A stretch of DNA of 64,000 bases from a phage. Numbering within the stretch: position 1 is the first letter of the stretch; the number at the start of each line of letters is the position of its first letter. A program made the translations under genes and the position numbers. Below, one piece after another: positions 1 to 64,000 of the stretch. The stretch is taken from the sequence record PZ445448.1; one strand, given 5' to 3'. The notes beneath the pieces were generated by a model. The model ran no database searches and had not been told where the DNA came from. It worked only from the letters and a program-made list of their open reading frames with translations.

Positions 1-151
1 AATGAAGTTTGTCATTGGGCAACACGCCAACAAATTTACCTAGACCCTGTGTGGCTGATTGAAAATAGTCGTTGACAAGAAGTAAGGTTAGATGTAAGAT
101 ACTCCTCACAAACAGAGTATTGATTGTTAAATAATTAAGGAGACCTCTAAG

Positions 152-406
152 ATGAAAATCATGTTGAAACCAGAATGCGTTGCAAACGACCGAGCTTTTA
201 AAGATTGCACACTTGGCGCTACTTATGAAGCAGAGTTTTGTGAGAACCCTTTGGTAAAAGCCCTTTTGGAAGAAGGGGCCCCTCTATCACAAGAAGAGCT
301 TGATGAGCTGGAAAACTCAGCACAGTGCCTTACCTTTAAAGATGATGAAGGAGACTCTGTCTGGTGCACTGTTAACGAAGTAGTTTTTGTAAAAACTGAA
401 CATTAA
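152..406 (+). CDS. hypothetical small acidic protein
   Basis: ORF starts 8 nt after AAGGAG; TTGACA-type promoter about 70 nt upstream. Confidence 0.55.
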   Translation: MKIMLKPECVANDRAFKDCTLGATYEAEFCENPLVKALLEEGAPLSQEELDELENSAQCLTFKDDEGDSVWCTVNEVVFVKTEH

Positions 407-469
407 TACTTGACAACAGCGATAGGACCTAATACAATGGTCCTATCAAAACGAAAGGGGACCACAGCA

Positions 470-730
470 ATGACCAAACAATATCAACGAATTAAAGCCA
501 AGGTTAAGCCAGACTATCTAGAGAAGGACTCTGCTTTTCGGGACTGCACAGCTGACAAAGTTTACACAGGGGCCGTCCTGTTGAACGATAAACTTGAAGT
601 AGATGTGCTGGGTAAAGAGGCCGTTATCGAGGATGACAACGGTGACTGTGTTTTCTGCACCACACGAGAGCTAGAAGTCTTAGAATATTTCGGTGAAATC
701 TTCAACTCCTTAGACGACGAGGAAGCGTGA
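470..730 (+). CDS. hypothetical protein (start moved to internal ATG, MTKQYQ...)
   Basis: ATG preceded by AAAGGGGA; promoter TTGACA..TAATACAAT with hairpin upstream. Confidence 0.5.
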   Translation: MTKQYQRIKAKVKPDYLEKDSAFRDCTADKVYTGAVLLNDKLEVDVLGKEAVIEDDNGDCVFCTTRELEVLEYFGEIFNSLDDEEA

Positions 731-1119
731 TGAAAAATATTTGGGATATCGATATCTTTGAAGCCTCTAAGCTTGACGGTGCTGATGGAGTGATTATGGT
801 GTCTGATGGCAAGGCAACACTAACTTCCGGAGATATCATCTATGCCTTGGACGAGCTGGCGCTTCTGAAATCTACCGGTAACACTTTGGAGGAGCGTCTT
901 CAAGGATTCGCTTTCAAAGAAGGTACAAATACAGCCATGATGTGCACCACACGGACAGTTCAGGTTGGTAACGGTGTCTATATGATTATTGCTGTGTGTC
1001 CTAAATTCAGCAACGTCAACAAAGATGATGCTGACGCGGTCAACGATGTGGTTGTTCTCTTCGTGGGTGACGCTATGGCAGATCTGATGAATGCAGGAGA
1101 AGCAGCAAATGAAGACTGA
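727..1119 (+). CDS. hypothetical protein
   Basis: ATGA stop-start overlap with upstream gene (translational coupling). Confidence 0.5.
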   Translation: MMKNIWDIDIFEASKLDGADGVIMVSDGKATLTSGDIIYALDELALLKSTGNTLEERLQGFAFKEGTNTAMMCTTRTVQVGNGVYMIIAVCPKFSNVNKDDADAVNDVVVLFVGDAMADLMNAGEAANED

Positions 1120-1411
1120 AAACATCACCCCAGCAGGGTTCTTAAAAGTATACCGTGAACTGCTATATACTACAGAGGACAGTGTTCTAGAGTATCCAGA
1201 ATATCTTTTGCTGTATAAGTATCTGCAGGAGGCTGGTGAAAATCTGCCAGTTAGTGCAGAAGGTGGTCCAAACTGGATATACAGCGCATGGAGAAAGGTT
1301 GACATTCTCCCAGACCCAGGTAAAGATATGGTAGTTTGGCAGCTTATCAACAACATCGGGATTCCAATCTTTGATGAAGCTGTTAAAATCTATTTTGAAC
1401 TTGACGATTAA
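1109..1411 (+). CDS. hypothetical protein (start at MKTENITP)
   Basis: ATG 8 nt after GCAGGAGAAG. Confidence 0.5.
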   Translation: MKTENITPAGFLKVYRELLYTTEDSVLEYPEYLLLYKYLQEAGENLPVSAEGGPNWIYSAWRKVDILPDPGKDMVVWQLINNIGIPIFDEAVKIYFELDD

Positions 1412-1428
1412 TATCAGGAGACCTTAAG

Positions 1429-1674
1429 ATGACTGAAGCAGTTGCTCGCGCAGGACAGAAAGTACGTTGTGTTGAAGTAGGTTTTGGTGGCAAAGGGTGT
1501 CAAAACTTGACTCAAGGCAAGGAATATGCTGTTATCTCTGGTGGTGGCGACGAAAGTATTGTGTTCGAGGGCCACATCCTGGATGCTGAAAACTTTGAAA
1601 TCTTTGACGACGATGGGGATCCGATCACCTGCCTGCTGGACGGGAATTGGGGAACTTTCGAAGTGATTGGCTAA
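1429..1674 (+). CDS. hypothetical small acidic protein
   Basis: ATG after CAGGAGACC SD. Confidence 0.5.
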   Translation: MTEAVARAGQKVRCVEVGFGGKGCQNLTQGKEYAVISGGGDESIVFEGHILDAENFEIFDDDGDPITCLLDGNWGTFEVIG

Positions 1675-1757
1675 CAAATACCTATTGTAATTTACAGAAG
1701 GGGATGCTAAAATAGTGTCTCCTTCTATGTTGTTCAAATAAAATCGGAGATTCCATA

Positions 1758-2126
1758 ATGGAACAAATGAACGATCAAGAGTCGGTTGCGATGAACGAGC
1801 AAGAACAACCTCAAGAATTTTTCTTAGGGTTAAGTAAAGATCAAGTGTCTCTTTTGCTAGTGCTTTCTTCTTTCATGGGAAGACTTCAGGAGCTCACACA
1901 ACAACCGGAGGCTGAACAATTATTTCAGGCTCTGCGTGAAGAAGAAAAATATCGTCGTTTGGACTATGCCTTAGGTTGGGTAGCTCAACAACGAGATATG
2001 CTGATGGCCCTCTCTGGGACCACAAGTTTTGCAATGGGCCTGTTGGCTCAAGTTCAGGACAAATTAATTCAAGCAGGGTTTGCACACACGGCAAACACTA
2101 ACGAAGAACAAGGAGACAAAGAATGA
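1758..2126 (+). CDS. hypothetical protein
   Basis: ATG after TCGGAGATT SD. Confidence 0.5.
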   Translation: MEQMNDQESVAMNEQEQPQEFFLGLSKDQVSLLLVLSSFMGRLQELTQQPEAEQLFQALREEEKYRRLDYALGWVAQQRDMLMALSGTTSFAMGLLAQVQDKLIQAGFAHTANTNEEQGDKE

Positions 2127-3349
2127 GCGTTATTCAACAATTCGCTAACCCGATGAATCCGCGTGAAACTGTTTTACTGGCTCACGGCATGATTAAACGC
2201 GTCAGCATCAAGCCTATCAAAGGTGCTGATCCTACAACAGGTATTAAAACCACTGTGTGGCAAGGTAAGAAAATTGAATCCAGCCACACCATCTCTTTAC
2301 TGATTTCTGAACTGGATTCCTCTGATAACCTACTTCAAGGTGGTGAAGAAGTTTGGATCAGTATGGGCGATAAGCTGCTTAAACCGGGTCATCAAGACTC
2401 TGTCTCTGTTAAAATTGATGACAAGTGGGAAACCGTAACGCCAGGATGGATCGTAAATATCCCTTTGAAGGCAAACGAGCATAACGGTAAGACCTACTAC
2501 AAAGGCTCACTGGCTAAGATGGTTAAGCTGGGTGCAGGAGAGGCTCCAGCAGCGACTCAGCAGCAAAAACAGCAACAAGGTGCACAATCACAAGGCCAGA
2601 AGCAGAAACCTCAGCAGAATGCCAATCAGGACGTTTTACGCATCTATGGTGATGTGACTCAGATTGTTGGCAACGTGGTTACTGTAAATGATCACAAGAT
2701 TGGCGAAGGTGCTATGGTTGTAACTGATGAGCAGCTTAAAGACCTGGTGGTAGGTGGTCGTGTTGCAGCCATTGTGGACAAAGACACCGGAAACATTATC
2801 AGTGGTTTCAAAGCCTACCCACCTAAGGCAGAGAACGGCACTCAAGGCCCTGGTGGCAAGCGTAAATCCTCTTACGACCCTATTGGTGTGGAGACGGGGC
2901 ATAGCATCAATGCGTTGCAGATCATCCTGGATCGTGGGTTTAAGGTAGACGACCCACTAGGCGTGGCTAAAACACTGCACGTAGTCACCATCGAGCTTAA
3001 GAAAGAGTATGCTCAAGCCACCAACCGAACTGAAGATGAAGTAGGTGCCAGTGTCGGTAATGCGGTGTTGAACGCTTGTCGCCGTATTGACAAGAAAACG
3101 AAAGTTGATGATTTTGCAGCGGCAATTACTGCAGAAGCAAAAGATGTCTTGACTAATCTGGCTGAGCCGTTGTACGATTGGATCAAGAACGGTGCTGGGT
3201 CAACTGACCATCAAGAACCTCAGGCTGCCAAACAGGAAGCAGCTCCACAGCAAAACACTGTAGACGCTCCTCCTGTAAATGATGGGGAAGATGACCCGAT
3301 GGATCAGAATCCAGCACAGTATGACTTCTGTGATGACATACCGTTTTAA
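2123..3349 (+). CDS. SSB-like protein with Gln-rich linker and C-terminal YDFCDDIPF tail
   Basis: C-terminus DFCDDIPF matches the conserved acidic tip of bacterial SSB (DFDDDIPF); ATGA overlap with upstream gene. Confidence 0.55.
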   Translation: MSVIQQFANPMNPRETVLLAHGMIKRVSIKPIKGADPTTGIKTTVWQGKKIESSHTISLLISELDSSDNLLQGGEEVWISMGDKLLKPGHQDSVSVKIDDKWETVTPGWIVNIPLKANEHNGKTYYKGSLAKMVKLGAGEAPAATQQQKQQQGAQSQGQKQKPQQNANQDVLRIYGDVTQIVGNVVTVNDHKIGEGAMVVTDEQLKDLVVGGRVAAIVDKDTGNIISGFKAYPPKAENGTQGPGGKRKSSYDPIGVETGHSINALQIILDRGFKVDDPLGVAKTLHVVTIELKKEYAQATNRTEDEVGASVGNAVLNACRRIDKKTKVDDFAAAITAEAKDVLTNLAEPLYDWIKNGAGSTDHQEPQAAKQEAAPQQNTVDAPPVNDGEDDPMDQNPAQYDFCDDIPF

Positions 3350-3363
3350 CAATTAGTTAACAT

Positions 3364-3393
3364 AGCCCTGCCCGAAAGGGTGGGGCATTTTTG
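3364..3393 (+). terminator. intrinsic terminator (GC stem, GAAA loop, T-run)
   Basis: GCCCTGCCC GAAA GGGTGGGGC followed by ATTTTT. Confidence 0.6.
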
Positions 3394-3411
3394 TATAAGG
3401 AGATCTGAAAA

Positions 3412-3828
3412 ATGACATTAGAAGATATCATTGTTAAACCTGAGAACTATGACCAATACAACCTGTCAACTCAATCTGTAGACCTTGGATGCGCCACAGT
3501 TAGTGCGTGGCTGGTTAATGGAAAAGAGCTGGACAAGTGCTTAGAAGCTCACATGTCTGTTAACAAGTTTCTGGATGAAAATACTCACTGGCTTGAGGGT
3601 GCTGGAGTATATGCTTCATGGTTGGAGAGCATGGGCTTTGACTATCAATCTGATGAAGGGTGGTGGAGCTATCTAGCTATCTGTCCAGAAACACTGCAAT
3701 GCTTCATGAAATACTCTGAAGATCTTGAGTACCGGGCGGTGGTTGATAGTGCTATTGCCCGTTATAGCCGTAAACCTTTTTCCCATGACATTAAAACTGT
3801 GGAAGAATTTGTTGAAGTTTTCTGTTGA
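3412..3828 (+). CDS. hypothetical protein
   Basis: ATG after AAGGAGATC SD. Confidence 0.5.
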   Translation: MTLEDIIVKPENYDQYNLSTQSVDLGCATVSAWLVNGKELDKCLEAHMSVNKFLDENTHWLEGAGVYASWLESMGFDYQSDEGWWSYLAICPETLQCFMKYSEDLEYRAVVDSAIARYSRKPFSHDIKTVEEFVEVFC

Positions 3829-3924
3829 CACAGGTTGAAAGGTGTGCAATTATAACTTCATAAAACGGGAGGACGTGATGAACGAAGAAAACTGGGATGT
3901 ATAACTAACAGGAGGCCACTGCCC

Positions 3925-4122
3925 ATGATTTATCGAATCCGTGTAAGAGAAGATGCACCAGGCTGTTACTTTGACTGGCGTGGGTGGTGGTTTCTCCACC
4001 CAATGGATGGACTCACAGATAGAATGCTGGATGCTGCCCTTTATACAGATACCGACATAGAGTATAATCTTTATCTGAAGGATGGTATAGATAACGGCCT
4101 GTTTGAAGCAATTCCTGTGTAA
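3925..4122 (+). CDS. hypothetical small protein
   Basis: ATG after ACAGGAGGCC SD; TTGACA promoter at about 3826. Confidence 0.45.
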   Translation: MIYRIRVREDAPGCYFDWRGWWFLHPMDGLTDRMLDAALYTDTDIEYNLYLKDGIDNGLFEAIPV

Positions 4123-4247
4123 GAGACTGTGATAGCCATGTTTTATGATCTTCCTGTAGCACCACCTGTTGAACCTGGAGAACTAAGATGATCTATGAAA
4201 TGCCAAAATTGATCCGTGACGATGCCTAAAACGCTCACACCATTATT

Positions 4248-4613
4248 ATGGGCAAACGCATGGATATTATTTGTCATAAAGATTTCTGGGAAGGAAGTTA
4301 CTTCACAGAATATTTTGGTAAACTGGACAATGGTCTGCTGATCCAGTTCTACACCGATGCGGAAAACAACATTCACTGGGAGTTCGAAACTGAAGATATC
4401 CATAAACTTTTCACCTTCCTCGGTATTAAGGTTGAGGCCAAGTTTGAAGAAGGTGAGTGCGACGATTGTGGATTCTATGAGGTAACAGATTTCTATCTCC
4501 CGAGTGGTGAGAACCTTTACTATGAGAGTCACTTCGGAAACACCAACATGCCTCAAAGCTGGGAAGAATTTTTCAGTATCGTAGAAGAGGAGCTGGCATA
4601 CCGTGATTATTGA
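4248..4613 (+). CDS. hypothetical protein
   Basis: ORF in plus-strand array; weak SD. Confidence 0.4.
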   Translation: MGKRMDIICHKDFWEGSYFTEYFGKLDNGLLIQFYTDAENNIHWEFETEDIHKLFTFLGIKVEAKFEEGECDDCGFYEVTDFYLPSGENLYYESHFGNTNMPQSWEEFFSIVEEELAYRDY

Positions 4614-5061
4614 TACTGTAAAGGGAGATTTAATCTCCCTTTTTAAGAGCGGTGCTGGTCACCTAATCCACGGTTGTAACTGCTTCCACACAATGGGTAA
4701 GGGCATAGCAAAACAGATTGCCCGTGAGTTTCCTCAAGCATTGTCAGCCGACAAAGAGACCAGACACGGTTGCCTAAGTAAACTGGGTGCGTTCTCCCGA
4801 TGGGAGCACTTATCTCCGAGAGGTATTGTCTACGGAATCAATCTGTATACTCAGTTCTACCCAGGGCCTAATGCTGAATATTTCTCAATCCTGAAAGGCT
4901 TTGAGCTAGTCAATGAGGTATTCGAGGGATCGACTTTACCATTCTACATCCCTAAGATCGGGTGCGGCATAGGCGGTTTGAAGTGGGAGCACGTAGAGGA
5001 CGTTATTAACCTCGCCACTTTTGATATAGATATTATCGTGGTGGAGTACAAAGAGTGTTGA
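4603..5061 (+). CDS. macro-domain protein (ADP-ribose binding/processing fold)
   Basis: motifs HGCNCFHTMGKGIA and IPKIGCGIGGL resemble macrodomain Gly-rich loops. Confidence 0.5.
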   Translation: MIIDTVKGDLISLFKSGAGHLIHGCNCFHTMGKGIAKQIAREFPQALSADKETRHGCLSKLGAFSRWEHLSPRGIVYGINLYTQFYPGPNAEYFSILKGFELVNEVFEGSTLPFYIPKIGCGIGGLKWEHVEDVINLATFDIDIIVVEYKEC

Positions 5062-5086
5062 CAGCCGACTTTTGAGATGGTATAGT
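5058..5086 (+). promoter_or_regulatory. sigma70-like promoter TTGACA-N17-TATAGT
   Basis: consensus -35 and near-consensus -10 with 17-nt spacer. Confidence 0.45.
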
Positions 5087-5117
5087 CACCACAACGATTG
5101 AGAGAGGGAGCACCACT

Positions 5118-5318
5118 ATGGAGACTAAAATCTTAATTCTGGCTGTGATAGATACGACCGAAGGGGCCGTGTTCGAATCTGCAGGAGGGTATTTCTACCT
5201 GCCCTACGGAAAAATAACTTCCGAACCGAGTAAAGATTCAATCCTTAAAGTGTTCCCTTGTGCTTTCTGGCTGGAGATTCTAGTAGAAGATTGCAGAGGA
5301 TTGGGGAGAGAATTATGA
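5118..5318 (+). CDS. hypothetical small protein
   Basis: ATG after GAGAGGGAGC SD. Confidence 0.4.
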   Translation: METKILILAVIDTTEGAVFESAGGYFYLPYGKITSEPSKDSILKVFPCAFWLEILVEDCRGLGREL

Positions 5319-5509
5319 GAAACAAGAAAGAGCTTTATTCTGGCGAGTGGATCAACGATCAACAGGTCGGAGAGGTAACCTGCTTCCGGTGTTTTACTCG
5401 GTACAATCTTAAAACTGCACCAAAAAGTGTTCCAAAGACTGACGGTTATTACATAAAAGAACCTCATTGCCCAAAATGTAAATGCCGATTGTACTGGAGC
5501 AATCTATAA
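5315..5509 (+). CDS. zinc-ribbon small protein (CxxC...CxxC)
   Basis: ATGA overlap with upstream gene; TCFRCF and HCPKCKC motifs. Confidence 0.45.
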   Translation: MRNKKELYSGEWINDQQVGEVTCFRCFTRYNLKTAPKSVPKTDGYYIKEPHCPKCKCRLYWSNL

Positions 5510-5513
5510 GAGG

Positions 5514-5541
5514 TTGACATCTGAAAACTGCAGTGTATAGT
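5514..5541 (+). promoter_or_regulatory. sigma70-like promoter TTGACA-N16-TATAGT
   Basis: -35/-10 hexamers. Confidence 0.45.
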
Positions 5542-5572
5542 ATACGCATAAACTAACAGAGAGCGATGTATT

Positions 5573-5764
5573 ATGGTAATTTTTAACCGGGATGGTATCA
5601 TAGTTAGACAGCACCCGTTCCTTGAATACTATCAAATTGAGCAATGGTGCTACGGGGATTGCAGTCACTCCTATGGGCAAAGTTGGGGATATCGCACAGT
5701 TTTTGAATCAACAGACCTTGACAAAGTAAGACAGAAAGTTTTAGAACTTATTAACAACAAGTGA
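5573..5764 (+). CDS. hypothetical small protein
   Basis: ORF downstream of promoter. Confidence 0.45.
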   Translation: MVIFNRDGIIVRQHPFLEYYQIEQWCYGDCSHSYGQSWGYRTVFESTDLDKVRQKVLELINNK

Positions 5765-5773
5765 GTATGATAT

Positions 5774-6106
5774 ATGGTAACATTAGAAAGACGTAAAGCT
5801 ATCGCCGCCACACTGGCAGACATCTTTTGGGATTGCAACTTAAAAGATACCAGAAATTGTGGCGCATCTGTAGATGTATTATTCCCACGGCCCACCATTG
5901 TTGCAATGGGAAACCTGTTAAACGTAGTGTACGGAGCATGGGACAAAGAAGGTGGATTCTATATCTGGCAACCTGACTACGGAGCCTGGAAAGAGGTAAG
6001 GGGTGCGGATGACTTTGGGCCTACAGTTGCTAAGATGGATGGCTGGGAAATTTATGTTGGAAACGACATGAAGCTGAAAGGCGAGATTGTTTACTGGTTA
6101 CCTTAA
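5774..6106 (+). CDS. hypothetical protein
   Basis: ORF in array. Confidence 0.45.
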   Translation: MVTLERRKAIAATLADIFWDCNLKDTRNCGASVDVLFPRPTIVAMGNLLNVVYGAWDKEGGFYIWQPDYGAWKEVRGADDFGPTVAKMDGWEIYVGNDMKLKGEIVYWLP

Positions 6107-6126
6107 GAAAGTGCAGGAGATAAAGT

Positions 6127-6372
6127 ATGAACAAAGGGTGGACATTTGTAGACGGCGTTAAAAACATGCCTCTAGGAAAGTATATCGTAGCCATGGCTGA
6201 TGAGGATGGCAATGTAGATTTCGGAGCTTGCGAGGTTGTTCTTGCAGGATCTGGTAACTATGTGAGTAAAACCGGGATAATTAACGGTCAGTTCTACTTT
6301 GATCACAACCCTGTTGTAGCGTATATGGCTATGCCAGAGTTCAAGTTCCCAAAGGAGGGTGCAGATGTTTAA
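6127..6372 (+). CDS. hypothetical protein
   Basis: ATG after GCAGGAGATAAAGT. Confidence 0.5.
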   Translation: MNKGWTFVDGVKNMPLGKYIVAMADEDGNVDFGACEVVLAGSGNYVSKTGIINGQFYFDHNPVVAYMAMPEFKFPKEGADV

Positions 6373-6562
6373 GCTTAAATCTGCATGGAACATCGCTGTG
6401 GGGGACGAGATCCGTATCCCAGGTGGAAAGACCATTATGAAGATATCTCGTATTGAGTACGAAGGTGACCGTGTATTCCACATCTTCGCAGAAGATGGTC
6501 GAGAAATTTATATACAGGCAGGTTCTCACATTTATATCCGTAAGAAAGGGGACGACAAATGA
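6359..6562 (+). CDS. hypothetical small protein
   Basis: ATG after AAGGAGGGTGCAG. Confidence 0.45.
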   Translation: MQMFKLKSAWNIAVGDEIRIPGGKTIMKISRIEYEGDRVFHIFAEDGREIYIQAGSHIYIRKKGDDK

Positions 6563-6888
6563 CAGAGATCATCATTTCAACTGCAGGGTATGTGTTCCTG
6601 ACAATCATTGCACTGACTATTTTGGTGACAGTGTATGGGTTTGTTATCCTTCCTATCCTTGAGACATTTAGTTTGTGTCGGTGTTGGAGAAAAGCTTACG
6701 GTCCACAACCATGGAAGGACTGGCCCCACCTGGTGCGCTTAGCGTTCTCTTATGCTTACGATCACTCCAGTAGTGCATGCATAACCGGATACCACGCCCA
6801 CAACTGGAGCTGGGAAGGATTGAGGAAATGGAATGTTACAAAGACCATACCTCTACGCATGTACAAACCTAAAAACAAAGACAGCTGA
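6559..6888 (+). CDS. hypothetical membrane protein
   Basis: N-terminal hydrophobic stretch; ATGA overlap. Confidence 0.45.
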   Translation: MTEIIISTAGYVFLTIIALTILVTVYGFVILPILETFSLCRCWRKAYGPQPWKDWPHLVRLAFSYAYDHSSSACITGYHAHNWSWEGLRKWNVTKTIPLRMYKPKNKDS

Positions 6889-6889
6889 T

Positions 6890-7480
6890 ACTTGAAAATT
6901 CCTGGCATATCAAGTGTAAGGGGGATTTCTAAAATGGATTTCCTCCTTTTGATATTTCACCGGGCTGGATATTTTAAAATTCTTAGAAAATCAGAAAATG
7001 GATCGAAAACTAAAATGGATTTTTCAGAGTAGGCGCGACAAGCTGAATAACTCATCCTATCGTTTGCACCATATTCCAGGCCACCATTATAGATTTCCCA
7101 CACATGCTAACCTCCCTCTACTAGAACTTCCTCCACTTGCCCTTAACCTTCTATGGTAACAATCTAACCACTATCTTGAAGTTGCGGTGCAGCTTTCCAA
7201 GTACTCGATCTACTTTTCATTTCATGGCTTGGATTTTCTGAAAATTTTTCTCGATAAATTTCTCAGTACTCGATCTGTTTTTCGTTTTCTGAATCGGATT
7301 TTCTGGAAATCGTTCCGGATCTCGACCTGAAATTTTTGGGGACGAAATCGATTTTTCGTTTTCAGAAATGGATTTTTAAAATTTCTATATGGGAATATTT
7401 TATGGGATACTGTTTTATAGGAAATTGTTACGGAGGGTAATTAGCATGCTAATTAAATTTATTAAATGCGAGGAGTTCTC
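6890..7480. repeat. gene-free AT-rich region with GGATTTT(C) repeats and duplicated AGTACTCGATCT
   Basis: at least 6 copies of (A)TGGATTTT and two copies of CAGTACTCGATCT; no ORF with SD. Confidence 0.5.
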
Positions 7481-7524
7481 ATTTAGAATTTTGAATGATA
7501 ATCATTCTCGTTTGCAGAATAACG

Positions 7525-7549
7525 GGCAGGCCCGGTGATTGTCTCCCCC
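7525..7549 (+). repeat. 25-bp core GGCAGGCCCGGTGATTGTCTCCCCC inside a longer hairpin; inverted partner at 17149-17173
   Basis: 24/25 identity to the reverse complement of 17149-17173. Confidence 0.6.
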
Positions 7550-7949
7550 GTCACCGGTGCCTGCCGTCCTTTCGATAGGTATATTGTGCCACCTGGCGGG
7601 GCCGCTGTCAACACTTTTCAAAAAATTTTTCTAACCTGATGCGCTAACCGCTGCAACCTGGCGGGGCCAGCCTGGCAGGACCTAACTGACCAGGTAGGAG
7701 AGAATGAAGGCTTGTAAACCTGGTGGGCCTATGCTATAGGACAGGTAACAATTGAAGAGGAGGTACAAAAATGAAAGGTAATGTGATCCCCTGGAAAATG
7801 TAGCTATTAATGACGCTGAGGCTATCGCCCTGGTTGAAAAGGCCATGGCGGGAGCGTTGGAACATAAAGAAGAGTACGAAAAAATGATGGTTAACCTGGT
7901 AGGGCGGCGGCAGGTGGATTCTATCATAAAAAATAATTTAAAATAATTG

Positions 7950-7977
7950 TTGACAACCGGGGGAGTCCTGCTATTCT
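7950..7977 (+). promoter_or_regulatory. sigma70-like promoter, first of the cassette array
   Basis: TTGACA and TATTCT 16 nt apart, followed by strong SD and ATG at 8030. Confidence 0.45.
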
Positions 7978-8029
7978 TACCCTACAAGGTGAACAACACC
8001 GCACTAACTAGTAAAGAGGATAAAAAATC

Positions 8030-8227
8030 ATGAACGCATACGGAATCAAAGTACGTCGCAACACTCGCCAGGTGGTCACCGATCAAGTGGTTTGCCTGGT
8101 GGATGTAACCATCAACAACGGGCAAGGCCTTTATAAATTTCGTCGCGGTCATAGCTATACCCTGCAACAGCTTAATCGTTGCGCCCTGACAAAAGGTCAG
8201 ATCAATCACTGGTTTAATAAAAAATAA
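8030..8227 (+). CDS. hypothetical small basic protein
   Basis: AAGAGGATAAAAAATC-ATG. Confidence 0.55.
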   Translation: MNAYGIKVRRNTRQVVTDQVVCLVDVTINNGQGLYKFRRGHSYTLQQLNRCALTKGQINHWFNKK

Positions 8228-8230
8228 GTA

Positions 8231-8259
8231 TTGACATACGCCCCGACACAAAATATACT
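8231..8259 (+). promoter_or_regulatory. sigma70-like promoter TTGACA-N17-TATACT
   Basis: hexamers with 17-nt spacer. Confidence 0.5.
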
Positions 8260-8291
8260 GAAATCACAAAAGACACTAAGAGGATAAAATC

Positions 8292-8690
8292 ATGAAAACC
8301 ACAACCTTTAATTTTGACAATGCCGACTTCTCTTTTTCTGATGTCAAGAACTGCCGCCGTGATCGTGGATTTTACAAGGCTTATAATCTGGTTGGCCTGG
8401 ACGATGATAATAATTTGCACGAAGTAGCGGAGATCCGGTACTATGCCGCCGCCAGCGGTAACACTAACTACTGCGTTTTTTGGATACACGACAACAAGAA
8501 CAATAAGTACGGTTATACTGGCGGCAAGGCGAGCGGTCACGGTTATGATAAAGCTAACGCAGCACTTGAGAGCGCATTAAATGCTATGGGGATCACTGCC
8601 AACGGCTGGATCTATGAAGAAGAGTTTTTGTCAGCACTTGCTGCCCACCTGGGGTATAAAAAGCACATTGTGACATGCGCCCACGAATAA
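8292..8690 (+). CDS. hypothetical protein
   Basis: AAGAGGATAAAATC-ATG. Confidence 0.55.
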   Translation: MKTTTFNFDNADFSFSDVKNCRRDRGFYKAYNLVGLDDDNNLHEVAEIRYYAAASGNTNYCVFWIHDNKNNKYGYTGGKASGHGYDKANAALESALNAMGITANGWIYEEEFLSALAAHLGYKKHIVTCAHE

Positions 8691-8782
8691 AAAAAAAAAA
8701 AATTATTGACACGCTGCAAAATTCAAGTAAACTATACACAAAAGGCGGGAATGTTTCCCGCCAACACAAAGGAAAAAAGATC

Positions 8783-9178
8783 ATGAATAAGAACGTACGC
8801 CGCATCATGAACGAACTGGCAAACGATGAAAAAATTATTGATATGCATTTGGTCAACATTTGCCGCCGTTGTGTAACATATAACAACCGCGCCGCAAAAG
8901 CGCGTGAGATGAACGCAAAAGGCACCTTAAAGCCCTTTCAGGTGGTTGTAAAATCTATAACCAGTGCAGCAGGCCAGGCGCATGACCACAACAACGGGAG
9001 CACTAATATTGATCCGTCTTACGTAATGAAACGGATCCGGACTTGCAAGAATAAAGAGCAGGTGTATAACGTCATAGATTGGCTGGACTCCCTGGGCGAT
9101 GTGGTTTATAATAGGTTTTCTGCAGCTATCGAGATCCAGCTTGACAGACTGGACGGGAAAGTACTGAAAACTTACTAA
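8783..9178 (+). CDS. hypothetical protein (start at MNKNVRR)
   Basis: promoter, GGCGGGAATGTTTCCCGCC hairpin, CA-rich leader, AAGGAAAAAAGATC-ATG. Confidence 0.55.
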   Translation: MNKNVRRIMNELANDEKIIDMHLVNICRRCVTYNNRAAKAREMNAKGTLKPFQVVVKSITSAAGQAHDHNNGSTNIDPSYVMKRIRTCKNKEQVYNVIDWLDSLGDVVYNRFSAAIEIQLDRLDGKVLKTY

Positions 9179-9180
9179 GT

Positions 9181-9228
9181 TTATTTTTAGATGGCCTTGA
9201 CGCCAGGGCCATCAATAAAGTAAACTAA
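9181..9228 (+). repeat. 45-bp palindromic element copy 1 (TTATTTTTAGATGGCCTTGAC.CCAGGGCCATCAATAAAGTAAAC)
   Basis: near-identical copies at 9800-9846 and 13511-13560; hairpin ATGGCC..GGCCAT overlapping TTGAC -35-like hexamer. Confidence 0.65.
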
Positions 9229-9257
9229 TCCCAGTTAAGCTAAAAGGAGGCTTGAAG

Positions 9258-9377
9258 ATGAGCACTACACGCCAGCACACAAAGGTAACTATTATCGTTT
9301 GCATCATTGGTTATATCCTGGCGCAAATGTTGATGGGTAGCGCCAACGGTGTCGCAAAATTTTTCTTAAACTTTTAA
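9258..9377 (+). CDS. small hydrophobic peptide (39 aa)
   Basis: AAAGGAGG SD 7 nt before ATG; single predicted TM helix; below ORF-track size cutoff. Confidence 0.45.
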   Translation: MSTTRQHTKVTIIVCIIGYILAQMLMGSANGVAKFFLNF

Positions 9378-9455
9378 TTGACAAGCTAACTTAGATCGGT
9401 ATACTAAACACATCAACGGGAAAACTTCCCAGAACACACAAAAGGAGAAAACACC

Positions 9456-9797
9456 ATGACCACTATGACCGCCGCAGAAAAAGCTATTCAGATCGCTGCC
9501 CTGAAAAAACAGATCGCAGACCTTGAGAATAAGATCGATAACTTTGAAATCGACGAGGACAAGTACGACGAAAACTATGATGAATGGTTAGACGAGATCT
9601 ACGGCGAAATTATGATCGGAAACATTTCTTTTCTTCCGTCGCGTATCCTCAAGGAGCTAGATCCTATCGCTTACCGCTGCGGATTTAGCGACTACATCGA
9701 CAGCCTGGATATTGAGGACGATGAAGAATACCAGGAATTACAGACAGAGTTGGAAGAAGCAAAAGAAGAGCTTGCGGAGCTGGAAGAAAACGAGTAA
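9456..9797 (+). CDS. hypothetical acidic coiled-coil protein
   Basis: AAAAGGAGAAAACACC-ATG; promoter and hairpin upstream. Confidence 0.55.
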   Translation: MTTMTAAEKAIQIAALKKQIADLENKIDNFEIDEDKYDENYDEWLDEIYGEIMIGNISFLPSRILKELDPIAYRCGFSDYIDSLDIEDDEEYQELQTELEEAKEELAELEENE

Positions 9798-9799
9798 GA

Positions 9800-9846
9800 T
9801 TATTTTTAGATGGCCTTGACTCCAGGGCCATCAATAAAGTAAACTT
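9800..9846 (+). repeat. 45-bp palindromic element copy 2
   Basis: sequence identity with 9181-9228. Confidence 0.65.
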
Positions 9847-9886
9847 TATACTGTTAACACTGAACTAATGCATAGGAGTTAAAACC

Positions 9887-10132
9887 ATGGCAGCACTAAT
9901 CACTAAATATTACGCCCCTACCAACACCAAAAGCGCCCGTATCATGGTAAAAGGCTTCGGACGTAAAAAGGTTTACACCTGGGATTATGCCTTAGACACG
10001 GAAGACAACTACACCAACGCGATGACAGATTTTATTAATGAGCTGAACACGCGGATCTTGACAAATTATAAAATTACCGATATTGCCTATATAGGGGAAG
10101 GCGGGATCTGTTTTGTCGGTATCGTCAAATAA
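9887..10132 (+). CDS. hypothetical protein
   Basis: AGGAGTTAAAACC-ATG. Confidence 0.55.
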   Translation: MAALITKYYAPTNTKSARIMVKGFGRKKVYTWDYALDTEDNYTNAMTDFINELNTRILTNYKITDIAYIGEGGICFVGIVK

Positions 10133-10208
10133 ACTGTTTTTTCGGTGGTCCTGGTAGCAGGGCCATCTATAAAGATAGTTTATCAATACAATGAAAGGAG
10201 AAAGTAAC

Positions 10209-10562
10209 ATGATCAGTGGGGCAAGTTTTATCATTGGCGCTATTGCTACGGCTTTAATTGTAAATAAGATCCAGGATAAAAAGGAAAGAGGAAGTACCGC
10301 CCTTGCAGAATATCCATTTTGGGCATTCAACGATAACGAAGATTATATTATAAAGTATAAAAATAAAGAAGGTGACCAAGTAACACCACGACCGATCCCG
10401 GCTTACAAAATGCAGGAAACACTATACCGCCTGGAGGCGGGTGGCGCAAAAATTGTAGACTTTTGGGGATACGACCACACAGATCAGGAAGTTATAAAGC
10501 GCCGTATCCGGGCTATTCAGGCCAATATTGAAGTTAGCAAGGGGGGAATATATGAAAATTAA
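10209..10562 (+). CDS. hypothetical membrane protein (start at MISGASF)
   Basis: AAAGGAGAAAGTAAC-ATG; N-terminal TM helix. Confidence 0.5.
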   Translation: MISGASFIIGAIATALIVNKIQDKKERGSTALAEYPFWAFNDNEDYIIKYKNKEGDQVTPRPIPAYKMQETLYRLEAGGAKIVDFWGYDHTDQEVIKRRIRAIQANIEVSKGGIYEN

Positions 10563-10749
10563 TTTCGAGAAAATTGTAAAGCGCCCTCATGATTCCGAAG
10601 AGCTGCCAGAACGCCGCCAGCGTAACAATAAACTGAATAAGCCAAAAAGGTTTGGGAAGATCTGGCGGAATCATTATGATCGTAAATTGCCGGGCCTACT
10701 TTTGGAACGTGAACGACAAGCGGAACGATACCGCCACAAAGACAAATAG
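10552..10749 (+). CDS. hypothetical small basic protein
   Basis: GGGGGAATAT-ATG; overlaps upstream stop. Confidence 0.45.
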   Translation: MKINFEKIVKRPHDSEELPERRQRNNKLNKPKRFGKIWRNHYDRKLPGLLLERERQAERYRHKDK

Positions 10750-10756
10750 CAACCAA

Positions 10757-10786
10757 CGCCCCGCCATTGTGCGGGGCTTTTTATTT
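10757..10786 (+). terminator. intrinsic terminator
   Basis: GCCCCGCCATTGTGCGGGGC followed by TTTTTATTT. Confidence 0.65.
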
Positions 10787-10966
10787 CTATCCTACGAATA
10801 GCGCCCCTGGTTGGCCCTGTAAGCGCCAAAAAGGCCCCCACCTATGCAATCGCCCCTTTAACCTGAAAACATCGCCCAGGGCCGTTTTATGGCGTTAAAA
10901 ATATCATTGACATCGTCAACAGGTTAGCTATACTAACCACATCAAAGAGAGAAAGGAGTAAACGCC

Positions 10967-11227
10967 ATGCGTAAATTAAAAAATTTTGATAAAGTTGATG
11001 TTATCCTGAATAATTTTTACTACTGCAACAACAAGGCTATTTGGTGGCGTGATAGTTCCACCGATAAAGTCAAAGCGCGCTTTCTTCAGGGGCACTGGCA
11101 AGGCCGCCCAGTGATTAAAATCATGGGGCAATTGGTAGCGTTTAAAAATTGCCGCCGTGTTGATGACGTTGAGGAGATTTTAAACATTTTGCGCCACAAT
11201 AATTTAAAAAATAGTGTTGACAAGTAA
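10967..11227 (+). CDS. hypothetical protein
   Basis: TTGACA..TATACT promoter; AAGGAGTAAACGCC-ATG. Confidence 0.55.
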   Translation: MRKLKNFDKVDVILNNFYYCNNKAIWWRDSSTDKVKARFLQGHWQGRPVIKIMGQLVAFKNCRRVDDVEEILNILRHNNLKNSVDK

Positions 11228-11244
11228 ATCTCAATAAGTATAAT
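11217..11244 (+). promoter_or_regulatory. sigma70 promoter TTGACA-N16-TATAAT
   Basis: consensus hexamers. Confidence 0.55.
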
Positions 11245-11301
11245 TAAACACACAGGCGGGAAAACTTCCCGCCACTAACAAAGAAAACAGGAGAAAATAT
11301 C

Positions 11302-11925
11302 ATGACCACCGTTAACATTACCACAGGTTACAATTTAGCTTTCGACGTGCTGACCGACGAACAAAAAGAAAAAGCCGTTGAAATGGTCCGCGAAAGAGAA
11401 GAACACAGCGGGGATAACTTTTTTGCAGAAAGTGTAATTGAAGACTATAAAGAATATATCTTTCCAGAGTATGGCCTTGAAGATACCGAAGTACATTGGT
11501 CCGGCTTTTGGTGCCAGGGCGACGGCGCATCAATCAGTGCGGAAAACGTGGATTTAGAAAAATTCTTGCGTAAAGTCAAGTCTCTGACTAAATTCCGCTC
11601 AATTCGTCACTTGTTCGGCACAATGCACGATGGCGAGCTATCCGCAAGTGTTGAGCGCGATCCATATAGCCGTTATAGTCACGAAAACACTGTAAGCGGG
11701 TACATCGATACTACATGGCTAGACCTGACCGCCAAACAAGAAAACAAAGTGGAAGACCTGGAAGAACTGATCACCGAGACGGTACGGGAGCTATCCCGCA
11801 AGGTTTACGTAGACCTGGAGGAGGCCTATCTAGAACAGTTCACCGCAGAAAACCTGATCGGCCTTATCGAGGCCAATGATTGGCGGTTTGATGTCGATGA
11901 ATATGGTGAGATGACTTTTTCATAA
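11302..11925 (+). CDS. hypothetical protein
   Basis: hairpin GGCGGGAAAACTTCCCGCC then AACAGGAGAAAATATC-ATG. Confidence 0.55.
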   Translation: MTTVNITTGYNLAFDVLTDEQKEKAVEMVREREEHSGDNFFAESVIEDYKEYIFPEYGLEDTEVHWSGFWCQGDGASISAENVDLEKFLRKVKSLTKFRSIRHLFGTMHDGELSASVERDPYSRYSHENTVSGYIDTTWLDLTAKQENKVEDLEELITETVRELSRKVYVDLEEAYLEQFTAENLIGLIEANDWRFDVDEYGEMTFS

Positions 11926-12015
11926 ATAAAGTGTTGCAATAACCTAAAAACCTGCTATATTAAAACTCAAGGGGGCAAGACGTTTGCCCCCACACAAAAC
12001 AAAGAGGAAAACATC

Positions 12016-12396
12016 ATGAAAAACACTACTAAAGCTATTGACACTGTTATGTTTAACCTGGTTACATTCCGTGAAGATATGAAAGATCTTCCACGTGAAA
12101 CAGTGTGCGATCACATTGAAAACTATCGCAAACTAATCAAAGAGTTGCCTTTAAAACGTGACCAGTATGCGGCTAACGCTATGCTTAACGCCATGATCAA
12201 AAAGATGATTCAGTGTGATTTAACTCTGGCCTATGATTATGCAGGTGGTCGTTTTGCAGTATACAATCAGCCCGTGCCTGGTATGAGCACCACCGAAGAA
12301 TTGCACGCGTTAAATCTGAAACAAGATGTATGGGATAACATGCCCCGCGTGGTGGTGTGGGCAGAAAGCGGAAAGATTTACGGCGATAATTTTTAA
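12016..12396 (+). CDS. hypothetical protein
   Basis: hairpin GGGGGCAAGACGTTTGCCCCC then AAGAGGAAAACATC-ATG. Confidence 0.55.
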   Translation: MKNTTKAIDTVMFNLVTFREDMKDLPRETVCDHIENYRKLIKELPLKRDQYAANAMLNAMIKKMIQCDLTLAYDYAGGRFAVYNQPVPGMSTTEELHALNLKQDVWDNMPRVVVWAESGKIYGDNF

Positions 12397-12460
12397 TCAG
12401 GTAACAGGCGGCATATTTGCCGCCTTATTGTTAAACAGAACTGCAAAAGAGGTACATAGA

Positions 12461-12832
12461 ATGGAATTTATTATTTTGGCTGTAGTAGTTGCCTTGTTCA
12501 ACGCCTGGATCGCTGGCAAGATAGGTAGATCCGCTTTTCTATGGTTTGTTATATCTATTTTCCTGGGAGTGGTTGCAACTATTGTATTGGTTATCCTTGC
12601 AATTGTTGACAAGGGCGATAATAGAAAGGGTAAAGTGTTTTCCGACCTGTATGACGCACAAACGTTTGTCAACGCCTATTATAGTGATCTTCCAGTCTCC
12701 CTACGCTGCAGCCTGGCACAACAGGTTTTTGATGAGGCTAAAACCAGAGACCAAGCCCATGAGATATGTTTAACTGAAGCGGATCGCCTATTTGAGAGGA
12801 ATAGAAAATATGTGGACCAGCCGTTTAAATAA
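12461..12832 (+). CDS. hypothetical membrane protein (start at MEFIILAV)
   Basis: terminator hairpin then AAGAGGTACATAGA-ATG; two hydrophobic segments. Confidence 0.5.
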   Translation: MEFIILAVVVALFNAWIAGKIGRSAFLWFVISIFLGVVATIVLVILAIVDKGDNRKGKVFSDLYDAQTFVNAYYSDLPVSLRCSLAQQVFDEAKTRDQAHEICLTEADRLFERNRKYVDQPFK

Positions 12833-12942
12833 CGCCACGTTAATTAATCCCTTTAGTGAAGATTTGAAGCCAGCCGCCTGGCGTGACGGATTCAATAACG
12901 AACGCTTTATTTTCAGGCCTGATCTTGAGGAATTTTATAACA

Positions 12943-13068
12943 ATGGATCGAACAACAGCGGAGATAATTTTTCTTGTGGTGTGCGTGGTGATAGGACTCC
13001 TGGGGGCCATTGTAAACCACGTCACTACTAACAGGAGGGAAGGGGGAGACGATGACAACCAAGGATAA
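12943..13068 (+). CDS. possible small TM peptide
   Basis: hydrophobic 41-aa ORF; competing overlapping ORF 12810-13031 in another frame. Confidence 0.25.
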   Translation: MDRTTAEIIFLVVCVVIGLLGAIVNHVTTNRREGGDDDNQG

Positions 13069-13170
13069 GCCATGCGCTGATAAGGTGCGCCGTGTTATGG
13101 TATGGCTTGAGATTATCGCCCTTGAAATATTGTTAGGCGTAGGGATGTACTTTATCGCTGTAAGTAACTA
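13052..13170 (+). CDS. small hydrophobic peptide (39 aa)
   Basis: GGGGGAG SD then ATG; followed by terminator. Confidence 0.4.
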
Positions 13171-13173
13171 AGA

Positions 13174-13203
13174 GCGGCCCCCGATCATGGGGGCCTATCT
13201 TTT
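13174..13203 (+). terminator. intrinsic terminator
   Basis: GGCCCCCGATCATGGGGGCC followed by TATCTTTT. Confidence 0.6.
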
Positions 13204-13309
13204 AAAAAATTTTTCTTCCGGGGTGTTGCAATCCGGTCCGGAATGTGGATAATAACAATCAACGGGGAGCTAATCCCCACCACCACAAAAACCAGAAAGG
13301 AGAAACAAA

Positions 13310-13510
13310 ATGAGCAACAATATCCGCGTTATTAACTTCAAAAAAGAAGAAAAAATTGCCGTGCTGATTGACGGTCAAGAAATCTTCAAGGGCGACTATG
13401 AAGATCATCAAACGGCGATTAGTATCACTCGCGTGATTGGTTATCATAATTTCTACCCCCAAGGCGCTGAGGCAGCAGTTAAACGAATCAAAGAGATTGT
13501 AGGCCTGTAA
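13310..13510 (+). CDS. hypothetical small protein
   Basis: hairpin GGGGAGCTAATCCCC then AAAGGAGAAACAAA-ATG. Confidence 0.55.
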   Translation: MSNNIRVINFKKEEKIAVLIDGQEIFKGDYEDHQTAISITRVIGYHNFYPQGAEAAVKRIKEIVGL

Positions 13511-13560
13511 AATTTATTTTTAGATGGCCTTGACTTCAGGGCCATCGATAAAGTAAATTT
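13511..13560 (+). repeat. 45-bp palindromic element copy 3
   Basis: sequence identity with 9181-9228. Confidence 0.65.
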
Positions 13561-13603
13561 AAACCCTGTTAAAATACCACGCAGTTAACAAGGAGTGATA
13601 GAC

Positions 13604-13903
13604 ATGTTTATCCAGGCTAATAATCTTTATTTCTTTGATGGTCAGATCGTAGATGGTGTGGAAGTGGAGATCACCGGGTGCCCTGGCGGTCAGGCTATGA
13701 CTTTTCGGAATAATGCCTTTGATGATTCTCATATCGTTATGAGAATGGAAGTTACGAAGCTGGACGACAAGAAAACACTTATTGACTATTCTGTGAAAGA
13801 TCATCCAGACTACCGCATGATCCATGGTGATTTGTGCATTGTTGACCGTGACAAGGTGGGCGGCATTGTGATCGCTATTGTGAACGATGTTTTCTCAAAC
13901 TAA
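13604..13903 (+). CDS. hypothetical protein (start at MFIQANN)
   Basis: AAGGAGTGATAGAC-ATG. Confidence 0.5.
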   Translation: MFIQANNLYFFDGQIVDGVEVEITGCPGGQAMTFRNNAFDDSHIVMRMEVTKLDDKKTLIDYSVKDHPDYRMIHGDLCIVDRDKVGGIVIAIVNDVFSN

Positions 13904-13920
13904 TTTCAGCAGGCGATTTT

Positions 13921-14271
13921 ATGAAAGTCAAACTATATTACCTTAATGAGCTTAACCCCCTTGCCCAGGTCCGCGCCCTAGCTAATACCTTGATTTGTGA
14001 GAAATCTGTATATTGTGTTGAGCTTAACGCCATGCGTGAACGTCTCAAAGGTGGTTACTTTGACATCCATGCTGCAATCAACGGCCTGAATATGGAATTT
14101 ATACGCTTACGTAACAGCCGCCGGAATCTGGCAAGAATGGAACAAGATCCGGCCCACCTTCGTAAGCTGGTTATTGAAAATCATCTGATGTTTAATGCCG
14201 AGGGTGATTATTACCATTTTCACCGCAAACGCTGGTACCGTGGCGGCAATACAGGCAAGAATGCAAAATAA
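13921..14271 (+). CDS. hypothetical protein
   Basis: ORF in array. Confidence 0.5.
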   Translation: MKVKLYYLNELNPLAQVRALANTLICEKSVYCVELNAMRERLKGGYFDIHAAINGLNMEFIRLRNSRRNLARMEQDPAHLRKLVIENHLMFNAEGDYYHFHRKRWYRGGNTGKNAK

Positions 14272-14308
14272 GGCCCCTAGCAGGGCCTGCAGCAATATAA
14301 TCACATAA

Positions 14309-14340
14309 AGGCCATGCGGTTGCATGGCCTTTATTATTTT
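14309..14340 (+). terminator. intrinsic terminator
   Basis: AGGCCATGCGGTTGCATGGCCT followed by TTATTATTTT. Confidence 0.65.
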
Positions 14341-14473
14341 GGCGTTACAACGGCATACGGGGCGCTTAAAAAATTTTTAAAGAAGTACTTGCATCATTCC
14401 CGACAATATGGATAATAAGAGTTGTCGAGGGGGAGGCCCCCAATCGTTGACCAGATAGATAGGAGTTAAAATC

Positions 14474-14758
14474 ATGGCTATTGTTACCGCTGGCGATGTA
14501 GTAGAAATGGAAGCAAAATACTTAAAAGCGGGTATGCACATCCTACGGAATGATCAAGAGTTATTATTAACGATGGTTGACTATAATCACGGCCAGGATT
14601 ATCCAAGCATCGACTACTTTTTTGAGTATGTTGATGAAGAGTTGAAAGAGGATGAGGCCTATTGCGGTGAGTTCTGCAACTTCTTTTGTCCTGATGAGGT
14701 TGTAAAGGTTATTTATCAACCTGGCGTAGCTTTCCCGCTGCACGCTATCAATAAATAA
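14474..14758 (+). CDS. hypothetical acidic protein
   Basis: hairpin GGGGGAGGCCCCC then AGGAGTTAAAATC-ATG. Confidence 0.55.
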   Translation: MAIVTAGDVVEMEAKYLKAGMHILRNDQELLLTMVDYNHGQDYPSIDYFFEYVDEELKEDEAYCGEFCNFFCPDEVVKVIYQPGVAFPLHAINK

Positions 14759-14813
14759 ACCTGGCGGGGCCGAAAAGGCCCCCAATTATGAAAATAAAGA
14801 GAGGCAAATCATC

Positions 14814-15047
14814 ATGATGGAACAAATTAAACGCGCCGAGGCTATTAATGGCAACGTGATCTATTTTGTCAGCAAAAACGAAAAAGGCGTACCATATGCG
14901 GCAGTAATAGTACAACCTGACGGCGATTATTGGTTTACTGTGTACGGCGCTTATTCTTTTGGGCGTCCAGTGCATGATAAAATTTTGAAAGTAGCGAACC
15001 CTACCGGGAAGAATATCACAGCAGAAAAATTTTTTGAAAATAGTTGA
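14814..15047 (+). CDS. hypothetical protein
   Basis: AAGAGAGGCAAATCATC-ATG. Confidence 0.5.
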   Translation: MMEQIKRAEAINGNVIYFVSKNEKGVPYAAVIVQPDGDYWFTVYGAYSFGRPVHDKILKVANPTGKNITAEKFFENS

Positions 15048-15122
15048 CATGACCATATAAGACTGTAATATATAAATCAAAGGGGGCAACTAACCCCACC
15101 AACTACAAAGAGGATAAAAATC

Positions 15123-15302
15123 ATGGCTATTATTGCAAAGACTGAGATCGTAGGCTTAGATTCTATTCTCCTCGCATATGAGGAAGCTATAGAAATGTAT
15201 GTGGTTTCCTATGGTGAGTATATCCGTGAATATAAATCTATTGATCTGGCTTTTGAATGTTATATCCGCCAGGTTAATAAAGCGTACGATGATTATCGTT
15301 AA
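15123..15302 (+). CDS. hypothetical small protein (59 aa)
   Basis: promoter, hairpin GGGGGCAACTAACCCC, AAGAGGATAAAAATC-ATG; below ORF-track size cutoff. Confidence 0.5.
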   Translation: MAIIAKTEIVGLDSILLAYEEAIEMYVVSYGEYIREYKSIDLAFECYIRQVNKAYDDYR

Positions 15303-15389
15303 AATAGTTTGACAACAGCCATCTTACAAAGCATAATACATAAGGCGGTGGAATGGTCCGCCACCTGGAACAAAGAAGAGGTAAACACC

Positions 15390-15635
15390 ATGAAAAGCAA
15401 TAAAGGTTATAACGGTTACAAAAACAAAACTCATTGGAATGTAAGCCTTTGGATTAATAACGATGAGTCATTGTACCGGTTGGCCCAAGGCTTTATTAAC
15501 GCCAATGCTAATCGTAATGATGCGGCGCGGGATATGATGCTTTTTCTGGAGCTAACCGGACAAGATAAGACCCCGGACGGCTTCAAGTACAGCACTACGG
15601 CGATCCGTGCCGCGATGGTTGGAATGAAACACTAA
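15390..15635 (+). CDS. hypothetical protein (start at MKSNKGY)
   Basis: promoter, hairpin GGCGGTGGAATGGTCCGCC, AAGAGGTAAACACC-ATG. Confidence 0.55.
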   Translation: MKSNKGYNGYKNKTHWNVSLWINNDESLYRLAQGFINANANRNDAARDMMLFLELTGQDKTPDGFKYSTTAIRAAMVGMKH

Positions 15636-15712
15636 AAGCACATAGCTGCCTTACCCTGGGGCTGTGGTAGCGGCCCCATGAATAAGGTTACTAACAGAAG
15701 AGAATAAACACC

Positions 15713-15817
15713 ATGAAACAGAAATTAATCGATGCAGTGATCTTGGTTATTGCCCTGGGTATTGGCCTGATTGCAACCATGTCTAATATGATCTTGTCTT
15801 CCAACGGTATCGGGTGA
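15713..15817 (+). CDS. small hydrophobic peptide (34 aa)
   Basis: AGAGAATAAACACC-ATG; single TM helix. Confidence 0.4.
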   Translation: MKQKLIDAVILVIALGIGLIATMSNMILSSNGIG

Positions 15818-15826
15818 GGTTGGCAA

Positions 15827-16042
15827 ATGATCACTAACAAAACAGGCAAAACGGAATTTTTACGCAACTTACAGATCGGCAAGCCTGAGATCTGGTACTG
15901 CACTAAAACACCACGTGACGAAATGAAAGACTTCACCGCCACGCTGCAACGGGTAAAGATATCTATCACGCAGAAAAAGGCCTTACTAGTGGTGGAAGGG
16001 GAGATCCCCCAAACCGTTGTTATAGTTGAGCGTACAGCATAG
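15827..16042 (+). CDS. hypothetical protein
   Basis: GGTGAGGTTGGCAA-ATG. Confidence 0.45.
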   Translation: MITNKTGKTEFLRNLQIGKPEIWYCTKTPRDEMKDFTATLQRVKISITQKKALLVVEGEIPQTVVIVERTA

Positions 16043-16133
16043 TTTAATTTATACAGATACCTGAAAATTAACCAACAAAGCATAAACAGGCGGTTACCGC
16101 CGCCTTAAACGTAGCAGAAAGAGGATAGACACA

Positions 16134-16418
16134 ATGAAAAAGATGATCGCAGTGGTTACCCTGGTTGTTGGACTTAATGCGCCTGTAATGGCTAAAGAGC
16201 TGGCAAAAGAGGTTAATCTAACGGATATTCATGCCGTCAATCAAATCGGGGTTACTTATCGCTTATGCCTTGCCGCTAAAACTTTTAAGGACGGCACAAC
16301 AGAGTACTACGGATTCGAGGGTATCCGGTGCGGTGAGCTTGCTCGCGACCTTAAGGAAGATCCAGACCTGGAGGATCTGCCCATAACCGTGAACGGAAAA
16401 ACTTACGTGAACCGTTAA
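16134..16418 (+). CDS. hypothetical secreted protein with signal peptide
   Basis: hairpin GGCGGTTACCGCCGCC, AGAAAGAGGATAGACACA-ATG; N-terminus MKKMIAVVTLVVGLNAPVMA. Confidence 0.55.
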   Translation: MKKMIAVVTLVVGLNAPVMAKELAKEVNLTDIHAVNQIGVTYRLCLAAKTFKDGTTEYYGFEGIRCGELARDLKEDPDLEDLPITVNGKTYVNR

Positions 16419-16420
16419 CC

Positions 16421-16555
16421 ATGAGAAAGATAATTATTACCATGGGGATCGTGGCGGCAATGTTGGCGATCTTTCCCTTTATGGTTAGGTATGTGCTGAT
16501 TAATGTTGTCCTGGTAGTCAGCGATCTGGTGTTATATATTAACTCATTGTTTTAG
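16421..16555 (+). CDS. small hydrophobic peptide (44 aa)
   Basis: ATG 2 nt after upstream stop; strongly hydrophobic. Confidence 0.35.
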   Translation: MRKIIITMGIVAAMLAIFPFMVRYVLINVVLVVSDLVLYINSLF

Positions 16556-16563
16556 GCGCGATA

Positions 16564-16755
16564 ATGACAGCGGAAGAAGTTAAAAAAGTACTGGCGGTAC
16601 TGCGTTATCATAATCATTGCAAGGTGAAGAATGATCCTGATTATCTTGATTCATCCCTTGAAGAGGATACACTACAAGCCATAAGCAACATGCAAGAATT
16701 GCTTAAGCGTATGACAGAGAAAAACCGACCGGACTACATAGGGGGTAAAATATGA
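16564..16755 (+). CDS. hypothetical protein
   Basis: ORF in array. Confidence 0.45.
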   Translation: MTAEEVKKVLAVLRYHNHCKVKNDPDYLDSSLEEDTLQAISNMQELLKRMTEKNRPDYIGGKI

Positions 16756-17063
16756 TCGCTATTACGCCAACCGTTTTAGATTGGTATCGGCAACGCATAG
16801 CGCCTCCGCTGGCTATCTTCAAAGATGCGGAAGCAAAACAACGCCGGATCTCAATACATGAGATCATCAACCTTAACGCTGGAGGCACACCATACCGCCC
16901 AGGACCTGGCCGTGAGATGGACAATACATTGGCGATCCTGAAGATACGCCGTAAACGGTCCTCCCTTACGCTGGATTCATTACACACAATGCAGTCCCCG
17001 TTCCAGGTGACTGGGAAACGGATCGCCAGGTCCTGGACAAAGGCCAATGACCGGACCGTATAA
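16752..17063 (+). CDS. hypothetical protein
   Basis: ATGA overlap with upstream gene. Confidence 0.45.
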   Translation: MIAITPTVLDWYRQRIAPPLAIFKDAEAKQRRISIHEIINLNAGGTPYRPGPGREMDNTLAILKIRRKRSSLTLDSLHTMQSPFQVTGKRIARSWTKANDRTV

Positions 17064-17148
17064 ATAAAAAGTGTTTTGGTACTGATTTTGGGGTTGACTT
17101 GTTCGGCCCCTTTTGCTATTCTTATTAAACGGGCGGCACTTGGGAACA

Positions 17149-17173
17149 GGGGGAGACAATCACCAGGCCTGCC
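17149..17173 (-). repeat. inverted copy of the 25-bp core at 7525-7549
   Basis: reverse complement GGCAGGCCTGGTGATTGTCTCCCCC. Confidence 0.6.
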
Positions 17174-17281
17174 TGTCATATAAGAACTATAAAAACCGTT
17201 GACATCTGCCAGGGGGTGGGGTAACATTTATCTTGAAGGGGCAAAGGTGCCCACACAACAACCAGAAGAGAGGAAAACACT

Positions 17282-17554
17282 ATGTCAAGCTGGATTAATC
17301 AAGAAGTCGAATCACGTTTTAATGCTATTTGGGATCTCATCGAAAAAGAAGACGGCACATCAAGCCCCTACCTCAACAATTTGGAATTCCATTTTGTGGA
17401 AGCGATGAACGCAGAACATGATCACGAAGGTGGTGCGGACGAGTTCGCTAAAGGGTATGGCTTCAACAATGCCAACGAAATGATCGAGGCGGTTGTACTC
17501 CAGGCTGAGGAAGATTATCAATTAAAAACGCTTGAATTCTGCCGCCGTAAGTAA
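17282..17554 (+). CDS. hypothetical acidic protein
   Basis: TTGACA promoter, hairpin, AGAGAGGAAAACACT-ATG. Confidence 0.55.
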   Translation: MSSWINQEVESRFNAIWDLIEKEDGTSSPYLNNLEFHFVEAMNAEHDHEGGADEFAKGYGFNNANEMIEAVVLQAEEDYQLKTLEFCRRK

Positions 17555-17614
17555 TAAGATAATGACACGGGCCGGGAGGCCCACTAATCAGAACCACACA
17601 AAGAGGTAAACATC

Positions 17615-17878
17615 ATGAAACGTCTTGATCAGCTTAAACTAGTTCAGTACATGGCCTACAAAGTTCTTGAAGTCCAAAAAGGTAGCAAAAAAGAGGTTTG
17701 CGAGAAAGCATATAAGATCTTTACCCGTAAAAAAGATGATTGGATGTTACGCCAGACCAAAAAAGCCGATATCCTGGGATACCTGGAAGAAGAGATCCGA
17801 CTTGAAGAACAAGAAGAGATCCGCCGTAGTGAGGCAGATTATCAGGCAGCTTGGGAAAACTGGATGAGCAACAAATAA
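17615..17878 (+). CDS. hypothetical protein
   Basis: hairpin GGGCCGGGAGGCCC then AAAGAGGTAAACATC-ATG. Confidence 0.55.
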   Translation: MKRLDQLKLVQYMAYKVLEVQKGSKKEVCEKAYKIFTRKKDDWMLRQTKKADILGYLEEEIRLEEQEEIRRSEADYQAAWENWMSNK

Positions 17879-18022
17879 TACAACAAGTTACATGGTCAGG
17901 GGCAATAAAGCCCCTTGATCACATAAAAATTATGCTATCCCTGGTTGACAGGGATCGGCAGTTTTGCTATATTCTTTTTTGAAGGGAAGTTGTAAGAAAA
18001 TTAACTAAGAGGTAAAAACACC

Positions 18023-18442
18023 ATGAACATTAAATCTAATAATCCGGCATATAGCTTTGATAACGCTTTTTGTCACGGTCCGGCGGCGAAAGGATTCGAA
18101 ATCGATGGTAAACTAATTATTGTCAATGTTGACGGGGAAGAGGTTGCAGTATATCCGGTGGCAGACGTAAAAAGCCGTTTACAATGCCGCATGGATGTTA
18201 CCGCCTATCAGCTTGATCCGGTCCGCATAGTTGCCCTGGTCCTGGAAGAAGAAATTAAAGCCATGCACCATAGCAACAGATTTATTGGTGACGCGCAGGA
18301 TAATATGAAAGTATGCCGCCATAAAGTTAATGAAGTGCTTAAAGAGTACGGCTATAAAGATCTTATGATCAAACGTGAGGAAAAATTCCGCTACCGTAAC
18401 GACCTGGCAAATCGGATTTTTGAAATATACGAATCATTATAA
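18023..18442 (+). CDS. hypothetical protein
   Basis: TTGACA..TATATT promoter; AAGAGGTAAAAACACC-ATG. Confidence 0.55.
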   Translation: MNIKSNNPAYSFDNAFCHGPAAKGFEIDGKLIIVNVDGEEVAVYPVADVKSRLQCRMDVTAYQLDPVRIVALVLEEEIKAMHHSNRFIGDAQDNMKVCRHKVNEVLKEYGYKDLMIKREEKFRYRNDLANRIFEIYESL

Positions 18443-18461
18443 TTTTTTAACTGAATTATCA

Positions 18462-18486
18462 AGGGGCTTAGGCCCCTTTCTTTTTG
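18462..18486 (+). terminator. intrinsic terminator closing the plus-strand array
   Basis: AGGGGCTTAGGCCCCT followed by TTCTTTTTG. Confidence 0.65.
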
Positions 18487-18489
18487 TCT

Positions 18490-20950
18490 GCTCTTCCTCC
18501 TACCACAAACGGCCCAGCCTGGCAAGTGGAATAATTGACTAGCCATCAATCCCACACACTGTACAAATATACATGGAAAATAACTATTGCATAATTTTTC
18601 ATTGTGTGGTAGCAGGTCCATTTTTACCCGTTTTCTCTCTCAAAATTGCACGTAATGCCGCTATTGCACAAAATTTAACCTGATGCACATCTTCAATATC
18701 TTGTCAACAACTAAAAATCTTTATAAGTCATACACTTACACACTCACAAAAGCGTGTTCTACGTGAAAAATCGAGTATAACTATAGCCGCCAGATCTCAG
18801 AATTTACGTACGCTCACCATTCTATAGTCTGCTAAGTATTTATTCCAACCATGGAATAACGGAATAGTCAATACCTGCATAAAATAATTATTCGTGTAAA
18901 CTGCATAACATAAATCAGCTCAGGTGTCAACATTTTTCGTAAACAGTCCGAAATTGTCACGGTGAGTTATCATAAACAGAGAAATATTTAGTCGTCTAAT
19001 GTTTACTGTACATTACTATACTGACTGGAATCATTAGATGACTAAGAGAAAGATAAGAAATAATTAACAATACAATTATTTTATCTGTAACAATAAGGCA
19101 ACTATGCAAACGAATGGCATGGCGCGACGGAGTCGCGACATAATATAAAAGCAGTAACCATCACCCCCGTGATAGTTTGTCTGCAAACTATTAATCAGAT
19201 CATAGTTGCCTTGTATTTAGTTAATCATGACATAACAAGCAAGGCAACTATAGATCTTCTAATAGTTGCCCTGCTTTTATATTATGTCATAGAAACACCC
19301 GAAGGGGTGACCAAAGGTCACCTGGCATGGCCAGTGAAAGATTATTAACTTGTTAATTGTTAACTTGCTAATTGTTTTCATGCAAACGAATGTCATGGCT
19401 TATCCTATCTGTGTAAACAGTCAAGGTGTAAACTATCCAGGCGTAAACAATCTATACGTGAACAGTGAAACATGAAATAATAACAGTCGTTATTGTGTCG
19501 AAAGTGTATAAGGTGTCATAGTATGTCAGACAAGTTTTTCTCCTCTTTGTCAAGTGCTGCATGAAAAATTTACAAGCTTGTATGGTAGCATTTTTGCTGC
19601 CCTGTTTACATTCAGTTGTGTATGTATAACCCTTGTTGTGTGGGCGTTTAGACGTCTAGACGGTTGGAAGTCCGCAGGTTAATATCTAATCTATTGGCTG
19701 CTAACTATATCCCACACAAATAGTAAGAAATATAATTGTTATGTGCGTAAACAGTAACTCATGTTATCAATCCCTGTATGTATCGCCAGTGGTGCGCATA
19801 ATGGGTATTATGTTAAATTGCCCGTAATGATAACTATTCTCACAATGATAGGTATTCTCATTCACTCCCACAAGATAGGTTGCAAATGTTGTGCCACTGT
19901 GTGAACGGCCTCACCTATTAATTTGCCTCACTGCCTCGATATTTGAGAATTGTTATAAGAATGAGAAGTATTCCCATTTCGTCCGCCTGGCAGCACTCCA
20001 GTCGCTACCGCTCATGACAGGGCAGAACTAGACCCTCTTCAGATATTTCTGGCTGACTCTTCAGGCCTGTGTGGGAAAAGCCAACCTCTCCGGCGGCGGG
20101 GAGGGGTTTGTCAGGAAAATTGCAGGTCAATTAAAAAATTTACGTGGTATATGAAGCGCTCTTCAGGTAAGGCATGTATTATGGGATGAAACCCTCTTCA
20201 GGCAATGATATTTGTGGGTGTGATATTTGCTGGAAAGCCAGATATGACGGGACTCCCGGCGGGGCAGGGGTAGTACAGACAGGGGAAATATGGAGGATGT
20301 AGTTGGGGGAGTTGATCAAACAGGTAGAGTATGGAATATGTTACAAGTATGTTAAATATGGAGGGTGGATATCTGTAGGATTTATGTGTAAAATCAAAGA
20401 CTTAAGTGGTGTTGTGGTATTTTCTATAAATAATTCAAGTTTAATAGGTAATATTTGTCTCTATCCGCTTTGTGTGGTAAACAAATTCAGATGGTGTTGG
20501 TTTACAAGTGTATACATAATATACAAATTAAAGATACAAGAAACCCCCCTCCCCCTTCGGCTACCATTCACCTTTTCCTCTGACTGGTACTTAAACACTT
20601 ATTCAGACTCTTCAGGTTATCACCCATATATCATATGGCAGTGACTGGTGTCCTCCGGCCCCTCTTTCGTCACCCGTCCGCTTCGCCATGCTAATGCCAT
20701 AGCCAATGGTTCGGTTGTTCACCCTGTTCACTCAGGTGTATCTCCATACCCCTTCAAACCGAAGAGAACAGAAAACCCGAATTACTCGGTAAAAGAAAAG
20801 AGAAGAACTTAATTTTATCAGGATAGGCAAGAATGTCAAGGCATGACTGCTCACTAAACAAGCAAACAGTCATGTGTGGGAGGTAAGTGATTGTGGTGGT
20901 AGGAAATTTAGTTGAAAGATGTGTTATAGGTGCTCCCAGCACTTTAGCCG
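18490..20950. repeat. 2.4-kb gene-free repeat-dense region (GTAAACAG iterons, AAGGCAACTAT sites, CTCTTCAGG repeats)
   Basis: no ORF with SD on either strand; multiple short repeat families. Confidence 0.6.
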
Positions 20951-20966
20951 GGTAGCTAATTGTGTG

Positions 20967-21182
20967 TCAGTCCAGTGGTTCATCACCTACTTCACTGAAA
21001 TCAATGTTCATGGTCTCCTCCCAACCATCAATCTCAGCACCAGAGTAGAGATCTTTAGGACTTACTCCCAAAGCATCAGCAACAGAGTCCATATTTAACA
21101 CCTCTGGCAGGTATGATTTATCGAATTCAAGGTAAATCAGGCCACGAGTATTGTCAGCTCCACCAAATATTTCTATCTTCAT
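20967..21182 (-). CDS. hypothetical small acidic protein
   Basis: AGAGGAGATTTC-ATG on minus strand. Confidence 0.45.
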   Translation of the reverse strand: MKIEIFGGADNTRGLIYLEFDKSYLPEVLNMDSVADALGVSPKDLYSGAEIDGWEETMNIDFSEVGDEPLD

Positions 21183-21303
21183 GAAATCTCCTCTGGAAAT
21201 GAGAGTGTGAACAGGGTTTTATACGTTCCGATGCACAGGAATTATGCACGTTTTCCTCTTCAGGCCATGCTTTAGCATGAGGAACCTGTGTGGGCTCGGT
21301 GCT

Positions 21304-21516
21304 TCATAGTCTACCACCCCTGAACTCTTCGTGCTCAGGCATAATAGAGAACCAGATATCTACGATGTCTTCCCACGTTAGGTCATCAGCCTCAGGATCT
21401 ACCTGGAGCAAAGATGGAGAATCTTCAGAATCGAAGTTTTCCTCTTGCACTGGCTCAGTCAAGGGACATATAGTCACTCCTTTGGATGTCTCTTCAGATG
21501 CATGCGTGTTTATCAT
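21304..21516 (-). CDS. hypothetical acidic protein (internal start of a longer ORF)
   Basis: acidic C-terminal half; upstream half has atypical composition. Confidence 0.3.
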   Translation of the reverse strand: MINTHASEETSKGVTICPLTEPVQEENFDSEDSPSLLQVDPEADDLTWEDIVDIWFSIMPEHEEFRGGRL

Positions 21517-21876
21517 GTTCCACCCGTGAGTATTCCGGCAACAGCCGCTATGGACGTAATGATCATCAGAATAACCACCAAAACCTCTGACAATGTTTTC
21601 ATTGTGTATCCCATATTCTCCAAACGATGTGTGGATACTATCACTGGAGCGGCAATGTGTCAACAGAAACGCCGCGAGGGTTTGGTTAAAATCCGAGCGT
21701 ATGGTGATTTGGGTCAAAACGGACGTGCGTTCTCGCTACGCTCGAAATATAGAGTTGTTTGTAGGAAGCTCTTAAACGCTCTGTAACGAGATTATCTGTC
21801 CAAGGTATGCAATCGTGCACCAGATAAAGAAAAGGACGCCACAGAGCGTCCTAGGTGTCTTAAATTTGATATTTTG

Positions 21877-22176
21877 TTATACCCATGAGGGTTTATCAAG
21901 GTTGGAGTAGCTGAAAGGTGTCAAAAGGTGATTGTCAAAATCTCTCAAACTATCCAGATCTTTCTCCTCGTCCTGACACCATCTGTGCCTACATTTATTG
22001 TTGTAGTGCATAGAATGCATAGCGTTCTGCAACTTAACAGGTACAAGTGATTCAGGAGTAGATAGTATTGTTGGGTATGCCAGAACCACCTCAAACAGTG
22101 GAAACACATCGAAACTAAAGTCTACCTCTGCAGAGGTTGATGGCATGTAAGAGTATTTAGCCGCCTTTGTAGACAT
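21877..22176 (-). CDS. hypothetical protein (start at MSTKAAKY)
   Basis: GAGGTGG SD then ATG. Confidence 0.4.
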   Translation of the reverse strand: MSTKAAKYSYMPSTSAEVDFSFDVFPLFEVVLAYPTILSTPESLVPVKLQNAMHSMHYNNKCRHRWCQDEEKDLDSLRDFDNHLLTPFSYSNLDKPSWV

Positions 22177-22184
22177 AATCCACC

Positions 22185-22511
22185 TCACACAGGTTTGATA
22201 ATACCTTTACCGAATAATTCTTCGTATCTAATCTTATCCGGATCCCACTCCTGGATAATTTCGAAGACAATATCCAACCCAGGGATAATCACTTCTCCAG
22301 TGTCAAGTTTGGCAAGAACAAAACCAGAAGGCTGAATGGTTTCCCAGTTGCGCCGATTGGAATAGAAGACCTCGAAAATATCGCCGACCTTTATCTGTTG
22401 ATCAAGATGTTCAAGATTCTCTTTCATATAGACGCAGCGGATTTTTCGTGCAGGCCATAGACCACCTGCATCACGTTCATTTAGCTCTTTTACAGTAATC
22501 GGTATACCCAT
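22185..22511 (-). CDS. hypothetical protein
   Basis: ORF in minus-strand array. Confidence 0.45.
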   Translation of the reverse strand: MGIPITVKELNERDAGGLWPARKIRCVYMKENLEHLDQQIKVGDIFEVFYSNRRNWETIQPSGFVLAKLDTGEVIIPGLDIVFEIIQEWDPDKIRYEELFGKGIIKPV

Positions 22512-22532
22512 CTCAAATCTCCTTCATAGATA

Positions 22533-22560
22533 GTAAAAAGAGGGGCCCAAGCCCCCCTCT
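22533..22560 (-). terminator. intrinsic terminator (minus strand)
   Basis: AGAGGGGGGCTTGGGCCCCTCT followed by TTTTTA on the minus strand. Confidence 0.55.
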
Positions 22561-22566
22561 TTGTCA

Positions 22567-22872
22567 TTATTCTACAGAGCGTTTGAACAGAATGTCTGCC
22601 TCAGACATGTGCTCAACCTCTTCTTCGATTTTAGCGCGACGTTTTTCAGCCTCATAGCGAATATCGAACTCGGTAGCCACCAGAGATTTGATGAATTTAG
22701 GAGAATACAGGTGATCCTGCTTCTCAACGAGAATGATATCCTTAATGGCATCTTTCAGATCTTTAATCTGAAGTTGGAGTTCTACCAGTTCTTCGATTGT
22801 TTTGCGAAGGCGATCACGCTCTGCAGTGTCAGAAGGAAGAGAGGTGAACAGTTCAACTTTAGATTTAGCCAT
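22567..22872 (-). CDS. hypothetical coiled-coil protein
   Basis: ORF with charged heptad-like sequence. Confidence 0.45.
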   Translation of the reverse strand: MAKSKVELFTSLPSDTAERDRLRKTIEELVELQLQIKDLKDAIKDIILVEKQDHLYSPKFIKSLVATEFDIRYEAEKRRAKIEEEVEHMSEADILFKRSVE

Positions 22873-22900
22873 AGTAAGAGTCTCCTTATGTTGTTTTAAA

Positions 22901-23152
22901 TTAACGTTCTACAAAAATACCGTTCAGTTCAATAACCAGGAATTTCTGGTCTTCACTATCGTCTCGTGCCAGCACCTCACAGACGTATCGGTCATCCCCA
23001 TCATCATCGCAGTCAAATACAAGACTGAGGACTTTATCATGGTAAACCTTCGCAACTACCGCCTCGTAAGTATTGCCGATTGTGAATCCAAGATAATCTC
23101 CGATGCATTTGACAACAACATGGTCTCCAGCATTTAAGTCAATCTTCGTCAT
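22901..23152 (-). CDS. hypothetical protein (start at MTKIDLN)
   Basis: AAGGAGCGCAGTA-ATG. Confidence 0.45.
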   Translation of the reverse strand: MTKIDLNAGDHVVVKCIGDYLGFTIGNTYEAVVAKVYHDKVLSLVFDCDDDGDDRYVCEVLARDDSEDQKFLVIELNGIFVER

Positions 23153-23307
23153 TACTGCGCTCCTTGGGTAATAATACTGTATGTAAAACTTTAACCAGAG
23201 ATGTGAATAACGCCCCAAAACACACCGATAGCGCTAAAACAGACAAGGCCATCATTAAAGCTTCAGTAAAATCAGTCATTCCTCACCTCTTGTTAGTCAC
23301 TATACTA

Positions 23308-23571
23308 TCATTTATCCTTGTCGTCAAGAACTTTTTTAAATCTTTCAGGGATATCTCCCGTTCTTAGATAGTTCATGACCTCGCAAGGTTCCCACTTGAA
23401 TTTCTTACAGAGCAGGGCGGCTGAGATTGTTTCATTGCGAAAAGAAAGGATATTAATATCCCACTCTGAGAACCCCAACTTCCGAAGGGTAGCTACAGAA
23501 ATCCTCACCGCAACCCAGCAGCAAAAACATGCAACAAACGCCACTGCTACAACCCACATCAGGATGTTCAT
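23308..23571 (-). CDS. hypothetical membrane protein
   Basis: N-terminal TM helix. Confidence 0.45.
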   Translation of the reverse strand: MNILMWVVAVAFVACFCCWVAVRISVATLRKLGFSEWDINILSFRNETISAALLCKKFKWEPCEVMNYLRTGDIPERFKKVLDDKDK

Positions 23572-23580
23572 ATAAGCACC

Positions 23581-23664
23581 TTACTGAAATACAAGACACA
23601 GTGTTAAGGTTACTGACCAGCAAATAATTAACAGTGCCGTTGCAACCTTGGCAAGATTTATCAT
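23581..23664 (-). CDS. small hydrophobic peptide (27 aa)
   Basis: ATGA overlap with upstream stop; AGAGG SD. Confidence 0.35.
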   Translation of the reverse strand: MINLAKVATALLIICWSVTLTLCLVFQ

Positions 23665-23948
23665 AGTGCCTCTAAGATTTCATATCCTTCGGGTCGGAAT
23701 ACAAGCCACTCCGTGGCTCCGTTTGGTCGATACGCTTTATACAGAACAACCTGGTCTCGGCACATGCACATGGCTACATAGTTTTCATCCACACCTGCAG
23801 CCTGCATTGCATCTTCTTCTCCGGCAACTGCTTTGCTTACAACTTCCTTGGTAGGCAGGTGTGCGATCAGCTCGTCACCATCATTAATTCCAAAATGGCT
23901 GAGTTCGCCGTTGGTATCTTTAATCTTAATCTTAACCAGATCTTTCAT
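23661..23948 (-). CDS. hypothetical protein
   Basis: ORF in array. Confidence 0.45.
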   Translation of the reverse strand: MKDLVKIKIKDTNGELSHFGINDGDELIAHLPTKEVVSKAVAGEEDAMQAAGVDENYVAMCMCRDQVVLYKAYRPNGATEWLVFRPEGYEILEAL

Positions 23949-24277
23949 TAGTCTTCCCCCAGGTTCAAAGGTCCTAAGATTTCATATGCCAGATTAGAAG
24001 TTACAAGAGGGTCTTCTGCGTCTTTAGTATTATACCACCCGTGAATAACCAGAGTCCCACTTTGTTTCATGTCCAACTGGAACTCTTCTGCCGTTTCCTC
24101 ATCCAGCTCCAAGATTTCCATAAGGTATTTGATGTTAGGGAGGTATGCAGCTGTTACAGTCCCCTCTACCAGACCTTCAGGCCAACCTACATCTGGATGA
24201 CAAGTAGGAACCAGATTGGTCAGCTTAATGGTGTACGCTTTTTCTGCACGAGCCTTCAGTAACGGGTCAATCTTCAT
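23948..24277 (-). CDS. hypothetical protein
   Basis: ORF in array. Confidence 0.45.
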   Translation of the reverse strand: MKIDPLLKARAEKAYTIKLTNLVPTCHPDVGWPEGLVEGTVTAAYLPNIKYLMEILELDEETAEEFQLDMKQSGTLVIHGWYNTKDAEDPLVTSNLAYEILGPLNLGED

Positions 24278-24627
24278 TATTCGTCCTCCTCTTCGGTACC
24301 TGCTTCCAGTAATAAGTTAAGAATATCTTCTGCACAAGGCTCATAGAACTCTTGGCCTTCATTATCGATGATTTTGTAGTCATCTCCGCGAATAATCAGA
24401 GGATCACTCTCAAAATTATCGAGACCTTTAACAACGACAACACGATCGATTGCCATCATTGTAAGAACTTTATCGACATCTTCCTCTGCTACACCATACT
24501 GCAGCAGAATGTCTTTGGTAGGAGGAACAGCATCCACCACAACACCGTTACCAAAACCTTCCGGTAAGTTAGCTAAAATATCTTCCGGAACCACACTAAC
24601 ATCAAAACCAGTAATTTCTACTTTCAT
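24277..24627 (-). CDS. hypothetical acidic protein
   Basis: ORF in array. Confidence 0.45.
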   Translation of the reverse strand: MKVEITGFDVSVVPEDILANLPEGFGNGVVVDAVPPTKDILLQYGVAEEDVDKVLTMMAIDRVVVVKGLDNFESDPLIIRGDDYKIIDNEGQEFYEPCAEDILNLLLEAGTEEEDE

Positions 24628-24888
24628 TTACAGCACCTCTTCGTCAACTACTTCATAAAAATGGCCTGGGATTGCAATAGCGTTCTCACCTTCACCTACA
24701 AACACAGTTCCGTCAAGAATCAACATCATAAGAGTTTCTGGAATATCCTCTTCCTGAACGTTGCCAAAACCTTTAATCAGCTCGTAGGTTGGAAGATTTA
24801 CCTCTAAGATGTCACCATCTTTAGAGCGGAAATCAACACCATCCTGAATCTCTGCCATTTCAAGGTTTTTCAGTTTAATCTTCATCAA
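24628..24888 (-). CDS. hypothetical small protein (MKIK family-like)
   Basis: N-terminus MKIKLKNLE similar to neighbouring small proteins. Confidence 0.45.
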   Translation of the reverse strand: MMKIKLKNLEMAEIQDGVDFRSKDGDILEVNLPTYELIKGFGNVQEEDIPETLMMLILDGTVFVGEGENAIAIPGHFYEVVDEEVL

Positions 24889-24964
24889 TCAGTCTCCCGT
24901 CTTGTTAAGATGAAGGTATTATTTCACACAGGGTTGGCGTTGTCAACACCTGTGTGCAAGAAAA

Positions 24965-25360
24965 TTACTGAAACAGTGCGGATAAATTACCTTCTGGTGG
25001 GAACTTATCTGCCAAAAACGGTGTTAGCACAGTAGCCTTCTGAAGATCTGGGGTCCACTCGTTGTTCAGAACATCCCAGTAGTACGCAATGTTGCTGTGT
25101 GGGTGCCGCATTACGAACTTTTTCCCTTCGTAGTCATCTGAAACCTCTACAGAAGAAATAACAACAGAATCTTCAAGGGTTTCTTCATAGAAAGATCCAC
25201 CTTCAAATTTCCAACGAGATGCAAGAGCTCCTGCCTTGAACGCTGCAGATAACGGACTGTCTGCAAGAACATACATTTCTTGCACTCTGTCGCTGCGATC
25301 TTTGCTTCTTACGTTGTATACAGTATCTGAGCTATACTCAACACGGTATAGGCTTACCAT
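24965..25360 (-). CDS. hypothetical protein, paralogue of 27167-27565
   Basis: shared segments HP.S...YW......WTP with 27167-27565. Confidence 0.45.
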   Translation of the reverse strand: MVSLYRVEYSSDTVYNVRSKDRSDRVQEMYVLADSPLSAAFKAGALASRWKFEGGSFYEETLEDSVVISSVEVSDDYEGKKFVMRHPHSNIAYYWDVLNNEWTPDLQKATVLTPFLADKFPPEGNLSALFQ

Positions 25361-25719
25361 TACCGCACCTCCTCAATAACTTCCACATCTGAGCCCACCA
25401 CAAATGCAAAAGGACAGGTTTCATGAAAGACATCCGGATCGCCGCCAAGCTTGCTAACAATCTCTCCACCACTAATAAACACAAGCTCACCGATATTCAT
25501 CAGATTGCTGAAATAGTACCCATAATGATTAAAGAATGCAGCAGGGTCAGGTAGACTAGTAGCCTCAAGCACTACATCAGTTGAGGTTACTTTCTTATCA
25601 TAACCTCTCGCCTTTTGAGATGCAAGATCTGCAGAATCCTCAGGCGACCGGAGATGCACAGGAATTGTTTCACCAATAAAGCGTACTTTCATATTATCAC
25701 CCAACAACCATAGCTTCAA
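25360..25719 (-). CDS. hypothetical protein
   Basis: ORF in array. Confidence 0.45.
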   Translation of the reverse strand: MKLWLLGDNMKVRFIGETIPVHLRSPEDSADLASQKARGYDKKVTSTDVVLEATSLPDPAAFFNHYGYYFSNLMNIGELVFISGGEIVSKLGGDPDVFHETCPFAFVVGSDVEVIEEVR

Positions 25720-25960
25720 AAGGGGTCATGAACGAATAAACGGCATCATCATCTGCTTCAGGGAATGCTCCCAAAGACTTCATGTCTGAGCCCTTGACAA
25801 ATACAAGGTTTTGATCAAAAGCTTCTTGAGGATCAATCCGATACATATTTCGTAGAATATCGCCTACCTCCTCATCAAGAGGTGAGTATGCTGTGCACGT
25901 TTTTCCGATCAAGCTTTGAGAATCAGGGTATCCACCTGAAGTTTTAAAATAAACAATCAT
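25697..25960 (-). CDS. hypothetical small protein (divergent member of MKVK family)
   Basis: shared VKG.D...GA motif. Confidence 0.4.
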   Translation of the reverse strand: MIVYFKTSGGYPDSQSLIGKTCTAYSPLDEEVGDILRNMYRIDPQEAFDQNLVFVKGSDMKSLGAFPEADDDAVYSFMTPFEAMVVG

Positions 25961-26051
25961 ATAGTATCACCTCTGGTAAGAGATTGGGATTCCTTTCCCA
26001 CAAATAATTACAAACCTTCCTTATCGAGGAAGTATGCTAATCCAAGCAGGA

Positions 26052-26321
26052 TTATTCCTCTACAATCTCATACACATCCGGAGTTACAATCAACTCTTCT
26101 CCGTTACCCGGTGCAACAAACACCACCATGCCTTCAGGTGTGTGCTTTTTAGCCATCTCGATAACATCTTCTCGCAGAGCTGGCTCCATCAGATCAAAAC
26201 CTTCACCCAGGGCATCACGAACCACCTTCATATAGTCAACTGGTTGTGCTTCGACAATCATACCTTCAACCAGTCCACAGTTTTTGTCTGCCAGCTCAGT
26301 TTTGAATAATTTAATTTTCAT
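26052..26321 (-). CDS. hypothetical small acidic protein
   Basis: ORF in array. Confidence 0.45.
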   Translation of the reverse strand: MKIKLFKTELADKNCGLVEGMIVEAQPVDYMKVVRDALGEGFDLMEPALREDVIEMAKKHTPEGMVVFVAPGNGEELIVTPDVYEIVEE

Positions 26322-26458
26322 TTAGAGGTCTCCTCAATTATTTGATATTAATAGCCGTAACCTAACACATTAACTACAACTGCGATTGCAAACATAATTT
26401 CAAAGCATGCAATCTCTACATTTGGAACTAATTTCTTGATCACACCCATTGTAGCACC

Positions 26459-26776
26459 TCATTCTCTAAAGTCAATCTTTACTTTGCCTTTCCCCTTACC
26501 TTTCTTTCCACCGCATTTAGCCAGTTGACGTGCTGCAACATCTACCATACGGTCAGTTGCCTCGTAAGCATCACTGCCTTTAGCTTTGGCAATAACTTCT
26601 TTTCCAGAATTGTCAAAAATGAACGCCATAACTTCCTGGTGATCATTTTCAACTTTTACACTCACACGTGCATAGTTGGCAGAGGGATGCAAACGCTCCA
26701 GCTTAGACATTTTGTGGGAAATGAAAGACACCATACCTTCAGTGATTTCTACGTTGCCAGTGATTTCAATTTGCAT
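26459..26776 (-). CDS. hpf: ribosome hibernation promoting factor homologue (HPF/YfiA/RaiA family)
   Basis: MQIEITGNVEITEG...KVE...DAYEATDRMVDVAARQLAK aligns with E. coli HPF MQLNITGNNVEITEA...KVEK...DMYAAIDGLIDKLARQLTK. Confidence 0.65.
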   Translation of the reverse strand: MQIEITGNVEITEGMVSFISHKMSKLERLHPSANYARVSVKVENDHQEVMAFIFDNSGKEVIAKAKGSDAYEATDRMVDVAARQLAKCGGKKGKGKGKVKIDFRE

Positions 26777-26858
26777 AACGTGTTCCTTTTAAAGAAGAGG
26801 GAACCAAACCCTCTTTGAAAACAATGATACTAAATCTGAAGCGTTGTGTCAACAGTTT

Positions 26859-27149
26859 TTACAGATTGTTGTCGATAGTTTTTAAAATATCCACAGCAAG
26901 ATCTGCCATTTTTCGAACATACTCTGCAAACTCAACAGGATCCTTGATCAAAGAATTCACAGGGTCGTACCCTAGAGCGTTCAAAATGGCTGCAGCATCT
27001 ACAACCTTCTCATCATTTGCGAAGATCTCTCCATCAAACTTGTAGGTCCATTTTGAGTCAATCTTGGCAGGGAATGATTGGTCAACGCTTGTTACACCAT
27101 CCTTTTTAAACGCTCCGGTGTTATCAGTGTCTAGAACTAAATCCATCAT
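26859..27149 (-). CDS. hypothetical protein
   Basis: ORF in array. Confidence 0.45.
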   Translation of the reverse strand: MMDLVLDTDNTGAFKKDGVTSVDQSFPAKIDSKWTYKFDGEIFANDEKVVDAAAILNALGYDPVNSLIKDPVEFAEYVRKMADLAVDILKTIDNNL

Positions 27150-27166
27150 GTTAGTACCTCACCGTT

Positions 27167-27565
27167 TCAGTTTAGCTTTTCTTCAACAACCCCATAGCTC
27201 GGGACAGAGTCAAGAGCTTTCTGGTTTAAAAGTGGTGTAGCAGAATCTGCAAACGGTGTCCAAGTTTTTGTTCTGGCATTCCAGTAATGCTTCACTCTGG
27301 AATCTGGATGCACTATAACAAAAACTTTTTCACTTGTCAACACATTAATTTCTTCTACACCCTTGCTGATAATTTCTCCGTCATAGCCACCAGTCTGGTA
27401 TCCTTCGTACCAGGTTCTTGCATATGCATAGCCAGCCTGCCAGCATGCAGCCTCCTCCGAGGTGGAGACTACGTAGAAGTCTTTCTCAAATTCTGGGATA
27501 CGCCCTTGCTTTACGCTCCAAGCTCCGCGAATTTTCATTGTAACTTTGAACAGTTTATTTTTCAC
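27167..27565 (-). CDS. hypothetical protein, paralogue of 24965-25360
   Basis: shared motifs with 24965-25360. Confidence 0.45.
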   Translation of the reverse strand: MKNKLFKVTMKIRGAWSVKQGRIPEFEKDFYVVSTSEEAACWQAGYAYARTWYEGYQTGGYDGEIISKGVEEINVLTSEKVFVIVHPDSRVKHYWNARTKTWTPFADSATPLLNQKALDSVPSYGVVEEKLN

Positions 27566-27577
27566 AACGGTTACCCA

Positions 27578-27832
27578 TCACAGCTCTACAATCTCTGCAT
27601 CTGACCCTGCCCCAAAGGCATAATAGGATTCTTCCCCGAAATAATATTCCGGTGCACCAGCAGCGATCAGGTCTGATCCCAAGATAAACACCACGTTGTG
27701 GCCTACATAACTGTGATGTTGCCGCACAGGATCATCCCACGGCAACCCTTCAAAGTATACCGCAGGAACGACCTTTCCCTTCAGGAAGGATTGTCCCAAG
27801 TAGACGTTAGAATCAAGAATTTTAACCTTCAT
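27578..27832 (-). CDS. hypothetical small protein, MKVK family
   Basis: MKVKILDSNVYLGQ..LKGKVV....ILGSDLIAAGA..E.VEL paralogous to 27822-28049 and 31469-31702. Confidence 0.5.
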   Translation of the reverse strand: MKVKILDSNVYLGQSFLKGKVVPAVYFEGLPWDDPVRQHHSYVGHNVVFILGSDLIAAGAPEYYFGEESYYAFGAGSDAEIVEL

Positions 27833-28049
27833 TCTCGTCCTCCACTATCTCTACATCCTCACCAAGGGCAAAGTTGTAGGTCCACTGGCTGTCAAAGCAG
27901 TCCTGAGATGCACCAGCGGAAATAAGATCTGCACCTTTTATTTTTAAAAGGTCAGGATAATCTTCGTTAGGGATAGCGGTAAACACTTTCCCCACTAAGG
28001 GCTCCTGACCAATATAGAAGCTTGAATCTAAAACTTTAACTTTCATCAA
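27822..28049 (-). CDS. hypothetical small protein, MKVK family
   Basis: MMKVKVLDSSFYIGQ..LVGKVF....IKGADLISAGA. Confidence 0.5.
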   Translation of the reverse strand: MMKVKVLDSSFYIGQEPLVGKVFTAIPNEDYPDLLKIKGADLISAGASQDCFDSQWTYNFALGEDVEIVEDENEG

Positions 28050-28333
28050 CGGTCTCCCTCAGGCGGTTGTGGGACGTAAACACTGTTACGAATATCGTCA
28101 GCAGTGTAGTAATAAGTGGTTCCAACCCTATCTCGGGCTGCAATGTACTCTGCTATACCAATAAGTGCCATTGATTTGGTGGCGTATCTTCCCCACTCGT
28201 TAGCTCCCCAGTAGAATTTAGACCAGTAGGGAATAATACCGAACAAATATACCTTTTGACGAACTTCCCAGTAAGTGCCTTTTCCGACAAGTTTAAACTC
28301 TACTTCACTACTGTTAATCTTTTTCATTATCAA
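28046..28333 (-). CDS. hypothetical protein
   Basis: ORF in array. Confidence 0.45.
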   Translation of the reverse strand: MIMKKINSSEVEFKLVGKGTYWEVRQKVYLFGIIPYWSKFYWGANEWGRYATKSMALIGIAEYIAARDRVGTTYYYTADDIRNSVYVPQPPEGDR

Positions 28334-28626
28334 TCTCCCTCTACCGTGGTCGGATTGTCAGTAAGAAATTGAGCATTGGCTGGAGGCACGCCTGACATTT
28401 TCCACACAACCATAAGTTTGTAACCAGGAACTCTATTAAGTGCAGATCGAGTAGAGTTTGTGCACGTATACTTTCGCTTTCCAAACCCGTTCTCCATCAT
28501 AATCCAGTACCCAGTATCTTTGTCACCAGGTATCGGTAGACCACCTTCATCAACCCACTGAATGGACCACGGCACGATGGCTACAGCTTTATATTTAAAC
28601 TTTTTAAACCACTCAAAAAGTTTCAT
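28330..28626 (-). CDS. hypothetical protein
   Basis: ORF in array. Confidence 0.45.
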   Translation of the reverse strand: MKLFEWFKKFKYKAVAIVPWSIQWVDEGGLPIPGDKDTGYWIMMENGFGKRKYTCTNSTRSALNRVPGYKLMVVWKMSGVPPANAQFLTDNPTTVEGD

Positions 28627-28721
28627 AATTCAGCCTCGCATAGACATAATCACTATAAACAGGCAAACAATGAATCCGAATGCCACGCCACCCATAAACG
28701 TTAATATTGATGCAATCATAG

Positions 28722-28907
28722 TCAATCAGCCTCGCTTGGCAACTCTTCTACCTTAACATGCCGAAAAGTGTTACCGTAATGGTTGATCCATGACATCAGC
28801 TCGCTTTCTTGCTCTTCCTCTGGGATGAACTCTCGAATGCTGACAAGTTTTAAGAAAACCCAATCACAATCTGCACCCATTCTACCAGACAGGCAATAGT
28901 GCTTCAT
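28722..28907 (-). CDS. hypothetical small protein (start at MKHYCLS)
   Basis: AGGTGGGGG SD before internal ATG. Confidence 0.4.
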   Translation of the reverse strand: MKHYCLSGRMGADCDWVFLKLVSIREFIPEEEQESELMSWINHYGNTFRHVKVEELPSEAD

Positions 28908-28923
28908 AAAACCCCCACCTGGT

Positions 28924-29118
28924 TTAGAATATTGCTTCTTCCATTGCACCTGAGAGCAACAAAGAGGTGATCTGGCTAACATTCATCTCAGACTCTACTT
29001 CCTCCCCTTTGAAAGGTTCGCGGCAGAATAGGACTGTTTCAGGACTTTTACTTCGAACAATATAATACAAATCATTCAATGTGTTGTAGTAATAAGTGTT
29101 AAAACGTAAGTTTTTCAT
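28924..29118 (-). CDS. hypothetical small protein
   Basis: ORF in array. Confidence 0.4.
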   Translation of the reverse strand: MKNLRFNTYYYNTLNDLYYIVRSKSPETVLFCREPFKGEEVESEMNVSQITSLLLSGAMEEAIF

Positions 29119-29402
29119 TTTCTAGTCCCCTTCTTAGATTTTTGTGTAGAAACGCTTTCTGCAATACGAGACAAACGTTCTTCTGAAGCCTTGCCTATTC
29201 CAGGTTTTTTGAGTGGGTTATCTTTATGACCACAATCCAATTGGATATTGGATACCTCTCCAACCTTGTAAGTCAATTCTAGCAAAAGGTTGTCGTCCTT
29301 GTCAAATGTTCTTACGATAAATTTTTTATCGTTCTCCTGAACTTCGTATCGGGTACCCGCAGTATACAGCATGGTGCCATCCGCATAGGATATCCAGATC
29401 AT
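29115..29402 (-). CDS. hypothetical protein
   Basis: ORF in array. Confidence 0.45.
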   Translation of the reverse strand: MIWISYADGTMLYTAGTRYEVQENDKKFIVRTFDKDDNLLLELTYKVGEVSNIQLDCGHKDNPLKKPGIGKASEERLSRIAESVSTQKSKKGTRK

Positions 29403-29746
29403 TGAACCTCCTTCTGCTGCAACAGCATTAACTCTTTGTTGGAGATTTTTACTGCTGTTTTTATTGTTCCATCTTCACGAAACCACGACCAGAACTCTAC
29501 AGTGTCCCCACTGTCAAGCAAAGCATACCCGTGGTAGAAGTCTTTGTCCTTAGACAGTTTCTCATCTATGTCTGCATCGACACATTCGTGATCCATAGCA
29601 TTTTGCCTGAATGCATCGGTTATACCAATGCACGCCTTGCTCTCAAGACTGGTATATCCGATATCTTTTAATTCAGTTTCCCAAGTCCAGTACCCTATAA
29701 AAGCTAAAACAGCTACCCACATTAATAACGTTTTAATCTTTGGCAT
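29399..29746 (-). CDS. hypothetical exported or membrane-anchored protein
   Basis: N-terminal hydrophobic segment LLMWVAVLAFIGYW. Confidence 0.45.
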   Translation of the reverse strand: MPKIKTLLMWVAVLAFIGYWTWETELKDIGYTSLESKACIGITDAFRQNAMDHECVDADIDEKLSKDKDFYHGYALLDSGDTVEFWSWFREDGTIKTAVKISNKELMLLQQKEVQ

Positions 29747-29808
29747 TCTCTCTACCTCTTTCTTAGTTTATTTCACTATGGCACATCCTTTGTGCCATAT
29801 CTCAACCA

Positions 29809-30270
29809 CTACTTAAATAGTAGTCCAAAATAGTGCAAAATTAACAGAAGTTGAACTACACCTAGTGCAACGGCGAGTATGTTAATCTTAGAATCGAAAA
29901 ACTTCTTAACTTTTACTCTAAAAGGTTCCTTAATGTCCTTTACGATCCTATTTATAGATGATTTCATATCCCTGATTACCATCCTAAACATTAGAGACGG
30001 ATCTTCCTTCTCTGTAATAGAATCGAAAACATACTCTCTTCGGTCATAAGGACCTCCAGATCTGCGTATTAACCTCTCCACAGAGACCTCGTACGACACA
30101 CCTGTAACGTAATCATCTATGATAAGTAGTGACGGGTCTTTATCGTCCAAGGGTATTAAAGTTATCTTTCCAGATTTTGTTAAAATTTCCCCTTTTTCAA
30201 GCAAGGTGTACCAATGCTCTCTGCCAAGACTGTTGAGGCACGTTTTTACATATTTAACAAACATCGTCAC
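29809..30270 (-). CDS. hypothetical protein with C-terminal TM helix
   Basis: C-terminus ILAVALGVVQLLLILHYFGLLF. Confidence 0.45.
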   Translation of the reverse strand: MTMFVKYVKTCLNSLGREHWYTLLEKGEILTKSGKITLIPLDDKDPSLLIIDDYVTGVSYEVSVERLIRRSGGPYDRREYVFDSITEKEDPSLMFRMVIRDMKSSINRIVKDIKEPFRVKVKKFFDSKINILAVALGVVQLLLILHYFGLLFK

Positions 30271-30452
30271 CCCTCATCGCACGTCTGATATAACCACTCT
30301 ATAAAATCTTGATACCATTCGCCCTCTGAGCGCTCCGTAGGCCAATAATCTTCACCCTCTCGTGCATTAAAATCTGAGTATTCAACTTTCCACTCCTTTA
30401 CCAGCTCGTGGAGAAGGTTTTCAGCCTGCTCTAAAGATTTATTTTTTACCAT
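30267..30452 (-). CDS. hypothetical small acidic protein (start at second ATG)
   Basis: AAGGAG SD before second ATG. Confidence 0.4.
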   Translation of the reverse strand: MVKNKSLEQAENLLHELVKEWKVEYSDFNAREGEDYWPTERSEGEWYQDFIEWLYQTCDEG

Positions 30453-30671
30453 TGCTGTCTCCTTTTTCAAGATAGTTATACATCAGAACTGCACCACCTA
30501 AGATGGCTACCAGTAACAATACCCCAGATAGCATCTCAATAAACATGGCTTGAAACACTGGAAGGCCTCCCTAAATTAACGCACCATTTTAAATACATGC
30601 TCTTTTCCCATAAAGGTGCCTGGCTAAGATCTGCGTAGAACGCAATCTCTTTAAGAACAGTATAAACAGTT

Positions 30672-30908
30672 TTAGGTGCGGTCTCCATCCCTACCCTCCT
30701 TTTTCTCCTTACGGATATTCTTGTAGTAATCAACCAAGCACATTATCACGATGAAGATAACAACAGGCCAAAAAGGTGCAGCAGTGATGATGGTGATAAA
30801 ATCATCAAACTTCACCCTTCGTCTGGACACGATGCATACACCTGTCAAGAATACCGCTGTTATAACGGACATTACCAGGTAACCTATTAGCACAACATTT
30901 ATACTCAT
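30672..30908 (-). CDS. hypothetical membrane protein (2 TM)
   Basis: two hydrophobic segments. Confidence 0.4.
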   Translation of the reverse strand: MSINVVLIGYLVMSVITAVFLTGVCIVSRRRVKFDDFITIITAAPFWPVVIFIVIMCLVDYYKNIRKEKKEGRDGDRT

Positions 30909-30938
30909 TGGTCCTCCCTTTGTAGGTTAAATTGTATA

Positions 30939-31472
30939 CTACAAATGGTCGCTGAGGGTGTCAAGAAAATTATCCCGTTCTTTCTCAGAGTTTTCATGTG
31001 TGTAGCTGAAAAACATATCGAGAATAACCTTATTGATATATTCCAGCTCCTCTGTGTTCAGATGCTTAGCAGGATCTACAATGACATCCCAAATATCATA
31101 CAGACCGCACTCATGATACCCATAACGCCACTCAATTGTCAAGCTGAGCGGCAAATCTTTACCTTCACAAACAACCTTCCATCTACATATGTTGGTATCT
31201 GGTCGTACCTGTGCACGGTACACCTGCACAAAATCCAATTTGAATTTGAGGTACTCGTCATACAATTTAAGCACAAAGCTCTCGATTTGTGGAGACACTT
31301 TTGCAGCAAACTGTGCGTATTTGTACTTGCACTGGATGATCTTTCTGCGTTTTGCAGTTAAATTTTTTGCCGCCAGTTGTTCTTCAGTGTATCTCCACCT
31401 ACGATCAACAAACGCAACAGGGTCTTTGTCCCCATAGAGGTCTTCCCAGTTAATCAGAAGCATACCTGTCAC
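30939..31472 (-). CDS. hypothetical protein
   Basis: ORF in array. Confidence 0.45.
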   Translation of the reverse strand: MTGMLLINWEDLYGDKDPVAFVDRRWRYTEEQLAAKNLTAKRRKIIQCKYKYAQFAAKVSPQIESFVLKLYDEYLKFKLDFVQVYRAQVRPDTNICRWKVVCEGKDLPLSLTIEWRYGYHECGLYDIWDVIVDPAKHLNTEELEYINKVILDMFFSYTHENSEKERDNFLDTLSDHL

Positions 31473-31702
31473 TCCTCCACAACTTCAAGGCCTTTACCGC
31501 CTCGCTCTGGCAGATTACTTAAAGATAGGTAATACATATAATCAGGAGAGATCCTGCCAGACTCTGCACCTGCAGCTAGTAAATCCTTCCCTTTAACCAG
31601 GACAACATTCTCGTTTGCAGATAGCCGTTTTGCTTCCACAATTTTACCAACACAGTCAACCAAGGAAGGGTACCCTAAATCTGTAAGAAATTTAACTTTC
31701 AT
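31469..31702 (-). CDS. hypothetical small protein, MKVK family
   Basis: MKVKFLTDLGYPSL..VGKIV....VKGKDLLAAGA..LEVVEE. Confidence 0.45.
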   Translation of the reverse strand: MKVKFLTDLGYPSLVDCVGKIVEAKRLSANENVVLVKGKDLLAAGAESGRISPDYMYYLSLSNLPERGGKGLEVVEE

Positions 31703-31739
31703 GCTACCTCCTACCTACCGTCCCTGGTAAGATAAATTA

Positions 31740-32138
31740 TTACTGAACAGAGCGCGGTGCTGGGAAGGATAACTCTTCTAAAGAGAAGATTTCATTTCCT
31801 ACCACCCAAGTTGCTGGGTCATCTGGATCAACAGGTTGGATAATCATTACCTCATCCGCCTCGCACACACGTTTCCCACCCATAGTAGCGTCAGCCACTA
31901 ACATACGCGGCTCTTCAGAAATGCACAGGTAGCCACCTCGGCCCACTGTTCCTTCCACGGGATCCTGCCCTTTGACCACAATGAATACCTTCTCTCCTGT
32001 GGAGATATTACTTTTCACACTAACAGTTTGACCAACTTTAGATGTACCGATCTTGGTGGCTTCAAACATTAAATCCCGAATTACTGTTGCATAGTTGCCG
32101 GACACTTTCTTACCTTCTTTAGTAATCTCAATCTTCAT
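31740..32138 (-). CDS. hypothetical protein
   Basis: ORF in array. Confidence 0.45.
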   Translation of the reverse strand: MKIEITKEGKKVSGNYATVIRDLMFEATKIGTSKVGQTVSVKSNISTGEKVFIVVKGQDPVEGTVGRGGYLCISEEPRMLVADATMGGKRVCEADEVMIIQPVDPDDPATWVVGNEIFSLEELSFPAPRSVQ

Positions 32139-32410
32139 AATCTAGGCTCCTTAAATGAATCTATGTAATCAATTAAATCCCAAGCATCGCGATGGGCTGT
32201 CAGAGGGTATACTTCTCCGAGAGGGATCATAGCAATAAGTCTATCAAAAACCCAGTCTGGACGCAACATTTTATGGTGATATTCCCACTCACCTTCCACA
32301 GATTTTTTCTGAGTGATCAGGATCTCTGTGTAGTGTTTCGCCTGTCTTGAGTAGATTGAAAATGACTTGTACATAAATGACCCCCTCTTGTTGAAAACAA
32401 CAATACACAA
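32135..32410 (-). CDS. hypothetical protein
   Basis: ORF in array. Confidence 0.45.
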   Translation of the reverse strand: MCIVVFNKRGSFMYKSFSIYSRQAKHYTEILITQKKSVEGEWEYHHKMLRPDWVFDRLIAMIPLGEVYPLTAHRDAWDLIDYIDSFKEPRL

Positions 32411-32725
32411 CTACCAGGTTACTGTCAAGTAGGCAACCGTATTATTTTTCTCTGGGGAGATGCCAACAACATCTACCTGCAGACCTCCTGCTCTTAAATC
32501 TCCAACAATGTGCGGGAAGTAATCTGAGAGATGCGAGGGTAGATTTATCGAAAATCCGCACCCCAGAAAGCCTGCTAACGCTTTATTTTGTATCTCCCCT
32601 ACAATCGCATCATAAATGGAGTTAAGCTCGTCAGGGAGCGTTACAGGGCGTTTTAGCGCTAGCTGGTGTAATTTGTCCTTAGCACTCATTTTCATTTCAG
32701 GTCTACCTCTGGGGGTGCCAACCAC
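32411..32725 (-). CDS. hypothetical protein
   Basis: ORF in array. Confidence 0.45.
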   Translation of the reverse strand: MVGTPRGRPEMKMSAKDKLHQLALKRPVTLPDELNSIYDAIVGEIQNKALAGFLGCGFSINLPSHLSDYFPHIVGDLRAGGLQVDVVGISPEKNNTVAYLTVTW

Positions 32726-33225
32726 ATAAACGGCGGCAAGTCTAAACGGTTTTTCTTATCCCACACAAAATATGCATATGCTTGCCCGTCAGTTCTGCCG
32801 TTTGATTGAAATGATGGACGCTTAGATATTGTGATCACAGTAGTAGGTGCATTATCAAGCCACCATTCAAATCTGGCTTTGCTTTCCAGAAAATTAAGAC
32901 GCAAAAGCATAATAACTACGTCAGCATCTTTCAACGCCTTGTCTACAAACTCACGAGCCAGGCTGTATGGTGGGTTGGTGATAATACAGTCAACATGGTT
33001 GTATTCTGTATTCAGATAGTCAACACCTTCTTGTATTTCTCCCCATGCAGATCCTAACGGCATACGGGAGTAGAACACACCTGAGGCACTATTCCTGCAA
33101 GGCTCTAAGTAGGTCCAGTCTTCTGGGAACGGAATAAGGTCATACAGCCCTTCTGCACACCACTCCGGTGTCACATACTCATCGTAGGCGTTACGTTGTT
33201 CATCAGGTTTTCTAGCACAAGTCAT
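32692..33225 (-). CDS. putative small N6-adenine methyltransferase-like protein
   Basis: catalytic-type motif ITNPPYS. Confidence 0.4.
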   Translation of the reverse strand: MTCARKPDEQRNAYDEYVTPEWCAEGLYDLIPFPEDWTYLEPCRNSASGVFYSRMPLGSAWGEIQEGVDYLNTEYNHVDCIITNPPYSLAREFVDKALKDADVVIMLLRLNFLESKARFEWWLDNAPTTVITISKRPSFQSNGRTDGQAYAYFVWDKKNRLDLPPFMWLAPPEVDLK

Positions 33226-33240
33226 GCAAATCTCCAGATC

Positions 33241-33264
33241 ATAAAAGCCCTCCGAAGAGGGCTT
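33241..33264 (-). terminator. intrinsic terminator (minus strand)
   Basis: AAGCCCTCTTCGGAGGGCTT followed by TTAT on minus strand. Confidence 0.5.
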
Positions 33265-33276
33265 TAGAATTAATGT

Positions 33277-34326
33277 TTAAGCTTCTTCGACAATTCCTGC
33301 ACCCAGGATTTTTTCATTGAGCTCTTTTGCTGTTTTAATAATATTGTCCACCAGACGCTTGCGAGTCTTATCTTTCACCTTAACCTCTTCACCGCCGTTC
33401 AGAGTAGTCTTCAATTGAGACAGAATATCCTGAAGTTCAACGACAGAGAATCTCTGCAGATCTTCTGAAGTAATCTCACTCAGGGCAATTCTGACGGTCT
33501 CGCCACTTTCCATCTGCAGATTCAGGAACACAGTGTGAACATCACCTTTCGAACCACCCGCTTTTGCAGATTCAACAGCATGAACTAACTCATCTAAAGA
33601 TGTGCACTGGTGAATCTCCGGAAGACCTGCTTCACCTAACACGCCTTCTTCATCACCTTTTGCCAGAAGCTTTTTCGGTTTTTGTCCGTTCTGGATGCGT
33701 TGTATGTTGCCTTCATCCAGAATAATAGCTCCAGTGCGTGCTGCCAGCTCTTCTCCGTCCAACCACACTTCGCCACCAGCTGTGATGGATGCGATCTCAT
33801 CTTCTGTCAGCACCCCACCGTAGTATTTTTCGATCAGGCGTTCAAAACGTTTTTTCCAGTAGCTGACCTGAGTATTCATGTTCACACCGTTACCATAAGT
33901 GCCACCTTGATAGTAGTGGAACATAAACTCTGTGTCCGGAGCCACAGTACGTTCTTTACAACCAAGCCATAAGATTGTTCCAGCAGAGCAGCACATCCCT
34001 TCAGCATGTGCAACAACGCTTGCCTGAGACTCTCGGAATGCCTGCAGATAAGCCATTGCAATGTTCACGCAACCCCCAGGGCTATTGATGATCACCCGAA
34101 TGCTTTCTTCCGGCTGAGCCATACGGATCGTCTGCAGACGAGACATATGATCTTGTAAGTCTTCCAAATCGTCGATATAAAGAACGTGGTCAACAACAGG
34201 TGTTGGGTAGCTGTATGTTTCCATGATACCGCCCGGCATACCAAACATTTTATTACTCATAGGTTCGAAACCGTTCTGTTTTTCTTTCATGCCGTGTACC
34301 ATGGTTCTGCGAGGTGTTAAATTCAT
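33277..34326 (-). CDS. ClpP-family serine peptidase with about 150-aa C-terminal extension
   Basis: INSPGG and MCCSAG(T) align with ClpP INSPGG and AASMG; downstream His in FHYYQ. Confidence 0.55.
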   Translation of the reverse strand: MNLTPRRTMVHGMKEKQNGFEPMSNKMFGMPGGIMETYSYPTPVVDHVLYIDDLEDLQDHMSRLQTIRMAQPEESIRVIINSPGGCVNIAMAYLQAFRESQASVVAHAEGMCCSAGTILWLGCKERTVAPDTEFMFHYYQGGTYGNGVNMNTQVSYWKKRFERLIEKYYGGVLTEDEIASITAGGEVWLDGEELAARTGAIILDEGNIQRIQNGQKPKKLLAKGDEEGVLGEAGLPEIHQCTSLDELVHAVESAKAGGSKGDVHTVFLNLQMESGETVRIALSEITSEDLQRFSVVELQDILSQLKTTLNGGEEVKVKDKTRKRLVDNIIKTAKELNEKILGAGIVEEA

Positions 34327-34386
34327 GAGAAATCCTTAATATTGGAAGTTGAAAGCTATTTATTTAAACCTGATTCACATTTACCT

Positions 34387-34698
34387 TTATTTAGCAATCA
34401 CTATGGAATACTTACGATTGTCAGAAGCATCACAACTCAATGATTGCCAGTCTACCACATACCACGTATCATTGTCAACAATTACTTTATCGCCTGTTCT
34501 GTAGCAGGTACTGCTTTCAATAATCCGAGACTCGATAAAGAATCTGTGTCGGCGCTCACGTAGCAACGCTAAGTTGATTATATTACCACCACTGTCCTTG
34601 ATCCACACATTCTTGGATCCTTTATTTGCCAAAATTGTCTCGCCGTTGTAGACAAACAGGCAGTATATTTTATTCAGTTTCTCTTGTATTGTAGCCAT
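34387..34698 (-). CDS. hypothetical protein
   Basis: TTGACA..TATTAT promoter on minus strand upstream. Confidence 0.45.
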   Translation of the reverse strand: MATIQEKLNKIYCLFVYNGETILANKGSKNVWIKDSGGNIINLALLRERRHRFFIESRIIESSTCYRTGDKVIVDNDTWYVVDWQSLSCDASDNRKYSIVIAK

Positions 34699-34799
34699 AC
34701 TGTCCTTCTCTCTGTTTTGTCCGATAATAATATCTAAAGCTTACCTATTTGTCAACAACTGTTTTAGATATTTAAGGGTGGAATAACCACCCTTCTGTA

Positions 34800-35588
34800 T
34801 TACTCGGAAACAGGGGTCCAAATATGATTTGCACGATCCTCAATAAGATTGAGTGCGATCTGACGACCCAACCCGGAACGAACGACATCGTCTGGACTAT
34901 CAAAGCTGATCATTCCAACCTCAGGATCTGGATGACGAGTAAAGAAATCCGTCACCCATGCAAGGCCAGATTTACCAGGGATGTCACGTTGGCTATTATC
35001 ACCCATAATTACAAGGGTGGCCTGATCAGAGATCCTTGTGATAATTGACAACATTTCTTCAGGGTTAGTTTGCTGTGCCTCGTCAATCAGGACAAAGCAT
35101 CGCTCATCGAAACTACGACCACGAATGCTTTCAACTTCACAAATCTCGATACGACTGTTCTGACCGTCTCCCAGCATTGCGGCAAAAGCACCTTTGCCAA
35201 CACGACGACAAATCGTGTCCATCATGCTTCGAAGATAGGGCCACAGTTTCTGCATTGCATTTCCGGGTTTAAATCCTGAAGTCTTTCCTGTCTGGACGTA
35301 AGGACGTGCAACAATGATCTTATCAATCTCGTTCTTACGCAGAAGATCACCTGCATATGCAGATGCCATAAATGTCTTACCGGATCCAAACACACCGTTT
35401 ACAATAATAATCTTACGTGACCCTAGATAATCAAGATACTTTTGCTGCTTCTTATTCATTGGTCGGAGAGCTGGAGCGGTGTGCTCTCTTTCGTCAGCAA
35501 ATTTCTCAGCAGCCTTACGCAGGCGATCAGATTTGCGAGCCTCTCTAGCTTCATCACGCATGCGTTTTGTTTCTTTAGCTCGACCCAT
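34800..35588 (-). CDS. phoH: PhoH-like ATPase
   Basis: Walker A GVFGSGKTF and overall PhoH-like layout. Confidence 0.75.
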   Translation of the reverse strand: MGRAKETKRMRDEAREARKSDRLRKAAEKFADEREHTAPALRPMNKKQQKYLDYLGSRKIIIVNGVFGSGKTFMASAYAGDLLRKNEIDKIIVARPYVQTGKTSGFKPGNAMQKLWPYLRSMMDTICRRVGKGAFAAMLGDGQNSRIEICEVESIRGRSFDERCFVLIDEAQQTNPEEMLSIITRISDQATLVIMGDNSQRDIPGKSGLAWVTDFFTRHPDPEVGMISFDSPDDVVRSGLGRQIALNLIEDRANHIWTPVSE

Positions 35589-35626
35589 GTTGGGACTCCT
35601 TTCAGATTGAGATGTGCCAAGTACTT

Positions 35627-35977
35627 TTACTGCAACAGTTTTTCAATAGCCGCTTCCATGCTGCTTGCAACAGCCTGAACTCGGATATTCATCTCTTCTT
35701 GGTGGATCAGCTCCTTAAGCTCTTTAATGGTAAATTCTTTAGAGAAACCTTCCACCATAATCTTGTGCAAAGATTCTTGCGTGTCTACTTGCAAGAACTT
35801 TTCCAGTTTGTTGGCAGAGGCTTCTAAATCAGCCCGAATACGAGGGTCATCTGTGCGATTCAGCATTAGGCGTAAGCCATCAAGATTAGTAGAAATAGCA
35901 TCTGCATGTTGAGTAACTAACCGTGGCAAAATGATGTCTACAAACTTATTAGCCAAATCGATACGTTCTTGTGTCAC
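35627..35977 (-). CDS. hypothetical protein (GTG start)
   Basis: ORF overlapping upstream stop. Confidence 0.4.
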   Translation of the reverse strand: MTQERIDLANKFVDIILPRLVTQHADAISTNLDGLRLMLNRTDDPRIRADLEASANKLEKFLQVDTQESLHKIMVEGFSKEFTIKELKELIHQEEMNIRVQAVASSMEAAIEKLLQ

Positions 35978-36087
35978 TGTTGCACCCCCTCTTCATCTTC
36001 ATGATGTTTCTTTTCACGCTTGTGTTTTTTCTTAAGCTCAAGCGCAATCTCTTTCTTGTACGCCTTCTTCAAGGCTTTTTTAGCCAT
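35974..36087 (-). CDS. small basic protein (37 aa, Lys-rich)
   Basis: GAGGAGGTGCCAA-ATG; below ORF-track size cutoff. Confidence 0.4.
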   Translation of the reverse strand: MAKKALKKAYKKEIALELKKKHKREKKHHEDEEGVQQ

Positions 36088-36118
36088 TTGGCACCTCCTC
36101 TGCTTTCATTTTACGATA

Positions 36119-36148
36119 ATTATACCTATCTAAACAAAGCTTTGTCAA
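36119..36148 (-). promoter_or_regulatory. sigma70 promoter TTGACA-N18-TATAAT (minus strand)
   Basis: consensus hexamers upstream of 36087 start. Confidence 0.5.
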
Positions 36149-36151
36149 CAA

Positions 36152-36625
36152 CTAGTCTACCTGAACCCAACCGCCTGATACTTTTTTAAACATTCTTTGG
36201 TTATCACTGCCTCGGAACGGTTTCTTGGTTGGTAAATCTTTTACATACTTACCGTCAATGATGATATCAGCCAGTTTAAGAACATCACTAGAGATATGGT
36301 CAAATGTGAACCCAGTATATACAAGAATAGTTTTCTTGTCACCAAATTTTTCCTTAATTTTCTCCATCAGGCTAATAATATCTGGCTCATTATAGTATGC
36401 TAAGGGTTCTCCACCCAGCAGAGAGATACCGCACACAGACGGGTTATCTAAATCTGACAAGATTTTTTGCAAGTCTTCTTCAGTGAACTCCCTCCCCTTA
36501 TCTTTTGACCAAAATGCCTGATTAAAGCAACCAGGGCAAGCGTGTGGGCACCCAGATACCCACAAGGCAGTTCTAATACCTGGCCCTTCGGTGTAAGATA
36601 TTTCTGTGTATCCGACAATGTTCAT
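36152..36625 (-). CDS. nrdG: anaerobic ribonucleotide reductase activating protein (radical SAM)
   Basis: CPHACPGC radical-SAM cysteine motif; adjacent to nrdD. Confidence 0.75.
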   Translation of the reverse strand: MNIVGYTEISYTEGPGIRTALWVSGCPHACPGCFNQAFWSKDKGREFTEEDLQKILSDLDNPSVCGISLLGGEPLAYYNEPDIISLMEKIKEKFGDKKTILVYTGFTFDHISSDVLKLADIIIDGKYVKDLPTKKPFRGSDNQRMFKKVSGGWVQVD

Positions 36626-36738
36626 AGATACTCCGCATCACATTTAGGGCAATGCCAAATAAAATCGTCTAGTGCCTTGCACCAACGAAGATTGCAACTA
36701 CATCCGCACTTGCAAATTTTATAAATACCTGATGACAT
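36622..36738 (-). CDS. Cys-rich mini-protein (38 aa), probable zinc ribbon
   Basis: AGGAGGTG SD; CKCGCSC...C...HCPKC; stop overlaps nrdG ATG. Confidence 0.45.
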   Translation of the reverse strand: MSSGIYKICKCGCSCNLRWCKALDDFIWHCPKCDAEYL

Positions 36739-36801
36739 ACTGCACCTCCTAGCTCACTGTGTGTCAATAATATGCCACATCCTTGTGGCTTTTGTCAAGA
36801 A

Positions 36802-38010
36802 TCAGCAACCACAACTTCCGTAGTGCTTAACTCGCTCGATAACTTCCGCTTGCTTACCTTTATTGTAAGGACGGGAGTTAGGACTGGAAAGATATCCAGA
36901 CACTCTTCGGATCACTGAGATATATTGTTCATCGTGGCATCCGCACGCAGGGCAGCAGAACCCTTTAGCTGTTGCACTGAACTCACCAGAGAAACCACAC
37001 TTGAGACATTTATCCACAGGTTGGTTAATACCAAAATACATAATGTGTTTATACCCGAAGTCAACAAGAGCCTCTAAAGCATCCAAGTTGTTTTTCAGGT
37101 TAGGTGTCTCTACGTATCCGATGTTGCCACCAGAGGAGATCATAGCAAAACCTTCCTCATACTCCCACTTATCAAAAGGAGAGCTATTTATCCATACTGG
37201 CTGATGGAAACTGTTGGTGAGATATTCATGCTCGTGCTTCAACACTTCCGGATATTCACGATCCAGACAGGTTGCAGCTTTATAGCATAGACTCTCAGAA
37301 GGAGTGCCGTACAAGCTAAACGCTAGTCTACTTTCCTTCTTGTATCGCTCACAAGCATCTCTCATGTGCTGAAGGATTCCAAGAGCTAAAGCCTTGTCAC
37401 CCTCTCTACCCAAAATCTGACAGGTTTCATACACACCAATATACCCAATACTGATGGAAGCGTACCCGTCATAGAAGAGTTTATCAATACTCTCTTCAGG
37501 ATCCAGGCGAGCAAGAGCTCCTTCACACCACATGATTGGGTTCTGCCCTGCCTTTGTTCCTTTTAGACGGTTAACCCTTACAAGGTGAGCCTCGTATGCA
37601 AGATCCAAGTATTCGTCAAGAACTGCAAAGAAATCAACACCTTCCGTCTTAGCTTTTGCCGCAATCATTGGTAGGTTAAGGCTAACAACGCCTAAGTTAA
37701 ATCTGCCAAGATATTTCTCCTCGCCTGTTTCCAAGTCACTGTATTTGCTAAGAAAACTCCGGCAACCCATGCTCGTTACTTTGCCATCTGTCGAGCCTGT
37801 CACTTTTCTATTTAGTGGTACAGATACGAAGTCAGGGTAGATACGTTCTGCACAGCATTCCAGAGCTAATCGTTTCAAATCATAGTTAGGATCCTCAGGG
37901 TTCATGTTGACACCCTCTTCTAGGAAGAACAGCACTTTAGGGAACACAGGTGTGATCCGTTCTTCACCAAGACCCATTTTGTGGACTTTCAAGTAATTTT
38001 TGGTAATCAT
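36802..38010 (-). CDS. nrdD: anaerobic ribonucleoside-triphosphate reductase, C-terminal exon (boundary approximate)
   Basis: C-terminal CCPACGC zinc site and glycyl-radical-type RRVSGYL motif. Confidence 0.7.
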   Translation of the reverse strand: MITKNYLKVHKMGLGEERITPVFPKVLFFLEEGVNMNPEDPNYDLKRLALECCAERIYPDFVSVPLNRKVTGSTDGKVTSMGCRSFLSKYSDLETGEEKYLGRFNLGVVSLNLPMIAAKAKTEGVDFFAVLDEYLDLAYEAHLVRVNRLKGTKAGQNPIMWCEGALARLDPEESIDKLFYDGYASISIGYIGVYETCQILGREGDKALALGILQHMRDACERYKKESRLAFSLYGTPSESLCYKAATCLDREYPEVLKHEHEYLTNSFHQPVWINSSPFDKWEYEEGFAMISSGGNIGYVETPNLKNNLDALEALVDFGYKHIMYFGINQPVDKCLKCGFSGEFSATAKGFCCPACGCHDEQYISVIRRVSGYLSSPNSRPYNKGKQAEVIERVKHYGSCGC

Positions 38011-38318
38011 TCTACCAAAGACCGAGGTATCCAGTCCTAAACTTAATGTGATAAAAGGGGTTTGCGGTCCCCACCCTTATGTTTCCACAAGGCCAGACTA
38101 TCTCTTGCCTGAAATCACACCGTGTGATTCTTAATCAGACCCCTGCGTTTCGGAATCTTCCATAATCCCTACACCAAAAGGTTAGTCGTTACAACCGCCT
38201 CACTCCTTGTGAAGCTAGTCACGGGATTGGCATAGCTTTCGCCTTAGCGTTCCCCGTTAGCCAGCGATCAGCTGACCCCTCATACTAAGGTTAGCAGAGT
38301 TTTAAAACGGCCAGTTTG
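38011..38318 (-). other. candidate self-splicing group I intron interrupting nrdD (exact splice sites not determined)
   Basis: about 308-bp ORF-less GC-rich hairpin-dense insert between two halves of nrdD; AGATAGTCTGG element; ACCTCGGT repeated at both flanks. Confidence 0.5.
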
Positions 38319-39182
38319 TTAACCGTTTACCGAGGTTAGTGTGTTGATCTGATAAAGCAACGTCTGCATGCTGTCAAACACGTCTTTATCTGTCATTTGC
38401 ATTGCAACAGTCTCAGCATCTGGCAACCAATGTTCCTGGCAAAATTTAAGGTTCTTCTCATAAGTCGCCTCAGCATACTGTGCCAAATAATGGTCAATAT
38501 GGCTCATAGTCTGACCCCCATATTGAGCACTAGCTACTGCACTAGAGATTTGGCTAAGGATTGTTGTTGCAACCCCTATTGACTTCGGCTTACTGACATG
38601 GGCGTTACCAATGTTGAATCCGTTTTCCAACATATCTGGATAATTTACCAAACAACAGTTTGTTAACGGACTGATCAAGTAGTCAAGATCATGCACATGG
38701 ATGAAGCCTTTATTGTGCTCTTCTGAAACACGGTCTGGCAGGATCTGTGTTGATGCAAGGTGTTTGCTAAGGATGCCTGCAAGCAGGTCACGATGAGTGT
38801 GTACATGATTGGTAGGCTTATTTGCGTTTTCTTTTGTAAATTCATCACAAGTTCGATCCAAGAAGCCACTAATATCTGCAAGCAGTTTTCCACCTGCCTC
38901 TCTGTTATTATCTCTTGTCTGTCTATACTGGATGTATTCTCTGGCTGCACATTTTAAACCCATATCCATAAGAGCATCTTCAACAAGGATATGGATATTT
39001 TTTACAGAGATCGTGCACTGGTCGGTTGGTAGATTGTTAGCAACAACTTCATTAACCGCGCAGGCGATCCGGTAAGCTTCTTCTTCAGTATGTCCAGACT
39101 CAAGTAAGGCGGACTCTGCCGCCTTGATCACCTTAATTCCGTTATAGAACTCTTCTCTACCGTCCCGTTTTACAACTTTCAC
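38319..39182 (-). CDS. nrdD: anaerobic ribonucleoside-triphosphate reductase, N-terminal exon (boundary approximate)
   Basis: N-terminal ATP-cone-like segment MKVVKRDGREEFYNGIKVIKA; in-frame stop lies inside the presumed intron. Confidence 0.7.
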   Translation of the reverse strand: MKVVKRDGREEFYNGIKVIKAAESALLESGHTEEEAYRIACAVNEVVANNLPTDQCTISVKNIHILVEDALMDMGLKCAAREYIQYRQTRDNNREAGGKLLADISGFLDRTCDEFTKENANKPTNHVHTHRDLLAGILSKHLASTQILPDRVSEEHNKGFIHVHDLDYLISPLTNCCLVNYPDMLENGFNIGNAHVSKPKSIGVATTILSQISSAVASAQYGGQTMSHIDHYLAQYAEATYEKNLKFCQEHWLPDAETVAMQMTDKDVFDSMQTLLYQINTLTSVNG

Positions 39183-39457
39183 TTTTTCTCTCCAAAACCA
39201 TTCTTAACAAAAGAGATGAAATCGTCGGCACCGCCTATATGGACACTGTCAAGATCGCTTTCTAAGAAGATCTGCGGCAACGTTCTGGGGACAATTGGAC
39301 TGCACTTCTCAATAAGCTCTTCTTTTGTGTAGCCCTCGCCAAGTGTCTTATATACAAAAGGCAGACCTTTGCTGATTGCAAATTCTTTTGCTCTGACACA
39401 ATGTGGGCAGTTATCCTTACCGTAAATGATGATGAAAAAAGATTTTTCGCAGCTCAT
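39179..39457 (-). CDS. glutaredoxin-like redoxin (CPHC)
   Basis: YGKDNCPHCVRAKEF active-site motif; between nrdB and nrdD. Confidence 0.7.
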   Translation of the reverse strand: MSCEKSFFIIIYGKDNCPHCVRAKEFAISKGLPFVYKTLGEGYTKEELIEKCSPIVPRTLPQIFLESDLDSVHIGGADDFISFVKNGFGEKK

Positions 39458-39460
39458 ATA

Positions 39461-40549
39461 TTAAAACTCCCAAATTTCTTCTTCAGCGTCGTTAACAGTT
39501 GTGTTGACGCGGTAGTCAGTGTTCGACATTTCTTGGTTCGCCGTCTGTTGTAATGAAGGTTTCATCCACACCTGCATAAACGGTAGCGGGTCCTTTGTTG
39601 GCGGCACAAAGTCTTTGTCGATGTCGTAGTAATCATAAATCGGTGAGCAGTTATAGTCAACCCACTCTTTAAGCAACGGTGAGTTAAGACCTATAATCGC
39701 TCTTCCTTCGCTGAAAATATAGTCACTCCAACCGTACTCTTTGGTTCGTACTTCATCAAGAATCTCTTTTAACTCCCCCTTTATCTCAAGGAAGCTTTTC
39801 TCCCATGCGGGATCATTAAGCAAGATATCAATGATGGCAAAATCACCTTTCGAATGTAGCATTTCGTCAAGCATGATTTTTTGAACAAGCTGCGCCACCT
39901 GAACAAAGATACCCTGTTCAGCTACTGCGAAAGTGCATGCAAAACTTGCAATAAACTCAATACTTTCCAGAGCTAAAAGCGCAAAAAGCGCTCTAAGAAT
40001 GCATTTCCGCACAATATCTTCTTCAACACTAGAAGGATCCAGGCGGTATTTTGCACCAATAACCTCAAGCTCTTGCATGTATTTGACAATAACGCCGGAT
40101 CTGCTCAGAACGTTTTGGTTTTCCTGAATCTCTTCTATAATCTCACGGGCATTGGGGAGGCATTGTCTAACAATCTCTGAGTAAGTTAGTGCGTGAAGAA
40201 CTTCAATCTCTGACTGTTTCATCAATAGAGTGAAAAGCTCACTATTAGTGATGAATGGTGAAAAGAGGCAGATGATCGATCTTGCCGCAACGCTATCAGC
40301 CTCCCATTGCCACATCAAGGTCTGCACCATCACGTCATAAGTTGACTTTGAGCATGTTACAAAATCTGAAATAGATTGCGACAAATCCACTTCATCCTCT
40401 GCCCAATCTTGCTCTTTTTGTTTTTTGTATAGTTCAAACAGTTGTGGATATTTTTTGTTGATAGAGTCGTACATACCCATTTGCTGTCCCAGAAACAGCG
40501 GATAGTCACCAGTTTTATGAGCGGTGTTCTCAGCATTAAATACAGCCAT
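39461..40549 (-). CDS. nrdB: ribonucleotide reductase class Ia small subunit
   Basis: ferritin-like di-iron protein immediately downstream of nrdA. Confidence 0.75.
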   Translation of the reverse strand: MAVFNAENTAHKTGDYPLFLGQQMGMYDSINKKYPQLFELYKKQKEQDWAEDEVDLSQSISDFVTCSKSTYDVMVQTLMWQWEADSVAARSIICLFSPFITNSELFTLLMKQSEIEVLHALTYSEIVRQCLPNAREIIEEIQENQNVLSRSGVIVKYMQELEVIGAKYRLDPSSVEEDIVRKCILRALFALLALESIEFIASFACTFAVAEQGIFVQVAQLVQKIMLDEMLHSKGDFAIIDILLNDPAWEKSFLEIKGELKEILDEVRTKEYGWSDYIFSEGRAIIGLNSPLLKEWVDYNCSPIYDYYDIDKDFVPPTKDPLPFMQVWMKPSLQQTANQEMSNTDYRVNTTVNDAEEEIWEF

Positions 40550-40560
40550 TATTCTACCTC

Positions 40561-40581
40561 TAAAATGGGGCCGGAAGCCCC
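40561..40581 (-). terminator. possible attenuator/terminator between nrdA and nrdB
   Basis: GGGGCTTCCGGCCCC followed by ATTTTA on minus strand. Confidence 0.35.
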
Positions 40582-40588
40582 TTTAAAA

Positions 40589-42904
40589 TTATAGTGCACA
40601 GCTTTCGCAATACGGATCTTCAACTGAACTATCTGCAATCAAAGGATAGTTCTTTCTGGTTTCATCTTCAGCCTGTTTCTTGGCATGAAGTTCCTCTGCC
40701 AAGGAGTCACCAGCACCAACCCTAGAGTTTAAATAATACCATGTCTTCATCCCGAATTTAGTGGCACGGATAAGGTACCCTAACTGCTCCTTCATTGAAA
40801 TTTTACCATCTTTCAACTTGGTGTAGTCTATGTATAAATCCGCGCTGATTGCCTGACCTGTGAATTTTTGAATCACGGCATACATATCGATCATGTCGTT
40901 AGTATCAACGTCCCAAGCCGAAGTGTAATACTCTTTCAACTCATCATAGTCAGGAACGATAAACAGCACCTGCCCTTGTGGCGACTTTTTAAAGATAATG
41001 TGCTCACGGACAGGATAAACCCCGTTAGTGGTGTTTGTTGCCAGCGAAGAGCTTTCATTAGGCATATATGCTTCAAGAACGCTATTACGTAGCCCACCAT
41101 TTTCAACGATTTCTTTACGTAACCCTTCCCAATCCTGTTTAAGAGAAGGATCTTTCACCACGCTATCGACCTCTTTGTTATAGGTGTCGATTGGTAACCA
41201 ACCTTCTGGATATTTTGTTTTATGCATCCACTCGCAGACACCACGCTCTTTTGCCAACCGTAAACTTGCCTTATGCAAGCTGTAGCTGTGAAGTTCTGCA
41301 AGATCGTGAACGAGCTGTTTACTTTCAGGAGATCCGTAAGTAACCTTGTGGCTGGCAATAAAATGTGCAACATTGGTAAGGCCAACCCCGATGGATCTGC
41401 GTTTTTTAACTGTGCTTTCCATATTTTCATACGGATATGTCATGATTTCCATAACATTGTCAATCATAAGCACCGTATAGTATGCAACATCCTCATACTC
41501 CTCTGGAGTAACCCTCCCAGCTACAAGAGATGACAGGAAGCACAATGCAACCTCTCCATCATCAGCATCGTACTTGAAGATATTACGCATATCTGAATAG
41601 CCTTTTGTCGGGAGGGCTATTTCTGCACACAGGTTACTTGAATAGATCACATCTTTAAAAGGTGTATGTCTATTCATCTCATCTGTCCAGTATACATACA
41701 GCCTTCCCACCTCAGTACGCTGCGTGATCAGTTCAACAGCAAGATCTCTGGCCCGGATCCATGTTTTAGGAATACTGTCATCTTTAGCAATACGATCAAC
41801 CTCTGCATCAAACTCCTCCATAGACATGGTGAAGATACCCTCATGCAGTTGAGGCGCGTGCTTATAAGAAACAAGCATCCAATCCAAATTCTTAGCCACA
41901 CGGTTGATAAACGACCTATTAATACCGATGGAGTAGTCCATGGTGTTGATTCTTTTTGAAGCAACAGTCATAGGGTTTCTCAAACGGATTAGCTCATCAA
42001 TCTGCGGGTCCAGTGCAAGGAATGATACTGTTGCAGAACCGCCACGTGATTGTTGTCTGTTCTCCTTAACACCAGCATCAATACCTCGATAATATGGAAT
42101 CTTACCCATATGTTTAATAGTGTTACCACGAACACCATCGCCTGCAGATCTTGAGGATAAATAGTAGCCGATACCTGCCTGGTTAACCGTCATTGTGTAC
42201 GCAACTTCACGTGCCACGCCAATAGATTTTGCTGTATCGTCAGCTTTTATTACACAACAAGATGCATACCCTGTCTTACCTGTGCGCAGCCCGTTTAAGT
42301 ACGGTGTCGGGGCATTGATTTTTAAGTCGGACAGATAAGTGTATAATTTTACAACATCGTTGATACGACGTTCTTTCGGCATATTCTTCATGACAGCCAT
42401 TGCTATCCCCATAAACATCATCTGGGGAGATTCAAACAAGGTGTCTTTAAGAGTATCCTTGATCCCGTATTTGTCGCGAAACTGTTTAAGGACTGCATAG
42501 CCATAACCGAGATCTTTACTGTGGTCAATAACAGCGTCTAAAGTGTTTAGCTCGGTAAAGCTATAACCCATATCCTCCCAATACCCTTTCTCAACCATGG
42601 TATTGTAAAATGATGGTAAGGAAGGGATCTTTGTAAACCCTCCAAAAGCCTCTTTATAAATCTGACCAATAAGAACACGACCAGCCATACGGGAATGTGC
42701 TTCGTCTTTACGGCTAACACATGAGTCTATGATAGCTTGGTTAACTTCTTTGGTTGTACATCCATCATACAGTCGTTTGTATGCATCCAGTGCAATGTGT
42801 GACCAATTGCCGTTACCGTCGTCACCGAAAATAGCTGCCTTATTTAAACGTTCTGGATCGAATGCCACTTCACATCCGTTGCTTTTAATTACCTTGGTGA
42901 TCAA
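40589..42904 (-). CDS. nrdA: ribonucleotide reductase class Ia large subunit
   Basis: N-terminal ATP cone, NLCAEIALPT active-site region, C-terminal CESCAL. Confidence 0.85.
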   Translation of the reverse strand: MITKVIKSNGCEVAFDPERLNKAAIFGDDGNGNWSHIALDAYKRLYDGCTTKEVNQAIIDSCVSRKDEAHSRMAGRVLIGQIYKEAFGGFTKIPSLPSFYNTMVEKGYWEDMGYSFTELNTLDAVIDHSKDLGYGYAVLKQFRDKYGIKDTLKDTLFESPQMMFMGIAMAVMKNMPKERRINDVVKLYTYLSDLKINAPTPYLNGLRTGKTGYASCCVIKADDTAKSIGVAREVAYTMTVNQAGIGYYLSSRSAGDGVRGNTIKHMGKIPYYRGIDAGVKENRQQSRGGSATVSFLALDPQIDELIRLRNPMTVASKRINTMDYSIGINRSFINRVAKNLDWMLVSYKHAPQLHEGIFTMSMEEFDAEVDRIAKDDSIPKTWIRARDLAVELITQRTEVGRLYVYWTDEMNRHTPFKDVIYSSNLCAEIALPTKGYSDMRNIFKYDADDGEVALCFLSSLVAGRVTPEEYEDVAYYTVLMIDNVMEIMTYPYENMESTVKKRRSIGVGLTNVAHFIASHKVTYGSPESKQLVHDLAELHSYSLHKASLRLAKERGVCEWMHKTKYPEGWLPIDTYNKEVDSVVKDPSLKQDWEGLRKEIVENGGLRNSVLEAYMPNESSSLATNTTNGVYPVREHIIFKKSPQGQVLFIVPDYDELKEYYTSAWDVDTNDMIDMYAVIQKFTGQAISADLYIDYTKLKDGKISMKEQLGYLIRATKFGMKTWYYLNSRVGAGDSLAEELHAKKQAEDETRKNYPLIADSSVEDPYCESCAL

Positions 42905-43131
42905 TTTGCTTCCTCCACTTCACTAACGTATTTATCAAGGCAGGTATCAGTATCTTGCTGGATAAAAGTATCCTCTTCTACAGAGATATTTATAATTTTA
43001 CCTGTATACTCGTCATAATAGACATCATCATACATTTTAATATCGTTTGTCAGGCCATTGAACCAAAGCCAACCAACATACTCTGCCCGACTTGCAAAAC
43101 CAAGATCCTTCCACTTGGAGTTATGACTCAT
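42901..43131 (-). CDS. hypothetical protein (start at MSHNSKW)
   Basis: AAGGTGG SD before internal ATG. Confidence 0.4.
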   Translation of the reverse strand: MSHNSKWKDLGFASRAEYVGWLWFNGLTNDIKMYDDVYYDEYTGKIINISVEEDTFIQQDTDTCLDKYVSEVEEAN

Positions 43132-43141
43132 CTTCACCACC

Positions 43142-43603
43142 TTAGCTTTCAATACCGAATAATTTTTCCAGGCGATGCAGATCTTCAAAATTGAAAGGTT
43201 CATCAACAATATGAATATCTTCAGCCTTTTCAGATTGTTTTGTATACTTTCTTACATTAACACGATCCTCTACAGGGATATCATACGGGAGATCTTGAAC
43301 AAGCATTGCCTCACCAGGTGCTTTATCTACATCTAAAATATCTACACCGTTATACATTTGTGGGTATCTAAAGTCTGCACGCATGACACCAGCAAATACA
43401 TCTGCCTTTCGATAATGTGTTGGCTTATTTTTGCATCGAACGTTTTTTCCACGAAGAACATCAATACTTTTTAAATCAAACCCTACGGCAAAGAGTGCAG
43501 CTCGGAGACCGTTTCGTGTGCGAACGTTAAACCCGGGGACGGTAGATAGAAAATCTAAAGTAACTGAAATAAATGTCTTTTTAGGAATCATAACATTACT
43601 CAT
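43142..43603 (-). CDS. hypothetical protein (start at MSNVMIP)
   Basis: GGAGACAGAT-ATG; TTGACT..TATAAT promoter upstream. Confidence 0.4.
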   Translation of the reverse strand: MSNVMIPKKTFISVTLDFLSTVPGFNVRTRNGLRAALFAVGFDLKSIDVLRGKNVRCKNKPTHYRKADVFAGVMRADFRYPQMYNGVDILDVDKAPGEAMLVQDLPYDIPVEDRVNVRKYTKQSEKAEDIHIVDEPFNFEDLHRLEKLFGIES

Positions 43604-43701
43604 ATCTGTCTCCATTTCTGGCTCACCAACAAAGTGAGCCATTATTATAGATTATCTAATACTATTAGTCAACACAAAAGTTACCTATCGCTGTGATAGG
43701 A

Positions 43702-44685
43702 TTAACCTTTCACGAAGTGGTTATTAAGCAGTTGTCTGTGCTGAACCCACCCACAAAAGTTGGCAGACCAGAATTTACCATCACGGTCTTGATGGGTTAC
43801 ACCTTCCTGCCAAGTACTGATGTCTTGTGTGATTTCACATGAAGACAGGTAGTAGTTTAAACGTTCCATTGCATTATCGTGATCCATAGGTGTTGCCTGG
43901 TGCTCGTAAGGGCTTGCATGAATACGATCCCCACCAATCAATTTTTTAGCAACACTATCTGCCTTTTCAAACGTGCTGTCAATATTTCGATAAGATACTT
44001 GTGCACAGCAACTAGCACTGATAGACAGAGCTTCTTTAGTATCGAGAATGCAAAGCTTTCCTTCTGTGTCACGTACAGCGTAGTTAAACTCTCCGTCCAA
44101 ATAAACGTGCTCTACATATGGGGTGTGCCATTGACCCGGTTTAAGGATTTCAGGAGTGCTATTCTCAAGAGCCTCCCACATACAATTAGCTAACATCTGA
44201 ATCGTAGGATCCGCATCGTGCCAGCAACGGAGGTGGAAAAAATTATTCCACTCGGTGCTTGTTACAACTGTTTTCATGCGCTGGAACGGCTCCACTAAGC
44301 GGTTACATACTTGCTTATGGTAACCAGCAAGGGCGAACTTCTCTGCATGCCAAGCGGCGTTTTTTGCAGCTTCTTTCCAAAACTCTTCAGGAGTTAGCTC
44401 CATGTCAGTGTACTCTACACGGATCTTTTGATCGTGTTCCCCACCATCTTCCATTCCTCGCTTATTTACACCGAAGCGAACTGGCATTGCCGGATTCTCC
44501 ACAATCTGTTGCAGCATCTTTCCGACAGGCACTGCACGGGAAGACATGGCGTTTCGGCTGAACACTCGGTGCGTCATAAGCTCTGAGTGAATAATTCGAG
44601 GATACTCTAGCTCAAAAGTGGTGATGCGCTTACCTTTCTCGGAAATGCTGTCAGCAATGATCTTTGCAGTGCACAGTTTTAGCAT
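43702..44685 (-). CDS. thyX: flavin-dependent thymidylate synthase family protein
   Basis: THRVFSRNAMSSRA matches the ThyX RHRxxSxNxxSxR signature. Confidence 0.65.
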   Translation of the reverse strand: MLKLCTAKIIADSISEKGKRITTFELEYPRIIHSELMTHRVFSRNAMSSRAVPVGKMLQQIVENPAMPVRFGVNKRGMEDGGEHDQKIRVEYTDMELTPEEFWKEAAKNAAWHAEKFALAGYHKQVCNRLVEPFQRMKTVVTSTEWNNFFHLRCWHDADPTIQMLANCMWEALENSTPEILKPGQWHTPYVEHVYLDGEFNYAVRDTEGKLCILDTKEALSISASCCAQVSYRNIDSTFEKADSVAKKLIGGDRIHASPYEHQATPMDHDNAMERLNYYLSSCEITQDISTWQEGVTHQDRDGKFWSANFCGWVQHRQLLNNHFVKG

Positions 44686-44885
44686 TATTTAGCTCTCCTT
44701 GTTTTAATTTTGGAAATTTCGTCTGGGTTTATGTTGGCCTTAAATGCAAGGTATCTGTTGAACATATCGGAGCACATGTCTTGGGTGATCCTGGAGGCAT
44801 ACACCAGCTTACCTCCCAGATCATACACCTCTAGCCAGTCACCGTATCTGACTACAGGATCGCCACCTTTAGAACATCTGCCCAT
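44685..44885 (-). CDS. hypothetical small protein
   Basis: ORF in array. Confidence 0.4.
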   Translation of the reverse strand: MGRCSKGGDPVVRYGDWLEVYDLGGKLVYASRITQDMCSDMFNRYLAFKANINPDEISKIKTRRAK

Positions 44886-44886
44886 T

Positions 44887-45480
44887 TCAAATACCTTCTA
44901 AAAACTTTCCTATTTTATACCAGCTATTAGCGGTATAGTCAACACTGACCTTTAACTCCTCAAATTGCTCATAAGGCGTATCTTTTAGGATTTTAATAAC
45001 TTCAGGGCGTGAAGCGAATTGGTTCAGGTATTCATGCCTGTCGTCAATTATAACATCTACAGCCACATTTCCCTTGAAATGCGTGGCGTAGAAGCCGTGA
45101 CCCTGGGTGTGATCGTCCAGATCCATAAAATCACTAGTCCAACGCTTTAAGAACCTTGATTTAGATGCAAGGTGACCTTTCTTGCATACCGAGATAAATG
45201 CAAGCTTGTGACCACGAGCCACCAAATCTTTCATAACCTCAATAGCCCCCTCTTCAGGCTTAAGAAAGTCGTAGAGGAACGGGTCACTCCAGAAATCAAA
45301 AGGCCCTATGATGTTTTCTTTGGGGCGATCAGGCCAATACTTTGACAGATCGTAATACATTAACCCATTAGAAGGTTTAGTGACTGTCTTACTGGCTGGA
45401 CCATATAAACGCTCCAACCACTCCCACCATGCTGTTCCTGAATCTACCAGTGTCAAATCTACATCAATACCGATTAACAT
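44887..45480 (-). CDS. putative HAD-like phosphatase / deoxyribonucleotidase
   Basis: N-terminal IGIDVDLTLVDS resembles HAD motif I. Confidence 0.35.
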   Translation of the reverse strand: MLIGIDVDLTLVDSGTAWWEWLERLYGPASKTVTKPSNGLMYYDLSKYWPDRPKENIIGPFDFWSDPFLYDFLKPEEGAIEVMKDLVARGHKLAFISVCKKGHLASKSRFLKRWTSDFMDLDDHTQGHGFYATHFKGNVAVDVIIDDRHEYLNQFASRPEVIKILKDTPYEQFEELKVSVDYTANSWYKIGKFLEGI

Positions 45481-46088
45481 TCTTCTTGGGCCTCTTTAGC
45501 ATCAATATACTTGCACACAATCTCCGATGCACATTCCCAAGGTGCACCTTCAGGGTTTACAACATCGAACTCAATTCCTTTTATTCCGTTCTTTTCCAGA
45601 CTTAGATAGGTTCTGGAATCATTTCCCCAGTCATATCCGACACGGTGAATACGGAACAACAACAGATCTCCACCTGTGCTGTACGCGTACTCGCTAAGGC
45701 ATGCCAGCTCCTCTTTGAATCCACCATCGGAGTAAACAACAACCCCTTTACCTTTAGGGAAATCTTTCTTCAAAGATGCGACTGCGGCTTTACCGAAAGC
45801 ATCTTCACCAAAGATAGGTTTAATCAGATTTTCACTACAATGGATCATCCATTCTCGCGGAGAAACATGCTTGCCGTCTATCATTAAGAAAGGGCAAGGC
45901 TCTTCTTTGTAGTGGCGGTCATAAAGTGCATTCCAGAGTTGAGGAGTTACACCAGCTGCCTTAATTGCCACACTGAAGAGCATCTCCTTAACCTCACGGT
46001 GGTGTGAGTTAGGAATAGCTTCCAACAAGAGATCTGCAATGTGATCCTTACCACTGCTGGGTGGGGCGTTAAGAACAATAATATCCAT
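45474..46088 (-). CDS. putative deoxynucleoside monophosphate kinase (T4 gp1-like P-loop)
   Basis: P-loop NAPPSSGKD with GKD variant as in T4 dNMP kinase; GGAGGT SD. Confidence 0.45.
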   Translation of the reverse strand: MDIIVLNAPPSSGKDHIADLLLEAIPNSHHREVKEMLFSVAIKAAGVTPQLWNALYDRHYKEEPCPFLMIDGKHVSPREWMIHCSENLIKPIFGEDAFGKAAVASLKKDFPKGKGVVVYSDGGFKEELACLSEYAYSTGGDLLLFRIHRVGYDWGNDSRTYLSLEKNGIKGIEFDVVNPEGAPWECASEIVCKYIDAKEAQEEC

Positions 46089-46291
46089 CAAAAACCTCCG
46101 TGGTATTCTTCAACTGCATCAATAATACTTTTACACTTATCTACCAGCTCGTTAGCCACTACAGCATCGTCTTCCCAAACAGCTTCCTCGATCTGATCAA
46201 GCAATGATCGCATCTTACCCATCATTTCTGGGATAAAGTCTTCTGAAAAGCTGTCTGGAATTGTTAACTTTAGTGTCATTGCGTTCTCCAA
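46088..46291 (-). CDS. hypothetical small acidic protein
   Basis: ORF in array. Confidence 0.4.
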   Translation of the reverse strand: MENAMTLKLTIPDSFSEDFIPEMMGKMRSLLDQIEEAVWEDDAVVANELVDKCKSIIDAVEEYHGGF

Positions 46292-46306
46292 TCATACTAT
46301 GCGTTA

Positions 46307-46765
46307 TTAGAAGTTTGTTTTTACACGTCCCTTTTCATCAACCTCGTTGTTGGCTAGAAGCGTTACAAAGTCTGTGAAACGGACATGAAGAACTCTTTTC
46401 TTATCAAGGTATCCTAAAGCCACCCCTGAGAAATTTAGCATCAAAGGGGCTAAAGAAGCTCTGGCACTGAAATGCTGTTGTTCTACCCTTCCAACACCCT
46501 TAGTGTAGGATGGGTTAAGATTGTAAGTTCTGAATCCCAGTTTTGTTGGAGCTTTAGAATTAAAAACAACTTTATAGCGTTTCTTACTCAACTTATGCTC
46601 CAGGATAAGCATTCCCTTATCACCCTTGATAAGTTGAAAATCTGTAAAGTGCTCTTTTAATACGAAAGGTAATGCCAGTCCCATCGCCTGCCCCCTTTGT
46701 ACCGCTGTCTCACCAAAAGCTTTTGCATCAGTAAGTTCTTTGGTCAAGTCTATGCTTTTGATCAT
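46307..46765 (-). CDS. hypothetical protein
   Basis: GGAGAC SD. Confidence 0.45.
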   Translation of the reverse strand: MIKSIDLTKELTDAKAFGETAVQRGQAMGLALPFVLKEHFTDFQLIKGDKGMLILEHKLSKKRYKVVFNSKAPTKLGFRTYNLNPSYTKGVGRVEQQHFSARASLAPLMLNFSGVALGYLDKKRVLHVRFTDFVTLLANNEVDEKGRVKTNF

Positions 46766-47546
46766 ACCTAGTCTCCAAAATGTATTGTAGTTCTTTCTTA
46801 CCTATACTCTTCATTCCGGCAGTCTTACCTGCTTCTTCTTGAAAAGAAGAATAGCATTCAGCAAACACTCTGTCAACACCGTCAACTAAAGATTTTATGA
46901 AATATGTTGATTCTTCAGATTTTGGGTCATCCTCCCCCAATACTTTTCCAGCATTATACCCAACACGTCTTACACAGAAGTCGTAGTCATCTGGAGTGCT
47001 AAAAGAAAATAACTTATTCTCCCCAATCTCTACAGGATCCCTGTTGCACGCCTTTTTCTCCCAAATTTGGAAAACACACGGCACGTCATAAGGTTTGCCA
47101 TTAAGTAGAAACGAGTTCTTAGGGCACCTTTCACTGTAGACAAGGTGCATCGACATGTCCAGTTTGTTTGCAAAAAATATTTTTTCAAATGTCCGTGGCA
47201 AGATGAAGGCTATAGCCCCTCCAAGCTCTAGCAATGATGCACAATGGTTGAAGAATTTGCAAGCTAAAGATGAATTCTTGCCAAATGGTGGGTTACCTAT
47301 GAAGACATCTGCCTTGGGATGAACCTCCAAGAAGTTTGCCTGAATGCACGGTGTTGGTCCTTCAAATTCAGGATCTGGTACTAAATCGTACGACAGTATC
47401 TCTGAAAATAGTTTTGAAAAAGAACCCCTTCCAGCAGAAGGCTCAACGTATGCACAATTCCCATACTTATCTTTTACTTTACCAACAAGATATTCTGCAT
47501 ACTCAGGGTTTGTGTAATATTTGTCGTTGGACTCTTTCTTACTCAA
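46728..47546 (-). CDS. DNA methyltransferase (amino-MTase, NPPF motif)
   Basis: motif I VEPSAGRGSF and motif IV FIGNPPFG. Confidence 0.55.
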   Translation of the reverse strand: MSKKESNDKYYTNPEYAEYLVGKVKDKYGNCAYVEPSAGRGSFSKLFSEILSYDLVPDPEFEGPTPCIQANFLEVHPKADVFIGNPPFGKNSSLACKFFNHCASLLELGGAIAFILPRTFEKIFFANKLDMSMHLVYSERCPKNSFLLNGKPYDVPCVFQIWEKKACNRDPVEIGENKLFSFSTPDDYDFCVRRVGYNAGKVLGEDDPKSEESTYFIKSLVDGVDRVFAECYSSFQEEAGKTAGMKSIGKKELQYILETRYDQKHRLDQRTY

Positions 47547-47559
47547 AGTGCCTCCAAAA

Positions 47560-47583
47560 GGAAAAGGGAGGCTTGCGCCTCCC
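47560..47583 (-). terminator. intrinsic terminator (minus strand)
   Basis: GGGAGGCGCAAGCCTCCC followed by TTTTCC on minus strand. Confidence 0.5.
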
Positions 47584-47592
47584 TATACTTGA

Positions 47593-48576
47593 TTAGATTA
47601 TCTGAATCAGGGTGTTTTTCATTTCTTCTCTGGTACGGATGTTGTTACGGTCACGAACAACAGATCCACAACCTTCGCAGCGATATGTTTTAAATGCACT
47701 CAGTTGAGTATACGCCAAAGCTTCTTCCTCGTGAAGGTGTTCTCCACCACAGCGTGGGCAACGAACCTTTGGCTCCTCGTCCTGGTAGTACAATGACATG
47801 TTTGGGTGCTGCTTAGCAAACGGGCGAGCCAGCAAATACAGTCCTTCCAGAGACAGGATATCACCAACATTATACTCCCGCATCTGTTTAAATGCCTCAA
47901 GATCGCCATGGACACACTTGATCCACATTTCAAATGTGTGATCAATCAGTTTCTGTCTGGCCAGTTGGAAGTATTTGCATGCATACTCCAAAGTGTTTGC
48001 ATTCAAACGGAATGCCTTCTTGATCATTTTAAGGGTGTCAACCTCTTTGTAGGGGCTTGTTGGAGGCAACCCGTGAAATGCAAATCGTTGGTTGGCCCAC
48101 CCGCAGTCAAAACCTGAATTGTGGGCTACTGCGACATCGCATTTATCCAGATAATACCACAAATCCTGAATCAATTCGAGATCATTGTGAATATCCTCAT
48201 CCCACATTTTGTAATCGGGAAGAGCGCAGTCAACCACACTAGGGCTGTCTAACCACTTACCTGCGAAAGTTAGCATATAAGGCATAACTTCAATACCACA
48301 GGTTTGAATGTTGGTCTTATAGTGCCCAAAGAACCAGCCGTTTGTTGGGGATGTCTCTGTATCATACACCCAAACTTTAGCGCCTTTGTGCTCTTCAAGG
48401 AAGCGCTCCGTTGCTTCTCCTACAATCTCTGACATATTCTCTTGTGCACGTTTAAGCTGTAGTCGGATCCAGCTCTCACGTGACTCACGGCCTAAAAATT
48501 CACGAGCAATTTGTCTATTAGTGTATCCCTGTTGCTTTAGTGTTAAAATTTGCTCAAGAGTTAACTTTGTCATCAT
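47593..48576 (-). CDS. putative DEDD-type 3'-5' exonuclease with N-terminal HTH and C-terminal zinc ribbon
   Basis: VWVYDTETS exonuclease motif I-like; CPRCGG...CEGCG. Confidence 0.4.
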   Translation of the reverse strand: MMTKLTLEQILTLKQQGYTNRQIAREFLGRESRESWIRLQLKRAQENMSEIVGEATERFLEEHKGAKVWVYDTETSPTNGWFFGHYKTNIQTCGIEVMPYMLTFAGKWLDSPSVVDCALPDYKMWDEDIHNDLELIQDLWYYLDKCDVAVAHNSGFDCGWANQRFAFHGLPPTSPYKEVDTLKMIKKAFRLNANTLEYACKYFQLARQKLIDHTFEMWIKCVHGDLEAFKQMREYNVGDILSLEGLYLLARPFAKQHPNMSLYYQDEEPKVRCPRCGGEHLHEEEALAYTQLSAFKTYRCEGCGSVVRDRNNIRTREEMKNTLIQII

Positions 48577-48588
48577 CGTTAAGATTCC

Positions 48589-48810
48589 TTAGTAAAACTG
48601 AAGAATGTCTTTTAAAGCGAAGTCACGATATTCGCCCTTGTCTACATCGAAGGCACGCATCAACCACTGCTCTTCTTTATGATACTCTGTAGAGCCAAAC
48701 CATAAATTAGGCTCAGTAACGCAGCGATCTGCAACAACACCTTTCCAGTTACGGTATTTCATCCTGATCAGGACTGAGTCGCAAGGATTGAATACCTTTT
48801 TCATCCCCAT
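48589..48810 (-). CDS. hypothetical small protein
   Basis: ORF, partially overlapping next gene. Confidence 0.35.
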   Translation of the reverse strand: MGMKKVFNPCDSVLIRMKYRNWKGVVADRCVTEPNLWFGSTEYHKEEQWLMRAFDVDKGEYRDFALKDILQFY

Positions 48811-49354
48811 AGAAATCTCTCTCCTCAGTTTTCTTTATAAACTCTTGCATGTAGAACTCAATAGCCTCATGCTTGGTGCACTCCGGATCAATGACAAGAT
48901 TGAGATCTGATTCTGCTCGTGCAATAATCGTAGCTTTAGAGCATCTCCTCAAGAACTTTGTCATATCATCTCTGTAGTTTTTGTGGAGCGGGAAGTCGCT
49001 GTAGTCTTTCTCCAAATAGTCAGCCATCCGGCGCAACGCCTCTGATAAACTGCAATCTGTATACTCGTTACAGTATTTCATCCAGTATTTAAGCACATAC
49101 CCCTCAAAGGTATTAGTGCATTGAGACAAAACACCCCTGCAACGACCAGTCAGATGATCATGATCTAAACAAGGCTTACGAAGTGGCTCGCACAAGATCG
49201 GATCAAGACCATCCTGCTCCTCTGACAATTCTTTTCGAAAGTTGGCTATGTCCTTAGAATCTTTTAACCACCCGTTATGAACTGGGGCTTTGACAGCTTT
49301 CTTTCTTATTTTACGCTTTGCGATAATCCCTCCAGATGAGCCCTGCCTATCCAA
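48749..49354 (-). CDS. endonuclease VII-family protein (Holliday junction resolvase-like)
   Basis: CEPLRKPCLDHDHLTGRCRGVLSQCTN matches the endo VII zinc/His-Me finger signature. Confidence 0.55.
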   Translation of the reverse strand: MDRQGSSGGIIAKRKIRKKAVKAPVHNGWLKDSKDIANFRKELSEEQDGLDPILCEPLRKPCLDHDHLTGRCRGVLSQCTNTFEGYVLKYWMKYCNEYTDCSLSEALRRMADYLEKDYSDFPLHKNYRDDMTKFLRRCSKATIIARAESDLNLVIDPECTKHEAIEFYMQEFIKKTEERDFYGDEKGIQSLRLSPDQDEIP

Positions 49355-49935
49355 TAAGCATCTGCGAGATCGGCCTTACCTTGTACCAAATTGATCCCGT
49401 CTAGGAACCCAGGTTCAGATACTTCGCAGGCCTTAACCATCAACTTTTTATCCATTGTAACAGGTTTCTTCACAGTATGCTCTTTACCTGTCTTTTTGTC
49501 AAGCTTTTTCTTCTCCTCAAAAGCAAGTTCTTCAGGAAGATGACTACGAGCAAACTTTTTGGCAGTTGTTGGTGTCACTGTGTGGACCTTAAACAGGCCG
49601 TCATTTTCACAATCAGCTAAGGCATCCCAAAGCATAATTTCAAGACCGTAAAACAACCCAGCCAGTTCACGTGTGGCATCCCCGCGTGATCCAAAGGAAA
49701 GCCCTTCCATAACCACGGTGTCAACGTGATGCGTGTGGATATAATATCTGACCTGTTTGCAGATCCAGTCAATACGCTCAGCAGCTGTTGCAAAAGAAAC
49801 CGTCCCTGGTTTCTTCTCTTTTGCAGATGAGCTTTGAGTTCGTAACACAACCTTATGAACAGGCTTTCCATCGTCCCATACAACGCAAGCTGTGTGTGTC
49901 AACGACTGGTCTATGGATAATAGACGCTCTCTCAT
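49306..49935 (-). CDS. putative RuvC-like nuclease
   Basis: N-terminal LLSIDQSLTHTACVVW resembles RuvC-fold first strand; weak. Confidence 0.3.
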   Translation of the reverse strand: MRERLLSIDQSLTHTACVVWDDGKPVHKVVLRTQSSSAKEKKPGTVSFATAAERIDWICKQVRYYIHTHHVDTVVMEGLSFGSRGDATRELAGLFYGLEIMLWDALADCENDGLFKVHTVTPTTAKKFARSHLPEELAFEEKKKLDKKTGKEHTVKKPVTMDKKLMVKACEVSEPGFLDGINLVQGKADLADAYWIGRAHLEGLSQSVK

Positions 49936-50267
49936 GCTTCCTCATCCTCCTCTCCTTCATCAGGAGCATAAGCCTTATCTTTGAACAAGACGAGAGAGCA
50001 AAGCTTAACATCTGTTTCCACACTGGTGAACATGCATAACCGCTCGCCCTCAATCAACTCACAATCCTCTTTTAAAACAGCAGACCATACACGGTCATCT
50101 GCGTAATCATCTGTGTACAGGATGTATGAAATAGTGTCATCTTCATACAACCGCCACATACCTGTGGCAACAATAAATGTATTTTTTGTTTTAATGGTCC
50201 CTGTTGTATGATCATCCTCAAAAACAGCTTCCATAATTGCACTATCTACAGAATTTTTAGTCATCAA
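49932..50267 (-). CDS. hypothetical protein
   Basis: ORF in array. Confidence 0.4.
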   Translation of the reverse strand: MMTKNSVDSAIMEAVFEDDHTTGTIKTKNTFIVATGMWRLYEDDTISYILYTDDYADDRVWSAVLKEDCELIEGERLCMFTSVETDVKLCSLVLFKDKAYAPDEGEEDEEA

Positions 50268-51403
50268 ATTGCTCCAACATTTCTAAGAACGTTAACAAGT
50301 TTTGTTTGATCATTGAATGTTCGCTTCATATACAAACAGTCAAAAATTATACTCATCCATTGACCTACGGAAATTCTACGATCAATACCATTGAAGTCAG
50401 TATACTTAACAACACCTTTCGGGAACCACTTCTTGTACTGATCAATAATAGCCATCCACATCTCCTTTGGAGTGCTGCACTGAGACAGTAGGTAGAATGC
50501 TGAGGCATCTCCGAACTTACCCTTACCGATAAGTCCCTGATACGGCTTGATGTTGTCAGCAGAGTCACCACACAGCATTTGGTATCCGAAGAACAGCATT
50601 CCGTAACCACCAACCTCTCCATTAGGCTTCATGAAGATGTTCCCCATACCGTTATCGATCAGCATAGGGGTTTCTCTTACAAAATCTCCCTTATCGTTTC
50701 GCATGGGATCGAACACAAGCCCCGGTAGTGTTCTTTGGTCCTTATCAATAGAGATAATAAACTTGTTGAACTTACCTGTTTTTTGGTAGTGGTTCCAACC
50801 TTCAAATTGCTGGATAGCTAACCAGTCGTCAGCCTCGATACCGTTGATCACTTGAGCATTATACTGCTTTTGGAGATACTGTCTTGCATCTCCAAGCAGC
50901 AGTGGTCGAAGAGTATTGTTACGGTTGGCTTTATATCTTTCCGGCATGGGAAGATCTAGTCTGAAATTACCTGTGCCTCCAAGTACCCCCACGCACCGAT
51001 CTTCCGGAATACCGAGATAATTAAGGACTGCATTAGCTTTACACTTAATTGTGTGCAAGCAGTTCTCTACAGGATCAGGGGTTTGGATATCTAAGACATC
51101 GAAATCTTCTCGTGTCCACGGAATAAACTCCTTGCCAGCCTTTTTACATGCAGCTTCACGGTTGGTATTCTCAGCTTTTAACCAACCACCAACGGTGTTC
51201 TTCTGCCGCCCCCAGAACTCTGTTCGTGTTTTAAACATCTTCTTACGTCCGGAGGCTTTGTGTGTTACCTCAATTGTCCTTTTTTCACAACTTGCTGCAG
51301 CTTGATATGCAACCTGATCGAAGTCATAATAAACTATAGCGTCAGGTTCAAGAAGATCAGCCAGACAATCTATGGACTCAATAAGTGGATATTCTCTACT
51401 CAA
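50264..51403 (-). CDS. putative flap endonuclease / 5'-3' exonuclease (RNase H-like)
   Basis: NGIEADDWLAI matches the G.EADD.IA motif of the 5' nuclease family. Confidence 0.5.
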   Translation of the reverse strand: MSREYPLIESIDCLADLLEPDAIVYYDFDQVAYQAAASCEKRTIEVTHKASGRKKMFKTRTEFWGRQKNTVGGWLKAENTNREAACKKAGKEFIPWTREDFDVLDIQTPDPVENCLHTIKCKANAVLNYLGIPEDRCVGVLGGTGNFRLDLPMPERYKANRNNTLRPLLLGDARQYLQKQYNAQVINGIEADDWLAIQQFEGWNHYQKTGKFNKFIISIDKDQRTLPGLVFDPMRNDKGDFVRETPMLIDNGMGNIFMKPNGEVGGYGMLFFGYQMLCGDSADNIKPYQGLIGKGKFGDASAFYLLSQCSTPKEMWMAIIDQYKKWFPKGVVKYTDFNGIDRRISVGQWMSIIFDCLYMKRTFNDQTKLVNVLRNVGAI

Positions 51404-51704
51404 AGACCCTCCTGTTAGTTATTCTGCAAGATGGTTGGATGCTGTAATGGAAGGCATCATCACTCTCTGCAATAAGTGACTCAACATCCCAATACTTTTC
51501 AAAAAGGAACGGATTAGACCCCCAGTGGTGGGTTATTTTCATCAAGGAGTCTGGTATCATATAACCACAGATCTTAATTACATCGCCAGGTTGAATTGTG
51601 TTTTCATGAAGGTTGCTTGCCTTCTTCAGAATCATACCTTTATGATTCTCGTTTGCATACAACTGGACAATATCTTTATCTTCAACAATAAAAATTTTAA
51701 GCAT
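51396..51704 (-). CDS. hypothetical protein
   Basis: ORF in array. Confidence 0.4.
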   Translation of the reverse strand: MLKIFIVEDKDIVQLYANENHKGMILKKASNLHENTIQPGDVIKICGYMIPDSLMKITHHWGSNPFLFEKYWDVESLIAESDDAFHYSIQPSCRITNRRVFE

Positions 51705-51763
51705 ATCTAGTTCTCCTAGTTTATAGATATCTTACCGATAATATCAGATTAATAACACTTTTG

Positions 51764-52057
51764 TCAAGACTTTTTAGTCTTTCTTGGAGAGCTTTTTGTT
51801 GATCTTTTCCTTTTGTGGTAGATTCCAAGTGCAGCGTTTTCTTGGGCGCACGTTTTAACAGTTCTCAGACAAGAACTTTCAGCTTTAGGCAGGTTTAACT
51901 CCCACCAACCAAGCCAGTAAAGTTCTGATTCAGACAACTGCTCAGATTCAGCCTTCCGATACAAGGCTTGCATACCTCTGATGATATCGTCCAGAGGTGT
52001 ATCGAATACAAAAGCTGTCTTATCGAATTTCTCTTTTACAGGTTTCTTATCCATCAA
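51764..52057 (-). CDS. hypothetical basic protein
   Basis: TTGACA promoter upstream on minus strand. Confidence 0.4.
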   Translation of the reverse strand: MMDKKPVKEKFDKTAFVFDTPLDDIIRGMQALYRKAESEQLSESELYWLGWWELNLPKAESSCLRTVKTCAQENAALGIYHKRKRSTKSSPRKTKKS

Positions 52058-52511
52058 GGTAACCCTCTATCCACGAAAAGTCAGTCTTCCACTCTGGAAC
52101 TTTACTAAGCTCACGCCACTCTGCAAAGCAGTCTCGGTAATACTCCTCTGCCATACCTTTGGTGATCTTATTCACCTTAGCCAACTGATTAACTGCCTGA
52201 GCATACTTTCCACGAATATTTGCTAACCCAGGATGCACCGATGTGTGACAATCTGGGCACAACGCTATCAGTCCGACAAGCCGGATCACTCCCTCTTCGA
52301 AAGTGTAAAGTTCATGACACTCCACTGGGTGTTTGCTGCCTTTACCGCCGCACACCTCACAGGTGTAGTTGGCTTCTCTATAGCACTTCTTGCGGATCTT
52401 ATCCCACTCACTCTTCTTTACAGCGTTTCGGAGGTTATTATACCAAGCTGTTTCTGGGATCAGTTGCACAATAAGCCTGCGTTCAGACTTCATTAAACGT
52501 CCGTCTTCCAC
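52047..52511 (-). CDS. putative HNH-like zinc-finger nuclease
   Basis: CEVCGG...HPVECHE...CPDCH arrangement. Confidence 0.35.
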   Translation of the reverse strand: MEDGRLMKSERRLIVQLIPETAWYNNLRNAVKKSEWDKIRKKCYREANYTCEVCGGKGSKHPVECHELYTFEEGVIRLVGLIALCPDCHTSVHPGLANIRGKYAQAVNQLAKVNKITKGMAEEYYRDCFAEWRELSKVPEWKTDFSWIEGYLDG

Positions 52512-52520
52512 GTATCCTCC

Positions 52521-52727
52521 TCATTCAAAGAAATGGGTACGAGGGCAGGAACCTGCCTCTCCTTGTTTCACAAGTTCGTAGAGCTCACCTTGGCTTGTCT
52601 CATAAAGGCAAATACGTTTACCATTGTCCCGATATACATCGACAAGATACGCTGTTTCACCTGCAAACACTACACCACAGGCCAGACATGCTGCCATGAA
52701 CAAAATTGCCAACAGAAAATCTTTCAT
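52521..52727 (-). CDS. small putative lipoprotein / secreted protein
   Basis: N-terminus MKDFLLAILFMAACLAC signal-peptide-like with Cys. Confidence 0.45.
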   Translation of the reverse strand: MKDFLLAILFMAACLACGVVFAGETAYLVDVYRDNGKRICLYETSQGELYELVKQGEAGSCPRTHFFE

Positions 52728-52790
52728 GGTTAAACCCTCCTAAACATTTTATGAGGCAACAATACCACGTCCGTGTGGTTATGTCAATGA

Positions 52791-53261
52791 TCAATCAAGG
52801 ACAACACCGCCTGCCTTTTTAAACACCTCGATCAACTTCTCAATCTTCTGTTCATGCTGACCATATCCAGCACCAGGTAACGAAGCCCAGCGGGAACGGC
52901 ATTTATGGATAGCCTCGTGGATACGCCCTTCGTCAATGTCGGCGAGAGCCTTGCACTCACGGATCAGTTGCAACGCAATCTTGTCCTGACTGGCAGGGCC
53001 AAAATCTGGCAATCCTAACTGTTCCATGTAGTGTTTAGCAAACTTCTCCAAAACCTGGTAACGCCCAGCAGCGGAGGAGGTAAGTTTAGCATTTAGCTTA
53101 ACGTACACACCTGGATGCTTGCTGTAATCGCTAAACAGCTTGCCACCAACTATGACATCATAGCCCCGATCCTTGGTGGGTTGTCTACCATTATCTGTGC
53201 CTTCTGAATATGCGATCATATCCAAGAAAGCTTTTCGTTGAACATTTTTATCAAGTTTCAT
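52791..53261 (-). CDS. endolysin, lambda R-like lytic transglycosylase
   Basis: QRKAFLDMIAYSEGTDNGRQPTKDRGYDVIVGG closely matches lambda R N-terminus. Confidence 0.75.
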   Translation of the reverse strand: MKLDKNVQRKAFLDMIAYSEGTDNGRQPTKDRGYDVIVGGKLFSDYSKHPGVYVKLNAKLTSSAAGRYQVLEKFAKHYMEQLGLPDFGPASQDKIALQLIRECKALADIDEGRIHEAIHKCRSRWASLPGAGYGQHEQKIEKLIEVFKKAGGVVLD

Positions 53262-53385
53262 TTTTCATACTCTCCAGTTTACTCATAACTAACCAGATCA
53301 ACAACACTACACAGTGTGGTTATGTAGGTGCCAATTGAAAAACCATCATTCGATTGGCTACCGTTACCTACTAAACCTTCCTACA

Positions 53386-54669
53386 TCATTCCAGAACCTC
53401 CCAAGTGTCTGGGTCAACATTTCGGACGCAGATACCGACAGGGAATTGGTAGTTGTTGTCTTCTGTCCTTGATTGATATTTGAAGGTGACAAACTTGCCG
53501 ATCATTTCCTGCATCCTGTCATAGCTACGCTCCTCGTGCGTGCCTTTCATCTTCATTTTAACAATAACACCTTCCTTGTCAACACAGATAAGAACACCTT
53601 CATCATTCTTATCTTTCTCAACGTCAATAACTTTCACCTCTGCGTCGTTGAACTTTTTCCATTTCAATGCTTCAGATGTTCGCTGACCGTACTCGTATTT
53701 ACCGCAGAAATTACGCATGATAGTACCTTCATATCCTTCGGACATGAATATACCAACAGATTCTTCGCAATGATCAACTGTGTACGCAAGCTCTGCGTCA
53801 ACAACCTTGATATGGTCAAGCATCAGAGTGGTAACGGTATCCTCTGCATCCATAAGATCCTTGCAGCGTCCAGACTCTGTTTCTGGATCCCACCACACCT
53901 TGTCGCTAGGAATATCAAAAATGTGATACTCCAGATCGTAGCTACAGTACCCACCGTAACGCAAATCATCACGAACAGGCTCAACATCGACAGGAATATC
54001 TACCTTGTTGAAGTTTTTGTATGTTGATAAGCCTGCCTTAATTGCTGCATGACGGCGTTTTTTATCTGCCTCATAGTCTTTATCGATCTCGGCCTGAATC
54101 TCTTCCTGTGTGCGCCACCGTTTAGCAAGAGACACTATTTTCTGCAAAGGAAGACCATGAATGTATAGTTCCCCATCAAGTTGTTTAATCCCAGTGGTAG
54201 AATGGAAAGAACGAAGTTGCTCTAAAAGCTTTCCTTGAATAGGGTAGGACTTATTACCACGGGAAATAAATTTAGGCTCACCATTTTGGAAAACAACAAG
54301 CAGACGAAGGCCATCTAACTTACGCAAGATCCAGCAAGGTAATTTAAGTGCCTTGCCACGCTTCAGGTAGTCATGCACCAGCATGGGTAAAAGATCAACA
54401 CCCTGCTCGCAATCTTCCATGTTTTCAACATACCCCAGACGGACTTGTTTTTCCCACTTGCTGATAGCCTCAAGCTCGGCCTGTTGCTCAGCTGTAGTCT
54501 CGTTGGCACGACCTACGTTCTTAGGTGTGCATACCGTCTCTTTGTACTGCAGTTTACCATCAAGCTTGCCAAACTCTACGATAACCTTATCACCATCCGT
54601 GAATACTTTCCACTGTTGGTAGCTGCCATCTTTATTCAGTGCGTACAGTGTTGTTTTGATCTGATGCAT
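53386..54669 (-). CDS. ATP-dependent polynucleotide ligase (DNA ligase-like)
   Basis: nucleotidyltransferase motif I KLDGLR; later EGTIMRN and KWKKF motifs. Confidence 0.55.
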   Translation of the reverse strand: MHQIKTTLYALNKDGSYQQWKVFTDGDKVIVEFGKLDGKLQYKETVCTPKNVGRANETTAEQQAELEAISKWEKQVRLGYVENMEDCEQGVDLLPMLVHDYLKRGKALKLPCWILRKLDGLRLLVVFQNGEPKFISRGNKSYPIQGKLLEQLRSFHSTTGIKQLDGELYIHGLPLQKIVSLAKRWRTQEEIQAEIDKDYEADKKRRHAAIKAGLSTYKNFNKVDIPVDVEPVRDDLRYGGYCSYDLEYHIFDIPSDKVWWDPETESGRCKDLMDAEDTVTTLMLDHIKVVDAELAYTVDHCEESVGIFMSEGYEGTIMRNFCGKYEYGQRTSEALKWKKFNDAEVKVIDVEKDKNDEGVLICVDKEGVIVKMKMKGTHEERSYDRMQEMIGKFVTFKYQSRTEDNNYQFPVGICVRNVDPDTWEVLE

Positions 54670-54938
54670 TACTCGGCCTCTTCCTTAAAAATTTTAAACA
54701 TCTCTTCTTTACTCATTACCAACCAGTCTCCCATAAAGTCAACTAGCCAATCTCCCTGGTACAAGACAAGGTTACCAAAAGGCTCGACAAGCTCACACAT
54801 GCGACGAAGATCTCTGGTCCGAACAGGTGACGATGTAAACACACCTGTATCAATCCACCGTTGCAGATCAGATACTGATGAAGAGCTTCCGTCAAACTGA
54901 TGTGCTTCTACAGGTTTAGCAAGATTAAATAACGGCAT
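54669..54938 (-). CDS. hypothetical protein
   Basis: ORF in array. Confidence 0.4.
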   Translation of the reverse strand: MPLFNLAKPVEAHQFDGSSSSVSDLQRWIDTGVFTSSPVRTRDLRRMCELVEPFGNLVLYQGDWLVDFMGDWLVMSKEEMFKIFKEEAE

Positions 54939-55233
54939 TGCAGTCCTCCTTCTGTAGTAGGTCTTTTATAGGATAAACAAGTAAGTGTGGGTCGTAATAA
55001 CGTATAGTCCTATTCTGCCACACTATGAACTTTATTACAACCAAATTTACAATATCTTTATCACCATGTAGCCCAACACACACATTTGTCCATATTTTGT
55101 GGTTGAAGACCTTGCTATCGATGTAGATTTTAGTGTCAAACTTATCCTCCATTCTACCAATAAGTTTGATCAGCTCCTTCATCTGGTCGCCAAACACAGC
55201 ATCTTTTTCAAGATCTCTGGAATGCTTGTACAT
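54925..55233 (-). CDS. hypothetical protein
   Basis: ORF in array. Confidence 0.4.
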   Translation of the reverse strand: MYKHSRDLEKDAVFGDQMKELIKLIGRMEDKFDTKIYIDSKVFNHKIWTNVCVGLHGDKDIVNLVVIKFIVWQNRTIRYYDPHLLVYPIKDLLQKEDCNAVI

Positions 55234-55295
55234 AACTGACTACCTCACTGCATACTTTCCATAGTAAGTAAAGCCGGGTAATCCCGGCTATGTTG

Positions 55296-56009
55296 TTAAA
55301 TATACTCTGTTACATCCTTGAAGCTCGAAGGCTTCATAATCTTACCTTTACTGTCAAGGAATATAATAACTTTATTGCCGTTGTAGAACTCCTCTTTAGC
55401 AACGAAACCTTCGTAGCGACCACCAAAACGACGCTCAAGATCTTTAATCTCCAACTCGATGAGTTGTTCAGCAGGCATATCTGCACTGGCACCGTGTGAA
55501 TGCCGTAGATGGTTGATCCGTGCAAACTTACTGTCATTAGATTTTAGAACCTTCCGCATCATCCCACACACATCCCCGCTAAGCTGGAACAGCAAAGCTG
55601 TTGATAACTCCGCTAGTCGGTAAGCTGACGCTCTTTGCTTGGATGTGTTTTTCGCAGCGATCAGTGTATCATAGAACTCACCGATCTTGAACTTAAGACC
55701 TCGCGGATTATCAAACAGGTTTGACCACTTTTCGTGGTTATCATTAACAAGATAAGCTGCATAACTTGTGACAACGTGAAGATCGCAGGCCTCTTTTAGC
55801 AGGTGATCTCCACCATCACCTTTCTCCAGCTCTTCCAAAACCTCATTGAACTCTTCCTCAATGAAGCTAAGCTGTAATTCGAATGGTGTGTATGATTTTT
55901 TCACTTTAGCTGCCACACGGTTCCAGTTTTCCACCCAGTTGGCAGACCAAAGGTAGTTTTCAGGCTGGGACAGTTTTTCCAGGTTGTCGATCAGTTTAGT
56001 ATTCAGCAT
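55296..56009 (-). CDS. putative MazG-like nucleotide pyrophosphohydrolase
   Basis: IEEEFNEVLEELEKGDGGDHLLKEACDL resembles the MazG EExxE...D metal-binding helix. Confidence 0.4.
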   Translation of the reverse strand: MLNTKLIDNLEKLSQPENYLWSANWVENWNRVAAKVKKSYTPFELQLSFIEEEFNEVLEELEKGDGGDHLLKEACDLHVVTSYAAYLVNDNHEKWSNLFDNPRGLKFKIGEFYDTLIAAKNTSKQRASAYRLAELSTALLFQLSGDVCGMMRKVLKSNDSKFARINHLRHSHGASADMPAEQLIELEIKDLERRFGGRYEGFVAKEEFYNGNKVIIFLDSKGKIMKPSSFKDVTEYI

Positions 56010-56022
56010 TAAAGGTCTCCTT

Positions 56023-56784
56023 TTAAAGTTCCATAAAGTTTTCTACAGTTTCAATAAATGCTTTATCAGAGAAAGCGTCAACAGCACCGTTAAACCATAC
56101 AGGGATCCCGCGATCCTCATATTGATAAAGGTCGCTACGTGAAATGCCACTTCCATCTGCACTCTGCGAATCATACTTGTTTACAATCAGCAGTTTTGTG
56201 CCTTTACAAGTAGCAGGAAACAATTCCCAGTTAAAATTAATAACTGTGTTAGAACAACCTACCAGGATCACCATATCATTGCTTGTGAGAGATGTCAACA
56301 GGTCATACATGTCTGTATACTTAGGAGCAACCTCACCGAAGAACACTACATTGGGCTTAACCCAGGTATACTTGCCTGTATCTACCTCCGTGTATCCGAT
56401 ATTTTTAATTACATCATTACCTTCAGCATCTTCGTAGGTGATTTCAGGCAAATACCCGTGGACATGTAAAATATCTTCATGTTTTACACCAGCACGCTCC
56501 AGCAAATCATCTACATTGGTAGTAAGGTTGATCACACGACCAGACCAGCGGGAATACCACTCAGCGATCCGAAGATGTGCAAGGTTAGGATCAACACTGC
56601 CCAGAGCTACACGACGTGCATTGTAAAAGTCATGCACCTTATAGTAGTTCTTGGCAAAGGTGTGGATGTTGCACACCTCATCGATGCTGAAATTCTCCCA
56701 CATTGCAGTGCTACCAGATCGGAAAGTGGGAATACCAGATTCAGCGCTCAAACCAGCACCGGAGATAATAATCAGTCGTCGCAT
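56023..56784 (-). CDS. Sir2-family NAD-dependent deacylase / ADP-ribosyltransferase
   Basis: GAGLSAESGIPTFRSG Rossmann/NAD motif at N-terminus. Confidence 0.75.
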   Translation of the reverse strand: MRRLIIISGAGLSAESGIPTFRSGSTAMWENFSIDEVCNIHTFAKNYYKVHDFYNARRVALGSVDPNLAHLRIAEWYSRWSGRVINLTTNVDDLLERAGVKHEDILHVHGYLPEITYEDAEGNDVIKNIGYTEVDTGKYTWVKPNVVFFGEVAPKYTDMYDLLTSLTSNDMVILVGCSNTVINFNWELFPATCKGTKLLIVNKYDSQSADGSGISRSDLYQYEDRGIPVWFNGAVDAFSDKAFIETVENFMEL

Positions 56785-56792
56785 AAGTGTCC

Positions 56793-57143
56793 TCAGTAGA
56801 TGTTTTGTTTAATCTCTATTCCAAACTTCTTGAATGAGTCAGCAGCAAGCATAAATTTACGAGCTGCCGATGGATTAGAAGTATGCACGAAAATAATCAC
56901 GTTGTCAATAAGTGGTGGCTTTCCGAATACAAGTTTCTCCTCTAGCGCAGAGAAGCAGTCGTACCCTTCAAGCACTTCACCTAGATCATTGTCAAAATGC
57001 CACTCAGAAACGCGCCTGTAGAGCTTTCTATTATCGTTAATAAAATCCATGAACTCAGAAGAGTTCTTCAGCCAAAGAGCATCTTGGATTCCGTAATTTG
57101 ACGGATCTCTCAAGTCATCTAGCCACACAATCAACTTCTTCAT
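56793..57143 (-). CDS. hypothetical protein (start at MKKLIVW)
   Basis: ATGA overlap with RNA ligase stop; GAGGA SD. Confidence 0.4.
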   Translation of the reverse strand: MKKLIVWLDDLRDPSNYGIQDALWLKNSSEFMDFINDNRKLYRRVSEWHFDNDLGEVLEGYDCFSALEEKLVFGKPPLIDNVIIFVHTSNPSAARKFMLAADSFKKFGIEIKQNIY

Positions 57144-58075
57144 TGCATATAGTCCTCGTTGTGAAAATAGCAATCAAGTATCTCACGGCGTTCCTGCTCC
57201 AGGAGGCAGTTCCACACATCTTCTGTGTAATTGCTACGAATGAAGTTTACCATGCCATAAAACTCTTCGTCAATACGTTTAAAGATATCATCATCCCAAA
57301 TCTTCCAAGCTTTACCCCTCATTACGGCCTTCCGTGCCAAATAGTATGGAGACTTGATCTTCAGCTGCAGGTCATAAGGGTAGTAAGGCTTACGGATCAT
57401 ATACCCTTCGCCCCTTGTTTCTGCAGCTAATTCTTTTGCATAGCTGAACGGGATTTCACGCAAAGTGTGAGGACGTTTTGCACCAAGGTATTTGGCAATC
57501 CCATCTAAAGCTGCTTCTGGTAGCATTATTCCAGAATCATTATATCTGCAACCTATCAAATATGCGCCATGGTCTTCTTGAACAATATGCGGATCTGAAG
57601 GGTGACAAATTTCAAACATGAATGTCATGTTTTCATTGCCCATAACCTTCTTGATAAGATCTAAATTACCACATTGCTCTTGGATGGTTTCCTTTGCAAG
57701 GTTACAATATGGAGAATCAAGAGACCCGGTTGTTGAGAACAATAGGTCACCTTTATGAGATGATACCACACCAAGGAATCCGTTCTTTTTCTCTACCGCA
57801 GTCACAAGCTTATTGTCAGGCAGGTTGGTGGAGTTTTCTCCCAAGTTAAACACTTTTGTGAAGGGCCATGCCACAACATTTCCTTCATTACCTACAACAA
57901 TGCCTCGGCACTCCAGTAAACGAGGGGACAAATGCCATAAATTGTTGTAAAATACTTTTCTAGCATATTTATAGATCTTTAACCCGAGATCTGGGTAATA
58001 CCTACTGGTTACAAGACCTTTGTCAACTAGGTCGTCTGCATTAAAATACTTCATCATACGTTCCTCATTTGTCAT
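57140..58075 (-). CDS. RNA ligase 1-like (T4 RnlA family)
   Basis: LLECRGIVV, KVFNLGEN and VEKKNGFL align with T4 Rnl1 ALECRGIMF, KFFNLNEN and TKEDGSL. Confidence 0.6.
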   Translation of the reverse strand: MTNEERMMKYFNADDLVDKGLVTSRYYPDLGLKIYKYARKVFYNNLWHLSPRLLECRGIVVGNEGNVVAWPFTKVFNLGENSTNLPDNKLVTAVEKKNGFLGVVSSHKGDLLFSTTGSLDSPYCNLAKETIQEQCGNLDLIKKVMGNENMTFMFEICHPSDPHIVQEDHGAYLIGCRYNDSGIMLPEAALDGIAKYLGAKRPHTLREIPFSYAKELAAETRGEGYMIRKPYYPYDLQLKIKSPYYLARKAVMRGKAWKIWDDDIFKRIDEEFYGMVNFIRSNYTEDVWNCLLEQERREILDCYFHNEDYMQ

Positions 58076-58175
58076 TTTGTCAGTCTATCCTGCCACACAA
58101 ATAACCTAGTGTCAACACTTGAAATTAACAAAACAGTTAGATATACTATCGTTGAAATTAAAACGGAGGGTCACT

Positions 58176-58586
58176 ATGTCTAAAATGCTATATATCGTGC
58201 GTGGTCTACCAGGGTCTGGCAAATCAACACTGGCAAATGCGCTATCTTTAGAGGGTCTGTATCCACATTTTGAGAACGACATGTTCTGGTATGACGATGA
58301 CGGCAATTACAACTGGGATGCAAGTAAAGTAACACTCGCAGCGAAATGGTGCAAAGATAACGTAGAAGATATGATGCGTATGGGATACGACCGTATCGTG
58401 GTAAGTAATACGTTTACAAAAGAAAAACATGTGCAGGAATATGTTGACATGGCAATCAGTCATGGGTATAGTTATACCGTGATCGTGGTTGAAAACCTCC
58501 ACGGTAATAAAAGCATTCATGATGTTCCAGACAAGGTTGTGGATCGTATGGAACGCCAGCTTAAAAACTGCATTAAACTTAAATGA
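58176..58586 (+). CDS. P-loop kinase (polynucleotide kinase-like)
   Basis: Walker A GLPGSGKST; GGAGGG SD; divergent from RNA ligase gene. Confidence 0.55.
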   Translation: MSKMLYIVRGLPGSGKSTLANALSLEGLYPHFENDMFWYDDDGNYNWDASKVTLAAKWCKDNVEDMMRMGYDRIVVSNTFTKEKHVQEYVDMAISHGYSYTVIVVENLHGNKSIHDVPDKVVDRMERQLKNCIKLK

Positions 58587-58593
58587 GGAATGT

Positions 58594-59148
58594 ATGAAAT
58601 ACTTTGTAACAAGCGACACACACTTTCTCCACCAGCGGGTCATGGAGTTTGATTCATGTCAAAAACACAGATCTCAGTATGATCACAATCTTGACAGTAT
58701 GAATGCGGGAATCATCGCCGAATGGAACTCTGTTGTGTCACCTGCAGACACTGTGTTCCACTTGGGAGATATTGCGTGCACTAATGATAAGAATATCAAC
58801 AACTTACTTCCAGATATTCTAAATATGTTGAACGGACATATTATTCTTGTTCGTGGCAACCATGACACACGGACGACTGTCAGAATTATGAAAGAGTTCG
58901 GTCATGAGGTTGTAGATTATTACGAGCTTCGCCACAACAAGAATTTGATCTGTATGAGCCATTACCAGTTTGCAAAGTGGAACAGAAAGCCTCACGGATC
59001 AGTCCAACTGTTCGGTCATGCTCACGGAACCACACAGCAGTTGTTTGGCAGGCAGTTTGATGTCGGTTGGGATGTGTGGGGGAGACTCTTACCATTAGAA
59101 GAGGCATACCGTATTGCAATGAGTCTTGCTATTGACAGCTGGGAGTAA
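58594..59148 (+). CDS. metallophosphoesterase (calcineurin-like phosphatase)
   Basis: motifs TSDTHF, GDIA and RGNHD. Confidence 0.6.
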   Translation: MKYFVTSDTHFLHQRVMEFDSCQKHRSQYDHNLDSMNAGIIAEWNSVVSPADTVFHLGDIACTNDKNINNLLPDILNMLNGHIILVRGNHDTRTTVRIMKEFGHEVVDYYELRHNKNLICMSHYQFAKWNRKPHGSVQLFGHAHGTTQQLFGRQFDVGWDVWGRLLPLEEAYRIAMSLAIDSWE

Positions 59149-59195
59149 TCCCTGCTATTTTAAAGAAAATTGCCACACAAGGAGAATCAGGAGAT

Positions 59196-59546
59196 ATGAA
59201 AGATGGGGATAAGCTGCTATATCTTAAAGTCCCCCTTGAAATACTGTCTATGTCAAAAGTTTTGAATGACACAACTGGGGAGGTTGTTGTTCTTGACTTG
59301 TATGACAAGATCGTATACTGCTACCTGCACAACTGGTATAAGCTTGGAGGAAGTTCACGCTTCACACCCAGCACAAGGAAAATTGCAGCAGATGTTGGGA
59401 TAAAGAAAACAAAAGCAGCAGCGTGCGTTAAAACTTTAGAATGTGCAGGAGTGGTTGAAATATCCACACAAGGGAGAGGTAAAAGATGCACATTTTCCAA
59501 AGTTTTGCCACCAGAAGAGGTTATTCGAATGTCAACAACTGGTTAG
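59196..59546 (+). CDS. putative DNA-binding protein (winged-helix-like)
   Basis: ORF with SD; C-terminal segment TRKIAADVGIKKTKAAACVKTLECAGVV; immediately upstream of hairpin repeat array. Confidence 0.4.
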   Translation: MKDGDKLLYLKVPLEILSMSKVLNDTTGEVVVLDLYDKIVYCYLHNWYKLGGSSRFTPSTRKIAADVGIKKTKAAACVKTLECAGVVEISTQGRGKRCTFSKVLPPEEVIRMSTTG

Positions 59547-59620
59547 ACCAGTAAAAACTTAAATATCTGTACTATAAGGATTCGTATGTTTTATGTTCGC
59601 TCTGGAACAGAGGTTAGTAA

Positions 59621-59703
59621 CTGTCCGTGATACGGACACTACTGTCCGTCACGCGGACACATCTGCCCGTAATACGGACACTAACTGTCCGTGATACGGA
59701 CAC
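59621..59703. repeat. four tandem 21-22-bp units each holding a 7-bp-arm hairpin (CTGTCCGTGATACGGACAC)
   Basis: units start at 59621, 59642, 59663, 59685; TGTCCGT / ACGGACA arms. Confidence 0.7.
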
Positions 59704-59850
59704 ATAAAGAATATAACTAAAATAACTAAATAATAAAAAATAAAAGATCTAGTACTTATGGTACTAAGTACATATACTTAACTTATGTAGAATATACTAG
59801 ATCCTAAGTACCATGTTTTAAATTTATTACTTACTATGGGTAGTGTCGGC

Positions 59851-60100
59851 CCTTCATTGGCACTCGCCTACGAGGGGCGAGATGCCGGGCCTCCCTGGTG
59901 CACACAATAACAGAAGTGCATACATGCAGGTCTGGTAACATGTGTGGGAGCGAAGCGATAGCGCAGGCCAAAGGCCGAGCACTGATGTGGACCACCGACG
60001 AAAGCTTGCCAGCGCCGTAAGGAGTCGGTTGAGAGTCTCCCGCGCGAGCTTGGATGAAGTTTATGTGTGGAAACGGACAAGAAGGCCCCTAAATCGCTCC
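59851..60100. ncRNA. candidate structured RNA or regulatory element (GC-rich island)
   Basis: abrupt GC rise; nested hairpins such as GGCACTCGCC-TACGAG-GGGCGAGATGCC; no credible ORF. Confidence 0.25.
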
Positions 60101-60206
60101 ACAGCTATATAAACTATACCAGGTAAGGCAATCGCACCAGTTTGATAGAAAAGCTCGTTACAAAGCGATACAGTGAGTTTTTCTATAACTTGAAGAGGAG
60201 GTAGTT

Positions 60207-60785
60207 ATGAGTCCACGCAAAGATGACCGTGAAAAGATTGCAAAACGTTATCAGAATGAAGAACAGATGGAGAAAACTTTCAAGTGGAAGCCAGGTTTCC
60301 AGCGTAATCATTCTAACGCTCGTGATCGTAAGCATCCGGATAAGTGGTTAACACCGCCAAATGATGGCATTCAGGTTGGTGATGAGAAGGAGCTGTCACC
60401 TGGAAAAGATGGCAACTACATTCGAACTAAGGAAGCAGGTCCAAAGGATGACAGCTATCTTGTAGATAAGGTTCTTGACGGTGTTGATGTAGGTGTTGAC
60501 ACTGTACGAAACCTTTTTCTTGGTTGGTATCGCACAGGGTTTTTCGACATCAAGGCTATTCGTCGTGTTTGTGATATTAAAAAGTCTGCCTACGATGATG
60601 ATTCCCTACATCGCACTCTGAGACAATACTCAGAGAGATACGGTCATCCAGTTATCACTCTTGACGATATTAACGAAGTTATGTATCATGTAGAGGTTGT
60701 TGCAGGTAGGTTCGGTGATGCATATCTCGGTATTCTCTCTGCAAAGGATGAGGTAATGTTAAATAAGATTTACTATGAACGCTGA
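60207..60785 (+). CDS. hypothetical protein
   Basis: GAAGAGGAGGTAGTT-ATG. Confidence 0.5.
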   Translation: MSPRKDDREKIAKRYQNEEQMEKTFKWKPGFQRNHSNARDRKHPDKWLTPPNDGIQVGDEKELSPGKDGNYIRTKEAGPKDDSYLVDKVLDGVDVGVDTVRNLFLGWYRTGFFDIKAIRRVCDIKKSAYDDDSLHRTLRQYSERYGHPVITLDDINEVMYHVEVVAGRFGDAYLGILSAKDEVMLNKIYYER

Positions 60786-60795
60786 GGGGCGATTA

Positions 60796-60984
60796 ATGAA
60801 CAATCCGGTAGCAAAGAACTGTAATAAATTCAACAAGTCTGCGATTCACACTGACAGGAAAAAGAGTTGGTTTCCTGACATTGACGAGGAGCTTGAGAGT
60901 TACTTTGAAGATTTAGTCACCAATGCAGAGGAGGTTGCGATTAAAGAATACGCAGACAGGAGGGATAAGGCCGGAATCTGTTGA
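60796..60984 (+). CDS. hypothetical small protein (start at MNNPVAK)
   Basis: GAGGGG SD. Confidence 0.4.
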   Translation: MNNPVAKNCNKFNKSAIHTDRKKSWFPDIDEELESYFEDLVTNAEEVAIKEYADRRDKAGIC

Positions 60985-61060
60985 CAAAAATAATGTTACC
61001 TGATAAGATCTGCAATATGATGTGATACAATTTTAACTTACGAGGTCTACAGGTAATGCT

Positions 61061-61303
61061 ATGTTTAAGGTTAAGCTCGTTTTTCGTTCCATGAATGAGG
61101 ATTATTTAGAAGATGAAGGTGAATTTCGTGCACTGGATGATGCAATAGATTTTGCCAACGACTTAGCTTGTATGAATACGGGTTATGGGCTATGCTGTTG
61201 GGATGGTGGTGTTCAGATCGGTGATAGCAAGATCTTCTACTTCTACCCTGAGCCCGATAACAAACAAATTAAGTATGTTTTATTTATTTGTGCTTTACAA
61301 TGA
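61061..61303 (+). CDS. hypothetical protein
   Basis: TTGACA promoter at 60973; ORF. Confidence 0.45.
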   Translation: MFKVKLVFRSMNEDYLEDEGEFRALDDAIDFANDLACMNTGYGLCCWDGGVQIGDSKIFYFYPEPDNKQIKYVLFICALQ

Positions 61304-61329
61304 GGTTGTTTTCGTGTATCATGATGAAT

Positions 61330-61620
61330 ATCCAATTTAAAGATGAATTTGATGGCTTTATCTCCGGATGCTTTGAAACAGGGTTCGGAGAAGACTGAGT
61401 TCCCCTTAGAGGGCTTGATAGTGCACCACACTTAAAATGGTAGGGGCAGCCAGCACATGACGATGTGACTCCAGCCAACCTGTAACAAGGTCGAGCCGAA
61501 GCGCGGGTAATAGGCCTCTGGTAACCCACTTGTTGGGTCTTGCTGGTCCAGGACGCTGGACAAGTCGCAGGGAACACCACCCTGCGGCGAACTTGACAAT
61601 CAGTATTTGCTATGATAAAA
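61330..61620. ncRNA. candidate structured RNA or leader (second GC-rich island)
   Basis: GC-rich with perfect hairpin CGCAGGG-AACACCAC-CCTGCG and others; no credible ORF. Confidence 0.2.
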
Positions 61621-61649
61621 TCCACCTATCACGTGATAATGGAGGAAAC

Positions 61650-61988
61650 ATGGCGGATACAACTAAAAAGCGTCGCCGTAGAGGCAGACCTCTGAAAGAG
61701 GAGTCCAACGCCATTCAGCTAGAGAAGAACATCCTTGATATGAAGGAATCTTTTATAGCGATGGTTCCAGAAGCTCACAAAGTTTTAAGAGAGCTGATGT
61801 TGGACCCGAAAACCAAACAAAATATTCGTCAAAGCATTGCAGAGTATGTTCTTGATAAGGCAGACCGAATGCAGGAAGAATATGATGAGATGTTTGGTGA
61901 AGAGGAAGAGGTGGTAGTAGAAGAGGCTGAAAAACCAGCACCTTTTATGCCATTCACCACAGAAATACAGCCTGTTGGCAATAGTTAA
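61650..61988 (+). CDS. hypothetical protein with AT-hook-like KKRRRRGRP motif and acidic C-terminus
   Basis: TGGAGGAAAC-ATG; TTGACA-N17-TAAAAT promoter upstream. Confidence 0.5.
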   Translation: MADTTKKRRRRGRPLKEESNAIQLEKNILDMKESFIAMVPEAHKVLRELMLDPKTKQNIRQSIAEYVLDKADRMQEEYDEMFGEEEEVVVEEAEKPAPFMPFTTEIQPVGNS

Positions 61989-61997
61989 AATATTTTC

Positions 61998-62026
61998 TTG
62001 ACAAACTTTGCTTAACAGTGTAATAT
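61998..62026 (+). promoter_or_regulatory. sigma70 promoter TTGACA-N17-TAATAT ahead of tRNA cluster
   Basis: consensus hexamers about 60 nt upstream of first tRNA. Confidence 0.5.
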
Positions 62027-62084
62027 TGTAAACATGGTCTCCCACCTTTTCTGGCGGCTAAGGTGTAAAAGAAAGCCACCCAGT

Positions 62085-62159
62085 GCCCTGTTAGCTTAGT
62101 GGATAAAGCAGCGGCCTTCTAAGCCGTTGACACTGGTTCGAGTCCAGTACGGGGTGCCA
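62085..62159 (+). tRNA. tRNA-Arg (anticodon TCT)
   Basis: cloverleaf folded by hand: acceptor GCCCTGT/ACGGGGT, anticodon loop CTTCTAA, T-loop TTCGAGT, encoded CCA. Confidence 0.75.
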
Positions 62160-62163
62160 AATT

Positions 62164-62250
62164 GGGGAGTTATCCCGTAGAGGTAGCGGTGTAGACTGTA
62201 AATCTATTGTCATTGCGACTCGGGTGGTTCGACTCCACCACTCCCCACCA
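62164..62250 (+). tRNA. tRNA-Tyr (anticodon GTA), long variable arm
   Basis: acceptor GGGGAGT/ACTCCCC, anticodon loop CTGTAAA, T-loop TTCGACT, CCA. Confidence 0.7.
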
Positions 62251-62364
62251 AATTTATATTTTTAGATGCATAAATAATACAGATAATGGCATTGATATTT
62301 ATCGTCGTTTATACTAGTCACTAACTGCTCGAAAATCAGTGTCATTATCAGTATAATTTATAAA

Positions 62365-62455
62365 GGAGGGTAGGGAGCAATGGTGCTCAAGCGGTCTTGA
62401 AAACCGTCCCGTTGAGGATGACTCGATGATGGTTCGATTCCATTACTCTCCGCCA
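62365..62455 (+). tRNA. tRNA-Ser (anticodon TGA), long variable arm
   Basis: acceptor GGAGGGT/ACTCTCC, anticodon loop CTTGAAA, T-loop TTCGATT, CCA. Confidence 0.65.
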
Positions 62456-62553
62456 CATTGTTGACCTTGTAATTAAGCGAAAGCCGGAAGCAGAACCGGA
62501 TTATCAAATGTTACAGTCGTCATCGCCGACTAGCAACATGGTCAACATACTGA

Positions 62554-62650
62554 GCTAGGTAAGCCCTTTGGCAAGGGCGAGGATTTTTAATCCTGAAAAT
62601 AGACGAGGTAGTCGTTGAATACATAGGTGGTTCGATTCCATCACCTAGCA
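62554..62650 (+). ncRNA. 97-nt tRNA-like element with irregular anticodon region
   Basis: perfect 7-bp acceptor GCTAGGT/ACCTAGC, D-arm, T-loop TTCGATT, but about 10-24 nt too long and no clean anticodon stem. Confidence 0.35.
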
Positions 62651-62657
62651 CCTTTTT

Positions 62658-62733
62658 GCTGATGTAGCACAATCGGTAGTGCAATTGATTTGTAATCAAT
62701 AGGTTGTAGGTTCAAGTCCTGCCATCAGCACCA
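62658..62733 (+). tRNA. tRNA-Thr (anticodon TGT)
   Basis: acceptor GCTGATG/CATCAGC, anticodon stem ATTGA/TCAAT loop TTTGTAA, CCA. Confidence 0.8.
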
Positions 62734-62734
62734 A

Positions 62735-62809
62735 GGCCCTGTAGCTGGAAGGTTCAAGCAAGCGACTCATAATCGCCAGACGGTGGTTCAATTCCACCCA
62801 GGGCCACCA
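62735..62809 (+). tRNA. tRNA-Met or Ile2 (anticodon CAT), elongator type
   Basis: acceptor GGCCCTG/CAGGGCC with G1-C72, anticodon loop CTCATAA, CCA. Confidence 0.7.
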
Positions 62810-62820
62810 AATAGTAAATA

Positions 62821-62897
62821 CTCCGCGTAGCTCAGCTTGGTAGAGCGCCTGATTTGGGATCAGGAGGTCGAGTGTTCGAATCACTCCGTGGAGACCA
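62821..62897 (+). tRNA. tRNA-Pro (anticodon TGG)
   Basis: D-arm GCTCAGCTTGGTAGAGC, anticodon stem CCTGA/TCAGG loop TTTGGGA, T-loop TTCGAAT, CCA. Confidence 0.8.
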
Positions 62898-62943
62898 CTT
62901 TCAGTTATACTTTAAACATATATAAACAAAAGGAACCTTTAAA

Positions 62944-63213
62944 ATGTATACACTTAAAATTGTAGAGCGTGTAAATCCAACTCATACCGTAGATTTTCGT
63001 GACGATTTCAATCCTCTGGCTGTAAATCTTCGAGAGTCATATCATGAACTCAGCTGCGATGCAGTGGTGGTCTTTTTTGAAGACAACTCTGAAGGGGCGG
63101 TAGCTTGTGTTGTTGATAGTGAGCAGAAGTTTTATATTTACAGAGATGTAGATGCATACTTGATGAATGAAAACGCAGTTACTGTTAGAATCATCCACCG
63201 AGTGCCTCGATAA
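62944..63213 (+). CDS. hypothetical protein
   Basis: AAAGGAACCTTTAAA-ATG. Confidence 0.45.
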   Translation: MYTLKIVERVNPTHTVDFRDDFNPLAVNLRESYHELSCDAVVVFFEDNSEGAVACVVDSEQKFYIYRDVDAYLMNENAVTVRIIHRVPR

Positions 63214-63266
63214 GTATTAGTCTCCTTTTAGTTAGTTTCGATCTATTTAGGTTACTCAATTTTAAC

Positions 63267-63300
63267 CCGCCCCGTTAGCTGTATAGCTGCGGGGTTTTTT
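63267..63300 (+). terminator. intrinsic terminator
   Basis: CCGCCCCG...CGGGG followed by TTTTTT. Confidence 0.6.
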
Positions 63301-63318
63301 CGTTTCTGGAGCCTTAAA

Positions 63319-63717
63319 ATGATTTCAGGTTTAACATGGCTGAGTAGGTATAGAGGGATCATAAAAGGTTTAGTTTTTGCAGCGGCTATAGGTACAGCTT
63401 ATCTTGGGGCCGTGTATTGGTTTAACTCTAAGCTTAATGAAGCCTACCAAGAAGGTGTGTTAGCAACAGAGTTGAAGTGGGAACGGATCCTTGATCAGCA
63501 ACAAAAGCAGGCCGACAAAATTAAAATGGGCCACGCAGAGGAGGTTAAAAACCTTGAAAAATCCCTTTCTGATCTACAGGATAAATTAAATATAGCTGAG
63601 AGGGCAGGTAGAGAAAAGCAGATTATCTACCTCCAATCACCTGAAGGTAAGAAGTCAACACTTCCTGATCAGCTTATAGATATTTATAATGAGAGTATCA
63701 ATCAGGAGGATCGATGA
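63319..63717 (+). CDS. putative inner-membrane spanin (Rz-like)
   Basis: N-terminal TM helix then long charged coiled coil; o-spanin gene starts at its stop. Confidence 0.5.
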   Translation: MISGLTWLSRYRGIIKGLVFAAAIGTAYLGAVYWFNSKLNEAYQEGVLATELKWERILDQQQKQADKIKMGHAEEVKNLEKSLSDLQDKLNIAERAGREKQIIYLQSPEGKKSTLPDQLIDIYNESINQEDR

Positions 63718-64000
63718 GAGTTGCCACACTGTTTATTGCGTGCTTGTTATTATGTGGGTGTGCAACCAGCGTTGAGAGAGAATACAAGATTGACCCTCCG
63801 GATGTAGGAAGGTTGATTGTTAAACCCCCAGAAGGTGCCATGAAACCACCTGCTAAGGCTATGCCTTTGAAGAAAGGTGCGCCAGATGCAGTGAATTCTG
63901 GCATTATGAGGGATAATAATCTGTCTTGTAGCAATGATAGAGCTAAATTGATCATTTTGCAAGACTATATTAGAACACTGTTTCCAAAGGAGAGAGGTTA
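63714..64000 (+). CDS. putative outer-membrane lipoprotein spanin (Rz1-like), 3'-partial at window end
   Basis: signal peptide with lipobox-like LLCGC; Pro-rich mature part; ATGA overlap with i-spanin. Confidence 0.5.
   Translation, partial: MRVATLFIACLLLCGCATSVEREYKIDPPDVGRLIVKPPEGAMKPPAKAMPLKKGAPDAVNSGIMRDNNLSCSNDRAKLIILQDYIRTLFPKERG

Follow-up and report, generated by a model that had tools for sequence, protein, structure and literature searches.

The DNA analysed here, which we call the window, is a stretch of 64 kb from sequence record PZ445448.1, and its source is a Vequintavirus, an rV5-like myophage of E. coli. Within the window lies a gap without genes of 2524 bp (18443-20966), which matched 121 phage records, nearly all of them Vequintavirus; over 14.5 kb of the curated DrSchubert record the remaining intergenic gaps measure at most ~0.2 kb. 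The genes on both sides are small ORFans (Table 1). The gene-free region reported by the first-pass annotation is thus confirmed, bounded by a 139-aa gene on the plus strand and a 71-aa gene on the minus strand. The same annotation took the two gene arrays to be divergent, which is wrong: the plus-strand genes on the left and the minus-strand genes on the right converge, both being aimed into the gap. Because the arrays converge, the gap holds their 3' ends and not their promoters, and the proposed transcriptional switch between divergent arrays does not stand as worded. Bidirectional terminators were in fact expected at this locus by the rV5 paper (PMC3606486), whose Table S4 lists t164, the terminator that closes the plus-strand array. 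On the other side, the hairpin that directly follows the last minus-strand gene (-19.1 kcal/mol, z = -5.3) probably serves the minus-strand array as its 3' hairpin or terminator; a sister lineage that is only ~50% identical overall (lineage B) carries a hairpin in the same place with a wholly different stem sequence (z = -3.5). Three TGTGGTA motifs on the plus strand (18603, 20144 and 20471) resemble the late motif of rV5 and are poorly conserved.

Table 1. Features in and next to the gap, in window coordinates (DTR, direct terminal repeat; a dot marks features given without a strand).
Feature	Position	Strand	Remark
Last plus-strand gene	ends 18442	+	139 aa, PHROG 12277
Intrinsic terminator closing the plus-strand array, AAGGGGCTTAGGCCCCTT then T-run	18461-18478	+	rV5 terminator t164
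Module between 20-bp direct repeats ATGCAAACGAATGNCATGGC (19104-19123, 19380-19399)	19104-19399	.	dispensable
Iteron array, GTRAAYA units, 15-16-bp period, then 3-5x (T)GTCA	19405-19528	+	adjoins DTR left boundary
Direct terminal repeat, 459 bp	19529-19987	.	homologue of exact end repeats in three relatives
17-bp repeat AATGAKARSTATTCYCA, three copies	19826, 19844, 19960 (span 19826-19976)	+	within DTR
Conserved terminal element, TTTGnGAAT ... GAATGAGAA ... ATTTCG	19943-19987	+	~45 bp, DTR right end
Hypervariable, indel-rich flank	19988-20142	.	just right of DTR; pairwise difference 0.27-0.31
Two ~80-bp modules	20033-20110, 20192-20275 (span 20033-20290)	+	
AT-rich stretch, GC 0.33-0.35	20300-20540	.	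strand bias flips
G5AG6 run then T-rich tract	20541-20556	-	distal end of conserved block; G5TAG5 in lineage B
Ultra-conserved noncoding block, ~350 bp	20543-20890	-	nearly invariant in 118 genomes
Conserved core downstream of promoter, predicted transcribed	20710-20806	-	pyrimidine-rich leader and two hairpins
Sigma-70 promoter TTGACA-16-TAAAAT, TG extension	20812-20839	-	11/12 consensus positions
CCCACACA then stable hairpin	20842-20880	-	14-bp stem (MFE fold), directly after last minus-strand gene
First gene right of gap	20967-21182	-	71 aa, PHROG 12108

Open reading frames of up to 113 aa do occur mechanically in the gap, and none has a Pfam match above cut-off or a PHROG family match. Stops or frameshifts interrupt each of the five largest in close relatives (the 113-aa frame in 14 of 14, a 62-aa frame in five); of 15 genomes, 14 have an intact copy of the 71-aa gene next to the gap. 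A six-frame comparison with relatives found no frame-specific protein similarity; similarity instead spans several frames and both strands at once, as is the case for similarity at the DNA level. When the 113-aa frame was compared by tblastn with 50,697 phage records, the only matches were to the same locus in Vequintavirus. As for the disrupted reading frame that the first-pass annotation had raised against an organised region, the check in relatives was negative, and nothing there resembles a decayed gene. A tRNA and tmRNA scan found none within the gap.

What the gap does contain is repeats. We counted short motifs in the gap and compared each count with the number predicted from the remainder of the 64-kb window: GTAAACA occurs 7 times (0.41 expected), CTCTTCAG 5 times (0.29), ATAGTTGCC 4 times (0.08), CCCACACA 5 times (0.37) and ACATAATATA 3 times (0 expected). 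The motif families are therefore 10-100x enriched, and with tandem arrays of 15-bp and 18-bp period also present, the several repeat families noticed at first pass prove to be more than chance. In the left arm, the four ATAGTTGCC sites lie, in alternating orientation, in the module between the ATGCAAACGAATGNCATGGC repeats, together with a perfect 18-nt inverted repeat (19137-19154 / 19271-19288), two terminator-like hairpins on the minus strand (19156-19177 and 19296-19309) and a 15-bp tandem repeat at 19341-19376. Phage FV3 is without 272 bp of this module (19124-19395), exactly the interval between both direct repeats. No other part of the gap varies as much as the iteron array that follows (pairwise difference 0.25-0.47), with 1-8 strict copies among 15 genomes, 3 here and 8 in rV5, where a looser reading gives ~11 units. 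Given this variable number and the absence in FV3, a large part of the gap is dispensable.

The last GTCA of the iteron array stops where a 459-bp repeat begins. In the records of Gotham, HdK5 and EdH4 the two ends carry the same 459 bp, in direct orientation and with 0 mismatches, and these end repeats map to 19529-19987; the Gotham record has a 459-bp repeat_region annotated at both ends, and for EdH4 and HdK5 'terminal redundancies of 458 bp' have been reported (Korf 2019, PMC6563267). The relatives that bear end repeats are 88-96% identical to the gap. At least seven records start or stop at 19529 or 19987, and CM1 carries a tandem double DTR whose first copy ends at 19987. The alignment itself turns from hypervariable to invariant exactly where TGTCA meets GACAAG, at position 19529, and within the DTR the pairwise difference is 0.060. 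The window has a single copy of the DTR, which is what a concatemer junction or a collapsed assembly would show. At its right end, the terminal element aligns with lineage B (L013 6695-6743), the homology ending at the right boundary of the DTR, and also with Klebsiella phage KPP-1, which belongs to another genus, so that the element is kept in three lineages. The terminal repeat of KPP-1 in addition has AATGAGAA repeats at the place that matches the AATGAKARSTATTCYCA copies. We regard two elements as candidates for the signals read by terminase: the terminal element as a candidate recognition or cleavage site, and the array of iterons and TGTCA units, which stops at 19528, as a candidate recognition sequence. 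To judge by the rV5 coordinates, the gene of the large terminase itself probably lies beyond the window.

To the right of the DTR, the hypervariable flank has indels of up to ~50 bp. Each of the ~80-bp modules has the form CCCTCTTCAG ... TGTGGG ... AAAGCCA ... CTCC(C)GGCGGGGnAGGGG, and extra copies of CTCTTCAGG occur at 20057, 20159 and 20608. A patch at 20186-20292 is 76-79% conserved in lineage B, which also retains multiple CTCTTCAG copies. At the AT-rich stretch the strand bias reverses: on its left the plus strand is G-rich, and on its right the minus strand. A candidate long-range pairing of GGGGAGGGGTTTG (20097) with AAACCCCCCTCCCCC (20541) was rejected, its first arm being variable and indel-rich among close relatives.

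The exact end repeats of the relatives, and the positions at which records start and stop, indicate that the gap is the genome-terminus region. We therefore consider it very probable that it is the concatemer junction of a fixed-end, T7-type chromosome with short direct terminal repeats, the ends of the present genome being deduced from relatives, whose repeat and the DTR in the window are 95-96% identical. The packaging site, one of several roles suggested at first pass, is the one thus supported: the physical genome ends of the group and their 459-bp DTR map inside the gap, of which the DTR covers 459 of 2524 bp. We envisage that late replication would yield head-to-tail concatemers with one DTR copy per junction, and that terminase would recognise cis-acting sequences near the junction. 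Staggered terminase nicks at both DTR boundaries, the mechanism of repeat generation described in PMC5557969, followed by extension of the 3' ends would then duplicate the DTR, and each packaged chromosome would consequently have a DTR at both ends. The conserved sigma-70 promoter is predicted to fire across the right arm into the junction, where transcription may, by analogy with T7 phiOR, aid junction processing or priming; on the same analogy the promoter may have a role in packaging. Alternatively, it would yield a small noncoding RNA. What remains of the gap, namely the hypervariable flanks and the module with the ATAGTTGCC palindrome, would be DNA that is dispensable or evolves fast and that can be tolerated in a place free of genes. 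One published result stands against fixed ends: a Vequintavirus paper gives a PhageTerm headful call, which conflicts with them, and yet reports a DTR too (PMC13211470).

When the right-arm block was searched with a 361-bp query that spans it (20535-20895), 87 of 118 records showed an identity of 99% or more, and no full-length match fell below 97%. The block reaches the 99th percentile of 350-bp windows compared with FV3 over 47 kb, and pairwise differences within it are 0-0.03 as against 0.047-0.061 in the flanking stretches. Its counterpart is also the most conserved stretch of lineage B, where the promoter takes the form TTGCAA-17-TGnTATAAT. The promoter is directed leftward toward the DTR, ~820 bp away, without a downstream gene. 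Behind it come hairpin 1 with a U-run (20777-20789; CCGAgtaatTCGG in this phage, CCAGAAtacgcTTCTGG in lineage B), hairpin 2 (20739-20776) of 13 bp with 4 compensatory pairs, and the invariant CTGAGTGAACAGsGTGAACAwCCGAA (20710-20735), in which two GTGAACA stand 10 bp apart. A profile of the block searched with nhmmer against the KPP-1 and L015 loci found no homologue, so that the block appears limited to Vequintavirus and the sister lineage, and E. coli genomes showed no similarity to it.

Could this block encode a new RNA? We propose, tentatively, that it is an undescribed Vequintavirus-like unit in which a gene-less sigma-70 promoter, kept together with its covarying hairpins in two lineages, gives a G-rich noncoding transcript toward and through the junction, and that transcript may be a trans-acting phage RNA. 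Under the rival explanation, which we judge less likely than not, the block encodes a new minus-strand noncoding RNA that starts near 20805 and would act in trans, in host takeover or anti-defence for example. The RNA would be ~40 nt long if hairpin 1 and its U-run terminate transcription and ~175-285 nt with read-through. A consensus-matching promoter retained in a lineage of ~50% identity, in a block that is the most conserved stretch of both lineages, argues for such an RNA, as do indels between the lineages that are not multiples of three, with no ORF kept, and hairpins that still pair though their sequences differ. RNAalifold gives 71 pairs, 14 with compensatory changes, and 93.6% of cells are paired as against ~50% with partners slid; these covariation counts are, however, biased upward, since effectively only two of the lineages are independent and the structure tested came out of the very alignment on which the counts were made. 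The fold of the first 147 nt in the window has z = -2.95, but z is weak when the whole length is folded (-1.07) and also for lineage B (-0.23). Rfam 15, searched over 17500-22000 on both strands with E up to 1, gave no match. Of the large noncoding RNA suggested at first pass, then, a known Rfam family is not there, while a conserved promoter-driven unit of ~175-285 nt in the right arm stands as a lead. Near-total invariance of the DNA would fit a protein-binding DNA element equally well, and the block promoter may instead, as T7 suggests, couple transcription by the host polymerase to DTR cutting or replication priming. A literature search found no transcriptome or functional study of the region. 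The new-RNA explanation is, in any case, compatible with a genome terminus in the remaining gap.

We think it unlikely that the gap is or contains a replication origin. In one version of this idea the iterons would bind an initiator beside AT-rich DNA, and the 15-16-bp array and the low GC (0.31-0.39 across the left arm, falling to 0.33 at 20300-20500, where the genome as a whole has ~0.43) are what such an origin would show; on the other hand, the number of iterons differs among relatives, neither neighbouring gene was identified as an initiator, and a perfect DnaA box is absent from the gap, while its 7 one-mismatch sites against ~3.7 expected from the window-wide rate are uninformative and no enrichment. 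In a second version the G-rich transcript of the orphan promoter would serve as an R-loop primer beside 20300-20540, as at T7 and T4 origins. The promoter without a downstream gene and a predicted transcript with G5AG6 at its end and AT-rich DNA beyond it are consistent with this version, and this phage group has a T7 gp4-like primase-helicase according to the rV5 paper (PMC3606486). A cumulative GC-skew turn at ~21 kb might also be thought to mark an origin, but it coincides with the change in transcription direction and is confounded by it, a conclusion that the rV5 authors drew as well (PMC3606486). More generally, nothing here tells origin function from packaging-site function. Finally, that the gap is a 'wasteland' (the annotation guide's term for gene-free stretches of rV5) of decayed genes or junk with chance repeats, merely separating convergent operons, is highly improbable: parts of it are hypervariable and indel-rich, 272 bp are absent from FV3 and the corresponding L013 gap has a homing-endonuclease gene, but none of the frames shows similarity at the protein level, whether to relatives or to other phages, the motif families are strongly enriched, the architecture is common to another genus, and the DTR and the 350-bp block, for which this explanation is already contradicted, are at least as conserved as the flanking genes.

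Most of the terminus finding is already on record. Its value is that the unexplained 'non-coding' box of rV5, which has served as an example of a 'wasteland', can be interpreted as chromosome ends with their processing signals. Phage therapy makes use of Vequintaviruses, as does the BASEL collection, and their true ends guide where genomes should be opened; the location of the DTR also explains duplicated repeats in assemblies, and for engineering or rebooting these genomes the gap marks DNA to retain. The ultra-conserved promoter block, for its part, is a compact candidate for a packaging- or origin-linked transcript or a new phage RNA.

How does the locus compare with known systems? The 'non-coding' box of rV5 (104013-106618), where no ORFs were noted (Kropinski et al. 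2013, PMC3606486), is the same locus, between ORF 163 and ORF 164, with ~92% identity end to end and a 33-bp insertion in the palindrome module of rV5; that paper assigns it no function, reports only one of the two terminators that would be expected, and leaves the genome ends unplaced. In KPP-1 a 514-bp repeat is supported by twofold coverage and PhageTerm, with a read-start signature reported (PMC9862379); the junction around it is, as here, convergent and poor in genes, and the AATGAGAA ... ATTTCG element is common to both phages. The arms of KPP-1 have only short motifs in common with the present phage and no alignable sequence, and its flanking genes offered no homologues for orienting the locus, so that the orientation was inferred from the AATGAGAA terminal element. 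For PBES-2 a 443-bp repeat with a read-start signature is reported (PMC5557969), and EdH4, HdK5, Gotham, KPP-1 and PBES-2 thus all have short exact direct repeats at both chromosome ends. In the sources consulted, reports on these Vequintavirinae repeats give length only, and the iterons, terminal element and promoter block are undescribed there. Iteron origins of the plasmid and lambda-like kinds resemble the left arm in having regularly spaced direct repeats with a 7-bp core beside AT-rich DNA; they differ in spacing (~11 or 22 bp, as against 15-16 bp here), and the present array, unlike theirs, varies in copy number among near-identical phages and comes with neither an adjacent initiator nor an excess of DnaA boxes.

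A further parallel is with T7 and T3, which have terminal repeats of 160 and 231 bp and the promoters phiOL and phiOR. The repeat arrays and pacB of T7 were reportedly described by Dunn and Studier in 1983 and by Chung and Hinkle in 1990. The present phage, unlike T7 and T3, is a 137-kb myovirus; its repeat is three times longer, its noncoding arms measure ~1 kb each, and its promoter here is of the host sigma-70 type and not one for a phage RNA polymerase. There is no sequence similarity between them. T7 and T3 have, and the present phage very probably has, fixed ends with a short repeat made by staggered nicks (PMC5557969). In both, gene-free DNA flanks the repeat, one repeat copy has short repeats arrayed immediately beside it, and a promoter a few hundred bp upstream is directed through the junction, at which, in T7, the polymerase pauses and recruits terminase (PMC3276506).

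Our analysis places the terminal repeat found in this group of phages at window 19529-19987, in a conserved noncoding region where two gene arrays converge. Several GenBank records start or stop inside that region (the gap, 18443-20966), and they do so only at query position 1087 or 1545, which correspond to window 19529 and 19987. Gotham has a 459-bp repeat_region annotated at both record ends, and when record starts were compared directly with record ends, Gotham, HdK5 and EdH4 each carried a 459-bp direct repeat with 0 mismatches between its two copies; these repeats map to 19529-19987 at 95-96% identity. In the record of Shigella phage CM1 (MK962749, our L022; 1-3881) the repeat is present twice in tandem with ~50 nt between copies, the first ending at the window equivalent of 19987; this is the assembly artefact expected from joining both chromosome ends. 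A packaging site was one of four candidate roles offered by the first-pass annotation, and it is supported by the chromosome ends and by the repeat that maps here.

Terminal repeats are also on record in other genera of the subfamily, of 514 bp in KPP-1, where twofold coverage and PhageTerm demonstrate it (PMC9862379), and of 443 bp in PBES-2 (PMC5557969). The KPP-1 repeat sits at a convergent junction, where 1.8 kb holds just two dubious small ORFs. A recent Vequintavirus paper gives a headful call by PhageTerm, yet a direct terminal repeat (DTR) too (PMC13211470); we regard the headful call as weaker evidence than fixed ends.

Matches to the gap come from 121 phage records, at 87-96% identity, nearly all of them Vequintavirus, the rV5-like E. 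coli myophages with genomes of ~137 kb. Nineteen "Campylobacter phage" records (MG065635-MG065682), most with C. jejuni as host, match it like other Vequintavirus (among the matches listed, identity is ~88-95% for the gap and 98.6-100% for the conserved block), and look mislabelled or contaminated. That the region is free of genes agrees with the curated annotation of DrSchubert, in which this 2.5-kb stretch is also empty and other gaps are at most ~0.2 kb throughout 14.5 kb. Both bordering genes match PHROG families. Mechanical ORFs in the gap gave no Pfam match above cut-off and no PHROG match. In close relatives, stops or frameshifts interrupt each of the five biggest (113, 76, 62, 59 and 42 aa): the 113-aa ORF is broken in 14 of 14 and the 62-aa ORF in five; the 71-aa gene bordering the gap is uninterrupted in 14 of the 15 genomes. 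By tblastn the 113-aa ORF matched this locus alone, within the one genus. A six-frame comparison of the gap with distant relatives gave weak matches only; these fall on the same patches of DNA in several frames and on both strands, the pattern of similarity at the level of DNA rather than protein. The initial observation is real except for the orientation of the arrays, described as divergent: both converge on the gap, and the rV5 paper expects bidirectional terminators between these two genes. Elsewhere in the window, the tRNA cluster at 62085-62897 holds six ordinary tRNAs (Arg, Tyr, Ser, Thr, Met, Pro), and ARAGORN calls a 99-nt tRNA there (62554-62652, +), identity unassigned, with a four-base anticodon (atcc).

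Essentially, the feature is on record already, in the form of rV5's non-coding box and of the terminal repeats in deposited records. The rV5 non-coding interval (Kropinski et al., PMC3606486) is the homologue of the gap, and the Phage Annotation Guide cites rV5 for "wastelands with no apparent genes" (PMC8785237); neither proposes a function for the region, and in the literature we did not find the box and the repeats linked in print. What is new is the boundary iteron array, a terminal element whose conservation extends across genera, and the promoter block, ultra-conserved and with hairpins that covary; this block is a lead, modest but open to testing.

The iteron-like repeat families noticed at first reading are real: GTAAACA, CTCTTCAG, ATAGTTGCC, CCCACACA and ACATAATATA are 10-100 times commoner in the gap than elsewhere in the window, and tandem arrays occur with periods of 15 and 18 bp. 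In the alignment of 15 genomes from which we read the anatomy, the DTR is well conserved (mean pairwise difference 0.060) and the DNA just outside both its boundaries is hypervariable and indel-rich (0.25-0.47 on the left, 19293-19528; ~0.3 on the right, 19993-20142). The variable zone on the left is an array of GTRAAYA units spaced by 15-16 bp, with 1 to 8 copies across genomes by a strict motif (3 here, 8 in rV5, where a looser reading gives ~11), and after it come 3-5 copies of (T)GTCA. Precisely at the junction TGTCA/GACAAG, position 19529, the alignment turns invariant. A 276-bp module contains four ATAGTTGCC sites, a perfect 18-nt inverted repeat and two minus-strand terminator-like hairpins. 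FV3 lacks exactly this interval, so the module is dispensable; the exactness of the absence suggests either loss through recombination between the 20-bp direct repeats or a small insertion element.

Features of the gap and its borders, from left to right
Feature	Position	Strand	Remark
Final gene left of gap	end at 18442	+	
Strong terminator closing plus-strand array	18461-18478	+	t164 in rV5
Palindrome-rich 276-bp module	between 20-bp direct repeats 19104-19123 and 19380-19399		
GTTTAAGTACCAG and G5AG6 run	distal end of right-arm block	-	
Invariant CTGAGTGAACAGsGTGAACAwCCGAA	after hairpin 2	-	two GTGAACA copies, 10 bp apart
Hairpin 2, 13 bp	after hairpin 1	-	four compensatory pairs
Pyrimidine-rich leader, then hairpin 1 with U-run	after promoter	-	stem differs in lineage B
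Sigma-70 promoter TTGACA-16-TAAAAT, TG extension	after gene-end hairpin	-	
CCCACACA and very stable hairpin	directly after last minus-strand gene	-	z = -5.3
First gene right of gap	20967-21182	-	71 aa

Lineage B is an uncultivated sister lineage of Vequintavirus, recovered by pattern searches as IMG/VR and metagenome contigs of ~137-140 kb (L013/L025, L026, L027, L030, L033, L034, L035, L038, L040) and absent among GenBank phage collection matches to the conserved-block query. Identity is ~75% in some genes; in the gap only islands are shared. Across the promoter-block region lineage B is just ~50% identical to the window, and the remainder of its gap cannot be aligned by BLAST. Three islands are kept: the right end of the DTR, with GATATTTGAGAAT ... 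ATGAGAAG ... TTTCGyCyGCC, where homology ceases at the boundary; the patch 20186-20292, with CAAATATC twice and CCTGAAGAGGG; and the right-arm block. The DTR right-end element is also recognisable in KPP-1. In L013 the gene-free region carries an inserted gene for a 256-aa HNH homing endonuclease (7216-7986, +; Pfam HNH_3, E = 1.6e-18), which has no counterpart in the window.

The right-arm block (20543-20890, read on the minus strand) is more conserved than its flanks. A 361-bp query spanning it (20535-20895) is at least 99% identical in 87 of 118 records and at least 97% in every full-length match; against FV3 the block falls at the 99th percentile among 350-bp windows over 47 kb, and the stretch matching it is the diversity minimum in lineage B. 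It has no homologue in KPP-1 and no similarity to E. coli genomes. Indels between the two lineages are of 1, 2 and 5 nt, so the block is non-coding. Just after the gene end lineage B also has a hairpin, whose stem is unrelated in sequence (z = -3.5), and the lineage B promoter takes the form TTGCAA-17-TGnTATAAT. The block's GTGAACA belongs to the same heptamer family as the iterons, on the opposite strand. RNAalifold gives 71 pairs, 14 of them compensatory, and 93.6% of cells pair in this structure versus ~50% with partners slid, counts that reflect effectively two lineages and a structure derived from the alignment on which it was tested. Fold z-scores are mixed (-2.95, -1.07, -0.23) and Rfam gave no match for the block; the predicted RNA structure is suggestive only.

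Beyond the G5AG6 run lie 240 bp of AT-rich DNA. Strand composition flips sharply near 20500 (GC skew between +0.42 and +0.59 over 20100-20500, then -0.25 to -0.39 over 20500-20800), as though a pair of short G-rich transcription units met head-on at the AT-rich stretch, and a late-promoter-like GTGGTATAT lies at 20144-20152 (+). CCACACA(A), often just upstream of the Shine-Dalgarno of plus-array genes (17594, 17251, 11990, 59464, 59173 and others), also precedes the hairpin after the last minus-array gene (20873-20880); we saw no clear strand bias for it in the minus array. It could possibly be a signal for mRNA processing or stability, or belong to a phage promoter.

How might these elements work together? 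In phages with fixed repeat ends the terminase recognises a fixed site in the concatemer, and extension from staggered nicks regenerates the repeat (PMC5557969). The array of iterons and TGTCA repeats and the conserved terminal element would then be the recognition and cleavage determinants of the two DTR boundaries. In the deposited genomes with defined ends, taken in their own orientation, the orphan promoter fires through the right repeat from ~820 bp upstream of it; packaging, replication priming and a trans-acting RNA are candidate roles. In T7, short-repeat arrays adjoin the terminal repeat and there is a pacB element, and T7 phiOR has the same geometry as the orphan promoter of this phage.

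Follow-up and report, generated by a model that had tools for sequence, protein, structure and literature searches.

A clustered family of GTAAACA boxes around the direct terminal repeat of a Vequintavirus genome, a candidate packaging signal

In phage lambda, cosB carries the gpNu1 sites R3-R2-R1, and pac of P1 comprises seven TGATCA/G hexamers; the small terminase binds these short sites, which occur in both orientations, and thereby places the large subunit. In T7, the short-repeat arrays SRL and SRR, whose function, to our knowledge, is not firmly established, reportedly flank the 160-bp terminal repetition. Packaging specificity in T3 and T7 maps within 5% of the genome termini. Here, we analysed a 64-kb window, the whole stretch of DNA under study, from a Vequintavirus (rV5-like) phage, in which short boxes recur in the interval 18890-19760. 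Judged by the sequence and by public records, this interval straddles the direct terminal repeat (DTR), and copies of the motif flank the physical genome end on either side and also occur within it. As at the T7/T3 junction, the repeat is exact, short and direct, and would be present as a single copy at the concatemer junction. The locus is a concrete candidate signal, an 11-13 nt box conserved around the DTR in three genera of the Vequintavirinae.

A non-coding locus at the genome end

The interval lies between convergent gene blocks, both of which read towards it and not away, inside a 2.6-kb "non-coding" box that the rV5 genome paper left without explanation. This non-coding stretch is the largest of the genome and coincides with the turning point of the GC skew; according to the rV5 authors, the skew change follows the switch in transcription direction. 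Within 18890-19760, no promoter-like site scored above 9/12 and we found no credible promoter, nor is there a gene downstream of the boxes that they could regulate. Pfam searches with nine neighbouring small proteins gave nothing above the curated threshold, and no recognisable, initiator-like or DNA-binding domain. The label "DNA translocase FtsK", which some records attach to an 87-aa ORF (17615-17878), is unsupported; Pfam returned only sub-threshold noise for it. No small terminase is annotated in these phage genomes. A literature search for the motif, or for a role of the non-coding region, found nothing relevant. The region also contains other operator-like motif families, namely GGCAACTAT and AATGAKA..TATTCYCA palindromes, and three of the 10 window matches to the KOPS-like GGGNAGGG fall in the outer flank, which is suggestive.

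The position of the DTR was taken from public records and from Korf 2019. The repeat occurs once in the window, as in a concatemer junction or a collapsed assembly. PP464953 (ECP2309) begins and ends with the same 459 nt, which correspond to 19529-19987, and the records of HdK5, EdH4, Gotham (as an annotated repeat_region), YN3, bov10K2, Pr121LW and ECP2303 start or stop exactly on the DTR; the same boundaries recur in records from at least five laboratories. Korf 2019 describes "short terminal redundancies of 458 bp". Deposited records display what a T7-type DTR implies, an identical sequence at both ends with fixed boundaries. Arbitrary assembly breakpoints, considered as the reason why records start here, were rejected because the boundaries are base-identical across laboratories and the repeat stands at both record ends. 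Conservation of the two boundary sequences extends to Mydovirus, for which twofold (2x) coverage and PhageTerm demonstrated a 514-bp DTR with T7-type packaging. Across relatives, the DTR is about 95% identical as against hypervariable flanks, and conservation shifts abruptly at both boundaries, which marks them as functional landmarks. The literature disagrees on how this group packages its DNA: published calls for Vequintaviruses include "circular permutated", or headful by PhageTerm, and circular permutation has also been ascribed to PVP-SE1 and phiTE. According to one methods paper, libraries made with transposase can conceal the true termini. In GenBank, many Vequintavirus records open at arbitrary points or are called circularly permuted, although this locus contains a fixed end.

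Table 1. Features of the locus, with positions in the 64-kb window
Feature	Position	Strand	Remarks
Intrinsic terminator	18461..18478	+	Closes the plus-strand gene block; left edge of the non-coding region; annotated in Murica and Gotham
Dispersed box GTGTAAACTGCATAA	18894..18908	+	Conserved in relatives
Dispersed box TCGTAAACAGTCCGA	18937..18951	+	About 580 bp beyond the inner boundary; in nearly all relatives
Weaker inverted copy AGTAAACATT	19000..19009	-	Inside a 97% conserved block
Four GTAAACA-type boxes in tandem, 15-bp period: GTGTAAACAGTCAAG, GTGTAAACTATCCAG, GCGTAAACAATCTAT, ACGTGAACAGTGAAA	19411..19470	+	59-118 bp outside the inner DTR boundary
Palindrome AATAACAGTCGTTATT	19479..19494	.	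Between the two arrays
TGTCA-type half-boxes (TGTGTCG, GTGTAT, GTGTCA, ATGTCA), period about 10 bp	19494..19528	+	Ends exactly at the DTR boundary
DTR, 459 bp, physical end of the virion DNA	19529..19987	-	Reads 19987 to 19529 in records starting at the genome end
Inverted box ATGTAAACAGGGCAG	19597..19611	-	Inside the DTR, 81 bp from the inner boundary; conserved in 15/15 relatives
Box GCGTAAACAGTAACT	19745..19759	+	Inside the DTR, 226 bp from the inner boundary; conserved in 15/15 relatives
Outer-flank copy GGTAAACAAAT	20475..20485	+	GGTAAACAGAT at the same place in most relatives
Overlapping GTGAACA box pair GAGTGAACAGGGTGAACAA	20715..20731	-	Outer flank; inverted relative to the inner array; conserved in relatives

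The box family and its arrays

An earlier note, made from the sequence alone, had proposed an iteron family of at least eight copies in both orientations, and the motif or a close variant is indeed present at every position that it listed. Exact matches to (C/T)GTAAACA(G/A)T start at 18938, 19412, 19442 and 19746; core variants occur at 18895 (TGTAAACTGC), 19427 (TGTAAACTAT), 19457 (CGTGAACAGT) and, on the minus strand, 19602 (TGTAAACAGG), while the copy at 18972, CATAAACAGA, is the weakest and is doubtful. The four direct copies at 19412-19470, placed by the note about 15-16 bp apart, start at 19413, 19428, 19443 and 19458, a period of exactly 15 bp. Nor is the 8-mer equally frequent elsewhere in the genome, the outcome that would have spoken against the proposal: the motif is strongly clustered. 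Six of the 17 GTAAACA matches in the window lie inside the 871-bp interval (binomial P=7e-8), as do all six matches of the 64-kb window to [CT]GT[AG]AAC[AT][AG]T (P=6e-12), although both values are optimistic because the pattern and the interval were picked after the data had been seen. We therefore ran an unbiased 8-mer enrichment on the complete relative ECP2309, comparing its 2.5-kb terminal non-coding region with the remaining 134 kb over about 2,256 words. GTAAACAG was the top non-homopolymer 8-mer, with five unique terminal sites against two elsewhere (P=4e-8). A position weight matrix found no comparable site elsewhere in the 64-kb window; the scan is circular, since the matrix had been trained on sites that included those of the window itself. 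The full box follows the consensus (G/A)(T/C)GTAAAC(A/T)GTCA. Comparing it by eye with the DnaA, IHF, CRP, TyrR, PurR and OmpR consensuses gave no convincing match.

Two nested arrays adjoin the DTR on its inner side. In the GTAAACA array, spacing among the relatives compared is 15 bp in 31 cases and 16 bp in 12, and copy number ranges from one (navn, CM1, Phage203) to about eight or more (rV5), with a conserved core and variable spacers. The number of units is hypervariable among phages that are otherwise 90-95% identical, and natural variants with one to about eight array units are available. Just upstream of this array is an AT-rich tandem 15-mer (19341-19376), which belongs to a variable stretch and is down to one copy in relatives such as I29. 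The TGTCA array reaches up to eight units in relatives, mostly spaced by 9-11 bp, and its last unit abuts the inner boundary in 12 of 12 non-redundant relatives; the period of about 10 bp puts the sites on one face of the helix. The sequence of that boundary, TGTCA/GACAAG (the slash marks the junction), forms a TGTC-N-GACA palindrome. The short motif RTGTCA is not enriched across the window. CM1 carries two identical tandem copies of a 523-bp unit, made up of the 459-bp DTR and the 64-bp TGTCA array; the 523-bp unit starts directly after the homologue of the palindrome AATAACAGTCGTTATT. RNA folding of the array on both strands gave no signal against shuffled sequences (z=+0.5), and an Rfam scan of 17500-22000 at E<=1 gave no match.

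The boxes are not confined to a single genus. An extended form, GTGTAAAC(A/T)GTCA, occupies equivalent positions around the DTR in Mydovirus and Seunavirus. All three genera retain the 11-13 nt box immediately beyond the inner boundary, within the DTR and, in inverted orientation, in the outer flank; the non-coding DNA around it is only about 70% identical or cannot be aligned. Inner-flank and outer-flank boxes have opposite orientations in Vequintavirus, Mydovirus and Seunavirus alike; the outer-flank box of the latter two, TGACGTAAACTGTCAGC or CCGTAAACAGGTC, shares the orientation of the pair at 20715-20731. Scanning viral contigs with the 17-mer TGACGTAAACTGTCAGC returned four contigs only. 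Seunavirus has a box inside its own DTR, at -170, in the same orientation as the one at 19745-19759, and KPP-1, SalP219 and EspYZU15 each carry a single box homologous to the array, at +105 to +173. PVP-SE1 has no inner-flank box; two exact copies of the 11-mer GTAAACTGTCA lie in 4.2 kb of its sequence, against about 0.002 expected by chance (our own calculation). With a conserved core of 9-11 bp, variable spacers, both orientations, regular spacing and conservation over three genera, the boxes look like recognition sites of a sequence-specific DNA-binding protein. To this extent the earlier interpretation, binding sites for an initiator or a transcription factor, is supported by core, orientations, spacing and conservation; the two roles that it named are not those we favour.

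Possible roles of the boxes

Most likely, the GTAAACA boxes and TGTCA half-boxes are recognition sites for a sequence-specific protein that would assemble on the concatemer junction. This protein would most probably be the DNA-recognition (small-terminase-like) component of a packaging system of the T7 type, with an exact DTR. We infer the binding of a protein to the boxes, its identity and its role in cutting or packaging, and we hold only tentatively, at somewhat less than even confidence, that the boxes are binding sites for a terminus-recognition or packaging protein of such a system. That the boxes are concentrated around the physical end and nearly missing from the rest of the genome counts for this role. 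So do the exact DTR boundaries, independently reported by several laboratories, and the TGTCA array that ends at the inner one. Sites for packaging would be expected within a few hundred base pairs of the end, and the boxes lie 59-118 bp outside the inner boundary and at -81 and -226, with the TGTCA units abutting it. Multiple copies, including inverted ones, surround the proposed cut sites in all three genera, and conservation extends over relatives, with the dispersed boxes in 15/15 Vequintaviruses and the extended box in Mydovirus and Seunavirus.

Under the packaging reading, replicated concatemers would contain one 459-bp DTR copy bracketed by oppositely oriented boxes, with the array on the inner side, the box pair on the outer side and two boxes within the repeat. 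A protein on the boxes, spread along the helically phased TGTCA units, would position a nuclease, which would make two site-specific cuts, the inner at TGTCA/GACAAG (19528/19529) and the outer at GTCCGCC/TGGCAG (19987/19988). The DTR would then be duplicated, so that both ends of each packaged genome carry one. The number of array units would drift through slippage or unequal recombination and tune affinity only. Several observations count against this role. None of the nine neighbouring proteins has a recognisable DNA-binding domain, and the annotations of these phages include no small terminase; with a period of 15-16 bp, one box and the next face opposite sides of the helix, an unusual arrangement for cooperative binding; and the published packaging calls conflict. 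Because the array falls to a single unit and PVP-SE1 lacks an inner-flank box, the array itself cannot be essential. The AT-rich tandem 15-mer upstream of the array gives the layout an origin-like aspect as well.

That last point leads to the reading of the boxes as origin iterons, in which a phage or host initiator would bind the GTAAACA boxes, melt the AT-rich 15-mers (19341-19376) and load the gp4-like primase-helicase, with the origin adjoining the genome end by chance. Direct repeats beside an AT-rich tandem repeat are a classic origin layout, and they stand here in the largest non-coding stretch, at the GC-skew turning point. In ICP1, whose polymerase is related to that of rV5, late-infection read depth is highest at one genome end, which points to an origin used late at that end, and the ICP1 satellite PLE uses iterons as origins; as a model for origin location, ICP1 is a loose lead only. 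We nevertheless regard an origin as unlikely. The period of 15-16 bp is not one or two helical turns, and the core spans only 9-11 bp. Some viable phages (navn, CM1, Phage203) carry one copy only, and in the other genera the boxes are single. Both gene blocks converge on the site where a divergent layout would be expected, and the skew change follows the switch in transcription direction. Pfam showed no initiator-like domain in the nine neighbouring proteins, and the placement of the boxes follows the two DTR boundaries, each side having inverted copies, a layout that an origin does not need. Another reading is a GTC-based signal for priming or end replication. The primase of T7 recognises 5'-GTC-3', for instance within GTGTC. 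For the gp4-like primase-helicase that rV5 encodes, units with GTC (GTGTC, TGTCA) on the strand that has its 3' end at the genome terminus could be preferred start sites, so that the last lagging-strand primer would fall at the DTR boundary and leave a single-stranded DTR tail for concatemer formation. All units do lie on the terminus-ending strand and stop at the boundary, but GTC is too short to be diagnostic for the primase of this phage, RTGTCA shows no enrichment over the window as a whole, and the longer GTAAAC part, the inverted copies and the outer-flank boxes are not accounted for; we consider this highly improbable.

Alternatively, the boxes could be operator or architectural sites at which a regulator or nucleoid-type protein controls or blocks transcription into or across the genome junction. 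Transcription could come, for example, from a near-consensus sigma-70 promoter in the outer flank (minus strand, 20839-20812), which is directed towards the DTR; terminator-like minus-strand hairpins past the array (19309-19296 and 19177-19156) and the further operator-like motif families of the region would fit. However, this promoter meets a hairpin with a T-run within about 20 nt, no good promoter overlaps a box in 18890-19760, no downstream gene awaits regulation, and TGTCA units that end exactly at the DTR boundary are left without explanation, which makes such a role quite unlikely. The hypervariable unit number in otherwise 90-95% identical phages would also fit a slippage-prone minisatellite that lies beside a recombinogenic DNA end and has no function tied to its sequence. 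In a variant of this idea, the repeat would be transcribed and its RNA would serve as an anti-defence decoy, as with pseudo-ToxI of the rV5-like phiTE, where a non-coding repeat expands under selection and defeats ToxIN. Against a mere minisatellite, the core is conserved while spacers vary, and dispersed single copies are kept in all relatives and across genera. Against a decoy, neither strand gave a fold signal and Rfam gave no match; a ToxI-like RNA would consist of near-identical pseudoknot units of about 34-40 nt from a known RNA family, whereas the units here are degenerate, 15-16 nt long and unlike the 36-nt near-identical pseudoknot repeats of phiTE. The phiTE repeat occupies another locus, with a tRNA gene on one side and, on the other, genes upstream of the large terminase, and for this reason we rejected pseudo-ToxI as a homologous precedent. 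We find a minisatellite or decoy very unlikely.

Returning to packaging, the nested arrays might further serve as an adjustable ruler, in which the box-reading protein would spread along the TGTCA half-boxes and the nuclease would cut at the end of the filament. Array composition would then set the position of the inner cut, and hence the length of the DTR, as the CM1 duplication hints. We consider the ruler rather improbable. If true, it would be a previously undescribed and evolvable way to define exact terminal repeats, and no myovirus subfamily would have had its recognition architecture for T7-type packaging defined before. A packaging role of the boxes would also help to explain, in terms of function, part of the 2.6-kb "non-coding" box of rV5.

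Comparison with described systems

The resemblance to phiTE pseudo-ToxI is that of a non-coding tandem repeat with readily changing copy number in a Vequintavirinae genome. In phiTE, however, the unit is 36 nt long and gives a structured RNA in imitation of a type III antitoxin, and it sits at a different locus, beside tRNA genes and upstream of the large terminase, whereas our array lacks a fold signal and an Rfam match. With the origin iterons of plasmids and lambdoid phages, and those of PLE (RepA_N), the locus has in common a large non-coding region where direct repeats, built on a conserved core, adjoin an AT-rich tandem repeat; it differs in its 15-16 bp period, the sufficiency of a single copy in some relatives, convergent transcription, the lack of a nearby initiator gene and box positions tied to the DTR boundaries.

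In cosB and pac, as here, several short sites, some of them inverted, lie within about 100-200 bp of the cut, although these are bound by terminase and ours are candidate sites. Their copy number is fixed, in contrast to the variable number here. Lambda makes one staggered cut and has cohesive ends, whereas this genome end would require two cuts 459 bp apart and duplication of the interval between them; P1 packages by the headful mechanism. T7 differs in belonging to another virus family: the present phage is a myovirus that uses host RNA polymerase, without the pause mechanism of a phage RNA polymerase, and its motif is unrelated, with two nested unit types (15-16 bp and about 10 bp) and boxes also inside the repeat. 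Nevertheless, in T7 as in this phage, short degenerate repeat arrays abut the terminal repeat on its unique-sequence sides, and just as packaging specificity resides near the termini in T3 and T7, the candidate boxes here lie near the termini.

Setting and enrichment of the motif family

All 120 matches to positions 18400-20400 among phage records (90-96% identity) belong to the genus Vequintavirus, including those labelled "Campylobacter phage". This genus comprises rV5-like myoviruses with genomes of about 137 kb. The interval 18890-19760 falls within about 2.5 kb in which no credible ORF was found, flanked by a small-gene block with a strong terminator on the left and by a second gene block on the right. 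In the rV5 genome paper this part of the genome is shown as a grey "non-coding" box where two transcription units converge, and its authors state that the GC/AT-skew change here, as with the genome's other three, simply tracks the switch in transcription direction; the skew turning point in the window, at about 20-21 kb, matches that paper. At its edge the terminal region carries an accessory gene, the 139-aa ORF adjoining the non-coding region (18023-18442), which is missing in 4 of 15 relatives (SYGMH1, APCEc02, slur16 and A142). A Pfam search with this ORF gave no match, although a 'Rel homology domain' is mentioned in one record. The label 'DNA translocase FtsK', which some records give to a nearby 87-aa ORF (17615-17878), is unsupported by Pfam.

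At each location where the earlier note had placed the motif (C/T)GTAAACA(G/A)T, the motif or a near variant is present. Exact 10-mers lie at 18938, 19412, 19442 and 19746; the remaining copies deviate at one or two positions, and the one at 18972 is doubtful. The direct tandem copies, described as about 15-16 bp apart, start at 19413, 19428, 19443 and 19458, exactly 15 bp apart. GTAAACA has 6 matches in these 871 bp and 17 in the 64-kb window (binomial P 7e-8), and [CT]GT[AG]AAC[AT][AG]T has 6 and 6 (P 6e-12), both patterns having been picked after inspection of the data. We therefore made an independent genome-wide count in ECP2309, a complete relative of 136,863 bp. There, GTAAACAG occurs nine times, with seven matches in terminal non-coding DNA (five unique sites, two of them counted twice) versus two in the other ~134 kb. 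An unbiased comparison covering all 8-mers, which set the 2.5-kb non-coding region against the remaining sequence of that genome, placed it first among non-homopolymer words. Equal frequency elsewhere, the outcome against which the motif was to be checked, was thus seen neither in the window nor genome-wide in ECP2309.

The direct terminal repeat and its arrays

Deposited records and published statements make the interval 19529-19987 well supported as a 459-bp direct terminal repeat (DTR). Several GenBank records start or stop inside the non-coding region, and in ECP2309 (PP464953) the first 459 nt equal the last 459 nt and map to this interval. With the 459-nt segment as query, records of at least five independent groups start or stop on the DTR to the base (HdK5 and EdH4, Gotham, YN3, the bov phages, Pr121LW and ECP2303), and the Gotham record annotates it as a repeat_region. 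Korf et al. (2019) give the length of the terminal redundancy as 458 bp. For KPP-1, a phage of the sister genus Mydovirus, a 514-bp DTR and T7-type packaging have been reported from two-fold coverage and PhageTerm; the deposited phage DP record has this 514-bp repeat as well. The sequences at both DTR boundaries are kept across genera, and conservation jumps abruptly at each: across 15 Vequintaviruses the DTR is ~95% identical, with both flanks hypervariable. Packaging calls in the Vequintavirinae conflict, some papers describing 'circular permutated' or headful packagers, whereas a fixed DTR of 458/459 bp or 514 bp is given in others and in many records. Most GenBank records of the group are opened at arbitrary positions, and one methods paper shows that true termini can be masked in transposase-based libraries.

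Read along the window minus strand, as in records opened at the genome end, the DTR is followed by TGACA units that open the unique sequence, then by a small palindrome and four GTAAACA boxes. Among 12 non-redundant relatives, the stretch from a conserved 20-mer anchor to the DTR measures 110-208 bp and consists almost entirely of GTAAACA-type units, spaced 15 bp in 31 cases and 16 bp in 12, and TGTCA-type units, spaced mostly 9-11 bp. The number of GTAAACA units is lowest in navn, CM1 and Phage203, with one, and highest in rV5, with about eight or more; their core is kept and their spacers vary. In all 12 relatives the last TGTCA unit stops exactly at the inner boundary (TGTCA/GACAAG, a TGTC-N-GACA palindrome). 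Dispersed single boxes are kept in all or nearly all of 15 relatives.

In Shigella phage CM1, positions 2069-3114 hold two 100%-identical tandem 523-bp units, each comprising the DTR and a 64-bp TGTCA array, as expected if the DTR were 523 bp and both copies were retained on circularisation. A different duplication of 546 bp, with a 120-bp palindrome, lies in the outer flank of phage I29 (942-2081) and is possibly an assembly artefact.

Features of the terminal region (window coordinates and strands, or offsets and orientations relative to the inner boundary where signed; a slash marks a DTR boundary)
Feature	Position	Strand	Remarks
Small-gene block, left	ends 18442	plus	
Strong terminator	18461-18478		3' of left gene block
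Dispersed boxes, unique DNA beyond array	18896, 18939, 19000	19000 minus	15-relative comparison
18-nt inverted repeat, perfect	19137-19154 / 19271-19288		inside 19081-19290
20-mer ATGCAAACGAATG(G/T)CATGGC	19104-19123 and 19380-19399		276 bp apart
Four GTAAACA boxes	19470-19411	read along minus	
Small palindrome	19479-19494		
TGACA units	19494-19528	TGTCA-type on plus	spacing ~10 bp
Inner boundary consensus			TGTAAATTT-N-CTTGACA-N16-TGT(C/G)/
DTR	19987 to 19529	read along minus	
Dispersed boxes inside DTR	19602, 19747	19602 minus	15-relative comparison
Imperfect palindromes AATGAKAnnTATTCYCA(TT)	19826-19842, 19844-19860, 19960-19976		inside DTR
Outer boundary consensus			...GTGCT(G/A)../G(G/A)CGGAC...
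KOPS-like GGGNAGGG (n=3)	20098, 20262, 20547	minus	outer flank; only 10 in 64-kb window
Outer-flank boxes	20477; pair 20715-20731	pair minus	15-relative comparison
Near-consensus sigma-70 promoter	20812-20839	minus	TTGACA, 16-nt spacer, TGATAAAAT; outer flank to DTR
Gene block, right	ends near 20967	minus	
Inner-flank box	+50 to +175	minus	Vequintavirus array; KPP-1 +173; SalP219 +106; EspYZU15 +105
DTR-internal box	-170 (Seunavirus) or -226 (Vequintavirus)	minus	
Outer-flank box	about -690 to -960	plus	KPP-1 -689; Seunavirus -807 to -962
Outer-flank box pair	about -1170 to -1235	plus	Vequintavirus

Conservation across genera and neighbouring elements

KPP-1 DNA is not alignable with the window overall; a sensitive comparison recovered collinear islands at a DTR-internal block, the inner boundary and the 15-mer CTTGACAGTTTACAC, which has 93% identity to the reverse complement of the array's first unit. 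The KPP-1 DTR region is detectable in Seunavirus phages at ~70-74% identity. Scanning KPP-1, DP, PVP-SE1, SalP219 and EspYZU15 revealed a longer motif form, GTGTAAACTGTCA(A/G), which joins the original GTAAAC core to GTCA from the second array. In Vequintavirus, Mydovirus and Seunavirus, the boxes lie at equivalent places, in equivalent orientations, when measured from the conserved inner boundary. The locus scan found no inner-flank box in PVP-SE1, whose 4.2-kb locus holds two exact 11-mer copies (~0.002 expected by chance, by our own calculation). This cross-genus positional conservation is the strongest evidence for the box as a functional recognition element linked to the terminus.

The block 19081-19290 is ~100% identical across 15 Vequintaviruses, exceeding the conservation of the flanking genes. 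Within it are four GGCAACTAT sites, oriented both ways, and two facing hairpin-plus-T-run elements, which could be the 'missing' bidirectional terminators expected by the rV5 authors; KPP-1 has a similar GTAACTAT hairpin. Between this block and the array lies an AT-rich tandem repeat of ATTGTTAACTTGCTA (19341-19376, 2.4 copies), variable among relatives. The second copy of the 20-mer, kept in all relatives, immediately precedes the GTAAACA array, and a partial third copy is found near 20826-20842. The palindromes inside the DTR resemble operators for a dimeric protein, and KPP-1 carries a related family (ATGATAA-N4-TTATCAT, AATGAGAAT) in and beyond its DTR. The outer flank (20037-20275, 20547-20554) bears CTCTTCAGG repeats. 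A small hairpin with a T-run (20789-20777) follows ~20 nt beyond the predicted sigma-70 promoter; transcription over the junction from this promoter, if used, would recall T7.

Candidate roles of the boxes

The best-supported reading, which we favour tentatively, is that the boxes are binding sites of a protein marking the concatemer junction for T7-type packaging with an exact DTR. Such a system would have to cut site-specifically at two points separated by 459 bp and to duplicate the sequence between them; inverted boxes on either side of the DTR, together with a helically phased array of half-boxes that extends to one of the cut sites, fit this task. In T3/T7, packaging specificity has been mapped within 5% of the termini. 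The earlier note's view of the motif as protein-binding is plausible, and a role at the terminus or in packaging is more likely than the initiator or transcription-factor role that it proposed.

Replication-origin iterons are unlikely: anatomically, the main point in their favour is the AT-rich tandem 15-mer just upstream of the array, joined by the large size of the non-coding region and the late replication peak of ICP1 at one genome end, but the 15-16 bp array period, arrays of one unit in viable phages, convergent transcription, neighbouring proteins without an initiator-like Pfam domain and box positions tied to both DTR boundaries all argue otherwise. No promoter overlaps the boxes and no gene is there to be regulated, which makes operator or architectural sites improbable despite the minus-strand promoter (20839-20812) aimed at the DTR. 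Slightly less probable still is a functionless minisatellite or transcribed decoy RNA, a reading worth testing because of the phiTE pseudo-ToxI precedent; however, the array has no RNA fold signal, an Rfam search gave no match, the units are short and degenerate, and the pseudo-ToxI locus lies elsewhere in the phiTE genome. T7 primase recognises GTC, from which one might derive primase start sites, but this leaves the rest of the box unexplained and we consider it very improbable, even with the gp4-like primase-helicase that the rV5 genome paper places in rV5.

Papers and public records already describe the DTR; our literature searches found no account of the box family, of how it is arranged around the DTR, of its cross-genus conservation or of its variable arrays. 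The family is of a known kind, short repeats adjoining phage genome ends, and constitutes a new, well-delimited instance from a subfamily that lacks defined packaging signals. The boxes, whose function we infer, give clean and testable access to a packaging mode that has been little studied. In lambda cosB and P1 pac, clustered short sites adjoin the cut, and in T7, short-repeat arrays abut the terminal repetition; the boxes are like the former in the clustering of short sites near the cut site and like the latter in forming arrays that adjoin the terminal repeat.

Follow-up and report, generated by a model that had tools for sequence, protein, structure and literature searches.

The concatemer junction of phage T7 is made up of the terminal repeat, arrays of short repeats on either side of it and a hairpin-forming inverted repeat to the left. 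In terminase recognition regions such as lambda cosB (R sites with IHF), SPP1 pacL/pacR and P1 pac, phased short repeats abut the cut, and these regions are duplex DNA that is bound by the small terminase and is not known to show compensatory evolution of base pairs. The lambda origin contains four 19-bp iterons, an internal dyad and an AT-rich region. Large, orientation-specific and dispensable folds are known as single-strand origins of rolling-circle plasmids and ssDNA phages; G4 oric, the f1 minus-strand origin and the rolling-circle sso span 100-300 nt, are active as single strands only, and can often be dispensed with. Finally, the phi29 pRNA, which is included in the Rfam library, is a multi-helix RNA whose gene lies beside the genome end and which is tied to packaging of the DNA. 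In T7 infection, a hairpin DNA that includes the terminal repeat has been found (PMC4281155, citing Chung & Hinkle 1990).

The window, i.e. the whole 64-kb stretch of DNA analysed here, is a Vequintavirus sequence (rV5-like myophage, coliphage). In an ORF-free gap of 2.5 kb it contains a set of repeats and a predicted fold whose arrangement is like that of the T7 junction: rightward genes, an inverted repeat, arrays of short direct repeats and a short direct terminal repeat follow each other in the same order, and the inverted repeat is separated from the terminal repeat by a few hundred bp and sits at that end of the genome to which transcription of the genes leads. Moreover, phages of this type have a T7-type replication machinery, a T7-like DNA polymerase A and a gp4-type primase-helicase having been described in rV5 (PMC3606486). 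It differs from its T7 counterpart in being much larger (about 150-250 nt, three or four helices, side hairpins that covary) and in having no sequence similarity to it; nor are a phage RNA polymerase, a promoter or a pause site involved here.

The direct terminal repeat of the virion DNA, 459 bp long, occupies positions 19529-19987 (no strand is assigned), where the 459-bp repeat annotated in phage Gotham maps (PMC7471380). Short terminal repeats of 459-514 bp have been inferred for the subfamily, as has T7-type packaging for KPP-1 (PMC7471380, PMC9862379). The records of Pr121LW and ECP2303 were both opened at 19528|19529, where the window reads ...GTATGTCA|GACAAG, and in concatemers this 459-bp repeat is the junction. 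The element lies 240 bp to the left of the repeat (241 nt as measured from the boundary motif). This motif, CTTGACAARGAG...TTGTGT|, is kept between Vequintavirus, Mydovirus and Seunavirus, and the element is always found on the same side of it.

The alternating sites of the AGGCAACTAT type described in the initial annotation are present, with small corrections of their coordinates (e.g. the inverse copy is at 19201-19212 and not at about 19199). There are three exact copies and one with a single mismatch, in alternating orientation, all of them in 19096-19271: AAGGCAACTATG at 19095-19106, CATAGTTGCCTT at 19201-19212, CAAGGCAACTATAG at 19240-19253 and TAATAGTTGCCC at 19260-19271. The long inverted repeat that had been described holds over 18 nt, GACATAATATAAAAGCAG at 19137-19154 having its exact reverse complement, CTGCTTTTATATTATGTC, at 19271-19288, and only the trailing ATAG that had been ascribed to it falls outside. 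Both copies of the (G/T)CATGGC direct repeat are real too, the first one being located about 10 nt to the left of 19115, where it had been placed; the repeat is 20 nt long, (A)TGCAAACGAATG(G/T)CATGGC, and occupies 19104-19123 and 19380-19399. A fifth, degenerate site, GCAA[A]CTAT at 19183-19191, had been missed, as had the fact that the two site-N10-site units constitute a 34-nt direct repeat (19186-19219 and 19246-19279, 74% identical) and that 19137-19288 as a whole is one compound palindrome.

Chance is not the explanation of these repeats. Exact copies of AGGCAACTAT are limited to the three mentioned in the 64 kb, both strands counted, and when up to one mismatch is allowed 13 matches are found in the 64 kb against 4.4 expected, a number that was reached in none of 100 shuffles. 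The 20-mer direct repeat was likewise matched in none of 100 shuffles, and the 18/18 inverted repeat is the sole non-overlapping long (spaced) inverted repeat of the window. TATTRTGTC occurs exactly three times in the 64 kb, in both arms of the closing stem and in the array abutting the cut site. A stretch of 216 nt folds far better than its shuffles, with z = -9.2 as DNA and z = -8.3 and -8.2 as RNA of the two strands.

One folded element, 19137-19288, with flanking parts that span 19095-19399, takes its strands from the four AAGGCAACTAT sites and the 18-nt inverted repeat. In this compound palindrome an 18-bp perfect closing stem (P1) encloses a long, imperfect inner stem, made of the two paralogous site-N10-site units, and a side hairpin, so that the sites are not independent operators. 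The left arm of P1, GACATAATATAAAAGCAG (19137-19154), pairs with 19271-19288 at 18/18 positions. It shows no variation in 17 relatives and is matched by P1 of the Mydovirus and Seunavirus model (see below). This arm is followed by an asymmetric bulge of 26 nt (19155-19180) containing the side hairpin ATCAC-CCCC-GTGAT (19160-19173), the loop of which has an extra C in one relative. In the left arm of the inner stem (19181-19213), a 10-nt spacer separates the degenerate site 1' (GCAAACTAT, 19183-91) from site 2 (ATAGTTGCCTTG, 19202-13); position 19187 is a bulged base, A in 11 and T in 6 relatives. The apical loop (19214-19239), in which another copy of the GACATAA motif is found (19229-35), has most of the singleton substitutions and bears a 33-nt insertion in 3 of 17 relatives. 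In the right arm (19240-19271), site 3 (CAAGGCAACTAT, 19240-51) and site 4 (ATAGTTGCCC, 19262-71) are separated by a 10-nt spacer, whose position 19258 is T in 8 and G in 9 relatives, and these two sites could alternatively form a local 15-bp hairpin (19237-51/19262-76). The right arm of P1, CTGCTTTTATATTATGTC (19271-19288), is also invariant and contains TATTATGTC, the motif of the repeat units located beside the terminal-repeat boundary. No strand is assigned to any of these parts.

To the left of the closing stem, and 31 nt away from it, site 1 (AAGGCAACTAT, 19095-19105, plus strand) is an extra copy of an inner-helix strand. It is invariant in 18/18 aligned relatives and kept even in FV3, which otherwise lacks the element, and it has a counterpart in KPP-1, CCACGATTACGCGAACGA (L023, 3865-3882). 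The left direct repeat, DR1 (ATGCAAACGAATGGCATGGC, 19104-19123, plus strand), flanks the element and is the point at which the FV3 deletion exactly ends, and a small G+C hairpin, GCGAC-GGA-GTCGC (19124-19136, no strand), invariant in 17 relatives, abuts the closing stem. To the right, a variable hairpin module (19291-19335, no strand; CACCC-GAA-GGGGTG, GGTGACC-AAA-GGTCACC and CTGGC-ATG-GCCAG) lies outside the conserved core, is present in only about 6 of 18 relatives, and scores as a minus-strand terminator-like site. About 52 nt of this module are 82-88% identical to small E. coli plasmids. On the plus strand there follow tandem 15-nt TTAACTTGYTAATTG repeats (19341-19370), which vary in number and sequence, the right direct repeat DR2 (ATGCAAACGAATGTCATGGC, 19380-19399), which is the right flank of the element, a (Y)GTAAACAGT array (19410-19470) with a period of about 15 nt, whose copy number differs among relatives, and a TATTGTGTCA-like array (19488-19528) with a period of about 11 nt, whose last unit stops exactly at the terminal-repeat boundary. 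The likeness to terminase recognition regions lies in this 11-nt array, which stops at the cut and whose motif recurs, inverted, in the arms of the closing stem. Unlike lambda cosB, SPP1 or P1 pac, the element shows compensatory base-pair evolution, and the arrays are not conserved beyond Vequintavirus, i.e. in Mydovirus or Seunavirus.

A search with positions 19040-19480 as the query matched 119 phage records. The initial annotation had named a lack of conservation in relatives as the result that would speak against these repeats; the element is present in 18 of the 19 relatives aligned or fetched across the stretch, FV3 alone being devoid of it. Positions 19089-19158 and 19259-19289 are essentially invariant in 17 relatives (there is one single-base insertion, in one relative), and neighbouring non-coding DNA differs by 5-50% among relatives. 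In the same 17 relatives the helices are invariant and the variation is mostly in loops and in the bulge; both insertions and the two common polymorphisms fall in predicted loops or the bulge. The element is under extreme purifying selection in Vequintavirus. In FV3, 19124-19399 is entirely absent and one copy of the 20-nt direct repeat is left. Since the closest relative of FV3 has the element, this absence is a secondary loss, and since FV3 is a viable, plaque-forming phage, the element is not strictly essential, unless the record has a cloning or assembly deletion. An invertible DNA switch (inverton) was also considered and is ruled out, the asymmetric interior pointing the same way in each of the 18 Vequintavirus and 9 to 10 Mydovirus/Seunavirus genomes compared.

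Nine genomes of the sister genera Mydovirus and Seunavirus carry a four-helix element of 202-255 nt, at the corresponding offset from this boundary of the repeat. The closing stem, 18-21 bp long, has no mismatch in any of them and differs in sequence from one genome to another, its arms being 164-217 nt apart, versus 116 nt in the window. RNAalifold on these nine sequences gave 53 pairs, nine of them with compensation in which both sides had changed, and the only broken cells, four in number, lie at the ends of helices or within the variable domain; compensatory double substitutions are found in at least three helices. The covariation that had been proposed as a check is found in these genera. 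As the changes are compensatory and the sequences differ, it is the base pairing of the element, and not a fixed recognition sequence for a protein, that selection preserves. For the geometry described initially this means that the nested, alternating inverted repeats and the assignment to a cis-regulatory non-coding region stand, and that the reading as paired half-sites of an operator is disfavoured by the comparison: the sister genera keep the pairing and not the sequence, and in Vequintavirus the changes that recur are confined to predicted loops or a bulge.

A covariance model (R1) built solely from those nine sequences gave a single significant match in the window, at 19135-19290, which covers the full length of the model (positions 1-203) with 31.6 bits and E of about 5e-5; the next, unrelated match had 10.3 bits (128 kb of searched strand). 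The model also matched 10 of 10 other Vequintavirus loci having the element, at 25-33 bits, and gave no match in FV3. The better-scoring strand agrees with the orientation set by the terminal-repeat boundary, and, measured from the boundary (CTTGACAA...TTGTGT|), the element lies at 241 nt in the window and at 235-404 nt in eight further genomes. Direct DNA or translated similarity between the gap of the window and KPP-1 is essentially nil, with one 37-nt HSP, so that homology is argued here from structure and position. The element of the window is the Vequintavirus version of an element present in all sampled Vequintavirinae, 235-404 nt outside the terminal-repeat boundary. It is absent from Rfam and from the literature searched: Rfam 15 gave no match in 18000-21500 of the window (E up to 5) and chance-level matches only in the KPP-1 region, and the literature on rV5 and PVP-SE1-like phages describes no origin, ncRNA or inverted repeat here, but just a skew analysis and a box drawn merely as 'non-coding' (PMC3606486).

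With regard to transcription, the plus-strand gene block already ends at a strong terminator at 18461-18478, 600 bp upstream, and the terminator scan near the element gave minus-strand sites only (19177-19156 and 19309-19296). The hairpin formed by sites 3 and 4, followed by TTTTATATT, was labelled a terminator by the annotators of Murica and Alma. No convincing pair of sigma-70 promoter and terminator brackets the element in three lineages (ten diverse genomes), nor is there a convincing promoter within 100 nt of it. A conserved motif of Mydovirus and Seunavirus, ATGCTCAAAA, turned out to be the T-tract of a terminator-like hairpin of the opposite strand. No Pfam domain was found in the flanking small proteins. 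One of them, of 87 aa, is labelled 'DNA translocase FtsK' in one record, for which Pfam gives no support, and the idea, prompted by that label, that the GGGNAGGG motifs of the gap bind as KOPS was dropped for the same reason.

We tentatively favour, over a processed non-coding RNA, a role of the element as a cis-acting DNA fold in concatemer-junction processing, a function that we infer. In a phage with a T7-type replisome, the element would work at the concatemer junction as a cis-acting structure of the DNA, and the fold would form when the stretch turns single-stranded or extrudes as a cruciform. It would mark or prime processing, with the cut made at 19528|19529 and the second copy of the terminal repeat regenerated, and the adjoining TATTRTGTCA and GTAAACAGT arrays would be candidate binding sites for a protein (terminase or accessory). 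Such an arrangement would parallel that of T7, in which genes, a hairpin-forming inverted repeat, a short-repeat array and the terminal repeat follow each other. Against the DNA fold speak the dispensability of the element in FV3, if the FV3 record is sound, and the fact that a fold-back primer needs a mere simple palindrome, so that the covarying side hairpins, the tolerated variable domain and the GA/GA internal loop are left unexplained; these are more typical of structured RNAs. The greater stability of the strand equivalent to the minus strand also speaks against it, hinting, from very few G.T pairs, at a strand-specific single-stranded molecule. A broader proposal, and an unlikely one, sees in the element the cis component that has been missing, either a self-priming hairpin of DNA or an RNA for packaging or replication, by which the second repeat would be regenerated and the cut site chosen in the whole subfamily.

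Less probable, though not by much, is that the element is a structured ncRNA, about 150 nt long in Vequintavirus and some 200-250 nt long in Mydovirus and Seunavirus, which would belong to the minus strand, derive from a longer transcript crossing the terminal repeat (e.g. from a strong promoter at 20839-20812) and be cut out at the long, perfectly paired closing stem, in the way in which RNase III releases rRNA from its precursors, to play an accessory, regulatory or anti-defence role. The multi-helix architecture, the compensatory changes in several helices, the conserved junction GUUAC, the GA/GA internal loop and a peripheral variable domain that takes insertions of 33-53 nt are consistent with it, and the loss in FV3 would suit an accessory RNA. 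The strand that folds more stably, equal to the minus strand of the window, is identical in both lineages, and in 16 of 17 relatives the helix of sites 3 and 4 has G.U on the minus strand where the plus strand has A.C; this asymmetry, however, depends on two clear G.T cases, and no G.U is found in the closing stem of any of 27 genomes. The promoter mentioned, a consensus sigma-70 promoter (11/12 matches, with TG), does read the minus strand into the gap, but its transcripts could reach the element solely on circular or concatemeric DNA; a minus-strand terminator-like hairpin (19309-19296) stands directly upstream of the element in the window, and around the element no promoter or intrinsic terminator is conserved in the ten diverse genomes. 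A non-coding RNA decoy is reported for a related rV5-like phage (PMC3475682). The phi29 pRNA may be compared with the element as a multi-helix molecule encoded beside a genome end, but its fold is different, as are the phage family and the chemistry of packaging, which involves a terminal protein and no terminal repeat, and neither this nor any other Rfam family matched the element at E up to 5-10.

It is unlikely that the element is an origin, the other suggestion of the initial annotation, or a signal for priming of replication. The fold and arrays would then be iterons and a structured AT-rich region, or a single-strand initiation signal for the gp4-like primase or the host primosome near the genome end. 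A skew change was noted in this region of rV5 (PMC3606486); the surroundings are AT-rich (GC 0.38 versus 0.43) and hold arrays of variable copy number (periods about 11 and 15 nt). However, the turning point of the cumulative GC skew tracks the switch in transcription direction and marks convergence, not divergence, and no DnaA boxes or initiator gene were found near the element. As in the lambda origin, two-fold-symmetric repeated units lie in an AT-rich non-coding region, but there are two full units only, which pair together inside a closing stem, and between genera it is the pairing and not the site sequence that is kept. In contrast to iterons, the AAGGCAACTAT sites alternate and pair mutually, while the GTAAACAGT array is iteron-like but copy-variable and absent in the sister genera. 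By analogy, a large and possibly strand-specific fold might resemble G4 oric, the f1 origin or sso, but these belong to ssDNA or rolling-circle replicons, and the lack of the fold in FV3 speaks against an origin. Considerably less probable is an operator, with the AAGGCAACTAT sites as head-to-head half-sites for a dimeric phage or host protein, possibly serving also as a bidirectional terminator between converging gene blocks, which the rV5 authors expected here and did not find (PMC3606486). The site-N10-site arrangement spaces half-site centres by about two helical turns, the site sequences are invariant in Vequintavirus relatives, and two annotation teams named the hairpin with TTTTATATT a terminator. 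Yet the recognition sequence is not common to the genera, no convincing promoter lies within 100 nt, the plus-strand genes have already ended upstream, and a terminator needs neither 70 invariant flanking bases nor an 18-bp closing stem with arms 116 nt apart. Moreover, a search of IMG/VR for GGCAACTAT-N(4-20)-ATAGTTGCC rendered 26 matches, about the number expected by chance by our own estimate, and all were unrelated hairpins save two vequintaviruses, so that the motif is not a shared operator. Least probable of all, and very much so, is a selfish or relic palindromic insertion (miniature inverted-repeat-like) without function for the phage. Positions 19124-19399 are bounded by the 20-nt direct repeats and precisely missing in FV3, but each genome has a single copy; no further one occurs in the window, nor any in E. 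coli genomes, where the core has no homologue, or in other phages, and the purifying selection, the homologues at the same place in other genera with their compensatory evolution and the secondary nature of the loss in FV3 largely refute a mobile element.

The rV5-like phages (Vequintavirinae) are widely isolated and are candidates for therapy and biocontrol. Their 2.5-kb non-coding terminal region has until now been shown in drawings as an empty box; it contains the terminal repeat and an adjoining fold of about 150 bases, as DNA or RNA, which comparison of the genomes indicates to be conserved across the phage subfamily, with compensating changes in the sister genera. A palindrome with direct repeats on both flanks is a deletion hot spot, of which FV3 may be an example, and this one is located at a place that genome engineers and assemblers tend to choose for opening or rejoining these genomes. 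The element is a testable handle on concatemer resolution, or on a new phage non-coding RNA. If it were indeed the missing cis component in the whole subfamily, the junction step of the short-terminal-repeat myoviruses of about 140 kb, which has hitherto been understood, and partly, for T7 alone, would be addressed.

All the repeats listed in the initial annotation were found in the sequence. The motif AGGCAACTAT occurs exactly at 19096 (plus strand), 19202 (minus) and 19242 (plus), and with one mismatch at 19262 (minus). A search of both strands of the 64-kb window rendered no other exact copies, and the 13 matches with at most one mismatch (4.4 expected) were reached in none of 100 shuffles. 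GACATAATATAAAAGCAG (19137-19154) is matched without mismatch over 18 nt by its reverse complement at 19271-19288, this pair being the sole long inverted repeat with separated arms in the whole window scanned. The 20-mer ATGCAAACGAATGKCATGGC, absent from all shuffles, is indeed directly repeated and brackets the whole element, but its first copy lies at 19104-19123, the annotated position being about 10 nt too far to the right; the second copy is at 19380-19399. Fold z-scores of a 216-nt stretch against shuffles were -9.2 for DNA, -8.3 for plus-strand RNA and -8.2 for minus-strand RNA. A degenerate fifth site, GCAA[A]CTAT (19183-19191), and a 34-nt direct repeat (19186-19219 and 19246-19279) of two paralogous units, each consisting of a site, 10 nt and an inverted site, indicate that the four sites are not independent, and that 19137-19288 is, as modelled, one compound palindrome. 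In the predicted fold, an 18-bp closing stem (19137-19154 with 19271-19288) is followed by a 26-nt left-hand bulge that contains a hairpin (ATCAC-CCCC-GTGAT), an imperfect inner stem of about 32 nt (19181-19213 with 19240-19271) and a 26-nt apical loop, and site 1 (19095) falls beyond the closing stem. The inner stem is alternatively predicted to form two local hairpins, one from the degenerate site and site 2 and the other from sites 3 and 4.

The initial annotation had named a lack of conservation of the repeats, along with a lack of binding activity, as refuting its reading; the repeats are near-invariant in the aligned Vequintavirus relatives (18 genomes; element statistics calculated without phage FV3, n=17). 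Positions 19089-19158 and 19259-19289 are essentially invariant in this set, with a single-base insertion in one relative; non-coding DNA nearby shows 5-50% pairwise difference and many indels. Only two polymorphisms are present in more than three genomes, namely 19258 (T/G, 8 vs 9 genomes), in the 10-nt spacer of sites 3 and 4, and 19187 (A/T, 11 vs 6 genomes), which is the additional base bulged out of the degenerate site. A 33-nt insertion interrupts the apical loop of three genomes, other rare changes lie mostly in the same loop or the bulge on the left, and the helix arms contain three singletons (19213, 19242 and 19250), of which the change at 19242 produces a perfect local hairpin of sites 3 and 4. 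This pattern of variation is consistent with a fold. In FV3 (NC_019517/JQ031132; about 2560-2590 of its locus) the whole folded element is gone through a precise 276-bp deletion (19124-19399) between the two 20-nt repeats, one copy of which is retained. Since the nearest relative of FV3 in the alignment set (95.3% identity) carries the element, the loss represents a secondary deletion between direct repeats, the classic fate of a palindrome with such repeats on either side. Either the phage lost it naturally or, in a project of the 2011 era, it arose as an artefact of cloning or assembly.

The window derives from an rV5-like E. coli myophage (Vequintavirus, ca. 137 kb), and the element is located in an ORF-free gap of about 2.5 kb (18443 to ca. 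20966), with plus-strand genes ending at a strong terminator (18461-18478) on its left and minus-strand genes on its right. In the rV5 paper the gap is shown merely as a "non-coding" box, the expected bidirectional terminators were not found in it, and the origin could not be located (PMC3606486). Terminal repeats of 459 bp, with packaging from a fixed start, have been reported for the vequintavirus Gotham (PMC7471380). Its annotated repeat maps to 19529-19987 of the window, which is the 459-bp direct terminal repeat of virion DNA, and the records of Pr121LW and ECP2303 start exactly at 19528/19529. In the concatemer junction, 240 bp therefore separate the element from the terminal repeat to its right, and in virion DNA it lies 240 bp inside the right-hand repeat copy. 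From element to repeat, the intervening DNA holds successively a variable hairpin module, tandem repeats of 15 nt, the second 20-nt direct repeat and two arrays (19410-19528), the first of GTAAACAGT (period of about 15 nt) and the second of TATTGTGTCA (about 11 nt). The second array stops precisely at the cut, the terminal-repeat boundary, and is therefore a possible terminase-binding region.

Several other features of this region were observed. The copy number of both arrays varies widely among phages otherwise 90-95% identical (homologous stretch in loci L001-L020 of the relatives). The hairpin-rich module (19289-19340, ca. 45 nt) occurs in no more than about 6 of 18 vequintaviruses; across some 52 nt it is 82-88% identical to stretches of small E. 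coli plasmids (13-40 kb), a similarity and patchy presence that suggest an exchangeable terminator-like cassette. Three AATGAKAANNTATTCYCATT palindromic units inside the terminal repeat (19826-19980), and similar AATGAGAATCATTC units in that of the Mydovirus KPP-1 (locus L023, 3214-3267), look like binding sites of dimeric proteins. Just to the right of the repeat, CTCTTCAGG occurs five to six times (20029-20203 and 20606-20616). The KOPS-like GGGNAGGG is found three times in the gap (20098-20105, 20262-20269 and 20547-20554) and 10 times in the window (4.4 expected); a nearby 87-aa protein is labelled "FtsK" in one record and has no Pfam match. The minus strand of 20535-20900, the most conserved part of the whole non-coding gap (0-4% pairwise difference, 18 genomes), immediately follows a near-consensus sigma-70 promoter (20839-20812, minus strand; TTGACA-16-TAAAAT plus an upstream TG), includes a terminator-like hairpin (20789-20777) and is a candidate non-coding RNA or leader, with no match in Rfam. 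The last gene before the gap (18023-18442, 139 aa; stretch 17895-18454) is an accessory gene bordering the terminal region, since it is missing in about one fifth of the aligned relatives (L004, L006, L007 and L015); the Murica annotators assigned a Rel homology domain to its product, which has no Pfam hit. Elsewhere in the window, ARAGORN detected a 99-nt tRNA-like gene with a four-base anticodon (atcc) at 62554-62652, within a tRNA cluster (62085-62897), its identity not being called.

By sequencing coverage and PhageTerm analysis, a 514-bp terminal repeat was inferred for the Klebsiella phage KPP-1 (PMC9862379). In the gap, KPP-1 and window DNA are not alignable; the final 25 nt of the repeat are recognisably alike (CTTGACAAGGAGAGAGAATTGTGT in KPP-1 vs CTTGACAAAGAGGAGAAAAACTTGTC in the window minus strand, both ending at the boundary), the reported boundary is at the same point as in the window, and the boundary motif is conserved in Mydovirus and Seunavirus. 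These matching ends set the relative orientation, with the plus strand of KPP-1 equivalent to the minus strand of the window. A perfect 21-bp inverted repeat, enclosing 164 nt in which hairpins are nested, lies in KPP-1 some 310 nt outside the boundary (DNA fold z = -10.5), and the same element was found in Mydo, KNP2, BIS47, Ro1, PVP-SE1, KE22, 4MG, GAP31 and one IMG/VR contig, at 235-404 nt from the boundary motif. The closing stem is perfect (18-21 bp) in each genome and its sequence differs between genomes, with both-sided changes also in helix P2, helix P4 and the variable-domain hairpin. The covariation that the initial annotation had proposed to look for in related phages is present in nine Mydovirus/Seunavirus sequences, for which RNAalifold rendered 53 pairs, nine with compensatory double changes, and only four broken cells, which are confined to helix ends and the variable domain; the Vequintavirus helices do not vary. 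The sister-genus element accommodates a variable domain and, in a loop, an insertion of 53 nt. In PVP-SE1, the closing-stem 5' arm is present a second time (GCGACACTATAACAC; L050, ca. 1290-1305), 94 nt upstream of the one in the stem, and this copy offers the 3' arm an alternative pairing partner over 15 bp.

A covariance model built from the nine Mydovirus/Seunavirus sequences only matched 19135-19290 at full length in an unfiltered search of the window, with 31.6 bits on the minus strand (E ca. 5e-5) and 20.2 bits on the plus strand, the top unrelated match scoring 10.3 bits. It also found the element in 10 of 10 other Vequintavirus loci that carry it, and none in FV3, and the better-scoring strand was always that predicted from the repeat boundary. 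The lineages are linked in sequence as well, at the junction and closing-stem 3' arm (GAGTTACTCCCGTGTTATTGTGTCGC vs TGGTTACTGCTTTTATATTATGTCGC), and in both of them an inner-helix strand is repeated 20-30 nt outside the closing stem. The model match and these links indicate that the window element is the Vequintavirus member of a folded element conserved in at least three genera, within which selection acts on base pairing and not on a fixed motif. Searches rendered no match to Rfam families, no sharing of the palindrome motif with other phages beyond chance and no host homologue of the core, and the element is not described in the literature searched.

As to function, which we infer, three readings survive. 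We tentatively favour a DNA fold that acts in cis at the concatemer junction. Genes, inverted repeat, arrays of short repeats and a short terminal repeat follow one another in an order that resembles that of T7, rV5 has a T7-type polymerase and primase-helicase (PMC3606486), and hairpin DNA with the terminal repeat is a reported T7 intermediate (PMC4281155). The motif TATTRTGTC, with exactly three occurrences in the 64 kb, is common to both closing-stem arms and the array ending at the cut; the closing stem is perfectly Watson-Crick in every case; and in none of the lineages is the element flanked by a promoter on one side and a terminator on the other. It is possible too, with a lower probability, that the element is a structured RNA excised from a longer transcript, given its multi-helix architecture, GA/GA internal loop and variable domain, its dispensability in FV3, and the better folding, in both lineages, of the strand equivalent to window minus (-68.2 vs -60.0 and -72.7 vs -61.3 kcal/mol), a difference with very few G.T pairs behind it. 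The geometry of the paired sites had been likened in the initial annotation to an operator or origin; an origin or priming signal, the third surviving reading, seems unlikely, an operator or terminator improbable, and a selfish insertion would be the least probable of all.

The T7 junction hairpin site is alike in layout, cos and pac regions in the arrays neighbouring the element, and single-strand origins and phi29 pRNA in having a large fold near a genome end; beyond layout, the element has the tested defining features of none of them. It is a structured non-coding element conserved at the terminus of a phage genome, and would be of high interest if it is true that it regenerates the terminal repeat, and of moderate interest otherwise.
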